Of a DNA stretch of 32,000 bases, positions 1 through 32,000 are shown one piece after another. Source of the DNA: Gammaproteobacteria bacterium. GTDB taxonomy: Bacteria > Pseudomonadota > Gammaproteobacteria > HyVt-429. The notes under the pieces are model-generated. The model worked only from the letters and a program-made list of their open reading frames with translations. It ran no database searches and was not told the origin of the DNA. The translations under genes and the position numbers were made by a program. Within the stretch, counting starts at the first letter, position 1. Each line of letters starts with the position of its first letter. The DNA lies in assembly GCA_013152415.1 (NCBI GenBank), contig JAADGI010000014.1:36489-68488 (forward strand), written 5' to 3'.

Positions 1-73
1 GACTGGAATCTTCGATCAAATAATAAGGTCCGTTTGGTAAACACACAATAAATGGTTTTTCACTACTGTTCAT
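1..73 (-). CDS. hypothetical protein, N-terminal fragment only (gene runs off the left edge)
   Basis: ATG at 71-73 (minus strand) sits 6 nt after AGGAGG (complement of 80-85). It reads MNSSEKPFIVCLPNGPYYLIEDSS to the edge with no stop. With only 24 codons visible, the product cannot be assigned. Confidence 0.35.
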   Translation of the reverse strand, partial: MNSSEKPFIVCLPNGPYYLIEDSS

Positions 74-121
74 ATGTAACCTCCTGATAAATTAGTTTGA
101 TATGTGTCTTTTATGGCATGA

Positions 122-1756
122 CTAACGGAGTGCAATATAATGCTCAACAACGGGTGGCTGTATTGTTATAGAAATATCACTGATACTTTTTTGCAAAATA
201 TAATCAGCATTGGTGGAGCGCTCATGTTGACGCAGATGCTCCAACCAGGATTCAGTCATAAATGTTTCTACAATCCGACACGGGTTTGCCACATCTGAAA
301 ACATAGACCAGAAAAATGCACCATCGCGTTTACGCGTGCGATGCAATTCCTTCATCAATTTCACAAATTGTTCCTTTTTTTCCAGTTCAATGTGATATTC
401 GACAGTAATTAACACGGGCCCTTGATCGGATTCGGGCTCATCTTCTACTACAGGCGCAGGCCAATGACCAGATGCTGCATTATCAACCCCTTCACCCCTT
501 TGTAGATGAAAACCTACCGTCACAACAATACCCAGAAATTGAGTAACCGCAGCAATAAGCAAAGCATCTGAGATACTTAACGCCTTGGCAAGTTGCCCCC
601 ACACTGCACTACCAAGTGTCATGCTGCCAAAAAATACAACCAAATAAACCGACAGCACTCGTGCCCTCACCCAACTCGGGGCAGCCTTTTGTGCGGCAAC
701 ATTCAGTGTAGACAACACCATGATCCACGCCATCCCGGCAAAAAGCATAAGGGCAACCGCAAGCAAGAAATATTGTGTAAACGCCAAACCAAAAGTGCAA
801 ACACCAATTATGGCGCTGGCGGTCATCACTAATTGATCATTGTTTAGCAGTTTCCTAAGCCGGGATAACTGGGTTGCGCCAATGACGGCTCCCAGACCGA
901 CGGCGCCCAATAATAGGCCAAATCCACCCGCACTTTGGTTCAATTCACCCCTTGCCAACAGTGGCAGTAGCGCCCAGATGGCGCTGGCGGAAATAAAAAA
1001 GGCCATCGCCCGTATTGCCAGAATATGGATAGACTGAGAATGGCGTGCATAACGCAAACCTGTACGCAACGCATTAAAAAACCGTTCTGTGGGTAATGTT
1101 GTTGCGATATGCTCATTTTTCCAACGCAACAACACCCATATAATGCCAACAAAGGTCAGTGCATTCAGAGCAAAAGTTAAGACAGGCCCATGCAATGCGA
1201 TTAACACACCGCCCAGTGCTGGGCCAATCGCTCGTGAAACATTGATACCGATACTATTAAGCGCTATCGCAGCAGTCAGCTGTTTTTTTGGCACCAGTTC
1301 AGGTGTTATCGCCTGCCAAGCAGGAGCATTGAAAGCCGCACCACAGCCAAGCGTAAAAGTATAAACAATCAGAATCTCGGGTGTGGTCATGCCAAACCAT
1401 GTCACCAGTGCAAGTGATATCGCCGTTGTAGCCATTAGTAATTGCACAACAAGCAAATAACGCCTTCGATCAACAATATCTGCCATAGCACCTGCGGGTA
1501 AGGCAAATAGAAATATAGGAAATGCAGTTGCGGCTTGAATCATCGCCACCATGAATGGGTCTGAAGTGAGGGTCGTCATAAGCCATGCCGCGCCCACATC
1601 GTGCATCCATGTACCCATATTTGAGACGACGGTCGCAATCCAGATAAACCTAAAAGTTTTGTGCTGAAACGGTACCCAAGGCGATTTGTCTCTGGAAGCC
1701 TGAGAGTCCTGTTCCGATATTTTAGAATCAGGCAGTTTTTTTTGTTGTGTATTCAC
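122..1756 (-). CDS. MFS transporter (EntS/MFS_3-like, about 12 TM) with a soluble C-terminal extension of about 100 aa
   Basis: 544-aa ORF that is hydrophobic and multi-helical throughout, with MFS-type loops (DIVDRRR after TM2). The C-terminal tail VLITVEYHIELEKKEQFVKLMKELH...WLEHLRQHER looks like the ABM/ferredoxin-like tail common in this MFS subgroup. Confidence 0.85.
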   Translation of the reverse strand: MNTQQKKLPDSKISEQDSQASRDKSPWVPFQHKTFRFIWIATVVSNMGTWMHDVGAAWLMTTLTSDPFMVAMIQAATAFPIFLFALPAGAMADIVDRRRYLLVVQLLMATTAISLALVTWFGMTTPEILIVYTFTLGCGAAFNAPAWQAITPELVPKKQLTAAIALNSIGINVSRAIGPALGGVLIALHGPVLTFALNALTFVGIIWVLLRWKNEHIATTLPTERFFNALRTGLRYARHSQSIHILAIRAMAFFISASAIWALLPLLARGELNQSAGGFGLLLGAVGLGAVIGATQLSRLRKLLNNDQLVMTASAIIGVCTFGLAFTQYFLLAVALMLFAGMAWIMVLSTLNVAAQKAAPSWVRARVLSVYLVVFFGSMTLGSAVWGQLAKALSISDALLIAAVTQFLGIVVTVGFHLQRGEGVDNAASGHWPAPVVEDEPESDQGPVLITVEYHIELEKKEQFVKLMKELHRTRKRDGAFFWSMFSDVANPCRIVETFMTESWLEHLRQHERSTNADYILQKSISDISITIQPPVVEHYIALR

Positions 1757-1779
1757 GTTTATGATCGATATTTATTCGA

Positions 1780-2976
1780 TTATTTTGCAATGCTAATCGG
1801 CAAACCTGGAACGTGCGTTACATCCATAACCGTCATTTGATATAAGTGATAAAGTAACTTGAAGACTTCTTGATTCCAGGAAATATCAGGTTCATGGCGA
1901 CTTTTATCGTCCGCCAACCAATAATACGCCGAGTGATACTCCACAAAAAAATCTACATTCTTTGGTTTTTCTGATGACTCCAGAATCTCCAAGGTCTTAA
2001 CCGGATTGGCTGGTATTGTTCCACTACGCGGGTCTTTCTCAACCCGGAATTCAGGATAACTGTGCATGCTGTTTGCAATAAACTCGATTACTGCATTAAA
2101 ACTCCTGAGCTTAATCCATGCTTGGATCGGGAATTCTCCACCGGGGTAACCTGGCCGAATATCCACAAGTATAAAATTATTCGGATACTGCCGGGCTTTC
2201 TTGTCTAACCGGCGACGCTCAAAATTTGAGAGCGTGTTTGGATCAAAGTTGGCAATCAATATACGCCCACGCACAGGTTTGCTAAAAATTTTTTCATTTT
2301 CCTCTGTAGTCCAGAAATAACCTCGCTCTGCGATTTTGAGAAGCTCATCCATTGAGGGATCACGTCCACTAATACTCCATTGCCGATCGTAATTTATTGG
2401 CCCAATATCAAGAACACCCGCATATTCCAACGCGGCTAAATGAAAAACTGCACGACGGAATTGTTGAAACTCTTTGATATGACGAGCATCATTATGAAAA
2501 ATAGTTCGCACACCATTTTTTTCAATTAATATTGCGCGTACCATCAAACGAAGCACCATGCCAATATCAACACCCTGATGTGCCATAAACTCAAACTTGC
2601 TTTCATCCATCGGTGTTAACAGGCGTTTGGTAAAGGCCTCCCCTTGGATCGGGACAATATTGATCGTTGGGTTTTCAGCCACGCTGGTGCCAAGGGCTAG
2701 TGCCATACCACCACCGCCATTTCTAAGCGGCTCCCGTGCCAAGCCAGCATTCATACGAAAATCAAAAGTCGCTGCCACATTGGGTACAGCAGTAAAATGA
2801 ATAGGCATGTGATTACGTGCACGGGCAATATTCAGCAATAAAAGCTGGGTCTGAATTTGTGCGTGCGCTCTATCATATCCAATCACAGCGTGATCCATCG
2901 CTATTGGTGATACGCATCCAACCAACCCACTAATTACTCCGGCCATCACCACAAAACGGTAATACCGGCGCAACAA
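1780..2976 (-). CDS. hypothetical lipoprotein (function unknown)
   Basis: The long ORF is 1780-3141, but its first ~55 codons overlap the end of the upstream amidohydrolase gene. A TTG at 2974-2976 gives (M)LRRYYRFVVMAGVISGLVGC, a textbook lipoprotein signal with an LVGC lipobox. ATG alternatives lie at 3018 and 2946. I recognise no family for the mature part. Confidence 0.6.
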   Translation of the reverse strand: MLRRYYRFVVMAGVISGLVGCVSPIAMDHAVIGYDRAHAQIQTQLLLLNIARARNHMPIHFTAVPNVAATFDFRMNAGLAREPLRNGGGGMALALGTSVAENPTINIVPIQGEAFTKRLLTPMDESKFEFMAHQGVDIGMVLRLMVRAILIEKNGVRTIFHNDARHIKEFQQFRRAVFHLAALEYAGVLDIGPINYDRQWSISGRDPSMDELLKIAERGYFWTTEENEKIFSKPVRGRILIANFDPNTLSNFERRRLDKKARQYPNNFILVDIRPGYPGGEFPIQAWIKLRSFNAVIEFIANSMHSYPEFRVEKDPRSGTIPANPVKTLEILESSEKPKNVDFFVEYHSAYYWLADDKSRHEPDISWNQEVFKLLYHLYQMTVMDVTHVPGLPISIAK

Positions 2977-2989
2977 ACAAATGGTACCC

Positions 2990-4849
2990 TTAAAATACAA
3001 AACACGAACAGCCACCATCCCAACCAAAGGGATCTCGTGTAGCATATCCTCTGCTTTTTTGTGTTGAGGCATGTGAACGTGAACAACAACCCATAGGAGG
3101 TGTGACATGCGAGGCTGTTGAAAACTGCGAATATCCACCATAGATTGCTACGGGAGACCAGTCTGGGCTAACCGGCAGAGGCGCAGGAGCCAATTTGCTA
3201 AAGCCCCCTGCAGCGTACACGATTTTACCGCCAACAATCGTTAACACAGATTCCACCGCCTTAATCTGCTCATCAGGGATAGAAAAATAGTCATCAGACA
3301 ACACCGCAAGATCCGCAAGTTGCCCATCCATAATCTTTCCTTTCTTGTCTTCTTCGCCTGAAAACCAGCTGCTTCCAACTGTCCACAAACGTAGTGCCTC
3401 CATTCGGTCAAGGCAATTATTTTCGGAATAAAGGCACAGACCACCCACTGTTTTTCCCGACACCAACCAATAAAGTGAAACGAATGGATTGTAACTGGCA
3501 ACACGTGTTGCATCGGTGCCGGAGCCGACGGGCACTTCCATTTCCAACATCTTGCTTATGGGTGGCGTTTGCCGTGCTTTGTCTGCACCATAACGAGCAA
3601 CGAAATATTCACCTTGATAGGCCATGCGATGTTGAATAGCAATACCTCCACCAAGTGCTTTGATACGTTCAATATTTTGTTCTGAAATTGTTTCTGCGTG
3701 GTCAATAATCCAGTGCATACCATCAAACGGCACTTCTTTATTCACCTCTTCGTACACATTGAGCACACGTGTGATCGATTCATCATAGGTGGAATGAATA
3801 CGAAATGGCCAACGATTCTGTGCCAACAAGGTAACAACCTCTTTAAGGTCGGATTCCATTGTCTCGGGAAGATTCGGGCGAGGCTCCAGAAAATCTTCAA
3901 AATCTACCGCAGAGAATGCCAACATTTCACCTGCCCCATTCATACGGTAAAAATCATCACCTTGACCGGGGTTAGTCATTTTTATCCATCTACTAAAATC
4001 ATCCATCTCTTGACCGGGTTGTTGCGTAAACAGGTTATAGGCAATTCTCACCGTCAACTGATTATCCCGATGCAATTGGTCAATAACCTCATAGTCATCG
4101 GGAAAATTTTGAAATCCACCACCTGCATCTATCACACTGGTAATACCGAGGCGATTGAGTTCGCGCATAAACTGTCGTGTTGAATTCAGTTGCTGTTCAA
4201 CAGGAAGTTTAGGTGCCATGCCCAAAGTAGAGTACAAAATAAATGCATTGGGCTGTGCAATCAGTAGGCCTGTAGGATGACCGCCCTTGTCCCGCTGAAT
4301 TTCACCACCGGGTGGATTCGGTGTATCTTTTGAATATCCCAATACACGCAGGGCGGCCTGATTGAGAATAGCCCGCGCATATAAATGTAATACCATCACC
4401 GGGGTATCCGGCGCAGCGCTATTAATTTCGGCCAACGTCGGCATACGTCGCTCAGCAAACTGGAACTCTGACCACCCACCGATAACACGAACCCATTGAC
4501 CATTGGGTGTGCGCTGTACTTGCTCCCGCAACATACGCAAGCCGTCTGCAAGCGATGGTACACCATCCCAACGCAACTCCAGATTGTAATTTAGACCACC
4601 ACGAATCAGATGAGTATGTGAGTCATTAAGTCCCGGAATAACTGTGCGCTGTACCAGATCAATAGCCTGGGTATCATTATTTCGATACCGCATAATTTCC
4701 TTTTCGGACCCAATGGCCATGAATTGGTCATCTTTGATTGCGACAGCAGAGACAAAGGCATTCTTTTTATCCATCGTTGCAATGCGACCATTAAACAAAA
4801 TTATGTCCGCATATTCTTCAACACCATTATTTAGATCAGAAACCATCAT
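2990..4849 (-). CDS. metal-dependent amidohydrolase, Amidohydro_3 / YtcJ-like family
   Basis: 619-aa ORF. The N-terminus has ADIILFNGRIATMD...VIPGLNDSHTHL (metal-binding HxH). Later motifs are IHSTYDE, IIDHAE and GSGTDA, typical of the TIM-barrel amidohydrolase_3 group. AAGGTGA lies just upstream of the tandem ATGs at 4849/4846. Confidence 0.85.
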   Translation of the reverse strand: MMVSDLNNGVEEYADIILFNGRIATMDKKNAFVSAVAIKDDQFMAIGSEKEIMRYRNNDTQAIDLVQRTVIPGLNDSHTHLIRGGLNYNLELRWDGVPSLADGLRMLREQVQRTPNGQWVRVIGGWSEFQFAERRMPTLAEINSAAPDTPVMVLHLYARAILNQAALRVLGYSKDTPNPPGGEIQRDKGGHPTGLLIAQPNAFILYSTLGMAPKLPVEQQLNSTRQFMRELNRLGITSVIDAGGGFQNFPDDYEVIDQLHRDNQLTVRIAYNLFTQQPGQEMDDFSRWIKMTNPGQGDDFYRMNGAGEMLAFSAVDFEDFLEPRPNLPETMESDLKEVVTLLAQNRWPFRIHSTYDESITRVLNVYEEVNKEVPFDGMHWIIDHAETISEQNIERIKALGGGIAIQHRMAYQGEYFVARYGADKARQTPPISKMLEMEVPVGSGTDATRVASYNPFVSLYWLVSGKTVGGLCLYSENNCLDRMEALRLWTVGSSWFSGEEDKKGKIMDGQLADLAVLSDDYFSIPDEQIKAVESVLTIVGGKIVYAAGGFSKLAPAPLPVSPDWSPVAIYGGYSQFSTASHVTPPMGCCSRSHASTQKSRGYATRDPFGWDGGCSCFVF

Positions 4850-4931
4850 CTCACCTTCCCGCTATCAGCAACCTTTCTCTGGTCTTCATCCACAAAGAAC
4901 TTACTTAGAAATTCACATCTTAGTTCCTTAA

Positions 4932-5582
4932 TTATGCTCTTTCCTTGCGACTTGCAGGTTGCCCATGAACCATCGTGTATGCATATTCAACGCCCATGCC
5001 GTAAGCACCACTATGCTCTTTCACAATTTCAATAACGGCGTCATAGGTATCTTTGCGTGCCCAATCGCGTTGGAATTCAAGTAACACCTGTTGCCAGGTT
5101 ACGGGTATAGCACCTGCTTGGGTGATACGTTGTATTGCCATATCGTGCGCCACTGGAGAGGTTCCGCCCGAGGCATCAACTACCGCATACACTTCATACC
5201 CCGCTGCCATTGCTTCTAGTGCAGGAAAAGCAAGGCATACTTCGGTCCATAAAGCGGCAATCACCAATTTCTGGCGGCCGGCTTTTTCTACTTCTGAGAC
5301 AAATTTAGCGTCTTCCCATGAATTCATTGAGGTGCGCTCAACAGGTTCATGAGTCGGAAAAATATCGAGCAACTGCGGCCACATTTGGCCACTGAAACTT
5401 TCTGTCTCAACAGTAGTCAGGATCGTAGGTACACCAAACACCTTCGCGGCCTTAGCCAAGCCCAGCACATTATTCATCAACAGATGGCGATCGATGGAGG
5501 CGACCCCAAAGGACATCTGTGGTTGGTGATCGATAAAAATTACCGTACAGTTATCTGCATTAAGAAGCTGCAATTTAGACAT
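4932..5582 (-). CDS. isochorismatase-family cysteine hydrolase (YcaC-like)
   Basis: TVIFIDHQPQM near the N-terminus and AALWTEVCLAFPAL (catalytic Cys context) match the isochorismatase/YcaC family. I moved the start to the ATG at 5580-5582 (MSKLQLL...), which has AAGGAG 6 nt upstream. The longer ORF to 5624 would overlap the pirin stop. Confidence 0.85.
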   Translation of the reverse strand: MSKLQLLNADNCTVIFIDHQPQMSFGVASIDRHLLMNNVLGLAKAAKVFGVPTILTTVETESFSGQMWPQLLDIFPTHEPVERTSMNSWEDAKFVSEVEKAGRQKLVIAALWTEVCLAFPALEAMAAGYEVYAVVDASGGTSPVAHDMAIQRITQAGAIPVTWQQVLLEFQRDWARKDTYDAVIEIVKEHSGAYGMGVEYAYTMVHGQPASRKERA

Positions 5583-5620
5583 GGATTTCTCCTTTGATGA
5601 TTTATCTTTAGTTTTATTTT

Positions 5621-6319
5621 TCACGGAAGATCAAATAAAAGTATTTCCGCACGATCAAGACCACTTATAGTAATTTGTTTTTCATCAACCACTTTGGCAC
5701 CACCCCCTTCGCCTATATTAGTATCGTTCAACATTATGCTGCCTGTTGCTACATGCAGATAAACCTTACGAATCGGGCTGATAGCGTAATCAATTTGTTG
5801 CGCCTCTTTTAAAACAGAGACGTAAAGCTTTATGTCCTGATGGACTACAATAGAACCATCTTCACCATCGACAGAAGCAATTAATTTTAAGGCCCCACGT
5901 TTCTCTTCAATGGAAACATGTATTTGTTCATAGCTTGGGTCTATACCCAACTCATTAGGCTGTATCCAGATTTGCAAAAACCGTACAGGGTGTTCTTTTG
6001 ATGCATTAAATTCACTGTGAGTAATGCCTTTTCCTGCGCTCATTCTTTGCGCATCTCCGGGAAAAATAATAGAGGTATTACCCATACTGTCTTTGTGCTC
6101 CAGCTCTCCACTCAACACATATGTAATAATCTCCATATCCTGATGGGAGTGGGTGGGGAAACCTCCGCCTGGGACCACGCGGTCATCATTAATCACACGT
6201 AATTCTGAAAACCCCATTTGTTCAGGGTCATAATAATCAGAGAAAGAAAAAGTATGATAGCTATCCAGCCAATCAATTTGTGACCGCCCTCTCTCTTTTG
6301 CCCTGCGTAGGGTTATCAT
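5621..6319 (-). CDS. pirin family protein (YhhW-like bicupin)
   Basis: RGRSQIDWLDSYHTFSF and GFPTHSHQDMEIITYVLSGELEH are the pirin N-terminal cupin signatures. The start is set to the ATG at 6317-6319 (MITLRRAKERG), with GAGGAG 6 nt upstream. Confidence 0.9.
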   Translation of the reverse strand: MITLRRAKERGRSQIDWLDSYHTFSFSDYYDPEQMGFSELRVINDDRVVPGGGFPTHSHQDMEIITYVLSGELEHKDSMGNTSIIFPGDAQRMSAGKGITHSEFNASKEHPVRFLQIWIQPNELGIDPSYEQIHVSIEEKRGALKLIASVDGEDGSIVVHQDIKLYVSVLKEAQQIDYAISPIRKVYLHVATGSIMLNDTNIGEGGGAKVVDEKQITISGLDRAEILLFDLP

Positions 6320-6429
6320 CACATGCTCCTCAATAAATTGAGACACATAGACTCCAGCCAACCACAATGAAATAGTGGCAAACCTGCGTGGTGAACAATG
6401 ATAGGAATACTAGTGGAAGAGTGTAACTA

Positions 6430-7194
6430 TCAAAAATGATAGTTCGGTACTGAATTATGAGGAAATTGTGGGGAGATCAAACCAAGCAAAACAGATTTTG
6501 CAATGGCCTGGCTGCGATTTGTAACATTTAGTTTCTGGATCGAGTTTTTTAAATGAAACACCACTGTCGCTTCAGAAATACTTAGAATTGCCGCAATATC
6601 ATGCGCAGTTTTTCCTTCTGCCACCCATACCAAGCAGGTTTTCTCACGCTCAGTCAGATGGATACTCAATGTACTTTTCTGAGATTGTTGAAATAATTGA
6701 CTGATACGCTCATGTATAAAAGGTTGTAAGGCATTCATGTAAATGATCGCATGGCGTTGCTGCGCAGAATCTTTAGCCATGCTTCTATCTACAGCCAAAC
6801 TGATGAGACCCGTTTTTCCATCAAAATGAGACGTGCCTATACTTATTCCATCACATAATTTGAATTCCTCCGCCTCACCAAAAAATTTACGCACAACTCC
6901 TTCGGTATGTTCATTATAATGCTTCCAGTGATAGGGGGATTGCGAGTTAAAGCAATGTAATGCAACGGGATCGATATTGACATAACCCCGCTCACTGTAA
7001 CGCTCGACCCACTCAGAAGGATAGTCGCCTACAAAAACTGTTGAACTTCGAGTAAAGGTCTCGGGGCATTTGACTACATAGATGATATTTCTAAAATTCA
7101 GATGCTCTCTTATTTTTACTAAAATACATCTAATACCAGATAGATCATTGCTGGTTTTTATTTTTTCGATAATATCAACAAGCCATTGATCCAT
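6430..7194 (-). CDS. LuxR-family transcriptional regulator with an N-terminal autoinducer-binding domain and a C-terminal LuxR/GerE HTH
   Basis: YPSEWVERYSERGYVNIDPV...PYHW keeps the W/Y/D-P/W ligand-pocket pattern of AHL receptors. The C-terminal LTEREKTCLVWVAEGKTAHDIAAILSISEATVVFHLKNSIQKL is a GerE-type HTH. The ATG at 7192-7194 follows AGGTG. The track start at 7203 is a GTG lying inside that RBS. Confidence 0.85.
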   Translation of the reverse strand: MDQWLVDIIEKIKTSNDLSGIRCILVKIREHLNFRNIIYVVKCPETFTRSSTVFVGDYPSEWVERYSERGYVNIDPVALHCFNSQSPYHWKHYNEHTEGVVRKFFGEAEEFKLCDGISIGTSHFDGKTGLISLAVDRSMAKDSAQQRHAIIYMNALQPFIHERISQLFQQSQKSTLSIHLTEREKTCLVWVAEGKTAHDIAAILSISEATVVFHLKNSIQKLNVTNRSQAIAKSVLLGLISPQFPHNSVPNYHF

Positions 7195-7207
7195 TTCATT
7201 CACCTGG

Positions 7208-7219
7208 TTACTTAAGTAA
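7208..7219. promoter_or_regulatory. perfect 12-bp palindrome TTACTTAAGTAA in the luxR-type gene leader (candidate operator)
   Basis: Read directly from the sequence, 14-25 nt upstream of the ATG at 7194. A TACT..AGTA core is reminiscent of HxlR/YodB-type boxes, but no binding protein can be assigned. Confidence 0.3.
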
Positions 7220-7226
7220 TGACATA

Positions 7227-7246
7227 GAAAGAAAGAAAGAAAGAAA
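7227..7246. repeat. tetranucleotide simple-sequence repeat (GAAA)x5
   Basis: gaaagaaagaaagaaagaaa read directly. It lies 33-52 nt upstream of the luxR-type start codon, in the divergent luxR/hxlR intergenic region. Confidence 0.9.
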
Positions 7247-7397
7247 TATATGTAATGCGCAACGGCAACAACAAATTACCAGGGGGGGTATTATTACCAA
7301 CCCTATTTATACCGAGGTGAGGGGCCTTGCATGTTTATATATTCTGCTGGCCGTGTTATGTTAATAATAACTTAAAATATTGGAATTTATAACATGG

Positions 7398-7411
7398 TTA
7401 CCAGTTGGTAA
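7398..7411. promoter_or_regulatory. inverted repeat TTACCA-GT-TGGTAA upstream of the HxlR-family gene (candidate operator)
   Basis: Read directly, 25-38 nt upstream of the ATG at 7436. Additional ATTACCA half-sites lie near 7276 and 7293. Confidence 0.3.
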
Positions 7412-7435
7412 TCATCCAATTTAGCGGAACTAACG

Positions 7436-7762
7436 ATGCTTGAGCCTTTGTCAGATTGCGAACTTGGTCCTTGCGTTAAACTATTAGCGGGTGCATGGAC
7501 TTTAGAAATTTTCTTTTATCTAAAGGATAGACCTCTGTATTTTGGGGAACTTAAACGCAGCTTGGGATCTGTCTCGGCCAAGGTGCTTACAGCACGGCTA
7601 CGGGAACTTGAACAACGGGGAGTGGTCGAAAGATCGGTATTAGGTGGCACACCCCCAAACGTAGAATACAAACTTTCTGATATGGGTCAAGAATTAATCC
7701 CGGTTTTGGATTCATTTTCGGAAGTTAGCCGGAGACTGAATAAATACAACAAGACTCAGTAA
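7436..7762 (+). CDS. HxlR-family winged-helix transcriptional regulator
   Basis: 108 aa. CVKLLAGAWTLEIFFYL...FGELKRSL.SVSAKVLTARLRELEQRGVVERSV...PPNVEYKLSDMGQEL is the canonical HxlR pattern. Confidence 0.9.
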   Translation: MLEPLSDCELGPCVKLLAGAWTLEIFFYLKDRPLYFGELKRSLGSVSAKVLTARLRELEQRGVVERSVLGGTPPNVEYKLSDMGQELIPVLDSFSEVSRRLNKYNKTQ

Positions 7763-7787
7763 TTAAGAAAATACAGGATTACCCCCC

Positions 7788-7957
7788 TTAGCAAAGGTGC
7801 TTTCTGGTCCCTTCTACCCCACAAGGAAGCACCGAGGTCCCCCAGGAGAAGCTTAAGATGAGGGAAGTAGATACTTTAAGTAAAAAGCAGATTTTGTTGT
7901 TATCCCCTCACCCCAACCCTTTTATGCCCTAGGGGTGCTCCCGGAGGGAGAGGGGGC
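7788..7957. repeat. intergenic mosaic repeat, copy A (shares modules with 17385-17540, 18548-18732 and 28962-29020)
   Basis: ttctaccccacaaggaagcaccgaggtcc (7812-7840) matches 18677-18705 at 25 of 29 positions. ttttatgccct (7920-7930) and ctcccggag (7938-7946) match the reverse complement of 17402-17412 and 17385-17392. A local hairpin GGTGCTTTC/GGAAGCACC spans 7796-7832. Confidence 0.55.
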
Positions 7958-8167
7958 TTAAGTAAGTGCCATTCCAACCTGACCCTATATATTTTCTAAA
8001 AAAAAGACAGTAATTTGTAAGCGCAATATCGCAACCTTACCGTTGACCGTAACGTAAAAATCATAATTTTTCTTTTCCTTCCCGTCCTTGCAAGTGTATC
8101 ATCTTCCCTATCTATTCAATGGTAAAGAGATCAGTTTTTGTCTGTATGCCAATTGGAGGTCCAACCA

Positions 8168-8596
8168 ATGTCCGATATCGATATGGAACTGAGCACAGGT
8201 CTTGCCGCCTTTGAGGCCAAGGAATTTTCCCGTGCCAAACAACTATTGTCACCGCTTGCCGATCAAGGTAACGCCGAGGCCCAGCACCGGCTCGCCATTA
8301 TCTATCAAAATGGACTCAGTCTGGTAAAAAATGAAATGTGCGCCTACAAGTGGATGCGTGCCGCTGCCGAACAGGACCACGCCAACGCCCAGCATGGACT
8401 CGGTTTTATGTATCTGCACGGAGAGTGTATCAACAAGAATGAGACCGAAGCCGCACAGTGGTTTCACAAGGCTGCTGAACAGGGATTGATCGGTTCACAG
8501 ACAATCCTGGCGGAGATGTACGCGACAGGCCAGGGTGTTGAAAAAGACCTAGATGAGGCACAAAAATGGAAAAAGCGGGTAGAGGAACAGACTTAG
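8168..8596 (+). CDS. Sel1-repeat (TPR-like) protein
   Basis: There are three to four Sel1 units (GNAEAQHRLAIIYQNG, DHANAQHGLGFMYLHG, GLIGSQTILAEMYATGQGVEKDLDEAQKW). The ATG at 8168 has GGAGG (8155-8159) 8 nt upstream. The track start at 8138 is a TTG. Confidence 0.8.
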   Translation: MSDIDMELSTGLAAFEAKEFSRAKQLLSPLADQGNAEAQHRLAIIYQNGLSLVKNEMCAYKWMRAAAEQDHANAQHGLGFMYLHGECINKNETEAAQWFHKAAEQGLIGSQTILAEMYATGQGVEKDLDEAQKWKKRVEEQT

Positions 8597-8703
8597 CGCA
8601 AGAATAGTGTAGTGGTCGCAACTACTACAAAAAATAAAGCCTTCTCTTCGCCACAAAGGCACGGGTTACCCACTTAATCTGGGGAAGAGCATCATTTTTA
8701 TTT

Positions 8704-11178
8704 CTAGAGCCTTTCTTCGGAAACCAGATGTTCATCCAGGTCCAGGATGACGTTTGTAAAACCATTTTTCTGAGCACCTTGAAGAAACTCGGCACGCCGC
8801 AGGAGCGCCTCTTCTGTACCACCAACGCCAGCCAGACCATTCCCTTGCTCTCGCCCAGGGCGATGGGCTGCCACCAGCGTGTGTGAGCGTTGGTAAATAT
8901 ACTCAGATGCCTTTTGATAGCCGAGTTTACGAACCTTTACATCGTAATAATCTGCTGATGATTCCGTCAGATCAATCACCCATTCCGTTGAGCCCCCATC
9001 AATGATGTCTTGCCGCGCATTGCTGATTAAACCGGGTAATGGCTTATTGTCTTTACCACTTCCTCTCCACACCGTGTTATCGATCCGAGGCTCACCGTTC
9101 CATGCTGCACCTGCCTCGAACACCTTCTTGTAGTCCTCTATCATCCGGGCCTCGGGAACCGCTTCTATAATAAGGAGCCGGTGTGGAACGTTATGCTTCT
9201 GCAAATACTCGACAGCCGTCTTCGTCATCACATAGTCTGATCCGGGGGCAAGCGGCGTAACCAGGGTTAAGTGAACATCGGGATTTCGATCGGCCAATTT
9301 ACGTAGGATATCGGCGATTTGTTCTCGCAGCCAATCTCCTTCCTCCGCATCAATATGGTTCTTTCCAATCAGACCAATCCAGCAATCTTTACGGATTAAG
9401 TCTTGATTTCCACCGTCCTCTACCCTGGTCAGTAGACTTCGGTCCAAAAGGCGAATCTGATTACGGTCAAAATCCCTGGTTTGCTCATCCAAAGATTCAT
9501 AAGGGACAATATTGGGATGAAGTTTACGGGTATCATCCCGGCGCTCACCATATTGCCATCCATCCACATACCTTCCCGCCACCCATGACCGATGCTCAAG
9601 TTCGGCCAGCATCTCTAGCGTATCCGTATCTTCACAAAACCGGAATCCATTCGAGACATCTAAAGCGTATCCGCCTGATACGTAATACCCAGCGGCCGAA
9701 AGCTTGGTTTTAATATGATCTGCGGCCCGACGATTGGAGACACGATAAGTTTCGCTTAGCTCCCGCCATTTAGATAGCGGCAACCCACTCCGCCCTTCGC
9801 CCTCATGACCCAACCGGGTCTGGCGATCTCCCACATAGGCGAGATGGATCTTCAGGGCAATGTCCTCCAAAGACCCCTCTAGTTTTTTCAGCGAGCATAA
9901 CCGATCCTCGACACCAAAAGGCTGGATTATATCGCTGAACCGTCGTGCATGGGACGAAGCAACAAGCAGGTCCCCGATTCCTTCGCATTTGGACAAGCGG
10001 ACATAGGTCGGAGACTTCCAACACCCAGTCTGCTGCATCGTGTTCTGGACGCATATGGCAGCACTCAGCGCTGTAGCACCCTGATCCAGACAAATAAACA
10101 CGGCGGTAACTTCATCGGCTCTCTCGATCTTAGCCATGAGTTCTTTCGACAAACGGTCAGTCTCAAATCGGAAATTTTCGAACCTAATCTCTGCAATCTC
10201 TTTACCTTTGATTTGCGGATAAGCCTGTTCGATCCGCGACTTCGCCATAGCTTCATCATCAGTTAAGATGGTAAAAACGGGGCACTCAAAATCAGGATAT
10301 ACACTAGCGGGTGGCAAGTATCCAATCATCGCCTCGGTATAATCATCGAATCCAATAAAAACTACATGAATACGCTTCTGGTTGCGAAGTTTGGCATAGT
10401 TCCACAGTGGTTCAGCCCAGATGAACTGGCGTACCGCCCAAACGCTGAGGTTGAACGGCAACATATCAAAACTACCACAACTTCGTTTAATGGATTCCGA
10501 ACGCACAAGTTGACGCCACAGTTGCCGATTACTGACGGCGACACTTGCGAGTAACCGTGACCCCACCCTTAGTCGCTCTTCGACAATCTTGCGAGCCATC
10601 ATAGTCACCTCAAGATTCTCGCTATCATCGGGCAGTGCCACGATCAGGCGCCTGGCCTTATGGATTGCTGCTTCTTCCAGAATGGCCCGATCAAGCGGAT
10701 TGCCCACCAAGATTTCAAAACCAAGAAGCCGCGCAACAGTCTCATTCGCCTCATCGTACTTGTTGCCTATCAGTACAACTTTGTGCCCACAATCTACTTC
10801 TGACTTGGCGAATGCAAGGCCATTCTTCGAAAGCCCACAGACAACCGTATGGTCCTTCATCATGCGGATACGCCTGGCCTTGATGGTGCTCGCGAAGAAC
10901 TCGATACCGACCCTGAGAATCGCACCCGCTGTCGCCAGAGGGGCTGTAACACGCGCAATCAAAAGAGAATAATAATCATCAGGAATGGGGATATCCGGTT
11001 TTTCTGCAGAAAAGAACGAGATTGTCCGGGCTACAATTTTTAAGAAAAGGCTGGGGTCAAATTTATTGCCACGGGCCAGCTCATAGACAGCCCAACCGTA
11101 TAAGCCAAGACCCGCGCTTACTGCCGCCCAAAGGAACAATCCGACCCATAAAAACTTATCGGTTCGTTTTATTGACAC
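8704..11178 (-). CDS. membrane protein: N-terminal 2 TM, TrkA_N-like Rossmann region(s), RyR domain, C-terminal SLOG-like (YpsA/DprA/LOG-type) Rossmann domain. Candidate effector/sensor partner of the adjacent TIR protein
   Basis: 824 aa with a GTG start preceded by GGTGA. TM helices at aa 9-31 and 71-95. TrkA_N-like: HTVVCGLSKNGLAFAK...KVVLIG...GNPLDRAILEEAAIHKARRLIVALPDD (aa ~110-225). RyR: LEMLAELEHRSWVAGRYVDGWQYGERRDDTRKLHPNIVPYESLDEQTRDFDRN (aa ~520-575), preceded by IALKIHLAY...WRELSETYRVSNRRAADHIKTKL. SLOG-like (aa ~597-815): WIGLIGKNH, VTPLAPGSD and SHTLVAAH...GVGGTEEAL. No K+ selectivity filter (TVGYG) is present. Confidence 0.75.
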   Translation of the reverse strand: MSIKRTDKFLWVGLFLWAAVSAGLGLYGWAVYELARGNKFDPSLFLKIVARTISFFSAEKPDIPIPDDYYSLLIARVTAPLATAGAILRVGIEFFASTIKARRIRMMKDHTVVCGLSKNGLAFAKSEVDCGHKVVLIGNKYDEANETVARLLGFEILVGNPLDRAILEEAAIHKARRLIVALPDDSENLEVTMMARKIVEERLRVGSRLLASVAVSNRQLWRQLVRSESIKRSCGSFDMLPFNLSVWAVRQFIWAEPLWNYAKLRNQKRIHVVFIGFDDYTEAMIGYLPPASVYPDFECPVFTILTDDEAMAKSRIEQAYPQIKGKEIAEIRFENFRFETDRLSKELMAKIERADEVTAVFICLDQGATALSAAICVQNTMQQTGCWKSPTYVRLSKCEGIGDLLVASSHARRFSDIIQPFGVEDRLCSLKKLEGSLEDIALKIHLAYVGDRQTRLGHEGEGRSGLPLSKWRELSETYRVSNRRAADHIKTKLSAAGYYVSGGYALDVSNGFRFCEDTDTLEMLAELEHRSWVAGRYVDGWQYGERRDDTRKLHPNIVPYESLDEQTRDFDRNQIRLLDRSLLTRVEDGGNQDLIRKDCWIGLIGKNHIDAEEGDWLREQIADILRKLADRNPDVHLTLVTPLAPGSDYVMTKTAVEYLQKHNVPHRLLIIEAVPEARMIEDYKKVFEAGAAWNGEPRIDNTVWRGSGKDNKPLPGLISNARQDIIDGGSTEWVIDLTESSADYYDVKVRKLGYQKASEYIYQRSHTLVAAHRPGREQGNGLAGVGGTEEALLRRAEFLQGAQKNGFTNVILDLDEHLVSEERL

Positions 11179-11374
11179 AGGTTTATATCACCAAAGTTTA
11201 ATGACTTAGCAAATCTTCCATTAACCACCGATACGATCTCCATTTCAACGCTTGGATGATTTTATTTACCTTTCCTTCCCGGTTTTGTCACGATAAATAA
11301 CCGCTATTCAGATTCCCGCCTTCACCACCTTAGCCAAGCCACCGTAGAAGGATTTGATTTTCAAATGCCTCTGT

Positions 11375-12247
11375 TCAGTGTTTATTTAATATTTTATCGA
11401 GGATAGACTGAAAAACTGTTTGTGCAAAAATCTTATCACTATCACTAATTTCGTTATTTTTATGCTTCGAATGACCCGAGATATTGCGCTCAGCGATTCG
11501 CAGTGAGCGCAACAACTCTTCTGAAATCAATCCATCTGCGATCAAATCGTACTCCCTCTGGAAGGACTTAATCGCAAACCTGGTATTCGTGTCGCTTGCA
11601 CCTGTAATCCTGCCATTATAGTAACCCAATCGCTGTAGAGCCCTCTGCACTTCGTAGGCATGCACGGCCTTTTCCCTGAAATTTCCATCACCACCGGAAA
11701 ATAGAAGTTGCCATGCGACCAACAAACCAAGTATACCGATTGTGGACATGACCACCCCTACAGCAATTCCATGTCTATGGAAAAATTTTACCTTCTTTTT
11801 CTTTAGCAGATTTCGAGACTGCCGGGAATGCACTTCTTGCTGCCCATTTACAACAGGTATGAGTCTGTTAATGTGCGGACCAAGCGGTCCATCGAAAGCA
11901 TCAATCCAGTGATGTGCGCCAATAAAAAACTCAAGCGAGCTGGATGGAAGAATATCCTTTATGCGGAAAGGGAAAATTGGAACGAGTTTTGAGGCTGCGC
12001 GCTCTACCTCGCGTCTTACCATAGGTGATGCATTGGCATCCTCCGTGAGAACCAGCACCATGCACTTCGAGCTATTGATGCCGCGGATAATTTCCTCGCC
12101 GTACTCCCTGCCAGGGCGAACATCTCGCGGCGCGATCCAACACCGACAACCCTTCTTTTCCAAATGCAGGGCTATTTCATATGCCCGATCCTGATCTTGA
12201 GAGGCATAACTGATAAAAGCGAAGTACTCCGTTTCCTGCTCAACCAT
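11375..12247 (-). CDS. TIR-domain protein with one TM helix and a C-terminal peptidoglycan-binding (PG_binding_1) domain
   Basis: 290 aa, with AAGGAGG 8 nt upstream of the ATG. TIR: YFAFISYASQDQDRAYEIALHLEKKGCRCWIAPRD...CMVLVLTEDANASPMVRREVERA (candidate catalytic Glu at E80). KKKKVKFFHRH is followed by the TM helix GIAVGVVMSTIGILGLLVAWQLLF (aa 160-183). PG-binding: VQRALQRLGYYNGRITGASDTNTRFAIKSFQREYDLIADGLISEELLRSL. Confidence 0.85.
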   Translation of the reverse strand: MVEQETEYFAFISYASQDQDRAYEIALHLEKKGCRCWIAPRDVRPGREYGEEIIRGINSSKCMVLVLTEDANASPMVRREVERAASKLVPIFPFRIKDILPSSSLEFFIGAHHWIDAFDGPLGPHINRLIPVVNGQQEVHSRQSRNLLKKKKVKFFHRHGIAVGVVMSTIGILGLLVAWQLLFSGGDGNFREKAVHAYEVQRALQRLGYYNGRITGASDTNTRFAIKSFQREYDLIADGLISEELLRSLRIAERNISGHSKHKNNEISDSDKIFAQTVFQSILDKILNKH

Positions 12248-12630
12248 CGAGACATCCTCCTTAAGCCGTATCCATGTTTTTCCTGGTAGCTACAAATTTC
12301 GGCTCTAGCAGTCAAAACAGCAAAAGACAAACCAAGCTAAGCTTCACGGGCGAAGAAACTAACTTTGTGGGCACGTGACTAATCCAGCACGGTTCCTCAG
12401 GATTGTGCGGGCTTTGCCCAAATCCGGGGCACTACCCATTCTTCTTGCAATTATACTACTGAAAGTAGACTGCATTGGCAAACCACCCCTCTCGATATTC
12501 TTAGGCATGCCCCAAGCCTTTGATCACATCTCGGAGATAGACCAGACCCCCTAATAAAGCAGCCACATCGCAGCAATTCACTGGTTTTGGGGGGATTATC
12601 AGTACACTGAATATTTCTAATATACGAAAA

Positions 12631-12660
12631 AAAAGCAGACAAAATATTGCCTGCTTTTTC
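12631..12660 (-). terminator. rho-independent terminator candidate downstream of clpA (bidirectional shape)
   Basis: aaaaGCAGac-aaaatatt-gcCTGCttttt. The stem AAAAGCAG/CTGCTTTT is flanked by an A-run and a T-run, so the minus-strand transcript ends in a hairpin followed by about 8 U. It lies ~155 nt past the clpA stop. Confidence 0.55.
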
Positions 12661-12813
12661 CCAACCAATTTATCCAAACTGGTCACAAATAGGCCTGCTT
12701 CATCCCTACAACTCCCACTTGGGTAATTTAGTAATTTATAATATTCTACCCCATCCCAGAAATAGGTTTCATCCAGCGCGTTTAATGAGAAGAGCAACTT
12801 GAATCTTTATAGA

Positions 12814-15081
12814 TCAATGAACCTTCTCTGCTGTGGTTTCAATATCAAAAACCAACTCATCGTCTTTCTCGCTTAGATCGACGTGACCACCCTGGGCCAG
12901 GCGCCCAAAAAGAAGCTCTTCGGCCAGGGCCTTCTTGATCTTGTCTTTGATCAGACGTGCCATGGGGCGGGCACCCATAATACGATCATAACCGTTCCTA
13001 GCCAGCCACTCCCGTGCGGCCTCATCCACCTGCAGGGTCACCTTCTTGTCTTCGAGCTGTTGCTCCATTTCCAGCAAGAATTTGTCCACCACCTGGCGAA
13101 TGTGTTTCTCGTTGAGTGCGGCAAAGGGAATGATGGCATCGAGACGATTACGGAATTCCGGAGAAAACATTTTTTTGATTTCTTCCAGATCATCACCAGT
13201 ATGGTCTTGTTGAGTAAAACCCATATTAGACCGGGCCATACGCTCGGCCCCGGCATTGGTGGTCATGACGATAATGATGTTACGGAAGTCTGCCTTGCGC
13301 CCGTTGTTATCGGTGAGAGTACCGTGGTCCATGACCTGCAATAACAAGTTGAACACATCGGGATGGGCCTTCTCAACTTCATCCAACAACAAAACCGCAT
13401 GGGGATTTTTGTTGACCGCGTCGGTGAGTAACCCACCTTGATCAAAACCCACATATCCGGGAGGCGCGCCGATTAAACGGGACACGGTGTGGCGTTCCAT
13501 ATACTCGGACATATCAAAGCGGATCAACTCTATGCTCAGCGTATGGGCGAGTTGACGTGTCACCTCGGTCTTGCCCACGCCGGTGGGACCGGAGAACAAG
13601 AACGAGGAAATAGGCCGATCCGCCTGCCCCAGACCGGAGCGGGCCATCTTTATAGCCGTAGCCAGGGCGTCAATGGCCCGGTCTTGACCAAAGACCATAC
13701 GCTTCAGGTCCGTCTCTAATGTGCGCAGGGCCTCTTTGTCCGAACTGGAAACACTCTTCGGTGGGATACGTGCCATCAGGGCCACTACCGACTCGATATC
13801 GGTCACACCGATAGACTTCTTGCGCTTATCGACAGGCACTAAATGTACACGGGCACCCGCCTCGTCAATGACATCAATGGCCTTGTCCGGCAACTGACGT
13901 TCGTTGATGTAACGGTCGGAAAGCTCCACCGCACTACGCAAGGCCTGGTGGGTATATTTCACCGTATGGTGATCCTCAAAACGAGATTTTAAGCCACGCA
14001 AAATTTCCACTGTCTCTTCTACCGAAGGTTCGAGGACATCGATCTTTTGAAAACGCCTGGACAGAGCTCGATCTTTCTCAAAAATGCCACGATATTCCTG
14101 AAAGGTGGTCGAACCGATGAAACGCAAATCACCGGCGGCAAGTACCGGCTTTAACAAATTGGAGGCATCCATGGCACCACCGGAGGCAGCACCGGCACCG
14201 ATAATAGTATGGATTTCGTCGATAAACAGGATGGCGCGGTCTTCCTGGCACAAGGCCTTGATCACCCCCTTCAGACGTTGCTCAAAATCCCCCCGGTACT
14301 TGGTCCCCGCCAACAAGGCGCCCATATCAAGCGCATAAATAACACTATCGCTAAGTATCTCCGGCACTTCGCCATCAACAATCTTTTTTGCCAGACCCTC
14401 AGCCAAGGCGGTCTTGCCGACACCGGCATCACCCACATAGAGAGGGTTGTTTTTGCGGCGGCGGCATAGAATCTGGACTGTTCGTTCTACCTCGGCCTCA
14501 CGGCCAATCAGGGGATCGATTCGCCCCTGTCGCGCCACTTCGTTGAGATTTGAGGTAAACGCTTTCAGTGGGCTTTGTGGGCTGGATTCACCTCCCTCCT
14601 CTATGTCTTCGGGAGCGGGCAAGCCAATACCATCGTCACCCATCACCTTGGAAATACCATGGGACAGATAATTGACCACATCAAAGCGGCTGATGCCCTG
14701 TTTTTGTAGAAAAAATGCGGCGTGGGAGTCCTTTTCGCTAAAAATGGCTACCAGCACATTGGCCCCATCCACTTCTTTTTTCCCCGAGCTCTGCACATGC
14801 AGGATGGCCCGCTGTATCACCCTTTGAAACCCCAAGGTGGGCTGAGTATCATCGGCACTGTCCACCGGCAATACCGGAACCTCCTCCTTAAGGAACTGAT
14901 CCAAATTGCTGCGCAAGGCATCAATATTGCCACCACAGGCACGAATCACACGGACTGCAGAGGGGTTATCCAACAAGGCCGACAGCAGATGCTCCACGGT
15001 AACAAACTCGTGACGCCACTCACGGGCCTGGCCAATGGCGGAATTTAACGCGAACTCAAGTTCGTGAGAAAGCATAGTCAA
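12814..15081 (-). CDS. clpA: ATP-dependent Clp protease ATP-binding subunit ClpA
   Basis: 755 aa with a Clp_N repeat at the N-terminus and two AAA modules (GDAGVGKT and GPTGVGKT Walker A, LFIDEIH and [10 protein letters not shown] Walker B). It sits directly after clpS with a 4-nt ATGA overlap. Confidence 0.97.
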
Positions 15082-15407
15082 TCAGGTTCCAACGTACATT
15101 GTAGGGGATGCTGGTTTTCTTGGGAAAAATTTACCACTTGATTCACCTTCGTCTCTGCAACCTCGCGTGTAAACACACCGCACACACCCATACCCTTGGT
15201 ATGGACATGAAGCATAATCCGTACCGCGTCTTCACGGTGCTTTCCAAAAATTTGCTGAAGCACCGTAACGACAAACTCCATCGGAGTATAGTCATCATTC
15301 AGCAACAACACCTTGTAGAGACGAGGCCGCTTTAACTCGGGCCGGACCTCGGCCACCGTCAAGCTATCGACACCATCACGCTCGCCCAGAGGGTCTTTCT
15401 CACTCAT
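15078..15407 (-). CDS. clpS: ATP-dependent Clp protease adaptor ClpS
   Basis: 109 aa. [27 protein letters not shown]...[25 protein letters not shown] is the canonical ClpS core. It is translationally coupled to clpA. Confidence 0.95.
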
Positions 15408-15730
15408 GATCTCACCCGAGAATTTATTCCCCCTGCACTTAAAAGTTTGGGGGTATCCACTGAAATTTCAAGCACATATTTAGCAAGGACATTGCTGCAC
15501 CACCATAATACCTGGAAAATAATAACTTGAATATTGGGAACTTCTAAGGCCGTCTGCATCTTGACATGTCCGGAAAAGGAGGCAAGATGTGGGGTCCCGG
15601 AACTATCAGGGTCCAGCTCACGGGGTGCCTTGGTCTGATGGCTCCCACCCACTCTCACAGTACCGGGGACCATTATAACTATAAAGTGGGGTGCAAAAAC
15701 GCACCATAATCGCCGAAAAGGAGCATACCG

Positions 15731-15979
15731 ATGCCTAAGGGTACGGTTAAATGGTTTAATGCCGCCAAGGGGTATGGATTCATATCACCCCAAAATGGTG
15801 GTGATGATGTCTTTGCGCACTTCTCGTCCATCGAAATGGAGGGCTACAGGACCCTCAAACGCGGACAGGAAGTGGAGTTCGACCTTCAGGAAGGGCCTAA
15901 AGGTTTGCAAGCATCACATATCCGCCAAGACGCATTAAGCCAACAGAGCTTAGGTCCGGATAATTCCGTCCAGGAATAA
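15731..15979 (+). CDS. cspD: cold-shock-domain protein, CspD-like
   Basis: [17 protein letters not shown]...DVFAHFSSI are the RNP1/RNP2 motifs. AAGGAG lies upstream. The position divergent from clpS matches the E. coli cspD-clpS-clpA arrangement. Confidence 0.85.
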
Positions 15980-16029
15980 TCTGGGTACGACAGCCAAAAA
16001 CGCAATTTGCGGTTTTCGGTCGGCTTGCG

Positions 16030-16078
16030 AAATCATTCGCTGGAATCGAATGATTTTGGTGGCGCGTCTTGGCCACCA
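16030..16078. terminator. two tandem hairpins between convergent cspD and icd (possible terminators, non-canonical)
   Basis: AAATCATTCG-ctggaat-CGAATGATTT (16030-56, 10 bp) and TGGTGGC-gcgtcttg-GCCACCA (16057-78, 7 bp). Neither has a clean U-tract on either strand. Confidence 0.35.
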
Positions 16079-16121
16079 TGGGCTCAATCTATCAATCCGG
16101 CTCGAAGTTCAGCCCCAGTGA

Positions 16122-17378
16122 TCACATGTGCTGGGTGATAGCCTGCCCAAACCCGGAACAACTCACCAGGCTCGCCCCCTCCATAAGGCGTTCCAGATCG
16201 TAGGTCACCGTCTTCGCAGCGATGGCCTGGGATACCCCACGCACCACACAGTCTGCCGCCTCAACCCAACCCAGGTGACGCAACATCATCTCTGCCGACA
16301 ATACCAGGGAGCCTGGATTGACCTGATCCTTACCGGCATATTTGGGTGCGGTGCCATGGGTGGCCTCAAAGATTGCGGTGGTATCGGATAAATTGGCCCC
16401 TGGGGCGATACCGATTCCCCCTACCTGGGCGGCCAGGGCATCGGAGATATAGTCACCATTAAGATTGAGGGTGGCGATCACATCGTATTCTTCCGGCCTT
16501 AACAGGATTTGCTGCAAGAAAGCGTCAGCAATAACATCCTTGATCACAATCTCTGCTCCAGTTTTTGGGTTCTTAAAGCGGCACCATGGCCCGGAATCGA
16601 TCTCCTCGGCGCCAAATTCGGACTTGGCCAGTTCATAGCCCCAGTTTTTAAACGCGCCTTCGGTGAACTTCATAATGTTACCCTTGTGCACCAGAGTCAC
16701 GGAACGCCGGTCGTTGTCGATGGCGTATTGAATAGCCCTGCGCACCAGACGCTGAGTACCCAGCTTGGAAACCGGCTTGATACCAATACCCGAAGACTCC
16801 GGGAAACGAATCTTGCTGACACCCATGTCGTTTTGCAAAAAGGCAATAACGCGCTTGACTTCATCCGACCCTGCCGCCCATTCAATACCGGCATAAATAT
16901 CTTCCGAGTTTTCCCGGAAAATCACCATATCAGTCTTGCTGGGATCGCGTAGTGGGCTGGGTGTACCGGGGTAGTAACGTACTGGCCGCAGACAGACATA
17001 GAGGTCCAGCTGTTGACGCAAGGCCACGTTGAGAGAGCGGATGCCTCCCCCCACCGGGGTGCTTAGGGGGCCCTTAATGGCGACATGAAAGTCCTTGATC
17101 GCCTCCAGGGTTTCATCTGGCAACCAACTGTCTGGTCCATAGACCGATAGTGCCTTTTCACCAGCATAGATCTCCATCCAGGCGATGGCCCGATCATCGC
17201 CATAGGCCTTACTTATCGCCGCATCCACCACACTCTTCATCACCGGAGTGATATCCACACCAATACCGTCACCCTCAATATAGGGGATGATGGGACGGCT
17301 CGGGACATCTAAAGTATTGTCCGCATTGCAACGGATTGCCTCTCCGTTGGTGGGGATTTGGATATTTTGATAGGCCAT
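16122..17378 (-). CDS. icd: NADP-dependent isocitrate dehydrogenase
   Basis: 418 aa. It is E. coli Icd-like along its whole length ([55 protein letters not shown]). Confidence 0.97.
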
Positions 17379-17384
17379 AGACTA

Positions 17385-17540
17385 CTCCGGGGTGTAAATT
17401 AAGGGCATAAAACTGCTTATGGGCACTTCTCTATTAGCACCTTCTCCCTGGGGAAGAAGGGATTATCAATTAATGAAAGTACCCTTATAAAAATGACCCA
17501 CAGGGGGCTCAGCGTTTTGATCGCAGATACCGAGGACCCT
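17385..17540. repeat. intergenic mosaic repeat, copy in the icd upstream region
   Basis: The reverse complement carries gtgctaatag (17431-40, matching 18608-17), aagcagtt (17411-18, matching 18671-78) and ttttatgccct (17402-12, matching 7920-30). The plus strand carries ttagcacctt (17434-43, matching 29011-20) and accgagg (17529-35). A hairpin CCTTCTCC/GGAAGAAGG lies at 17440-60. Confidence 0.45.
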
Positions 17541-17921
17541 TCAAATTATAAAGTAACGTTTTGATTTAAAAGTGTTGTTTCTGGGATTCATTTTGGCGAC
17601 CCACACCAGATGCGCATTCTAACATGACCCTCGCACATAGATAATGCCACACGACATATTAGGGGTTAATTAGAGCCTGGCCTTGCCACCCCCCTATGGA
17701 TACTGGCCCACCTTGCACCTCACTTTCGTTGGGGAACTCATATAACATGGCCCGGTCCAAGCACTGAACAGTGACATTGCACAAACCCTCCGGTTATCGG
17801 AAAATGGGCCCTGTGAACAGTGCCACCGCAGTCTGCCCACCGCCGTCTGCTAGGAATGATGACCCAACTGACAACTCTTTTCATCAAATTGCTTCCCAAA
17901 AGACCTGTCCGACAAAACAAC

Positions 17922-18527
17922 ATGAAACCAAGCCAACTTATCTGCGCAGGACTCCTGATCAGCCTATTAACGAATGGGGGCCTGGTGGTCGCGGGCACCT
18001 CACCAACGCCCACCCTTGATGCCATCCCGGTATGCTATGACTTCGACTGCAACACCCGTCAGGTGGTGAGCCTGTCCCGTGAAGAATGGCAAGGGGTACT
18101 GGGCTGGCTACAACCGGCCGCGACCAACGCAGCAGAAGAACGTAAAAGGATTCGCCAGGCGATTGGGTGGATCGAAGAACTGATTGGGCGGCATACTCCC
18201 ACCCACCTGGATAGCGCCAAAAATGATCTCCTGCCCTCCCAGGCCGAAGGCCAGCAAGACTGCATCGATGAATCGCTCAATACCACGACCTACTTGCGTC
18301 TATTGGAACGTGAAGGACTACTTAAATGGCACCGGGTAGTAGACCGCGCCTATCGCAAGGCGATTCTGGATCAACACTGGGCAGGCCAGATCGAAGAAAT
18401 CGCTACAGGGCAGGGCTATGTGGTCGACTCCTGGTTTTCCGCCAACGGCCATCTACCCTTTATCCAGAAGGTCGAAAAATGGAAAAAAATACGCTATTTC
18501 CGCACCTCGTTTGACTACACCTTCTAG
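17922..18527 (+). CDS. hypothetical secreted/periplasmic protein
   Basis: From the ATG at 17922, MKPSQLICAGLLISLLTNGGLVVAG reads as a signal peptide. The mature part has four Cys (CYDFDC...C) and belongs to no family I recognise. The RBS is weak, and the longer track ORF from 17820 adds a non-signal-like extension. Confidence 0.55.
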   Translation: MKPSQLICAGLLISLLTNGGLVVAGTSPTPTLDAIPVCYDFDCNTRQVVSLSREEWQGVLGWLQPAATNAAEERKRIRQAIGWIEELIGRHTPTHLDSAKNDLLPSQAEGQQDCIDESLNTTTYLRLLEREGLLKWHRVVDRAYRKAILDQHWAGQIEEIATGQGYVVDSWFSANGHLPFIQKVEKWKKIRYFRTSFDYTF

Positions 18528-18547
18528 CGGTTTTCTTTCACCGCACT

Positions 18548-18732
18548 GGGACTCTCGCCAAGCCGCCAAGAGAAAAGTGCTCAATGGGGTTCGTGTTTTC
18601 TATGCGAGTGCTAATAGCACAGTAGGCATGGGCCTCGGTACGCCTGTGCCGAACCCGATACCATGGGCAAAAGCAGTTCTACCCTACAAGGGGGCACCGA
18701 GGTCTGCGTGCTTGGCGGCTTGGCGAGAGCCC
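18548..18732 (+). ncRNA. 185-nt long-hairpin element: candidate structured RNA with a 6S-like outline, or a REP/MITE-type repeat (most complete copy of the mosaic repeat family)
   Basis: The arms gggactctcgccaagccgccaag (18548-70) and cttggcggcttggcgagagccc (18711-32) give 19 perfect bp plus GGG/CCC across a 1-nt bulge. Inner helices are 18577-82/18692-97, 18585-90/18681-86 and a terminal hairpin at 18630-56. Three G-U pairs exist only on the plus-strand reading. There is an asymmetric central loop containing the mini-hairpin 18608-20. Confidence 0.4.
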
Positions 18733-18779
18733 ATTATTCCCCATAAATGGTCCACAATTTTTACTGAAGAGCCAAAATA

Positions 18780-19913
18780 TTGAATATTCCAAAAGGCAGT
18801 ACGATCGTCGTGGGTATGTCCGGTGGTGTGGACTCCTCTGTCGCCGCCATGCTATTGCTGGAACAAGGCCATCGAGTCCAGGGCCTGTTCATGAAAAACT
18901 GGGAAGAAGATGACACCGATGAATACTGTGCCGCTGCCCAGGACCTGGATGATGCACAAAGGGTTTGCGACCAGCTGGGTATCCCGCTCAAAACGGTCAA
19001 TTTCTCCACTGAATACTGGGATCGGGTATTCCGCCTTTTCCTGGATGAATATAGCGCCGGGCGTACCCCCAACCCGGATGTACTGTGCAACAAGGAAATA
19101 AAATTCAAGGCCTTCCTCGAATATGCTCTGTCCGGCGGCGCCGATTTTGTGGCCACAGGGCACTATGCACGCATCAAGAGAGAGGGCGATAAATTTCAAC
19201 TGCTCACCGGCAAGGACTCTCAAAAAGATCAAAGCTATTTTCTCCATGCCATTGAGCCTGCGGCCCTGTCACGCAGTCTGTTTCCACTGGGTGAACTGAC
19301 TAAAGACACAGTAAGAACATTAGCACGCAAGGCCACCCTTCCCACCCACGACAAAAAAGACAGTACCGGCATCTGTTTTATTGGCGAACGCAAGTTCACT
19401 GAATTTCTACGGCAATATCTACCCTCTCAACCAGGGGAAATTCATGATATTGAAGGCGAGCACAAAGGTGAACATCAGGGTTTGATGTACCATACCATTG
19501 GCCAGCGCCATGGCCTGGGTATCGGTGGTCCGGGTGAGCCCTGGTATGTGGTGGATAAAGATATTGAGAAAAATATTCTCTACGTAGCACAAGGGACTGG
19601 TCACCCTGCCTTGTTTAGCCAGGCACTCATTGCCAGTTCCTTACGCTGGCTAGACCAGCAATCGCCACATTTCCCGCTTCAATGCACTGCACGCATCCGC
19701 TACCACCAAGACGACCAGACCTGCACAGTACACGCATTGACCCAGGACCAGATCAATGTACAGTTTTCCAAACCGCAACGTGCCGTGGCGCCCGGCCAGT
19801 CGGTGGTGTTTTACCAAGGTGAAATATGTCTGGGTGGAGGAGTTATCCAAAAACGTGCAGGGACGCCCTATACATCCAAAGCAGGACGGCACTCTGCCAC
19901 ACAGAAACCATGA
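18780..19913 (+). CDS. mnmA: tRNA 2-thiouridine(34) synthase MnmA
   Basis: [15 protein letters not shown] is the PP-loop, and DQSYFL and CLGGG are also present. It is MnmA-like end to end. The apparent start is a TTG at 18780. Confidence 0.95.
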
Positions 19914-19934
19914 CGCGTGAATGCTTAGGTCTGT

Positions 19935-20528
19935 TTACTCGGCCTGTTTTTGTTCACGACGCTCTTGTAACTGCCTGCCCAGCATATGCCTAACCAATAG
20001 GTCACGGTCCTGTTCACGGATGTCGGTGAATTCTACCGCCACCCAATAGCGATGTTCAGGGTCATGCTCACTGCGTACCACCTTTCCCTGGGCCTTCACT
20101 CCCACCATGGATGACATCAACACCAGACGAATCTCCAATGGCGTACCAATGGGCAGCAGTTCATCAAGAGTGAAAGCAATCCCGCCGGCACCGAGACTCA
20201 CATCTCGTATATGATTCCCACTATGCTGAAGTTCCTGCATCATAAAGATTTGCGCCATTTGATTGAGTTTCTTATCGATCTCCCAAAGATACTTGGCCAC
20301 CTCTGGACTACGACTTTCAATCGTACTTAGCAGGGGCCTCATTTCCTGAGTGGTAGATGAAAATCTGGCGGCGAGCACAAATTGATCTACCCCTTGCTGT
20401 TGTTCACCGGGCCGATCTGACGGGACCACTGTATCTGGTGATAGCCGCTGGTAACGCAACATCACACTATCATTGACACGAAAAAAATTTCGCCGGTCTA
20501 CAGCACTTTGCGTTTTGACTTGAACCAT
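19935..20528 (-). CDS. PilZ-domain protein (c-di-GMP receptor candidate) encoded directly after motB
   Basis: RRNFFR (aa 12-17) is the RxxxR motif. DVSLGAGG (aa 109-116) is DxSxxG-like. AGGTGGG RBS. The start lies 10 nt after the motB stop. Confidence 0.8.
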   Translation of the reverse strand: MVQVKTQSAVDRRNFFRVNDSVMLRYQRLSPDTVVPSDRPGEQQQGVDQFVLAARFSSTTQEMRPLLSTIESRSPEVAKYLWEIDKKLNQMAQIFMMQELQHSGNHIRDVSLGAGGIAFTLDELLPIGTPLEIRLVLMSSMVGVKAQGKVVRSEHDPEHRYWVAVEFTDIREQDRDLLVRHMLGRQLQERREQKQAE

Positions 20529-20538
20529 GGCGACCCAC

Positions 20539-21963
20539 CTATTTCCTGGTTGTAGTGCTGATTGTAGAGGGGATCGTATGGCCTTTTAATTGCGGCATAT
20601 CTGGCTCCATCGGGTAGACTTTAGTAGCAGAAGGTACCGACCTGACAGGCCGGGCAGGCCGGGCACCATCGGGTGATTGATTCCTTTTCATTACACTAAT
20701 AGAGCCACCCTCAGCATCCTTGCCTTGCACGATGATTACCTCCACGCGACGATTTATAGCGCGACCAGAGGCGGTACGATTACTGTCCAAGGGCCGAGTA
20801 TCGGCATAGCCCTCTATGCGAAAGCGGCTGGGCTTGATGCTACTTACCGCCATCAACTCGTGGGCCACGGTTGCGGCCCGGGCCGCAGATAGATCCCAGT
20901 TGGACCTGAACCGTGCAGTGCGTATAGGCACACTGTCAGTGTGACCGGCGACGATAAATTCACCCTTGGAGGCCTCCAGTATATCACTCATCTTCATCAG
21001 GATCGGGTAGAAGGGCTCGATAAGGTCGGCATTGCCCGAAGGGAACGATCCCTTCTCGCGTATACGAATAATAATCCTACTGCCTTCAGCCACCACCTGA
21101 ATCAAACCTTGTTGGATCTCTTTCTTTAGGGATTTTTCTATGGCCTTGAGTTCTTTAGTGAGTGCCTCATCCTTCTCCTTGCCTTGAACGCCACCCACAT
21201 CATCTTTGGCCAAGATACCGAGATCCTTCTCTGCCGTACTTTTGGCCAGCTGGATATCCTTATCCATACCTGCTTCAGTCTGTTCAGGCATGCCCTTTAT
21301 TTTGGACGCCATATCCTCGGCCGCCTGAGCATCCTGGGCTTTGGCCATTTCCTGTCCCTTGAGGGTAGTCCCACTTTGCTGGGTATCGCCCTTGCTGTCT
21401 GTGACCGGGCTGGTAAATTCCTTGTCACTGTCCCCCAACCCGGTCAATCCCAACTTTTTTGCGCCTTCATGCTGGCCATGGGTATCCGGGGTTTCCTTAC
21501 CGGATTTTACCCCGACGATATTCTTTGCCTCTTGCTTACCCGGAGTCCCTTTGTCATCCTTCAGGCCCTTTTTGCTCAACACCATCTCTGGCTGAGGTGC
21601 CTGTGGCGATGACACTTCAATCTTGTCAGTTCTTTCATCCGGGACTTCCAGATTCCGCTTCATGTCCTGGGTGGTAAACTGGCGTACTTCATTACGGATG
21701 GTCATCACCGGCCGACCGGGACTGAACTCACGGGCAATAATATTGATACCCTTGGGGGTTTGCTTAACGTTCACATCCCGTTGCACACCGTAGGCCTCCT
21801 TCATGGAGCCTGCGAGTTGTTTAAATTTGAGCGCATCCATTTCAGAAAAAGACAGGAGCAATACAAAGAAGCTCATCAGCAAGGTCATCAGATCGGCAAA
21901 GGTCATCACCCATGCCGGTGAACCCTCGTCTACTTGCTCTTGATTGGCGATTGCCTCTTCCAT
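20539..21963 (-). CDS. motB: flagellar stator protein MotB/PomB family (OmpA-like C-terminal domain) with a long low-complexity linker
   Basis: PAWVMTFADLMTLLMSFFVLLLSFSEMD is the PomB/MotB plug-TM segment with the conserved Asp. The C-terminal IVAGHTDS.P......SNWDLSAARA..V is OmpA/MotB-type PG binding. I took the ATG at 21963 as the start. A GTG at 21981 is an alternative. Confidence 0.85.
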   Translation of the reverse strand: MEEAIANQEQVDEGSPAWVMTFADLMTLLMSFFVLLLSFSEMDALKFKQLAGSMKEAYGVQRDVNVKQTPKGINIIAREFSPGRPVMTIRNEVRQFTTQDMKRNLEVPDERTDKIEVSSPQAPQPEMVLSKKGLKDDKGTPGKQEAKNIVGVKSGKETPDTHGQHEGAKKLGLTGLGDSDKEFTSPVTDSKGDTQQSGTTLKGQEMAKAQDAQAAEDMASKIKGMPEQTEAGMDKDIQLAKSTAEKDLGILAKDDVGGVQGKEKDEALTKELKAIEKSLKKEIQQGLIQVVAEGSRIIIRIREKGSFPSGNADLIEPFYPILMKMSDILEASKGEFIVAGHTDSVPIRTARFRSNWDLSAARAATVAHELMAVSSIKPSRFRIEGYADTRPLDSNRTASGRAINRRVEVIIVQGKDAEGGSISVMKRNQSPDGARPARPVRSVPSATKVYPMEPDMPQLKGHTIPSTISTTTRK

Positions 21964-22013
21964 ATTTACCCAACCGGACACACAGCGGCCACTCGACTAA
22001 ACTCCCGCTGTGA

Positions 22014-22790
22014 TTATGCCGCTTCTTCTTGATCACCCTCGACCTTTTCACGCTTACTCCCAGGCAGGTATGTCTTCAGCATTTCTTCCATGAGTCTGGG
22101 GTTCATCCCTTCTTGTATGGCAGTGATTATCTCAAGGATAAGACGCTTGGTATTTCTCTCTTGACGACTGCGCAAGGCCAATTTATCGGCAATGGGATGG
22201 GCAAAGGCACTGGCAATAACCGCACCGTAAAGGGTAGTGAGGATGGCAACCGACATGGCGGGACCAATCTTCTTCGGGTCATCCATATTGGCAAGCATCT
22301 GCACCAGACCTACCAGGGTACCAATCATTCCCATGGCCGGGGCCACATCACCAATGGCCTTAAAGATGGATTTACCATCATCATGCCTCTCTATGGTGAG
22401 ATTAATGTCCTTGGCCAGCATACGCGCCACCAACTCCGGTTGGTGGCCATCTACTGCCAACTGAATCCCTTTTTTTAGAAATTCATTCTCGGTCTCACGT
22501 CCCTCCAAACCCAACAGGCCTTCCTTGCGGGCCACCTGGGCCAATTCAATACCCTCATTGATGAGATTCATGGGTTTGTCGTTGGAATAGAAAAACGCCT
22601 TCAGACCCACCGAAAACCCGGCAAAGATGTCGGATAGATTGAACTTGATCAGGGTGGCACCAAAGGTACCGCCGATCACAATCAACAAACCCGGCATATT
22701 TAAGAAAATCATGGGGCTGGGGCCAACCAGAATAGCCCCCACAATAACACCGAGGGCACCCAGCAGTCCCAGCGTGGTAGCGAGATCCAC
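22014..22790 (-). CDS. motA: flagellar stator protein MotA/PomA family
   Basis: 258 aa. MDLATTLGLLG..., GDVAPAMGMIGTLVGLV.ML.NMDDPK.IGPAM.VA.LTTLYGA closely follow the PomA/MotA channel signature. Confidence 0.92.
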   Translation of the reverse strand: MDLATTLGLLGALGVIVGAILVGPSPMIFLNMPGLLIVIGGTFGATLIKFNLSDIFAGFSVGLKAFFYSNDKPMNLINEGIELAQVARKEGLLGLEGRETENEFLKKGIQLAVDGHQPELVARMLAKDINLTIERHDDGKSIFKAIGDVAPAMGMIGTLVGLVQMLANMDDPKKIGPAMSVAILTTLYGAVIASAFAHPIADKLALRSRQERNTKRLILEIITAIQEGMNPRLMEEMLKTYLPGSKREKVEGDQEEAA

Positions 22791-23117
22791 TACTCCCTCC
22801 TATCTACTATAAGATATTGATATTTAAGGTTTAGCTGCCAAGTTCCACACAGAGTCTGAATTGAGCAAAAACCCGCTTCCGTACACCATGTGTATCGGTT
22901 TGGTGTCCCGATTCTTTAGCCCATTACCCTCCACTGTCGTGAACAATAAGGCCCAACACCCTGAAATAGCTGCGCTAAGATCGTCCTGACCGGGCAAATT
23001 CGGTAAAATCCCCTGTCCGCTATGTCTTTAACAGCAGCTGAGGTTCAACCTATACTGGGGACATCGCACGTAAAAGGCCCTATAACGACTCTACACCTGG
23101 GCCTTATCACCCTTTGA

Positions 23118-24596
<1,479 letters not shown>

Positions 24597-24653
24597 GGAC
24601 ACAATTTCCAGAAATTAATCCCCCAGTAACGCAGGGTGCACAGCAGGTATCCA

Positions 24654-25034
24654 CTACTGGGTTCTCCTGCCCAATTGTGAGCCAAAAACAAGAAGATAGA
24701 TTGCACTACCGATGGCCACGACTAAACTAATAACCGTAGTGTCTTGAACTGGCATACTGTGGATCACGAACATCAATACAATGGTGACAATGCTGATAAT
24801 TAGCGTGGCCAATGAAATAGCACGTATTATCTCTTGGCCCGGGGTGTAAATAGCAACCAGACAAATGACCACCCATCCTAAAAATGAGCCCCCTAGCATG
24901 CGCACGGTAACACTGTCATAGGCCCCCCGGCTGATCAGCTTATGGCTGGCTTCTGGATAAAACACCAAACCCAGGCCCCACGCCAAAAAAAGGATCGATG
25001 CCAAAGCCAGGGCTATCCGTACTCTTGTTTTCAT
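24654..25034 (-). CDS. small integral membrane protein (4 predicted TM), hypothetical
   Basis: 126-aa ORF made almost entirely of four hydrophobic helices. AGGA lies upstream of the ATG. No family recognised. Confidence 0.55.
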   Translation of the reverse strand: MKTRVRIALALASILFLAWGLGLVFYPEASHKLISRGAYDSVTVRMLGGSFLGWVVICLVAIYTPGQEIIRAISLATLIISIVTIVLMFVIHSMPVQDTTVISLVVAIGSAIYLLVFGSQLGRRTQ

Positions 25035-25139
25035 TGGTGTGTCCTAAATCGGTCTGAATAAGCACTTATATGCAAATGAATTCGCACTATACCCGTTATC
25101 TGTATGACTATAATCCCTCATCAATCCAATAGGTGCAAG

Positions 25140-25904
25140 ATGCCTCATACTCAGCTCACTGCCCGTCTTGTTATCATTTTGCTGTGCCTAAGCTGGGCAG
25201 GCTCGGCCCACAGCACTGAACTTGTACTGGAGGTTGTCTCTCTCAAGCACCAATTGGCCAAGGATTTAATTCCTGCAATACGACCCCTGTTAGGCCCCAA
25301 AGGCTCTATCAGCGGTGCGCAACAAAAACTGTTCATCAAAGACGACCCACAGAATATCACCCATATCAAGACAGCGCTCAAACAGCTTGATGTGGCCCAG
25401 GCCAACCTTTTGGTCAGCCTGCGTTTTTGGGATATTGGCAACACCAATCAAGGAGATATCCAGCACCAATATTCCACACAACGCCAGCAGAAACTGCAAA
25501 CCATACGGGTATTAGAGGGAAAAACAGGCTTTATTGAGGTGGGCAAAAGCCGGGTAGATACGCAGTACTTCGTCAACCTGGCCCACGACCAATTGGCGTT
25601 GACCGAATCAGAAGTGGTTCGCAGTGTAACATCGGGATTTTTAGTTACCGTCCACCTACTGCAAGGCATTGCTGATGTCAAAATTACACCGCGGTTCTCC
25701 TTTGCGGTGGATGACTCGCTACGTCATGTCCGATTTTACAATATGGCCAGCCAAATTAAGGTCCAATTAGGTCGATGGGCCATCATTGGTAGTAACGATA
25801 CAAACCTCAACGAGGTTCATGCTGCAATCTGGAACCAATACACCACCCATCGTGACGAAACAGCACGCATCCAAATAAAGGTCGAGAAGGTAGACAAGAA
25901 ATAA
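25140..25904 (+). CDS. short secretin-like protein: signal peptide, NolW-like/secretin N domain and a short beta-rich C-terminal part
   Basis: From the ATG at 25140 (AGGTG upstream), MPHTQLTARLVIILLCLSWAGSAHS reads as a signal peptide. LEVVSLKHQLAKDLIPAIRPLL...KLFIKDDPQNITHIKTALKQLDV matches the secretin N-domain pattern. TIRVLEGKTGFIEVG and FLVTVHLLQGIADVKITPRFS resemble secretin-core strands. Confidence 0.55.
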   Translation: MPHTQLTARLVIILLCLSWAGSAHSTELVLEVVSLKHQLAKDLIPAIRPLLGPKGSISGAQQKLFIKDDPQNITHIKTALKQLDVAQANLLVSLRFWDIGNTNQGDIQHQYSTQRQQKLQTIRVLEGKTGFIEVGKSRVDTQYFVNLAHDQLALTESEVVRSVTSGFLVTVHLLQGIADVKITPRFSFAVDDSLRHVRFYNMASQIKVQLGRWAIIGSNDTNLNEVHAAIWNQYTTHRDETARIQIKVEKVDKK

Positions 25905-25979
25905 GCCGCCGAAAAAACGAATCCCCGACAACTCGTGCTGACAATACGTTTAGTACTTCGACAGCGATACAGCCAGAGG

Positions 25980-26345
25980 CTATCCGTGCGCGGGAGTGGC
26001 AGCAGCTTGGTGGGATTGCACCTCCATCGCCGGAGATTGGTTCATCATCTTGCACAAGGCCGCCGAGGCACTGAGCTCCAGATTACTGAACATTGCACCC
26101 ACACCATCCGACTCACTACGTACAACGAGCGCAGGCACACGCATACGTTGTCGATCCTTCTGTGATCCGAGGGAAAAAACAACATCCAAGGCAGCATTCA
26201 GGGGCAACTGTACCGAAGGTAACTTGATGAACATCCCTTTCAGGCTGATATCACGGCTTACACCTCGCAGTATACCGAGGCCACTATAGTAAATAGCCAC
26301 ATGCACCTCAAACTCTTTACGTGGATTCCATCGACGTTCCAACAT
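25980..26345 (-). CDS. small PilZ-domain protein
   Basis: RRWNPR (RxxxR) is followed 22 residues later by DISLKG (DxSxxG). AGGAGG lies 5 nt upstream of the ATG at 26343-45. Confidence 0.7.
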   Translation of the reverse strand: MLERRWNPRKEFEVHVAIYYSGLGILRGVSRDISLKGMFIKLPSVQLPLNAALDVVFSLGSQKDRQRMRVPALVVRSESDGVGAMFSNLELSASAALCKMMNQSPAMEVQSHQAAATPAHG

Positions 26346-26630
26346 AATCACCTCCTAACCCATTGCGACGACACCCAACAGGGGCGGAAACCGCGCCCAA
26401 GTCTTAGCTCATGCTCACACCCTTTGAGGGGATTAGCATACAGTATAGACGCCCACATCAAATTCGCTATTTATCTGCCATGGCTTTGTAATTTCCATCC
26501 TATACATAGACTTACACATAAAAACAAAATGAATCACTTTATGTTTTAACAGCAACCTATTGAAAATAATATAAAAATACCGTCAAAATTGTCAGCCTCT
26601 TGCCCACCACCCATCCCATACGAGGCCAAC

Positions 26631-27317
26631 CTAGCCAAGGCACTCACGAATCCATACACCAATATCTTGTATCTCTTCGCCAATAACATTGTGCCCCATG
26701 GGGTACTCATGAAATACGGCAGCGGGATTGACCCCCCTAACTCGTTCATAGGACTGGCAACCCATAGAGAAGTCGACTACCGGGTCTTGACGCCCATGGG
26801 CAAAAAAAACGGGTGTACCCCGATTGGCATCACTGATCTGCACAGAAAGCTCAGACGCCAAAGGCAGATAGCAGGACAGGGCCAGAATCCCCGCCAGAGC
26901 TTGATCAAAACGCAGACCCGCATAAAGCCCGAGGGCGCCCCCCTGAGAGAACCCACCAACAATGATGCGTTGTGACGCTATTCCCTGGTCTATCTCACAC
27001 TGAATCAGCTTATCGATATATTGTTGAGACTGCGTTATACCCACCTTGTCCTCTGCAGACGACGCATCAAGGCCCACAATGTCATACCAGGCACGCATCA
27101 CATGGCCCATATTCAATGTCACTGGACGCATGGGTGCGTGAGGAAATATGTAACGTAATCCCAAGTCTTCAGGCATACCGAGTTCGGGCACAATACCGGC
27201 AAAATCATTCCCGTCCGCCCCCAACCCATGAAGCCAAATAACACTGGCAGTGACGGGACCACCGGTTTCTATCAAAATGGGCTCAACGTCATCGTAATGA
27301 ATTGTCATATCGGCCAT
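26631..27317 (-). CDS. alpha/beta hydrolase, phospholipase/carboxylesterase family (YpfH/EstB-like)
   Basis: VIWLHGLGADGNDF, the GFSQGG nucleophile elbow, and a C-terminal GRQDPVV...H triad context. The 228-aa size is typical. Confidence 0.85.
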   Translation of the reverse strand: MADMTIHYDDVEPILIETGGPVTASVIWLHGLGADGNDFAGIVPELGMPEDLGLRYIFPHAPMRPVTLNMGHVMRAWYDIVGLDASSAEDKVGITQSQQYIDKLIQCEIDQGIASQRIIVGGFSQGGALGLYAGLRFDQALAGILALSCYLPLASELSVQISDANRGTPVFFAHGRQDPVVDFSMGCQSYERVRGVNPAAVFHEYPMGHNVIGEEIQDIGVWIRECLG

Positions 27318-27324
27318 AGCCCAT

Positions 27325-28182
27325 TCAAGCCCGCCGCCCTACTGTAAGATTAACTCCCACATCCATCCAGATACCATTTTCCTTGGCCAGAGGGGCTATC
27401 TCTCTAAGGTGTTCACCCTGAAACTGCAATCGTTTTTTTTCATCTAACTGCAGCAACAGACCCCGAAAACCACTACCCCACAATACATCCCACCAATCCT
27501 CGACCCTTTGAAGGTGGTATCCCACCTGGGCGTGATGTAGCTGCACGTCGCTACAGCTGGCACCCTCTAACAACTTTGTGCAGACAAACTCATCCTGGAG
27601 ACGATCGACCACAAATTGATCCCGCCCTTTTGCTAATTCGACTCCGAACCCCTCTATTCGGTCAAAAAACATACGTTTCATGGGCTGAAACGCACCCTCA
27701 GAAAAACTACTAAAAATAATTCTGCCACCGGGCTTGAGCACGCGCCACCACTCGTGCAGGGCCTGCTGCATATCAGACATGAAAAACAAACCAAAAGAAC
27801 AACACACCGCATCAAAATATCGATCTCGAAACTCCAACTGAGCTCCATCCATACTGAACAAATCGATATTCTCAAGCCCCATCGCTCGACTCTTTTTTTC
27901 CAGAACAGACAACATCCCATCGGCAAGATCAATGGCGCACACCCTGCCTGTGGGGCAAATTCTCTGCGCCACTGCAATAGCCAACGCACCCGTACCCGCA
28001 GCTACATCCAGTACTTTCATGCCTGGTGTCGGCAATAAAATATCCATCATTTTATCTGCACAAAATGGAAACCAGCGTAAGGCTTCCTTGTCATAATCAG
28101 CCGCAACTTGATCAAAGATCGCGATAATTTCCTGCTGATGGGAATCTAATTTTGGTGACTCTTTACTGATTTCTAATGCCAT
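27325..28182 (-). CDS. class I SAM-dependent methyltransferase
   Basis: VLDVAAGTGALA (motif I), FDAVCCSFGLFF and LKPGGRIIFS are Methyltransf_11-type motifs. Confidence 0.85.
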   Translation of the reverse strand: MALEISKESPKLDSHQQEIIAIFDQVAADYDKEALRWFPFCADKMMDILLPTPGMKVLDVAAGTGALAIAVAQRICPTGRVCAIDLADGMLSVLEKKSRAMGLENIDLFSMDGAQLEFRDRYFDAVCCSFGLFFMSDMQQALHEWWRVLKPGGRIIFSSFSEGAFQPMKRMFFDRIEGFGVELAKGRDQFVVDRLQDEFVCTKLLEGASCSDVQLHHAQVGYHLQRVEDWWDVLWGSGFRGLLLQLDEKKRLQFQGEHLREIAPLAKENGIWMDVGVNLTVGRRA

Positions 28183-28277
28183 ATTGATTCACTTATGGGG
28201 ATCTGTAGCCAATATTCGGATAGTTCATGGGGACTGACATTAAGTCTTGGCAATAACCAATTTTACTCACCTTGTTT

Positions 28278-28676
28278 CTATTTCTTCTTCAAGTCAAGCG
28301 CCACCGAATTAATACAGTAACGACGCCCATCGGGTTGTGGACCATCATCAAAGACATGACCCAGGTGTGCTCCACAACGGCTACAAAGTATTTCAGTTCG
28401 CTGCATAGCAAGATCATTATCTTGTCTTTCTTGCACACCCTCTGGTTTTTCGGGTTGGGTAAAACTAGGCCATCCCGTCCCGGAATCAAACTTCGATTCG
28501 GAATTAAATAACGGTGCCCCGCAACAGGCACACCGATAAATTCCCATATCCCTGCAGTCCCAATACTGACCACTAAAGGCCCGCTCAGTACCTTTCTGTC
28601 GACAGACCTGATACTGCTCCTCATTCAGTTGCGCCTTCCACTGGGTGTCTGTCTTTTTAATTTTATTACTCATCAC
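28278..28676 (-). CDS. msrB: peptide-methionine (R)-S-oxide reductase MsrB
   Basis: Two CxxC zinc motifs (CACCGAPLF, CSRCGAHLGHVFDDGP), GTGWPSF and RYCINS form the canonical SelR/MsrB pattern. Confidence 0.95.
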   Translation of the reverse strand: MMSNKIKKTDTQWKAQLNEEQYQVCRQKGTERAFSGQYWDCRDMGIYRCACCGAPLFNSESKFDSGTGWPSFTQPEKPEGVQERQDNDLAMQRTEILCSRCGAHLGHVFDDGPQPDGRRYCINSVALDLKKK

Positions 28677-28961
28677 ACCACCTCAGCTGATCTTTTGAGA
28701 AGCACCGAATAAATCCGTCCACGCAAAAACTCAAACTTTGGATATTTCCTCCAGGATTTGGTCTCAACGACTACAAGACACACTAGCAAACAAAATAGTC
28801 ACTACAGTTAAGTAGCGTAACAGCACAATCACTGAGCAATATCAATGCTATCCCGTTAACCTAAGCTTCATGCACCATAACACCCTGATTGTCGGGACAA
28901 ACAATACGATCAACGATCTTGCAGACATGAGTTTGAACAACTCGACAATCGAAGCCACCCC

Positions 28962-29020
28962 TTCTACCCTACAAGCAGGTATACCTACAATTTGCGGCAT
29001 CCTTTGTGTCTTAGCACCTT
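28962..29020. repeat. intergenic mosaic repeat, partial copy
   Basis: ttctaccctacaag (28962-75) is identical to 18677-90. ttagcacctt (29011-20) is identical to 17434-43. A 10-bp palindrome aggtatacct lies at 28977-86. Confidence 0.4.
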
Positions 29021-29062
29021 TGTGGCGGAAGGCTTACACCGAAGAGATCAAATTCAAGCAAG

Positions 29063-30541
29063 TTAATCGGCCGGAACCGTGCGCCCCTCAGCCCAGGCCC
29101 GTAGGGCGTTGACCTGTTCGGCCATGACCACGGAGAGGGGTCGTGTACGCTCGATCTCATCCAGCAACAGCATAGTGTTGGGTTCCTGGTCATTAGCATG
29201 GGCGGTATACAACACGCTTACAATGGCCTGTTCCAATTCGGCACCGGTGAAACCCTTGGACGCTTCGGCCAGCAAGGCCAAATCAAAATCCGCTTCTGGC
29301 AAACCGCGTTTATGCAGGTGGATATTAAGTATTTGCTGACGAACCCCGGCACCGGGCAGGTCTATAAAGAAAATTTCGTCGAATCGTCCCTTGCGAATCA
29401 ATTCTGGCGGCAGGCTCTTTATGTTATTCGCGGTCGCCACCAGAAACGCAGCAGACTTGTTTTCTGCCATCCAGGTCAGCAATGTGCCCAGTACTCGGCG
29501 CTCCAAACCATCGTCGCTACCCTGGGGGGCCAAACCTTTTTCGATCTCATCCATCCAGAGTACACACGGTGCCATAGCCTCTGCAGTTTGCAGGGCCTCG
29601 CACAAATTGCGTTCTGTCTCTCCATAGTATTTGTTATAGAGTGTGCCAAAATCCAGTCGAAGCAAAGGTGTTCCAAAAATACCGGACACCGCCTTGGCCG
29701 CTAGACTCTTGCCACAACCCTGAACCCCCAACAATAAAATGCCCTTGGGTGAGTCAAGGCCGTCTTGTGCCTTTTTGCCGCCATAAAATGCCTTGCGCTG
29801 ATCCAGCCAGCCCTTGAGCTGGCTGAGCCCTCCGACATCGGCAAAGTGTGCTGTGTCGTATTCAAATGTGAGGGCACCACTCTTGTCCAACAGACGATGC
29901 TTGGCCTTGGCTAGCTTTGGCAGGTCTGCTTGGGTAATCGCACCATCGTCATAAATAGCCTTGCGCGTCAACCGACGCACATCTGAATGGGTCAGGCCAC
30001 GAAGATTGTTTATTAACATCCTCAATGCCTCGGGATCGGCCTTTACATTCTGACCGCCATTTTCAGTTTTCCATTCTACTGCCACGGATTCAACAATCTT
30101 CTTGATGGCCTGGCTATCAGGCAGGCCCAATTCAAATCGGGCGCTATAACGGCGTAACTCATCCGGTAGAACAAGTTTGTGACTTAGCAATACTATGATC
30201 TTTTTAACTTGATCATATTCAGTCGCAATATCCTTCAGACTTCGCACCAAAATGGGGTCTTCCAGATAAGGATGGAAATCGACTAATACGTAGATGCCCG
30301 GTAACTCTGAAGATTTAATATGACCCAGGACATGTATCGGTTCTGCATTATGCTTTTGTGGCGGCATACCGCGGTCGACTCGCGCCAATCCGTCGGTCAC
30401 GGTCCACACCGACAGGGCTACGCCCATTCTTTCTGATAAAGGAGCAAATAATTTTAGCGCACGTTTCTCGTCCTGGCTCTCCACCACCACAATGGGAATG
30501 CGAGCGCGAAACAATAACTCTAAATCATGAATATCTTGCAT
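29063..30541 (-). CDS. AAA+ family ATPase (single classic AAA module with an N-terminal non-ATPase domain)
   Basis: Walker [20 protein letters not shown], Walker [11 protein letters not shown], and the second-region-of-homology-like [29 protein letters not shown]. Confidence 0.85.
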
Positions 30542-30750
30542 AACGGTAAATGAATCACTCTAAAAATAAGCGCTGTCCCACTGAGATTAGTCGATGAGCA
30601 CCAGACACCAAGGGTAACTAATGAACTCATTAGTATATTAAGCCTGGCTATTCTCGAGTGGATTCAAGTTGGGAGGCCTAGGCCCAAATATTCCGGAGCG
30701 TCATATTCAAGGAATTGCCCCGGAATCCAGTTCCTTCAACAACTTTCTGG

Positions 30751-30771
30751 ATGCCGGATCGAGTCCGGCAT
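30751..30771. terminator. perfect 8-bp hairpin ATGCCGGA-tcgag-TCCGGCAT downstream of rnhA (possible terminator, no U-tract)
   Basis: Read directly, about 40 nt past the rnhA stop on the minus strand. Confidence 0.3.
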
Positions 30772-30808
30772 GACGGAGCATGTTAAAAACACATGGCACA
30801 AAAACAAC

Positions 30809-31240
30809 CTACAGCTCATCAATCCCTCGATTGGCCAACACATCAGCCCGTTCATTACCGTCGTGACCAGAATGACCTTTGACCCACTCCCAAGTCACTT
30901 GGTGGGGACGTTCGGCCGCTTCCAGGCGTTGCCACAATTGGGCATTCTTTACGGGTGACTTACTGGCCGTCCTCCAACCACGACGCTTCCAGTTTTCTAT
31001 CCATTCGGTGATGCCCTTTTTAACATAGGTGGAATCGGTAGTAAGGATCACTTCACAAGGCTGATTCAGAGACTCTAAGGCCTTGATCGCAGCCATAAGT
31101 TCCATGCGGTTGTTGGTGGTATCCGCCTCCCCCCCATAGAGTTCCTTTTCCTGTTTACCGGTACGCAGCAATGCCCCCCAGCCACCTGGGCCTGGGTTTC
31201 CACGGCAGGCACCATCGGTAAATATTTCAACCTTGGGCAT
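30809..31240 (-). CDS. rnhA: ribonuclease HI
   Basis: From the ATG at 31238-40: [41 protein letters not shown] and [12 protein letters not shown] are the canonical RNase H1 motifs. The longer track ORF adds 16 non-conserved residues. Confidence 0.95.
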
Positions 31241-32000
31241 GCCGCACCCCCCGCGCCACCGGTTCGGCCAGTGGCCGAACCACCGCATTTTTCGTTTTCC
31301 ACTCGGGTCGGATGGGGGTCATGCCCAGTTCTCTTTTCTTGGCTACCAAAATATACACCGCTGCCAACATCGGCCACCAACGATCACCGGCGGGTTCCAG
31401 AAACCGGAGTTTTTCATAGAGCACCGCATTGCCCACAGGGGGGCGGTAATACAACATATTTCCGGCGATCGTCTCAAAATCGAGTAATGCCAACCAATCT
31501 TTGATCCTTGCCAATCTTAGAAACTGACCACACCAGGGTACCTGCTGACGCCGGCCTACCACAGGTAAACGCATCCACTTGCGTATCCCCCACAGACTCA
31601 AAGGGTTAAACCCAATAATGACCACATGGCCCTCGGGCATCAGCACCCGGTCCACCTCACGCAATACACCATGGGGGTCATCGGCAAAATCCAAAGTGTG
31701 GGGCAATACCGCGACATGAATAGATTTGGTGTCAAAGGGCAAGGCATCCGGTTGGGCGCGAACACCCACCTCGTTATGACCTCCACCCCAGGAAGGGTAC
31801 TCAAGAACGATTCGTGTGGCCGCCAGGCTGGCCTGTAAAAAATCGGCATCACCATAACGCCCTATCTGAACGGCAACCGGGCCATAGAGTTTACTCAGCA
31901 CATCTGCCAGTCGATCACCCTCAAGACGCTGCAAAGTCTGGCCCATGGGGCAATGAAACCAGTCAGTGAGCTCCTGGCTCAGATCAACAGCCTTAGCGCA
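31227..32000 (-). CDS. class I SAM-dependent methyltransferase, YafS-like (5' end probably beyond the window)
   Basis: It lies upstream of rnhA and overlaps it by 14 nt, as yafS does in enterics. The reading frame stays open from 31946 to the window edge (..[22 protein letters not shown]..), so the ATG at 31946 may be internal. Confidence 0.8.

Follow-up and report, generated by a model that had tools for sequence, protein, structure and literature searches.

A TIR gene paired with a 2TM-RCK-RCK-RyR-SLOG-like membrane protein in a gammaproteobacterial genome: a candidate Thoeris-like signalling module

In Thoeris systems, a TIR gene with a catalytic glutamate lies beside a gene whose product joins a domain for binding a nucleotide signal to a membrane module or a toxic one, and one TIR family is combined with alternative effectors. 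According to the type descriptions in the 29-type survey of Yirmiya et al. (2025, 10.64898/2025.12.03.692087), which include types I–XI, types I, III and IX sense the signal through a SLOG domain, types II, V, VI and VII use membrane effectors, and the SLATT protein of type VII represents a validated 2-TM effector type that responds to the TIR signal. The predicted effectors named in this source include 'SLOG and 4TM' and 'SLOG Patatin'. RyDEP, described in a 2026 preprint (PMC13232231), is an inverting phage glycosidase that binds 2'/3'cADPR, and RyR-domain proteins bind or cleave this molecule through residues H75, W78, H100 and D117. Sequence is no guide to which RyDEP homologues are catalytic, and most of the tested homologues with the same residues bind without cleaving (PMC13232231). 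Among channels, GsuK and MthK consist of a 2-TM pore-type module followed by RCK domains, which are in tandem in GsuK, and GsuK binds NAD+ and ADP. In animals, ryanodine receptors contain the R12 repeat, TRPM2/4 carry an N-terminal SLOG domain (MHR1-2), and the SLOG domain of TRPM2 binds ADPR.

The window analyzed here is a stretch of 32,000 nt from a Gammaproteobacteria bacterium. Two ORFs occupy exactly positions 8704–11178 (minus strand, 824 aa, GTG start) and 11375–12247 (minus strand, 290 aa), in agreement with the same-strand gene pair 196 nt apart reported in a preliminary description of this DNA. The start codon of the longer ORF is considered correct because the N-terminus aligns with homologues. 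Identical proteins were found for both products, namely GXP09_04330 of a MAG for the 824-aa protein and an NCBI entry named 'TIR domain-containing protein' of a Gammaproteobacteria MAG for the 290-aa protein. The features of the locus are as follows:

12453..12481, minus strand: weak promoter-like site 5' of the TIR gene found by scanning, a consensus match only (9/12 matches), such sites being no more numerous than in shuffled sequence
11375..12247, minus strand: gene 1, TIR-TM-PG_binding_1 receptor-like protein, 290 aa (ORF; Pfam; identical NCBI protein)
11843..12226, minus strand: predicted cytoplasmic TIR domain, aa 8–135, with the catalytic-position Glu E80 (Pfam; Glu column 8/8)
11699..11773, minus strand: single TM helix, about aa 159–183, predicted N-in/C-out (hydropathy; K/R counts)
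11501..11653, minus strand: predicted periplasmic peptidoglycan-binding domain, aa 199–249 (Pfam PG_binding_1 and PG_binding_2; NCBIfam partial)
11179..11374, minus strand: intergenic spacer, 196 nt, without a terminator-like site (promoter/terminator scan)
8704..11178, minus strand: gene 2, 2TM-RCK-RCK-RyR-SLOG-like membrane protein, 824 aa (ORF; AlphaFold2 model; identical MAG protein)
10864..11178, minus strand: membrane module, aa 1–105, with TM1, a short pore-helix-like helix and TM2, no TVGYG filter (AlphaFold2; full-length Foldseek matches to GsuK/MthK; alignment)
10474..10857, minus strand: RCK1/TrkA_N Rossmann domain, aa 108–235 (Pfam TrkA_N; structural matches to GsuK, TrkA and MthK)
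9883..10386, minus strand: second RCK-like Rossmann domain, aa 265–432 (AlphaFold2 beta-alpha-beta pattern; GsuK alignment)
9430..9873, minus strand: RyR Repeat12-like domain, aa 436–583, with the RyDEP-type residues H529, W532, H554 and D571 (Pfam; PDB; BLASTP)
8707..9393, minus strand: C-terminal SLOG-like Rossmannoid domain, aa 596–824 (AlphaFold2 pLDDT 93.4; BFVD matches)

Co-transcription of the two genes is probable, judging from the spacer between them, in which the scan found no terminator. The identity of the neighboring clpA and clpS genes was confirmed. The terminator that had been placed between clpA and the pair was not; the clpA–TIR spacer contains one weak terminator-like hairpin (12574–12562, minus strand), no more than shuffled sequences give. 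The locus is flanked by clpSA and ordinary regulators (housekeeping neighbors clpSA, cspD, icd, LuxR and HxlR), and its GC content is close to that of the flanks. Neighbor annotation and PADLOC indicated no defense genes near the locus, which therefore lies outside a defense island, against the placement considered earlier.

In the 290-aa protein, Pfam analysis detected TIR_2 at aa 11–120 (4.5e-22) and PG_binding_1 at aa 199–249 (3.7e-12), as well as PG_binding_2 (4.1e-5); NCBIfam SleB/HxsA matches were partial. E80 occupies the position of the catalytic Glu, and this residue is kept by 8/8 of the TIR partners that were aligned, from 7 TIR-adjacent loci. The protein thus carries the clear TIR domain noticed previously, with the catalytic glutamate that a Thoeris-type system requires. 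A single hydrophobic segment (aa 159–177, hydropathy 2.06) is preceded by 7 K/R and followed by 2, which suggests that the TIR domain is cytoplasmic and the peptidoglycan-binding domain periplasmic. The membrane anchoring proposed for the TIR partner agrees with this segment, and most of the aligned TIR partners also carry TM segments after the TIR domain.

The 824-aa protein was modeled using AlphaFold2 with a pLDDT of 83.8 and a pTM of 0.80. The helices H5–35, H42–56 and H70–105 form two long TM helices, as many as previously counted, with a short pore-helix-like one between them. TrkA_N was found in Pfam at aa 112–201 (3e-13), and the Foldseek program aligned the N-terminal 430 aa with the GsuK channel (E 2e-9, about 500 columns), which has tandem RCK; further matches were MthK (1e-6), TrkA and Slo1. 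The order of an RCK-gated K+ channel, a 2-TM pore module followed by RCK domains, is therefore seen both in the structural matches and in TrkA_N. The preliminary description had recognized the 2 TM helices and missed this GsuK-like layout. The T(V/I)GYG selectivity filter expected after the pore helix is absent; the sequence there is RTISFFSAEKPD, and no filter motif occurs at the pore-loop position across 81 relatives. The protein looks channel-like in the model, with a GsuK-like 2-TM and tandem-RCK arrangement; given the filterless pore loop, it is a putative channel. It differs from GsuK and MthK in this respect and in about 400 extra C-terminal residues (RyR and SLOG).

The RyR domain had served earlier only as a label. 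The match itself was borne out by Pfam (PF02026, aa 519–576, 1.3e-14; 54.7 bits against a gathering cut-off of 27.4) and by the PDB matches, in which the R12 repeats of RyR1-3 appear at 1e-27 to 1e-17 and a Bacteroides RyR domain is also present (full set 1e-27 to 5e-13). BLASTP analysis aligned RyDEP (MN234187 gp78) with aa 526–589 without gaps (E 9e-9, 34% identity over 64 residues), and the alignment score compared with shuffles gave z of about 10; the similarity is detectable over the second half of RyDEP only. In this ungapped alignment H75, W78, H100 and D117 of RyDEP correspond to H529, W532, H554 and D571 with identical spacing, whereas in a gapped alignment D117 would pair with D569 instead of the invariant D571. 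The four residues are kept in 79, 81, 70 and 77, respectively, of 81 representatives of the family that differ by >50%. Since the RyDEP ligand residues are present, RyR is predicted to be the strongest candidate among the domains for binding a TIR product, and is the better-supported candidate sensor, a role that had been overlooked. RyDEP shares with this domain the Pfam family and all four ligand/catalytic residues; it is, unlike the domain inside the host 824-aa membrane protein, a 138-aa soluble viral anti-defense enzyme or sponge. Relatives of the 824-aa protein were not found on viral contigs, which indicates a host-side system. A RyR domain in a host protein linked to TIR would accordingly be defense-side, a receptor or regulator.

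As for the C-terminal domain, the SLOG core is a Rossmannoid beta-alpha-beta structure in which strands 1 and 2 are each followed by a Gly-rich loop and a GGT/E-type motif comes late. The AlphaFold2 model has 5 beta-alpha units and a hairpin with the conserved IGLIGxN, LAPGxD and (P)GGTxE. The motifs quoted in the preliminary description (WIGLIGKNH, VTPLAPGSD and GVGGTEEAL) are all present and coincide with the best-conserved alignment positions of the family. These include G602 and G605 in the alignment of 11 members (A1); in the domain alignment of 40 sequences (A3) P645 and G646 are invariant and D648 is kept in at least 90%. The structure search in BFVD, whose viral targets are predicted rather than solved structures, gave matches to phage DprA-like and YspA-type SLOG structures with E of 5e-7 to 1e-6 and TM of 0.78–0.80, including a DprA-like protein (1.4e-6, TM 0.80) and an unnamed one (5.1e-7); six 'YspA cpYpsA-related SLOG' proteins and D29 gp61 were matched with a probability of at least 0.97. 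Fold matches in the PDB were weak (TRPM4 at the top, 3e-3, TM 0.31; DprA 2e-2; MCP 2e-2). By sequence, the window protein has no Pfam match to SLOG at E<=1; isolated sub-threshold matches occur in three relatives (DprA 0.032, YAcAr 0.059, YpsA 0.057), PDB profile search gave nothing relevant, and hhalign against DprA gave a probability of 2%, barely above Rossmann controls. Hence the SLOG call stood by fold and failed by sequence and profile; read strictly, the absence of significant SLOG similarity that was to count against the proposal applies to sequence and not to structure. The confident model indicates that the domain is SLOG-type in fold.

The 824-aa family is rare, with 15 matches by word search and about 80–100 full-length representatives, and has a patchy distribution across Alpha- and Gammaproteobacterial MAGs; transposases adjoin some loci. 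A TIR gene adjoins 10/17 full-length loci and four partial or shorter relatives, so the adjacency of TIR and effector across genomes required of a Thoeris-type system is observed, and the proposed conserved pairing of TIR with the membrane protein holds. In the reverse direction linkage is weak: 0/4 close TIR homologues adjoin a partner of the 824-aa type, and the TIR subfamily mostly occurs without it. A patatin gene is adjacent in 9/17 full-length loci, in five of them together with TIR. At seven of the 17, TIR is absent within the DNA seen; some of these have only patatin, nSTAND1 or caspase-WD40 neighbors, and two (L004 and L013) have none of these. The neighbor classes comprise TIR, patatin, caspase-WD40, trypsin-caspase, nSTAND1-TPR, TIR-NB-ARC-TPR, and M48 and FtsH-like peptidases. 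The two-gene reading had missed the frequent third gene, patatin, and the nSTAND1 or caspase sometimes nearby.

PADLOC gave 0 matches for the 824-aa protein and generic TIR matches only for its partner, ThsB models being weak (E 0.005). The text and Table S2 of the Thoeris survey (10.64898/2025.12.03.692087) do not name a 2TM-RCK-RCK-RyR-SLOG effector, and the published types, by their descriptions there, do not fit the pair either, consistent with its earlier assignment to no named system. The locus resembles Thoeris in having a TIR with catalytic Glu beside a gene for a predicted signal-binding domain fused to a membrane module, and in the combination of one TIR family with alternative effectors. 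In contrast to the soluble ThsB proteins, the TIR here would itself be a membrane receptor with a periplasmic peptidoglycan-binding domain; in addition, patatin often has a third gene of its own, and the window locus lies outside a defense island. Type X Thoeris, with the 'ion channel' ThsK, was compared by its TIR only, which is short and ThsB-like, unlike the TIR_2-TM-PGB protein of the window; each plasmid match for the type X TIR cluster showed the combination TIR + Macro.

Taken together, the pair looks like an undescribed Thoeris-like TIR-signaling system whose effector is of a new kind. The reading of a two-gene module, in which a TIR receptor makes a signal for a RyR/SLOG membrane effector, is given a probability of roughly 55%. 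The earlier interpretation of a producer and a sensor-effector was mostly right; the favored sensor shifts from SLOG to RyR. The observations concern the domains present, the conserved residues, the similarity in fold and the linkage of the genes; that a signal is made, what the ligand is, how gating works and whether phages are the target are inferred from them, as follows. The peptidoglycan-binding domain of the inner-membrane TIR protein would report an envelope event from the periplasm, and the cytoplasmic TIR (E80) would turn NAD+ into an ADP-ribose-derived signal, probably of the 2'/3'-cADPR type. The 824-aa protein would be receiver and effector, its cytoplasmic part being extended by the RyR Repeat12-type pocket and the SLOG-type domain. 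Binding of the signal to the pocket and/or the SLOG domain may move the RCK assembly, which would open or disturb a non-K+-selective membrane module, letting ions leak and halting growth. The patatin phospholipase of related loci may act as an additional or downstream effector.

A more specific version is tentative: a bacterial channel gated by a cADPR-type ligand, in which a GsuK-like RCK pore bears a TRPM-like SLOG domain and a pocket of the RyR Repeat12 kind, and which receives its signal from a transmembrane TIR that monitors peptidoglycan in the style of Toll-like receptors. The cytoplasmic modules of ryanodine receptors and of TRPM2/4 are both found here on one channel-like protein. However, the pores of these eukaryotic (c)ADPR-linked channels are unrelated (6-TM versus the 2-TM RCK type), and the TRPM match is weak. 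If true, such a channel would place the origin of the phage RyDEP anti-defense proteins on the host side and set a prokaryotic precedent for the animal (c)ADPR-RyR and ADPR-TRPM2 links.

The frequent patatin and the occasional nSTAND1 or caspase keep alive the reading of TIR as a swappable effector. Here the RCK-RyR-SLOG protein would be a constant sensor or regulator (e.g., of membrane state or a nucleotide), and TIR, patatin and caspase would be alternative terminal effectors switched on by it or by nSTAND1/NB-ARC NTPases, TIR depleting NAD+ and making no signal. The varying neighbor classes belong to the vocabulary of the NTPase conflict systems of Kaur, Burroughs and Aravind, and several of the TIR proteins are fusions with TPR or STAND modules, as in Avs-like proteins with a TIR effector. 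Yet TIR and patatin occur together in five loci and are not simple alternatives, nSTAND1 or NB-ARC genes are present in only 4/17 loci, and the window locus has no NTPase, no further effector gene, and neither an EACC1 single-TM component nor a core NTPase (MoxR-vWA, STAND). Moreover, RyR or TrkA components are mentioned in neither eLife paper (Kaur et al. 2020, 2021), and the pocket of the constant protein binds TIR products in its only characterized prokaryotic-virus relative. Effector swapping is therefore regarded as unlikely.

The conserved dyad of the RyR domain fits hydrolysis as much as sensing. H529 and D571, the equivalents of the catalytic dyad of the inverting glycosidase RyDEP, are nearly invariant, so the domain might hydrolyze 2'/3'cADPR from the neighboring or other TIRs as an off-switch or a buffer against autoimmunity rather than a killing effector. 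But a buffer needs no 2 TM helices, two RCK domains and SLOG domain, all of which are conserved, the two-gene window locus would be left without an effector, and tested RyDEP homologues with these residues mostly bind only (PMC13232231), which makes this role quite improbable. Equally improbable is a housekeeping pair without a phage or conflict role, i.e., a nucleotide-regulated ion or osmolyte channel of the RCK family with a cell-wall-sensing TIR for envelope-stress or NAD-status signaling: the neighbors without defense genes, the GC content, the NAD/ADP regulation of the K+ channel GsuK and a peptidoglycan-binding domain suited to envelope sensing agree with it, but the rare and patchy distribution, the transposases, the recurrent patatin, caspase and STAND linkage typical of conflict systems, and the pore lacking a K+ filter do not.

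For the preferred TIR-to-effector signaling module, a parallel in organization is found among SLATT TIR systems (type VII Thoeris). SLATT has no sequence relation to the RCK-RyR-SLOG protein; shared features are the TIR subfamily, patatin as a partner and a membrane protein with 2 TM helices at the corresponding place, as in the L037 operon, where a close TIR homologue (55% identity) was identified in the arrangement SLATT_1 + patatin + TIR + TIR.

Both ORFs of the pair named in the preliminary description were recovered exactly, on one strand and separated by a spacer of 196 nt, in which the terminator scan found no terminator-like site:

11375–12247, minus strand: TIR protein, ORF of 290 aa
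8704–11178, minus strand: RCK-RyR-SLOG-like protein, ORF of 824 aa

Identical copies of both proteins are encoded by a Gammaproteobacteria MAG (GXP09_04330 is the 824-aa protein). The genes upstream of the pair are clpS-clpA, whereas those downstream encode a Sel1-repeat protein, an HxlR regulator, a LuxR-type regulator, pirin and isochorismatase; the GC content at the pair is unremarkable. A location in a defence island was not borne out, no defence gene being found among the neighbours of the window pair. The small Sel1-repeat protein gene (8138–8596, plus strand) is convergent with the 824-aa gene, the HxlR regulator is encoded at 7436–7762 (plus strand), and the LuxR-type regulator (6430–7203, minus strand) has an autoinducer-binding domain, with no adjacent LuxI-like ORF noticed. 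The C-terminal OmpA/MotB-type region of a 480-aa protein (20539–21981, minus strand) matches the PADLOC ZorB (MotB-like) models at 1e-18, which probably reflects generic OmpA_C/MotB similarity rather than a Zorya system.

Pfam analysis confirmed the TIR domain claimed for the small protein (TIR_2, aa 11–120, 4.5e-22) and additionally indicated a PG_binding_1 domain (aa 199–249, 3.7e-12). The single hydrophobic segment of the protein (aa 159–177) lies between these domains, with seven K/R residues just N-terminal to it and two after it; therefore, the TIR domain is predicted to be cytoplasmic and the PG-binding domain periplasmic. The subfamily of this TIR is large (359 proteins at E ≤ 1e-10). 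Its members (retrieved proteins P0280–P0398) share the N-terminal TIR but differ widely in the C-terminal domains fused to it, which are TPR, PG_binding_1, LCCL, SH3_3, Sel1, FGE-sulfatase, F5/8 type C, thioredoxin, cyclophilin, FHA and zinc ribbons. The members checked contain at least one TM segment on the C-terminal side of the TIR, in most cases adjoining it, and the fused domains (TPR, LCCL, SH3, Sel1 etc.) are presumably extracytoplasmic. The layout of the subfamily is that of a Toll-like receptor, in bacteria.

As for the 824-aa protein, Pfam indicated TrkA_N (aa 112–201, 3e-13) and RyR (aa 519–576, 1.3e-14) domains and no family covering aa 597–824. An AlphaFold2 model from an alignment of 11 family members was confident (pLDDT 83.8, pTM 0.80) and shows the following parts:

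aa 5–35: TM1
aa 42–56: short helix
aa 70–105: TM2
about aa 108–235 and 265–432: two Rossmann domains
aa 436–583: RyR region, helical
aa 596–824: C-terminal alpha/beta domain

According to the Foldseek analysis, the best PDB match of the model is the GsuK channel (E 2e-9, about 500 aligned columns), including NAD- and ADP-bound entries, followed by the TrkA ring, full-length MthK and Slo1; RyR Repeat12 structures were also matched. The GsuK-led matches indicate that the first 430 residues form a GsuK-type 2-TM and tandem-RCK unit. The pore-loop sequence is RTISFFSAEKPD, and the T(V/I)GYG filter was found at this position in none of 81 relatives; thus, the fold is channel-like, but not that of a classical K+ channel.

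Sequence comparison points to the RyR domain as the best-supported putative ligand site of this protein. The RyR region matches the R12 repeats of RyR1-3 (1e-27 to 1e-17) and a Bacteroides RyR domain. It was also compared with RyDEP, the phage RyR-domain glycosidase binding 2'/3'cADPR, using gp78 of phage DyoEdafos (MN234187.1) as the query against aa 435–590. BLASTP gave an ungapped alignment of 64 residues (34% identity, E 9e-9) and scored about 10 sd higher than shuffles; the similarity is confined to the second half of RyDEP, none being detectable in its first half. The May 2026 preprint on RyDEP, which covers viral proteins only, assigns roles to H75 (base), W78 (adenine stacking), H100 (phosphates) and D117 (acid), and describes other phage RyDEP homologues that bind the signal without cleavage (PMC13232231). 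The counterparts of these residues in the ungapped BLASTP alignment, with their conservation among 81 family representatives (clusters at 50% identity), are as follows:

RyDEP H75: H529 of the window protein, 79/81
RyDEP W78: W532, 81/81
RyDEP H100: H554, 70/81
RyDEP D117: D571, 77/81 (in a gapped alternative, D117 pairs with D569, not with the invariant D571)

In one relative's locus that has neither TIR nor patatin, a gene for an RyR-only protein of 124 aa adjoins that of the full-length family member in divergent orientation (L004:5469–5843, minus strand); the small protein may act as a RyDEP-like sponge or regulator encoded by the host. DyoEdafos itself encodes, about 5 kb downstream of the RyDEP gene, a short DprA-like (SLOG-type) protein, gp89 (L029:10387–10803); RyR and SLOG-type domains, separate in this phage, are fused in the window protein.

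The SLOG domain claimed for the C-terminus is supported by structure comparison, whereas no significant sequence or profile match was obtained in Pfam, PDB or hhalign searches. Pfam and NCBIfam detected no SLOG family in either protein; sub-threshold Pfam matches to DprA, YAcAr and YpsA appeared in three relatives only, and Pfam holds no model for the SLOG-like domain family. Sequence-profile searches of PDB with an alignment of the domain (A2) gave nothing, and the sole match with a 40-sequence alignment (A3), the HD-domain protein YfbR (E 0.004), was judged spurious. In hhalign, a 30-column match with E. coli Smf/DprA fell on the signature motif (VTLVTPLAPGSD aligned with VTITSGLARGID) and was not significant (probability 2%, score 21.5; the control scores, from the RCK Rossmann domains of the protein itself, were 17.0 and 12.0), the DprA profile being shallow because the homologue search gave only enterobacterial sequences, at least 68% identical. 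The LOG protein PpnN gave no match. Membership of the SLOG family is thus unproven by sequence.

The domain-only model from the 40-sequence alignment (pLDDT 93.4, pTM 0.91) had no Foldseek match in PDB at E ≤ 1e-3. The top 30 PDB entries include TRPM4 (ranks 1, 5 and 9), DprA, the Moco-carrier protein and TRPM8, which we take to be members of the SLOG superfamily; the matches are enriched in such members, although TIM barrels and periplasmic binding proteins occur among them. Six matches at E ≤ 1e-3 were found among predicted viral structures, including a DprA-like phage protein (1.4e-6, target-normalised TM 0.80, both structures predicted). The lower-ranked named viral matches of high probability were almost all ‘YspA cpYpsA-related SLOG domain’, D29 gp61 or ‘Rossmann-fold nucleotide-binding protein’. 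Structure comparison, here more informative than sequence, indicates that the predicted fold is SLOG-type.

An exhaustive profile search found the domain in 240 cluster representatives. Of these, 150 were listed and retrieved, and the 105 near-full-length copies among them fall into three groups: 70 are located at the C-terminus of RCK-RyR proteins, 17 are standalone proteins of about 200 aa, and 18 are N-terminal in proteins with TPR-S and nucleotide-cyclase domains. The latter arrangement is seen in the retrieved proteins P0093, P0100, P0105, P0116, P0120 and others, of about 800–850 aa, in which the SLOG-like domain is followed by TPR-S (PF20308) and a C-terminal adenylate/guanylate cyclase domain.

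Pattern scans for relatives of the 824-aa protein gave only 7 loci in genomes and 13 in metagenomes, and none on viral contigs; A3 was too divergent for such a scan. Seventeen non-redundant loci with a full-length family member were annotated using Pfam, all-against-all BLAST and six-frame tblastn.

Neighbours of full-length family members (L numbers denote collected loci of relatives)
TIR gene: 10/17 loci (window, L002, L005, L006, L009, L012, L014, L016, L017 with two copies, L021)
Patatin: 9/17 loci (L001, L002, L003, L005, L008, L009, L011, L012, L021)
TIR and patatin together: 5/17 loci
Caspase-WD40: 2/17 loci
nSTAND1-TPR NTPase: 3/17 loci
None of these: 2/17 loci (L004, L013)

An adjacent TIR gene was also found beside four partial or shorter relatives (L020, L023, L027, L028). 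The expected co-occurrence of the two genes therefore holds from the side of the membrane protein, but reverse synteny is weak: four close TIR homologues located on long contigs all lack an RCK-RyR-SLOG partner gene. Eight TIR partners from seven loci were aligned (L005, L009 and L014 were left out). All eight keep the catalytic Glu, and seven have TM segments, mostly directly after the TIR domain; in the L002 partner, these are in the C-terminal CHASE2 region. The C-terminal parts are PG-binding, TPR, CHASE2 or unknown regions, and the eighth partner is a TIR-NB-ARC-TPR protein.

In the GC-rich loci L008, L011 and L014, the real patatin and TIR genes are masked by overlapping long antisense ORFs; longest-ORF calling misses them, and only six-frame tblastn revealed them. 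At L021:599–6327, a TIR-NB-ARC/AAA_16-TPR protein (992 aa), an FtsH-like AAA and M41 peptidase protein (911 aa) and patatin are encoded beside the family member. L002 and L003 both encode M48 peptidase-SH3-SHOCT proteins. DUF4062 (PF13271), presumably a TIR-like domain, is N-terminal on an nSTAND1-TPR protein (L003:9739–13578, weak, E 0.003) and on a TPR protein (L006:6195–8021, 1e-14), both near family members.

Taken with the observed domain content, residue conservation, fold matches and linkage, the best-supported reading, to which we assign a probability of roughly 0.55, is a Thoeris-like signalling pair. The TIR receptor would sense an envelope or peptidoglycan event and then produce a signal, presumably ADPR-derived; the RCK-RyR-SLOG protein may bind it via the RyR pocket and/or the SLOG domain and, if gated in this way, would perturb the membrane via its GsuK-like module. 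Patatin would be an added effector in three-gene versions, and the whole may serve an anti-phage function. The signalling system first proposed, a TIR and membrane protein pairing, and the SLOG-type fold hold up; the RyR domain replaces the SLOG domain as the likely sensor, and channel/RCK and patatin components join the scheme.

Two other explanations are less likely because TIR and patatin co-occur, no further effector is present in the window and the multi-domain architecture is conserved as a whole: that TIR, patatin and caspase are swappable terminal effectors under a constant membrane protein or STAND NTPases, which is rather unlikely, and that the RyR domain is a RyDEP-like glycosidase removing the signal, which seems improbable. 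A housekeeping role outside conflict, as a nucleotide-regulated channel with envelope-stress input, is quite doubtful, since the family is patchily distributed and linked to patatin, caspase and STAND genes.

If the Thoeris-like signalling pair is real, it would represent a new effector class for TIR immune signalling and a new input logic, namely, a TIR receptor that spans the membrane and senses through an extracytoplasmic domain, and would reveal a host-side role of bacterial RyR domains. To our knowledge, functional data on RyR domains from the bacterial side come so far only from phage RyDEP, which destroys or sequesters 2'/3'cADPR; a host receptor with a RyDEP-type pocket would be the obvious missing counterpart and a likely source of the phage gene. 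The RyR repeat and SLOG domain, modules associated with the regulation of animal RyR and TRPM2 channels by cADPR/ADPR, are combined here on one simple bacterial channel-like protein. Binding of cADPR-type ligands by RyR repeats has long been disputed, and the question would become testable in a tractable system.

Like Thoeris, the window system has, as judged from its genes, a TIR protein, a linked partner and a plausible sensor domain; unlike it, the system is not in a defence island and is not recognised by the PADLOC HMM set. PADLOC v2 has no model for the 824-aa effector and assigns no defence system to either protein, in agreement with the proposal of an undescribed system. The EACC1 system (Kaur 2020), raised by the nSTAND1 co-occurrence, was rejected because EACC1 is a small single-TM domain and its papers mention neither RyR nor TrkA. 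The Aravind-group papers compared do not mention the 824-aa architecture. A Thoeris survey, in the parts compared, lists 29 putative types, with effectors including ‘Ion channel (X)’, ‘SLOG and 4TM’ and ‘SLOG Patatin’ (Yirmiya et al. 2025, bioRxiv 10.64898/2025.12.03.692087). RyR and TrkA are absent from the text and tables compared, which leaves a small chance that the window system is already listed there, in Fig. 1C or as the type X effector. Plasmid homologues of the type X TIR were all in type II loci (TIR and Macro, 5/5).

The operon at L037:1041–6311 encodes SLATT_1 (500 aa), patatin and two TIR_2 proteins, the second of which is 55% identical to the window TIR. Its make-up resembles that of type VII Thoeris with patatin as an additional gene, SLATT being, in the parts of the survey compared, the validated effector type of type VII (Yirmiya et al. 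2025, bioRxiv 10.64898/2025.12.03.692087). In this operon, SLATT occupies the slot of the RCK-RyR-SLOG protein in the family loci.

Follow-up and report, generated by a model that had tools for sequence, protein, structure and literature searches.

A channel-like RCK-RyR protein with a SLOG-like domain is encoded beside a membrane-anchored TIR protein and may form with it a Thoeris-like signalling pair

The locus encodes a channel-like protein and a receptor-like TIR protein

The window analysed here, a stretch of 32,000 nucleotides from a Gammaproteobacteria bacterium (contig JAADGI010000014.1), contains on its reverse strand a gene (8704..11178 (-)) for a protein of 824 aa, hereafter the target, which is identical to the NCBI MAG protein GXP09_04330. 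Its product comprises a TM1/pore-loop/TM2 module, two RCK domains (RCK1 and RCK2), a RyR repeat and a SLOG-like C-terminal domain (CTD), and its AF2 model reached a pLDDT of 83.8 and a pTM of 0.80. The sequence-only reading that preceded our analysis had singled out the interval 8734..9873 (-), which corresponds to aa 436-815 of this ORF, and had proposed a RyR domain followed by a SLOG-like domain, two upstream TM helices without a K+ filter, a TrkA_N-like Rossmann domain with a degenerate glycine motif, and a neighbouring TIR gene. We recovered every one of these elements, all with scores far above chance.

The target family is rare, a set of 5.8 billion proteins having yielded 15 clusters of it (90% identity), and its members come solely from MAG or environmental sequences, mostly of Alpha- and Gammaproteobacteria. 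PADLOC models produced no match to the 824-aa protein. One homolog is labelled by JGI as 'voltage-gated potassium channel Kch'.

Upstream of the target, and on the same strand, lies a gene (11375..12247 (-)) for a TIR-TM-PG_binding_1 protein of 290 aa, in which Pfam recognises TIR_2 (E 4.5e-22) and PG_binding_1 (E 3.7e-12). The TIR domain, defined by Pfam and alignment, spans aa 11-120 (11888..12217 (-)) and includes a candidate catalytic Glu, E80, within the motif VRREVERA; this residue is present in 6/6 orthologous or neighbouring TIR proteins that we aligned. A hydropathy scan and the alignment place a single TM helix at about aa 159-181 (11705..11773 (-)), preceded on the cytoplasmic side by the basic stretch NLLKKKKVKFFHRH and followed by the PG_binding_1 domain (aa 199-249; 11501..11653 (-); Pfam), which is probably periplasmic and which is swapped for CHASE2 or unknown domains in orthologous TIR proteins. 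The predicted layout resembles that of a Toll-like receptor, in which a sensor domain outside the cytoplasm is linked through a single TM helix to a TIR on the inside. No terminator-like site was found between both genes, and promoter-like sites on their strand appeared only upstream of the TIR gene, in scans whose results were not above shuffle expectation.

A filterless pore module and tandem RCK domains

The N-terminal module of the target (aa 1-105; 10864..11178 (-)) consists, according to DSSP of the AF2 model, of TM1 (aa 5-35), a pore-helix-like helix (42-56), a loop (57-69) and the TM2 or inner helix (70-105). This topology is homologous to that of K+ channels, as seen in the AF2 model and in comparisons with Foldseek, which aligned the target to full-length GsuK chains over about 500 columns (E 2e-9), and with phmmer, which aligned aa 25-205 to residues 31-207 of full-length MthK (E 2e-5), pore included. 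The selectivity filter is nevertheless replaced, because the phmmer alignment sets ISFFSA of the target opposite TVGYGD of MthK; a GYG filter was found in no member of the family pore-loop alignment, whose consensus is YRTxxLFxxE/D. By these comparisons the pore module derives from the K+ channel family, and is not a RyR-type pore. With Phe in place of GYG, the predicted pore may not conduct at all.

RCK1, a TrkA_N Rossmann domain (aa 106-255; 10414..10863 (-)), was identified with Pfam, NCBIfam and by similarity in sequence and fold to MthK, GsuK and TrkA. The Pfam TrkA_N model (PF02254) matches aa 112-201 with 50.5 bits, versus a cutoff of 23.8, and NCBIfam returned partial Kch/TrkA matches. 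Its glycine motif is degenerate (CGLSKNG), such that the GxGxxG dinucleotide-binding motif is not intact, and where beta2 ends the window protein has no acidic residue (VVLIG-N); other members have a D/E at that position, and CGLGxxG survives in about half of the family. A second RCK-like Rossmann domain, RCK2 (aa 266-435; 9874..10383 (-)), was identified with hhalign, which aligned RCK1 with RCK2 over 95 columns (score 32, P 1.7e-4), and with Foldseek, in which the target resembles the tandem-RCK proteins GsuK, TrkA and Slo1.

A single RyR repeat

Pfam, phmmer against PDB and Foldseek concur in the identification of a single RyR repeat at aa 478-585 (9424..9747 (-)). The core of the Pfam RyR model (PF02026; aa 519-576, 9451..9624) scored 54.7 bits, versus a cutoff of 27.4, and phmmer against PDB retrieved RyR repeat structures (6uhi; E 3e-25) and the Bacteroides RyR protein 3NRT (E 5.6e-12); the Foldseek matches were 6uhi and 6uhh. 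Of the domains of RyR channels, Pfam finds the RyR repeat alone: RIH, SPRY and MIR domains, as well as the 6TM RyR/IP3R pore, are absent.

The C-terminal domain is a probable remote member of the SLOG superfamily

The CTD is a Rossmannoid domain of 235 aa (aa 590-824; 8707..9411 (-)), modelled on its own by AF2 with a pLDDT of 89.1, and it has no match in Pfam, NCBIfam or PADLOC. Even though no library names it, three independent tests (Foldseek against BFVD, hhalign against YpsA and sub-threshold Pfam matches) support its assignment as a remote member of the SLOG superfamily. The structural support comes from BFVD, since Foldseek against PDB returned nothing at E<=1e-3, with weak matches to TRPM4 (prob 0.66) and DprA. 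In BFVD, the matches are DprA-like and YspA-related viral proteins with E values of about 1e-7 to 1e-6, among them a DprA-like protein (E 9.2e-7, TM 0.79) and five YspA cpYpsA-related SLOG proteins (prob 0.94-1.0). The hhalign comparison of the CTD and YpsA profiles scored 26.2, versus 18.9 or less for all the controls (P 0.0033; 145 colinear columns), with an HH probability of 9.7%; when the CTD profile was set against one sequence at a time, of YpsA or of E. coli Smf, a comparison of low power, the probability was about 1%. Lastly, sub-threshold Pfam matches of CTD members concentrate on SLOG families (YAcAr, 8/77; YpsA, 5/77; DprA, 1/77; E 0.008-1), although none of the 77 members reached a Pfam SLOG gathering threshold. 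Searching PDB sequences with the CTD family profile gave only chance-level matches, such as MAD2 and YfbR.

The family consensus displays IGLxGH, TPLAPGxD and PGGTxE, in agreement with the Gly-rich loop after beta1 and the G-x-D and GGT-type loops that SLOG proteins have around their nucleotide pocket. The corresponding motifs of the window protein are WIGLIGKNH, PLAPGSD and GVGGTEE (about aa 783-789); it keeps G602, G605, P645, G646 and D648, and GGT shows some variation in the close family.

The CTD family was represented by 241 sequences. We found the domain in three contexts: after a RyR repeat, as the N-terminal part of TPR-S + cyclase proteins, and on its own. The first of these accounts for about 100 of the 158 proteins retrieved, mostly RCK-RyR channel-like proteins and some short RyR-CTD proteins. 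A standalone CTD gene is located 16 bp upstream of an orthologous patatin gene, and the genomic context of a CTD-TPR-S-cyclase protein was uninformative. Such mobility among three contexts is what one expects of a sensor.

TIR and patatin genes recur beside the target family

We compared the neighbourhoods of 15 loci holding target relatives. A TIR gene adjoins the target or its relative in seven of them (the window, L002, L007, L008, L009, L012 and L014), and in L009, L012 and L014 there are orthologs of the window TIR (E 1e-42 to 1e-49). An orthologous patatin gene is adjacent or one gene off in seven loci, some of them the same (L001, L003, L006, L007, L009, L011 and L012), and L009 and L012 contain three-gene clusters on the same strand, with overlapping or abutting ORFs. 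TIR and patatin orthologs recur beside the family in unrelated genomes, with the gene order shuffled. The TIR-linked context put forward by the sequence-only reading stands to this extent; it is not, however, specific to TIR, and an exclusive association was rejected because patatin is equally frequent (7 versus 7 of 15 loci), SLATT, nSTAND1 and caspase genes also recur near target relatives, and neither TIR nor patatin lies beside the gene in 4/15 loci (L004/L010, L005, L013 and L015). SLATT/DUF4231 is found in L006 and L014 (PMC9812332); nSTAND1-TPR giants adjoin the relatives in L001, L003 and L006; caspase-WD40, trypsin-caspase and serpin genes are near those of L005 and L011; and there are TIR-RVT and TIR-nSTAND1-FGE genes nearby in L006 and DUF4062-TPR in L008. 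L004 and L015 also encode small proteins that consist of RyR alone. By contrast, the compact TIR/target(/patatin) clusters of the window, L009, L012 and L014 contain no STAND NTPase within the examined sequence, and in the window the TIR/target pair is flanked by housekeeping genes and not by a defence island.

Discussion

A rare channel-like RyR-SLOG protein, found in a conserved cluster with a membrane-anchored TIR, looks like a new Thoeris-like immune or suicide module. We give a probability of roughly 45% to the reading that the TIR protein and the target constitute a two-gene Thoeris-like signalling module. Recent work showed that TIR-made cADPR isomers, canonical cADPR included, serve as immune signals in bacteria. 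In type I Thoeris the SLOG domain binds 3'cADPR, SLOG domains being receptors of TIR-made cADPR isomers, and TIR proteins with membrane or ion-channel effectors were validated as Thoeris types V, VII and X (preprint 10.64898/2025.12.03.692087). Together with the conserved TIR adjacency, this role of SLOG makes activation of a membrane effector by an NAD-derived nucleotide the best available hypothesis for what the pair may do.

Under the Thoeris-like reading, the TIR-TM-PG_binding protein would be an envelope-facing receptor, whose cytoplasmic TIR is activated by a periplasmic or cell-wall cue. As suggested by TIR enzymology and the conserved candidate Glu, the TIR would then turn NAD+ into an ADPR-derived nucleotide, which, by analogy with ThsA, might be bound by the SLOG-like CTD; the adjoining RyR repeat, nearly always fused to the CTD, may aid binding or dimer contacts. 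The architecture further suggests that the tandem-RCK 'gating ring' would pass the change to the filterless, K+-channel-derived 2TM pore, and that the outcome could be a non-selective ion leak or a depolarised membrane, ending in arrested growth or abortive infection. The patatin phospholipase and/or the SLATT protein of related loci might act as further effectors of the same signal. It is unlikely, in our judgement, that the whole chain holds and the target is a ligand-gated bacterial cation channel whose K+-channel-derived pore is opened, through a unit of RyR repeat and SLOG domain, by a nucleotide from a cell-wall-sensing, receptor-like TIR.

Several observations count against the Thoeris-like reading. 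The channel-like protein is the constant component across loci, whereas in canonical Thoeris it is the TIR, and the TIR protein has its own TM helix and periplasmic domain, unlike the known cytosolic ThsB sensors. Also against it are the four loci out of 15 without TIR or patatin, the lack of a PADLOC match, the housekeeping flanks, the scores of the CTD below the Pfam SLOG thresholds, the non-significant PDB fold search, the Phe-filled filter and the rarity of the family.

The constancy of the channel-like protein, beside neighbours that vary among TIR, patatin, SLATT and caspase, would also fit a reversed polarity, which we regard as improbable. The RCK-RyR-SLOG protein would in that case be the sensor or regulator, responding to ions, NAD+/ADP/ATP-type nucleotides or the membrane state, and control a series of interchangeable killers: TIR (NAD+ depletion), patatin (lipid degradation), SLATT or caspase. 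Many bacterial TIR proteins are indeed NADase toxins, and RCK domains sense ligands, with GsuK binding NAD+/ADP and MthK binding Ca2+ (PDB titles). However, the TIR proteins here come with periplasmic sensors of their own, which vary between loci (PG_binding_1, CHASE2), so that an input role fits them better than an output role; besides, the standalone CTD is paired with patatin with no channel part, and SLOG is the receiver of TIR products in characterised systems.

The nSTAND1-TPR giants of three loci, along with the caspase, trypsin-caspase, serpin, TIR-RVT, TIR-nSTAND1-FGE and DUF4062-TPR genes of four, raise the alternative that the target is part of larger STAND-NTPase (nSTAND1-TPR) conflict systems of the Kaur/Aravind type. 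It would then be one of several membrane or lytic effectors recruited by protein-protein contacts, with no diffusible TIR signal and with the TIR as an adaptor or direct NADase. We judge this quite unlikely: the four compact clusters contain no STAND NTPase in the examined sequence, Pfam finds no effector-associated adaptor domain on the target, and the SLOG domain speaks for small-molecule sensing. RyR domains and SLOG are both absent from the Kaur 2021 paper.

The SLOG superfamily also includes enzymes, the LOG nucleotide N-glycosidases, and the family motif PGGTxE resembles the LOG motif PGGxGTxxE. The CTD could accordingly be an enzyme instead of a receptor, a LOG/DprA-type domain that would degrade or modify a nucleotide and might, for instance, switch the TIR signal off, while the membrane part localised or regulated it; but this is very doubtful, because the motif spacing is unlike that of LOG, the best relatives (YpsA/YAcAr and DprA-like) are binders and not hydrolases, and the GGT is not invariant in the close family. 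Finally, a plain housekeeping role as cation channel or regulator of K+ transport, with the TIR gene adjacent by coincidence, as might be thought from the clear homology to MthK, GsuK and TrkA, the housekeeping flanks in the window and the Kch label of one homolog, is highly improbable given the family-wide absence of the K+ selectivity filter, the shuffled recurrence of TIR and patatin orthologs in unrelated genomes, the presence of TIR, patatin or SLATT beside the family in most of the 15 loci compared, and the very sparse phyletic spread.

Whichever its mechanism, the family offers a defined, compact and testable pair, formed by a TIR-TM-PG_binding protein and an RCK-RyR-SLOG channel-like protein. 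To the Thoeris-like repertoire it would contribute an effector of new architecture, without homology to that of type X, and it introduces a TIR protein with a predicted Toll-like-receptor-like layout. Among the papers covered by our literature search, none links bacterial RyR domains to SLOG or TIR. If the channel were controlled by the TIR, this would be a first function for a bacterial RyR domain, and one prokaryotic protein would join both modules of the animal cADPR/ADPR-linked RyR and TRPM2; nucleotide gating, if true, would be relevant to how (c)ADPR-regulated channels arose in evolution.

Comparison with known systems

As in type I Thoeris (ThsB TIR + ThsA SIR2-SLOG), a TIR gene that keeps the catalytic Glu lies beside an effector with a predicted SLOG-type receiver domain. 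Unlike in type I, the place of the SIR2 of ThsA is taken, as predicted output, by a membrane module derived from K+ channels, together with tandem RCK domains and a RyR repeat; the CTD does not belong to the ThsA SLOG family, with all Pfam SLOG models below threshold and YpsA/YAcAr and DprA-like as its nearest relatives; and the window TIR is membrane-anchored, with a periplasmic PG-binding domain (CHASE2 in orthologs).

Type X Thoeris (TIR + ThsK; 10.64898/2025.12.03.692087) likewise pairs a TIR with a predicted ion-channel effector. Nevertheless ThsK, located by homolog search and contig look-up (L023:3298-3987), is a multi-TM protein of 229 aa in which Pfam finds no domain, and BLASTP of ThsK versus the target (E 1.3) indicated no homology; its TIR is ThsB_TIR (PF08937), whereas that of the window is TIR_2 with a TM helix and PG_binding_1. 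Plasmid-borne candidates for the type X effector were rejected, as they proved to be either type II systems (TIR + Macro) or part of a CRISPR region in decay. The themes of TIR, SLOG and patatin or TM segments are shared with the TIR-associated candidates 'SLOG Patatin' and 'SLOG and 4TM', which were not defensive in E. coli (10.64898/2025.12.03.692087, Table S2); compared by description only, they differ from the present loci, where SLOG and patatin are encoded separately and the TM portion is a 2TM channel module joined to RCK and RyR domains. The motif of the window-type TIR matched none of the entries listed in the accessible part of the TIR table of the same preprint (10.64898/2025.12.03.692087).

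The RyR repeat of the target is shared with animal ryanodine receptors (about 40% identity over the core), and its CTD has a fold akin to those of the SLOG superfamily. Both animal channel types, RyR and TRPM2/TRPM4, are linked to (c)ADPR signalling, and the N-terminal domains of TRPM were reportedly assigned to SLOG by Burroughs and colleagues in 2015. The target lacks RIH, SPRY and the 6TM RyR or TRP pores, and has a single RyR repeat. Of the prokaryotic counterpart of RyR/TRPM2 that the sequence-only reading envisaged, what holds is a likeness at the module level, which does not argue for orthology or for the same ligand, in a protein whose pore comes from another channel family.

That other family is represented by the RCK-gated K+ channels GsuK, MthK and Slo1, with which the target shares the order of TM1, pore helix and TM2 followed by RCK domains and, with GsuK and Slo1, the tandem RCK1-RCK2 in one chain. 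It departs from them in the replacement of TVGYG, in the addition of a RyR repeat and a SLOG domain, and in its genomic context, which is one of conflict-type genes instead of ion homeostasis.

A filter-less channel-like protein with tandem RCK domains and a RyR repeat

The interval 8734..9873 (minus strand) encodes residues 436–815 of an 824-aa ORF (8704..11178). The product of this ORF, hereafter called the channel-like protein, exactly matches a hypothetical protein from a Gammaproteobacteria MAG. The HMM scan proposed by the sequence-only reading, run with Pfam, placed both expected domains above their cutoffs: TrkA_N at aa 112–201 (50.5 bits, cutoff 23.8) and RyR at aa 519–576 (54.7 bits, cutoff 27.4). 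Among PDB sequences, the RyR segment matched RyR repeat structures (E 3e-25) and the Bacteroides RyR protein 3NRT (E 5.6e-12). The ~235 C-terminal residues (CTD) had no match in Pfam, NCBIfam or PADLOC.

The AF2 model, with 11 homologs as input, was confident (pLDDT 83.8, pTM 0.80), and its membrane part consists of a helix (5–35), a short helix (42–56), a loop (57–69) and a further helix (70–105). Foldseek searches with this model retrieved full-length GsuK chains over ~500 columns (E 2e-9), followed by TrkA, MthK and Slo1. When aa 25–205 were aligned with full-length MthK 31–207 (phmmer, E 2e-5), SLFLKIVART lay opposite the pore helix SLYWTFVTIA and ISFFSA opposite the filter TVGYGD; GYG was absent from every family member in the pore-loop alignment, whose consensus is YRTxxLFxx(E/D). 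These two observations indicate that the pore module is of K+ channel family origin and has lost the K+ filter. RCK1 carries the glycine motif CGLSKNG, and about half of the family keeps CGLGxxG and, where beta2 ends, an acidic residue. The second Rossmann domain (aa 266–435) is an RCK relative (hhalign of RCK1 versus RCK2, P 1.7e-4), and the protein therefore has a tandem-RCK layout, like GsuK and Slo1. From the positive residues at the N-terminus and behind TM2 (KARRIRMMKDH), all soluble domains are predicted to be cytoplasmic. The two TM helices lacking a K+ filter and the TrkA_N-like Rossmann domain with a degenerate glycine motif had thus been correctly recognized beforehand.

The C-terminal domain is very probably a divergent SLOG domain

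A profile search with the CTD yielded 241 representative proteins among 1.84 billion. About 100 of the 158 proteins retrieved have the domain directly behind a RyR repeat; most of these are TM-RCK-RCK-RyR proteins of ~800 aa, and some are short RyR-CTD proteins. The domain also occurs as a standalone protein of ~200 aa, and at the N-terminus of proteins with TPR-S and a nucleotide cyclase. This last arrangement was seen in 15 representatives of ~800 aa with an adenylate/guanylate cyclase (P0090, P0100, P0104, P0128 and others), and the context of one such locus (L018) was uninformative.

The family consensus is IGLxGHxxL / TPLAPGxD / PGGTxE, and its relationship to SLOG was put to three independent tests. 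In per-member Pfam scans, all matches were sub-threshold and the only recurrent families belonged to the SLOG clan (YAcAr in 8, YpsA in 5 and DprA in 1 of 77 members), every other family appearing in at most two members. In hhalign, the CTD aligned colinearly with a YpsA profile over 145 columns (score 26.2, P 0.0033), whereas other profile pairs scored at most 15.2, the reversed profile scored 15.0 and none of 30 column shuffles exceeded 18.9; the YpsA reference sequence was checked against PDB 2NX2, and its homologs all contained PF06908. Foldseek searches of the PDB with the CTD-only model (pLDDT 89.1) gave nothing significant, with weak matches to TRPM4 and DprA, and those of BFVD gave significant matches to an unnamed protein (E 2.9e-7), a 'DprA-like' protein (E 9.2e-7, TM 0.79) and five 'YspA cpYpsA-related SLOG' proteins (prob 0.94–1.0). 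On these three lines, the CTD is very probably a divergent member of the SLOG superfamily, outside every curated SLOG family. The earlier observation of a membrane protein with a RyR domain, directly followed by a SLOG-like domain and encoded beside a TIR gene, is hence borne out.

Conserved neighbourhoods of the channel-like protein

The TIR gene upstream (11375..12247, minus strand) encodes a protein that combines TIR_2 (E 4.5e-22) and PG_binding_1 (E 3.7e-12) domains with a single TM helix. GC content over this gene is 0.435 (window positions 11001–12000), against 0.48–0.53 in clpA and the gene of the channel-like protein, and may reflect separate or recent acquisition. Both genes lie amid housekeeping genes (ClpA, Icd, MnmA, PurB, pirin, amidohydrolase). 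A gene at 8138–8596 (plus strand), which runs towards the 3' end of the channel-like gene, encodes a 152-aa Sel1-repeat protein that matched PtuA weakly in PADLOC (E 8e-5), probably through its repeat content. Three window ORFs had no Pfam match: a 98-aa ORF at 12501–12797 (minus), located between clpA and the TIR gene and containing a terminator-like hairpin (12562–12574, minus), a 455-aa ORF at 1783–3147 (minus) and a 236-aa ORF at 17817–18524 (plus).

We compared 15 loci: the window, eight contigs from exact-protein look-up and six distinct loci from species genomes, counting L010 once with L004, which is the same contig. A TIR gene is adjacent in seven (the window, L002, L007, L008, L009, L012 and L014); an orthologous patatin with a GTSTG motif is equally frequent (L001, L003, L006, L007, L009, L011 and L012), and four loci have neither (L004/L010, L005, L013 and L015). 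Gene order is TIR-channel-patatin in L009 and patatin-channel-TIR in L012, both on one strand with abutting or overlapping ORFs. In GCA_000260135.1 (L017:6001-7818), a standalone 217-aa CTD gene is followed 16 bp downstream by the orthologous patatin, a minimal 'SLOG + patatin' pair; the patatin link therefore goes with the CTD itself.

Small RyR-only proteins (124–170 aa), encoded divergently, adjoin the relatives at L004:7469-7843 and L015:8580-9089, both among the loci lacking TIR and patatin, and may form heterodimers with the RyR repeat; in the Alkalicaulis satelles relative (L015:9161-11092), RCK2-RyR is present and the CTD is missing. L001, L003 and L006 encode nSTAND1-TPR NTPases. The giants at L001:1905-7928 and L003:11739-15578 show weak N-terminal matches (E ~0.002) to DUF4062, which we take to be TIR-like, and a TPR protein beside the channel-like gene (L008:6195-8021) shows a strong one (E 1e-14). 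A conserved caspase-WD40/SH3/serpin cluster adjoins the gene at L005:10685-18661, with an additional trypsin-caspase protein, and at L011:6702-12513. L006:1-1616 holds TIR-reverse transcriptase and TIR-nSTAND1-FGE-sulfatase genes less than 8 kb away, making this region a dense conflict-system island. DUF4231 proteins, of the SLATT superfamily (PMC9812332), occur at L006:4875-6791 and L014:14183-15595; in type VII Thoeris the effectors belong to the SLATT class.

A proposed Thoeris-like module and its relation to known systems

The best-supported reading is that the TIR and channel-like proteins form a Thoeris-like module: domain identities, architecture, neighbourhood and retained residues are observed, and from them we infer each functional step. 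The receptor-like TIR protein would sense an envelope cue and make an NAD-derived nucleotide, which the SLOG-like CTD with its fused RyR repeat would receive; the tandem-RCK ring would then act on the filter-less pore and dissipate ion gradients, with patatin and SLATT as putative parallel effectors in other genomes. Gating of a membrane effector by such a nucleotide, as the sequence-only reading proposed, is partly supported by domains and conserved neighbourhood and stands as the leading hypothesis.

In the main rival reading the polarity is reversed: the channel-like protein would be the sensor, and TIR or patatin the toxins. In its favour, the channel-like protein is the constant element. 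Against it, the TIR proteins carry sensor domains of their own: all have a cytoplasmic TIR domain containing a conserved Glu (E80 in VRREVERA), a single TM helix and an extracytoplasmic domain that varies. Orthologs of the window type occur in L009, L012 and L014 (E 1e-42 to 1e-49; TIR-PG_binding_1 in L014), L002 encodes TIR-CHASE2, and in L007 the TIR is N-terminal in a 1231-aa protein.

A December 2025 preprint on TIR signalling systems (10.64898/2025.12.03.692087) defines 29 putative Thoeris types, among them type X (TIR plus 'ion channel'), and lists 'SLOG Patatin' and 'SLOG and 4TM' as untested or non-defensive candidates; its text and the tables searched contain no mention of RyR, TrkA/RCK, PG_binding or CHASE2. 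No link between SLOG and RyR domains was found in the literature searched, the founding SLOG paper lying outside that search. In the type X operon, which we located, the effector is a multi-TM protein of 229 aa that lacks any Pfam domain and does not resemble the channel-like protein in sequence (BLASTP E 1.3); the likeness is conceptual, not homologous. The module described here deserves more than average attention because it is compact, can be tested and touches on what bacterial RyR domains do. TIR-SLOG nucleotide signalling was already known, whereas the effector and the TIR receptor layout are new.

Follow-up and report, generated by a model that had tools for sequence, protein, structure and literature searches.

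A transmembrane TIR protein with a predicted periplasmic peptidoglycan-binding domain and its RyR-domain neighbour, a candidate two-gene signalling module

A gene on a gammaproteobacterial contig encodes a TIR domain, one membrane helix and a domain of a peptidoglycan-binding family within a single short protein. The locus raises the question of whether such a protein could carry a cell-wall cue to a cytoplasmic response by itself, or whether its output is delivered by a second protein. The gene lies in a stretch of 32,000 nucleotides (contig JAADGI010000014.1, positions 36,489 to 68,488; hereafter the window), which was analysed as a whole and in which the GC difference is modest.

Domain organisation and predicted topology of the TIR protein

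The 290-residue product is identical to the NCBI entry ‘MAG: TIR domain-containing protein [Gammaproteobacteria bacterium]’ (P0001). The gene and its parts are arranged as follows.

11375–12247, minus strand: gene for the TIR / single-TM / PG_binding_1 protein (open reading frame of 290 residues, ATG start; Pfam)
12256–12262, minus strand: Shine–Dalgarno sequence AAGGAGG, 8 nt 5′ of the ATG at 12247 (read from the sequence)
11843–12229, minus strand: TIR domain, residues 7–135, predicted cytoplasmic (Pfam TIR_2, AlphaFold2, Foldseek)
12008–12010, minus strand: codon of E80, the predicted catalytic glutamate, within SPMVRREVERA (hhalign; conservation)
11699–11770, minus strand: single transmembrane (TM) helix, residues 160–183, following a KKKKVKFFHRH patch (hydropathy, charge bias)
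11501–11659, minus strand: PG_binding_1 domain, residues 197–249, predicted periplasmic (Pfam; phmmer to SleB; low AlphaFold2 confidence)

The TIR domain is matched by Pfam TIR_2 over residues 11–120 (79.3 bits, E = 4.5e-22; cut-off 28) and by a second Pfam family, TIR (25.3 bits; cut-off 21.3). This part of the protein, modelled by AlphaFold2 from a 122-sequence alignment, has pLDDT values above 95 over residues 10–110, and the model was matched by Foldseek with a probability of 1.0 to the solved TIR domains of SPARTA TIR-APAZ, Hydra TRR-2, TLR1, BtpA, SARM1 and AbTir. The hhalign comparison pairs MVRREVERA with WVHKEIVTA of SARM1 and places E80 opposite SARM1 E642; the glutamate is invariant in 122 of 122 relatives. 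The domain is predicted to be an NAD+-cleaving or cyclising enzyme.

No N-terminal signal peptide was found in the protein, and its hydropathy profile has one Kyte–Doolittle peak (residues 160–183, value 2.3). The 15 residues on the N-terminal side of this helix (RNLLKKKKVKFFHRH) contain seven K/R and zero acidic residues, compared with two K/R and two D/E in the 15 residues on its C-terminal side. Exactly one TM helix follows the TIR domain in 95 of the 120 closest relatives, approximately 128 residues past a conserved CWIAPRD motif, and about five more relatives, which have no match to this motif, still carry a TM helix at the equivalent position. Among the 95 relatives scored, the K/R excess lies on the N-terminal flank of the helix in 72 and on the C-terminal flank in 9. 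The C-terminal domains of sampled relatives are, moreover, typical extracytoplasmic modules, and the PG_binding_1 domain is predicted to lie outside the cytoplasm.

This domain (PF01471) is matched over residues 199–249 with 46.7 bits (E = 3.7e-12; cut-off 23), covering positions 7–57 of the 57-position profile, and the C-terminal region also matches the peptidoglycan-binding domain of SleB in phmmer (6tci, E = 0.002). The fold assignment leans on these two scores because the helices of the region, into which few aligned sequences extend, are predicted by AlphaFold2 at pLDDT values of only 46–70. The domain is a putative binder of peptidoglycan. Its linker to the TM helix is only about 14 residues long and may be too short for the sacculus to be reached in a Gram-negative periplasm, which counts against the two-gene module considered below.

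An earlier note on this DNA had called the TIR domain, the single helix with its N terminus inside and C terminus outside, and the PG_binding_1-type domain, and all of these calls stand. It had also named a cytoplasmic C-terminal domain, a C-terminal region that does not score as a peptidoglycan-binding fold and a missing catalytic glutamate as findings that would speak against its reading; the topology signals, the PG_binding_1 score and the conserved E80 are all favourable.

A large family with exchangeable outside domains

The protein is one member of a very large family, spread over several phyla, with an N-terminal ‘CWIAPRD’ TIR domain, one TM helix and a swappable outside domain (TIR-TM-X), for which at least 600 loci were found in species-representative genomes of bacteria and archaea. 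In 122 sampled relatives, the C-terminal domains include LCCL (14), TPR (8), Sel1 (6), SH3_3 (6), PG_binding_1 (4), TolA_C (3) and FGE-sulfatase (2), and also CHASE2, PsbP and DUF4189. The TIR-TM-PG_binding_1 architecture is therefore not unique but a rare variant, present in 4 of the 122. A metagenome scan with the TIR-TM-PG alignment added 80 family loci, none of them reaching into the PG domain, and no example of the exact architecture was gained beyond P0157, P0221 and P0007; the contig of P0221 (L089) is 1 kb long and carries no neighbouring genes.

Members of the family are very common in bacteria of soil and sediment and seldom occur on viral contigs. A phage origin was considered and rejected, the scan of viral contigs having given only 14 distant matches. 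The family is without annotation in defence-system databases.

The neighbouring RyR/SLOG-like gene and its linkage

A gene for an 824-residue protein (the partner) lies 196 bp downstream of the TIR gene on the same strand. Its parts, and the probable upstream boundary of the pair, are as follows.

8704–11178, minus strand: partner gene, 824 residues, with a hydrophobic N terminus and TrkA_N (RCK), RyR and SLOG-like domains (Pfam; homologues P0122–P0132)
11086–11154, minus strand: first hydrophobic segment of the partner, residues 9–31 (hydropathy)
10576–10845, minus strand: TrkA_N / RCK nucleotide-binding domain, residues 112–201 (Pfam, 50.5 bits; cut-off 23.8)
9430–9741, minus strand: RyR (R12-type) domain, residues 480–583, with H529, W532, H554 and D571 (Pfam)
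8707–9393, minus strand: SLOG-like C-terminal domain, residues 596–824 (HMM; shared motifs)
12626–12655, minus strand: hairpin with T-run, probable clpA terminator and upstream boundary of the module (read from the sequence; missed by a consensus scan)

A second, weaker hydrophobic segment of the partner spans residues 70–98, and W, GW and APL motifs in the N terminus are conserved in the family alignment. Assignment as a K+ channel of the Kch/MthK type was rejected, as the protein has no Ion_trans match and the N-terminal alignment has no GYG-like or TVGYG motif.

The RyR domain (PF02026) scores 54.7 bits against a cut-off of 27.4 and matches the repeat domains of RyR1/2/3 in phmmer with E values down to about 1e-25. 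Compared by spacing only, without alignment, H529, W532, H554 and D571 (+3, +25 and +42) are placed as are H75, W78, H100 and D117 of RyDEP, which bind or cleave 2′cADPR and 3′cADPR (PMC13232231). This H/W/H/D set is kept in 10 of 12 full-length homologues (P0121–P0132, the window’s own protein included) and in the corresponding protein of locus L090, described below. The RyR domain of the partner is predicted to bind or cleave these two cADPR isomers.

The SLOG and SLATT groups were reportedly defined by Burroughs et al. (2015, NAR). An HMM derived from the N-terminal domains of TIR-adjacent SLATT proteins scores 27 bits on residues 601–685 of the partner and also matches every full-length partner homologue tested (E = 1e-5 to 1e-13). 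The partner’s C terminus and the SLATT-fused SLOG-like domains have in common a G-x-x-G-H-R-like loop, PLA-G-[AS]-D and GGT-x-x-E. Curated SLOG families match the domain only below threshold, the Pfam family YAcAr doing so in 3 of 16 members (best E = 0.0048). A profile of the domain gave only noise against PDB sequences, with no solved structure matched, and three uninformative matches in a large protein search. The partner amounts to a domain fusion that joins putative RyR and SLOG-like functions.

These domains bear on whether the TIR domain might be a non-catalytic scaffold that recruits the partner by protein–protein contact, in the manner of animal TLR adaptor TIRs. Its nearest PDB sequence matches do include the adaptor and receptor TIRs MAL/TIRAP, TLR1 and Hydra TRR-2. 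The idea is nevertheless very improbable: the catalytic glutamate and its surrounding motif are invariant across the 122 relatives, the partner’s domains are of kinds expected to bind nucleotides, and the domain searches of the partner showed neither a TIR nor any other shared adaptor domain.

A partner gene of either type (SLOG-like/SLATT and/or TM-TrkA_N-RyR) lies within 8 kb at about 20–40% of family loci. It was present at 18 of 80 genome loci and 16 of 80 metagenome loci sampled (34 of 160), or at 17 of 75 and 12 of 29, respectively, if only loci of at least 8 kb are counted. The nearest partner is no more than 300 bp away in 22 of the 34 partner-bearing loci, which are spread over Proteobacteria, Planctomycetota, Chloroflexota, Acidobacteriota, Actinomycetota, Bacillota and three archaeal lineages. 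Usable flanks are available for just one further gene of the TIR-TM-PG_binding_1 type, at the independent locus L090, which has the same partner; a single strand there carries genes for a SLOG-like/SLATT protein (DUF4231 match), a TrkA_N-RyR protein and then the TIR-TM-PG_binding_1 protein. The TrkA_N-RyR protein of L090 is 28% identical to the partner in the window over 696 residues (E = 1e-79). Seen from the other side, one of eight full-length partner homologues has a divergently oriented neighbour that encodes a CHASE2 fusion of a family TIR (137 bits), and one of the eight lies near a weak TIR_2 gene. Partner homologues also adjoin genes for nSTAND1 NTPases, patatin and caspase-WD40 proteins.

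The TIR gene is thus the first of a conserved pair with the TM-TrkA_N-RyR-SLOG-like gene, and its output most likely passes through the second protein; in this respect the ‘one-polypeptide sensor’ proposed in the earlier note is not supported. We favour, at roughly even chances, the reading in which the pair forms a Thoeris-like module of two genes, with the TIR-TM-PG_binding_1 protein generating a signal and the RyR/SLOG-like membrane protein reading it. The absence of a linked partner at approximately 60–75% of family loci counts against such a module and indicates that the TIR protein is apparently able to act alone or with unlinked genes.

The same absence favours a trans-envelope NADase that stands alone, in which the PG domain senses wall damage, the TIR domain kills or arrests the cell by depleting NAD+ and the downstream gene is unrelated. 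The catalytic glutamate is present, and self-contained TIR NADase effectors are known (SARM1, SPARTA and AbTir), all of them among the Foldseek matches obtained here. Against it, one type of partner turns up repeatedly beside the TIR family in different phyla, in most cases no more than 300 bp away, and again beside the L090 gene, and it has two domains for which ADPR-type nucleotides are the expected ligands; we regard this alternative as quite unlikely.

The flanks of the pair consist of clpS-clpA, icd and genes for a LuxR-type regulator, HxlR, pirin and isochorismatase, and no tRNA or Rfam element, as markers of an island boundary, was found in the window. The window is not a defence island, which counts against a two-gene module for defence. 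These housekeeping flanks without nearby defence genes would suit receptors that report the status of the wall or periplasm, by an NAD+-derived messenger, to an RCK membrane protein that controls ion homeostasis; the usual role of RCK domains is the gating of ion transport. The abundance of the family in soil and sediment bacteria and its rarity on viral contigs fit this reading too, as do outside domains resembling those of ordinary sensory receptors (CHASE2, PsbP and Tll0287+HAMP neighbours). However, the nSTAND1 NTPase, patatin and caspase-WD40 genes beside partner homologues are characteristic of conflict systems, SLATT partners are effectors known to kill cells, and fast domain swapping with a patchy distribution across domains of life also suits conflict systems. 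Such an envelope housekeeping role is judged unlikely.

Proposed signalling and its relation to known systems

In the two-gene reading, the 290-residue protein would sit in the inner membrane in type II orientation, its TIR domain in the cytoplasm and its PG_binding_1 domain in the periplasm; the murein sacculus, nascent glycan or muropeptides are candidate ligands of the latter. Altered binding by the periplasmic domain would change the clustering of the TIR domains through the juxtamembrane segment and TM helix, and the clustered TIR domains, acting through E80, would use NAD+ to make a nucleotide derived from ADP-ribose, probably one of the cADPR isomers. The partner would sense this nucleotide by its RyR domain, its SLOG-like domain or both, and would then act at the membrane by ion flux, permeabilisation or growth arrest; it may additionally hydrolyse the signal. 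We infer a role in defence or in the response to envelope damage.

The roles could also be reversed, with the RyR partner serving as a host glycosidase or sponge of the RyDEP kind that sets a threshold or acts as an off-switch, the effector lying elsewhere or being NAD+ loss itself. The positions of the RyDEP catalytic dyad are kept in the partner (H529 and D571; PMC13232231), and the three-gene loci L090, L119, L132 and L002 pair TrkA_N-RyR with a separate SLOG-like/SLATT protein of pore type. No gene for a SLATT-like pore protein lies within the window, which counts against the reversed arrangement and also against the module as proposed. The partner is, furthermore, membrane-anchored and carries RCK and SLOG-like domains, beyond the needs of a simple hydrolase, and homologues of RyDEP in phages bound signals in six of eight cases and cleaved them in none of eight, although the residues are conserved. 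The reversed arrangement is considered unlikely as well.

The two-gene reading resembles Thoeris in that a TIR gene with the catalytic glutamate adjoins a gene for predicted nucleotide-signal-binding domains with membrane segments, and in that SLOG-like/SLATT genes lie directly beside the TIR gene at related loci. In a recent preprint (Yirmiya et al., bioRxiv 10.64898/2025.12.03.692087), type VII Thoeris combines a TIR protein with the SLATT effector ThsH and uses canonical cADPR, and TIR with ‘SLOG and 4TM’ is given as a predicted Thoeris configuration. When others tested two operons of the ‘SLOG and 4TM’ kind in E. coli, neither was protective, which counts against the module. The TIR protein of the window differs in being membrane-anchored with a predicted extracytoplasmic domain; the bacterial TIR signalling descriptions compared, those of Thoeris and its ThsB included, do not mention a TIR sensor that has a membrane anchor or an outside domain. 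The TM-RCK-RyR-SLOG-like partner fits no described effector type (ThsA, ThsC–L), and PADLOC has no model or match for it or for either partner type. The available part of the preprint’s tables contains no RyR or TrkA effector, and the available part of its Table S1 no CWIAPRD motif.

Binding of cADPR isomers by RyR (R12) domains was first shown in 2026, for phage proteins only (PMC13232231). The partner shares with RyDEP an RyR domain above the Pfam cut-off and the H/W/H/D residues at RyDEP spacing. RyDEP proteins, however, are small, soluble, viral counter-defence proteins, whereas the partner is a cellular 824-residue membrane protein adjacent to a TIR gene, which assigns it to signalling, as a putative receiver or regulator, and not to evasion. 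SLOG/SLATT conflict-system proteins have been classified by the Aravind group (as cited in PMC9503650), and the partner’s C terminus has the motifs of SLATT-fused SLOG-like domains found near related TIRs. It differs from these and from the SIR2-SLOG protein ThsA in that its domain is fused to RCK and RyR, not to SIR2 or SLATT, and matches curated SLOG families only below threshold.

The predicted layout parallels that of the animal Toll-like and IL-1 receptors in having a ligand-binding domain outside, one TM helix, and a TIR domain in the cytoplasm, the ectodomains being highly variable across the TIR-TM-X family. In contrast to those receptors, the TIR domain here is N-terminal (type II), LRR or Ig ectodomains are lacking, and the TIR domain is a predicted enzyme instead of an adaptor. 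The likeness looks like independent assembly of an architecture and not orthology.

A broader proposal, doubtful at present, is that widespread prokaryotic transmembrane TIR receptors of innate-immune type relay an outside cue, here the state of peptidoglycan, as a cADPR-type nucleotide to RyR/SLOG-like membrane proteins, and that the TIR–RyR operon is the native source of the phage RyDEP sponges and an antecedent of the animal cADPR–ryanodine-receptor axis. A TIR enzyme connected across the membrane to an exchangeable periplasmic domain would widen TIR signalling to non-cytoplasmic cues, possibly including cell-wall damage and surface events in phage entry. The host operon offers bacterial RyR domains a native function that can be tested, and the TIR–RyR linkage bears on the long-debated link between cADPR and the ryanodine receptor. 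Because the family is large and absent from defence-system databases, one characterised member would annotate thousands of genes.

Zorya provides a further parallel in ZorA/ZorB, a peptidoglycan-binding, envelope-anchored anti-phage sensor (PMC11890865). Common to both are an inner-membrane protein whose periplasmic domain binds peptidoglycan, here by prediction, and a proposed coupling of envelope perturbation to a cytoplasmic response. They differ in that ZorB carries an OmpA-like PG domain in a MotAB-type 5:2 proton-driven motor, whereas here PG_binding_1 is fused to a TIR domain, and no homology was found between ZorA/ZorB and the TIR-TM-PG_binding_1 protein. A MotA/MotB-like pair within the window (20539–22790) was considered as a Zorya-like sensor tied to the TIR gene, and no support for this was found; it lies 8 kb away, has a PilZ neighbour and looks stator-like.

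Domain layout and topology of the TIR protein

The module in the window is made up of a TIR gene and a downstream partner gene.
11375–12247, minus strand: TIR-TM-PG_binding_1 gene, an ORF of 290 aa
aa 11–120 of the TIR protein: TIR_2 (Pfam 79.3 bits, cut-off 28)
aa 199–249 of the TIR protein: PG_binding_1 (Pfam 46.7 bits, cut-off 23)
8704–11178, minus strand: partner gene, 824 aa, separated from the TIR gene by a 196-bp gap

A strong Shine–Dalgarno sequence, AAGGAGG, lies 8 nt upstream of the TIR-gene ATG. The 566-bp gap to clpA (12248–12813) contains a hairpin with a T-run (~12626–12655), probably the clpA terminator, a sigma-70-like site (12481–12453) and a 98-aa ORF (12501–12797), probably spurious, that crosses the putative terminator.

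The single hydropathy peak of the TIR protein, aa 160–183, is bordered by seven K/R among the preceding 15 residues and two among the following 15, and the sequence has no N-terminal signal peptide. This predicted topology agrees with the earlier note, which had placed the C-terminal domain outside the cytoplasm, and the peptidoglycan (PG)-binding fold proposed there is likewise predicted by the Pfam score. AlphaFold2, run with a 122-sequence alignment, modelled the TIR part at pLDDT >95, with a single long helix extending from the TIR end through the membrane segment. The PG-binding region was modelled with low confidence; its assignment comes from the Pfam score together with matches to the PG-binding domain of SleB.

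Foldseek matched the TIR model with probability 1.0 to solved TIR domains, including the NADases SPARTA, SARM1 and AbTir. Profile alignment pairs MVRREVERA of the window TIR with WVHKEIVTA of SARM1, making E80 the equivalent of the catalytic SARM1 residue E642. E80 is unchanged in 122 of 122 relatives, so that the catalytic glutamate anticipated by the earlier note is predicted to be present; a non-catalytic scaffold role for this TIR is very improbable.

A TIR family with varying outside domains

The 361 word-index matches to the window protein cover its TIR part only and have differing C-terminal domains. Exactly one hydrophobic helix, ~128 residues past an invariant CWIAPRD motif, is present in 95 of the best 120 of these matches, and about five more, lacking a motif match, have the helix in the same position. 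Among the 95, flanking K/R are in excess on the N-terminal side in 72 and on the C-terminal side in 9. Outside domains identified by Pfam among 122 members are LCCL (14), TPR (8), Sel1 (6), SH3_3 (6), PG_binding_1 (4), TolA_C (3) and FGE-sulfatase (2), with CHASE2, PsbP, DUF4189, DsbA-like and GH10 in yet other members. In species-representative genomes, the CWIAPRD pattern alone marks at least 600 loci, which, among the matches listed, come from numerous bacterial phyla and from three archaeal lineages; HMMER, run exhaustively against 1.84 billion representatives, gave 758 matches at E<1e-30. PG_binding_1 is one of many outside-domain options, and the TIR-TM-PG_binding_1 architecture, shared with the window protein only by P0157, P0221 and P0007 among the retrieved proteins, is real and recurring, yet rare.

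In a profile search with the bacterial TIR clade, the nearest sequence relative of solved structure was the oyster TIR-STING TIR (6wt6, E 1e-11), which outranked every bacterial TIR structure. At 11 loci, mostly of Steroidobacteraceae-type Gammaproteobacteria and including L016, L021, L030, L051, L059 and L063, the gene of a Tll0287-like + HAMP membrane sensor ends 1–4 bp inside a short same-clade TIR gene without a TM helix (for example, L016:7111–7980, then 7977–8651), an arrangement that looks like a split form of the sensor-TM-TIR design. Some of these loci (such as L021, L034, L059 and L077) have a SLOG-like/SLATT gene on the opposite strand.

The partner protein and its linkage to TIR genes

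In the partner, two hydrophobic segments near the N-terminus precede a TrkA_N/RCK and a RyR domain. Clustering of all ORFs flanking 80 TIR-family loci defined two recurrent neighbours: proteins with a SLOG-like N-domain and SLATT_1/DUF4231 membrane domains (13 loci), and TM-TrkA_N-RyR proteins. An HMM built from the N-domain of the former type matches the partner C-terminus (aa 601–685) and all full-length homologues tested, so the partner is of TM-RCK-RyR-SLOG-like composition; we use 'SLOG-like' because its C-terminus scores only below threshold against curated SLOG families.

With the partner as query, homologues were detected at 8 of the 80 TIR-family loci. Among loci of at least 8 kb, a partner of one or both neighbour types was found at 17 of 75 from genomes and 12 of 29 from metagenomes, the latter a separate, independent sample (n = 80) that agrees with the genomes on the linkage. 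Distances between TIR and partner are far from uniform over ±8 kb, the nearest partner ORF lying <300 bp from the TIR ORF at 22 of 34 loci. The order SLOG-like/SLATT, TrkA_N-RyR, TIR occurs at L090, L119 and L132, with a variant at L002. Most telling is L090, the sole other TIR-TM-PG_binding_1 gene with usable flanks: ahead of it, on the same strand, are the genes for a homologue of the window partner (E 1e-79) and for a SLOG-like/SLATT protein. A linked partner is absent from most TIR-family loci, which counts against a two-protein pathway; a stand-alone NADase effector, set beside the linkage just described, nevertheless appears unlikely.

Viewed from the partner side, one of eight full-length homologues divergently adjoins a family TIR fused to CHASE2, another has a weak TIR_2 gene nearby, four lie beside nSTAND1 NTPase and patatin genes (L081, L084, L085 and L087, genes next to 6001–8500), one beside a caspase-WD40 gene (L083, with serpin and trypsin-caspase genes alongside) and another beside a small RyR protein. 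This partner type may be used by several different conflict-type systems besides TIR.

A 2026 preprint on viral proteins only (PMC13232231) shows binding of 2'cADPR and 3'cADPR by RyR-domain (PF02026) proteins of phages, and cleavage of these signals by one of them, with H75, W78, H100 and D117 as the residues involved. H529, W532, H554 and D571 of the partner have identical spacing and are kept in 10 of 12 full-length homologues (P0121–P0132, window protein counted) and at L090. The same residues would suit a degrader or buffer of the signal, like the phage protein RyDEP, a reading we consider rather doubtful.

Small stand-alone RyR proteins of RyDEP size (~100–125 aa) occur on cellular contigs (L022:11598–11900, L095:2051–2371 and L082:5469–5843), next to family TIR genes or a partner homologue. 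A RyR-TPR-S-guanylate/adenylate cyclase protein (L053:5414–7711 and L121:5476–7761) divergently adjoins a family TIR gene, and would be a further RyR-bearing partner type tying TIR to cyclic-nucleotide synthesis.

Proposed signalling model, known systems and other window features

In the model to which we give an even chance, a change of state in the PG-binding domain would alter TIR clustering, and the periplasm-facing, membrane-anchored TIR would convert NAD+ into an ADPR-derived nucleotide. Its RyR domain, its SLOG-like domain or both would let the adjacent membrane protein read this nucleotide and act at the membrane. The domains, topology signals, catalytic residue, family design, gene linkage and conserved ligand residues are what the sequences show; catalysis, the identity of the signal, its cue and the biological role are inferred. 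Against this model count the short linker to the PG domain (~14 residues), the lack of a channel signature in the partner and of SLATT in the window, and the housekeeping genes flanking the module. A non-immune role of the TIR–partner module in envelope homeostasis is a lesser possibility.

TIR with SLATT constitutes type VII Thoeris, with canonical cADPR as signal, and TIR with 'SLOG and 4TM' is a published, unverified prediction (bioRxiv 10.64898/2025.12.03.692087). The module resembles Thoeris in its proposed way of working. It departs from Thoeris in one defining feature, its effector being outside the described types (PADLOC has no model for the partner), and in addition its sensor is anchored in the membrane and bears a domain on the outside. 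Toll-like receptors share the ectodomain-TM-TIR logic, but polarity is reversed in the window protein; Zorya shares a PG-binding anchor, without homology. The literature searched, the founding SLOG/SLATT paper lying outside it, yielded no description of a TIR + PG-binding fusion, of Thoeris-type TIRs with a membrane anchor or of TIR-RyR operons in cellular genomes.

Elsewhere in the window, a minus-strand cluster (19935–22790) encodes PilZ, MotA/ExbB-like and MotB-like proteins, the last unusually long (480 aa, MotB_plug and OmpA PG-binding domain); it looks like a stator-type complex, and no link to the TIR module was found. Pfam gave no match for two sizeable ORFs, 1780–3141 (minus strand, 453 aa) and 17820–18527 (plus strand, 235 aa); the ~150-nt overlap of the former with amidohydrolase ORF 2990–4849 makes it probable that one of these two has a misassigned start. 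GC reaches its window minimum (0.39) in a LuxR-type regulator (6430–7203, minus strand; autoinducer-binding and GerE domains). The scanned window ORFs include no LuxI-type synthase, and this regulator may be a solo LuxR within a stretch of low GC between about 5.6 and 8 kb. A plus-strand gene (8138–8596), convergent with that of the partner, encodes a small protein of Sel1 repeats that lacks a signal peptide; such repeats also occur among the TIR-family outside domains.
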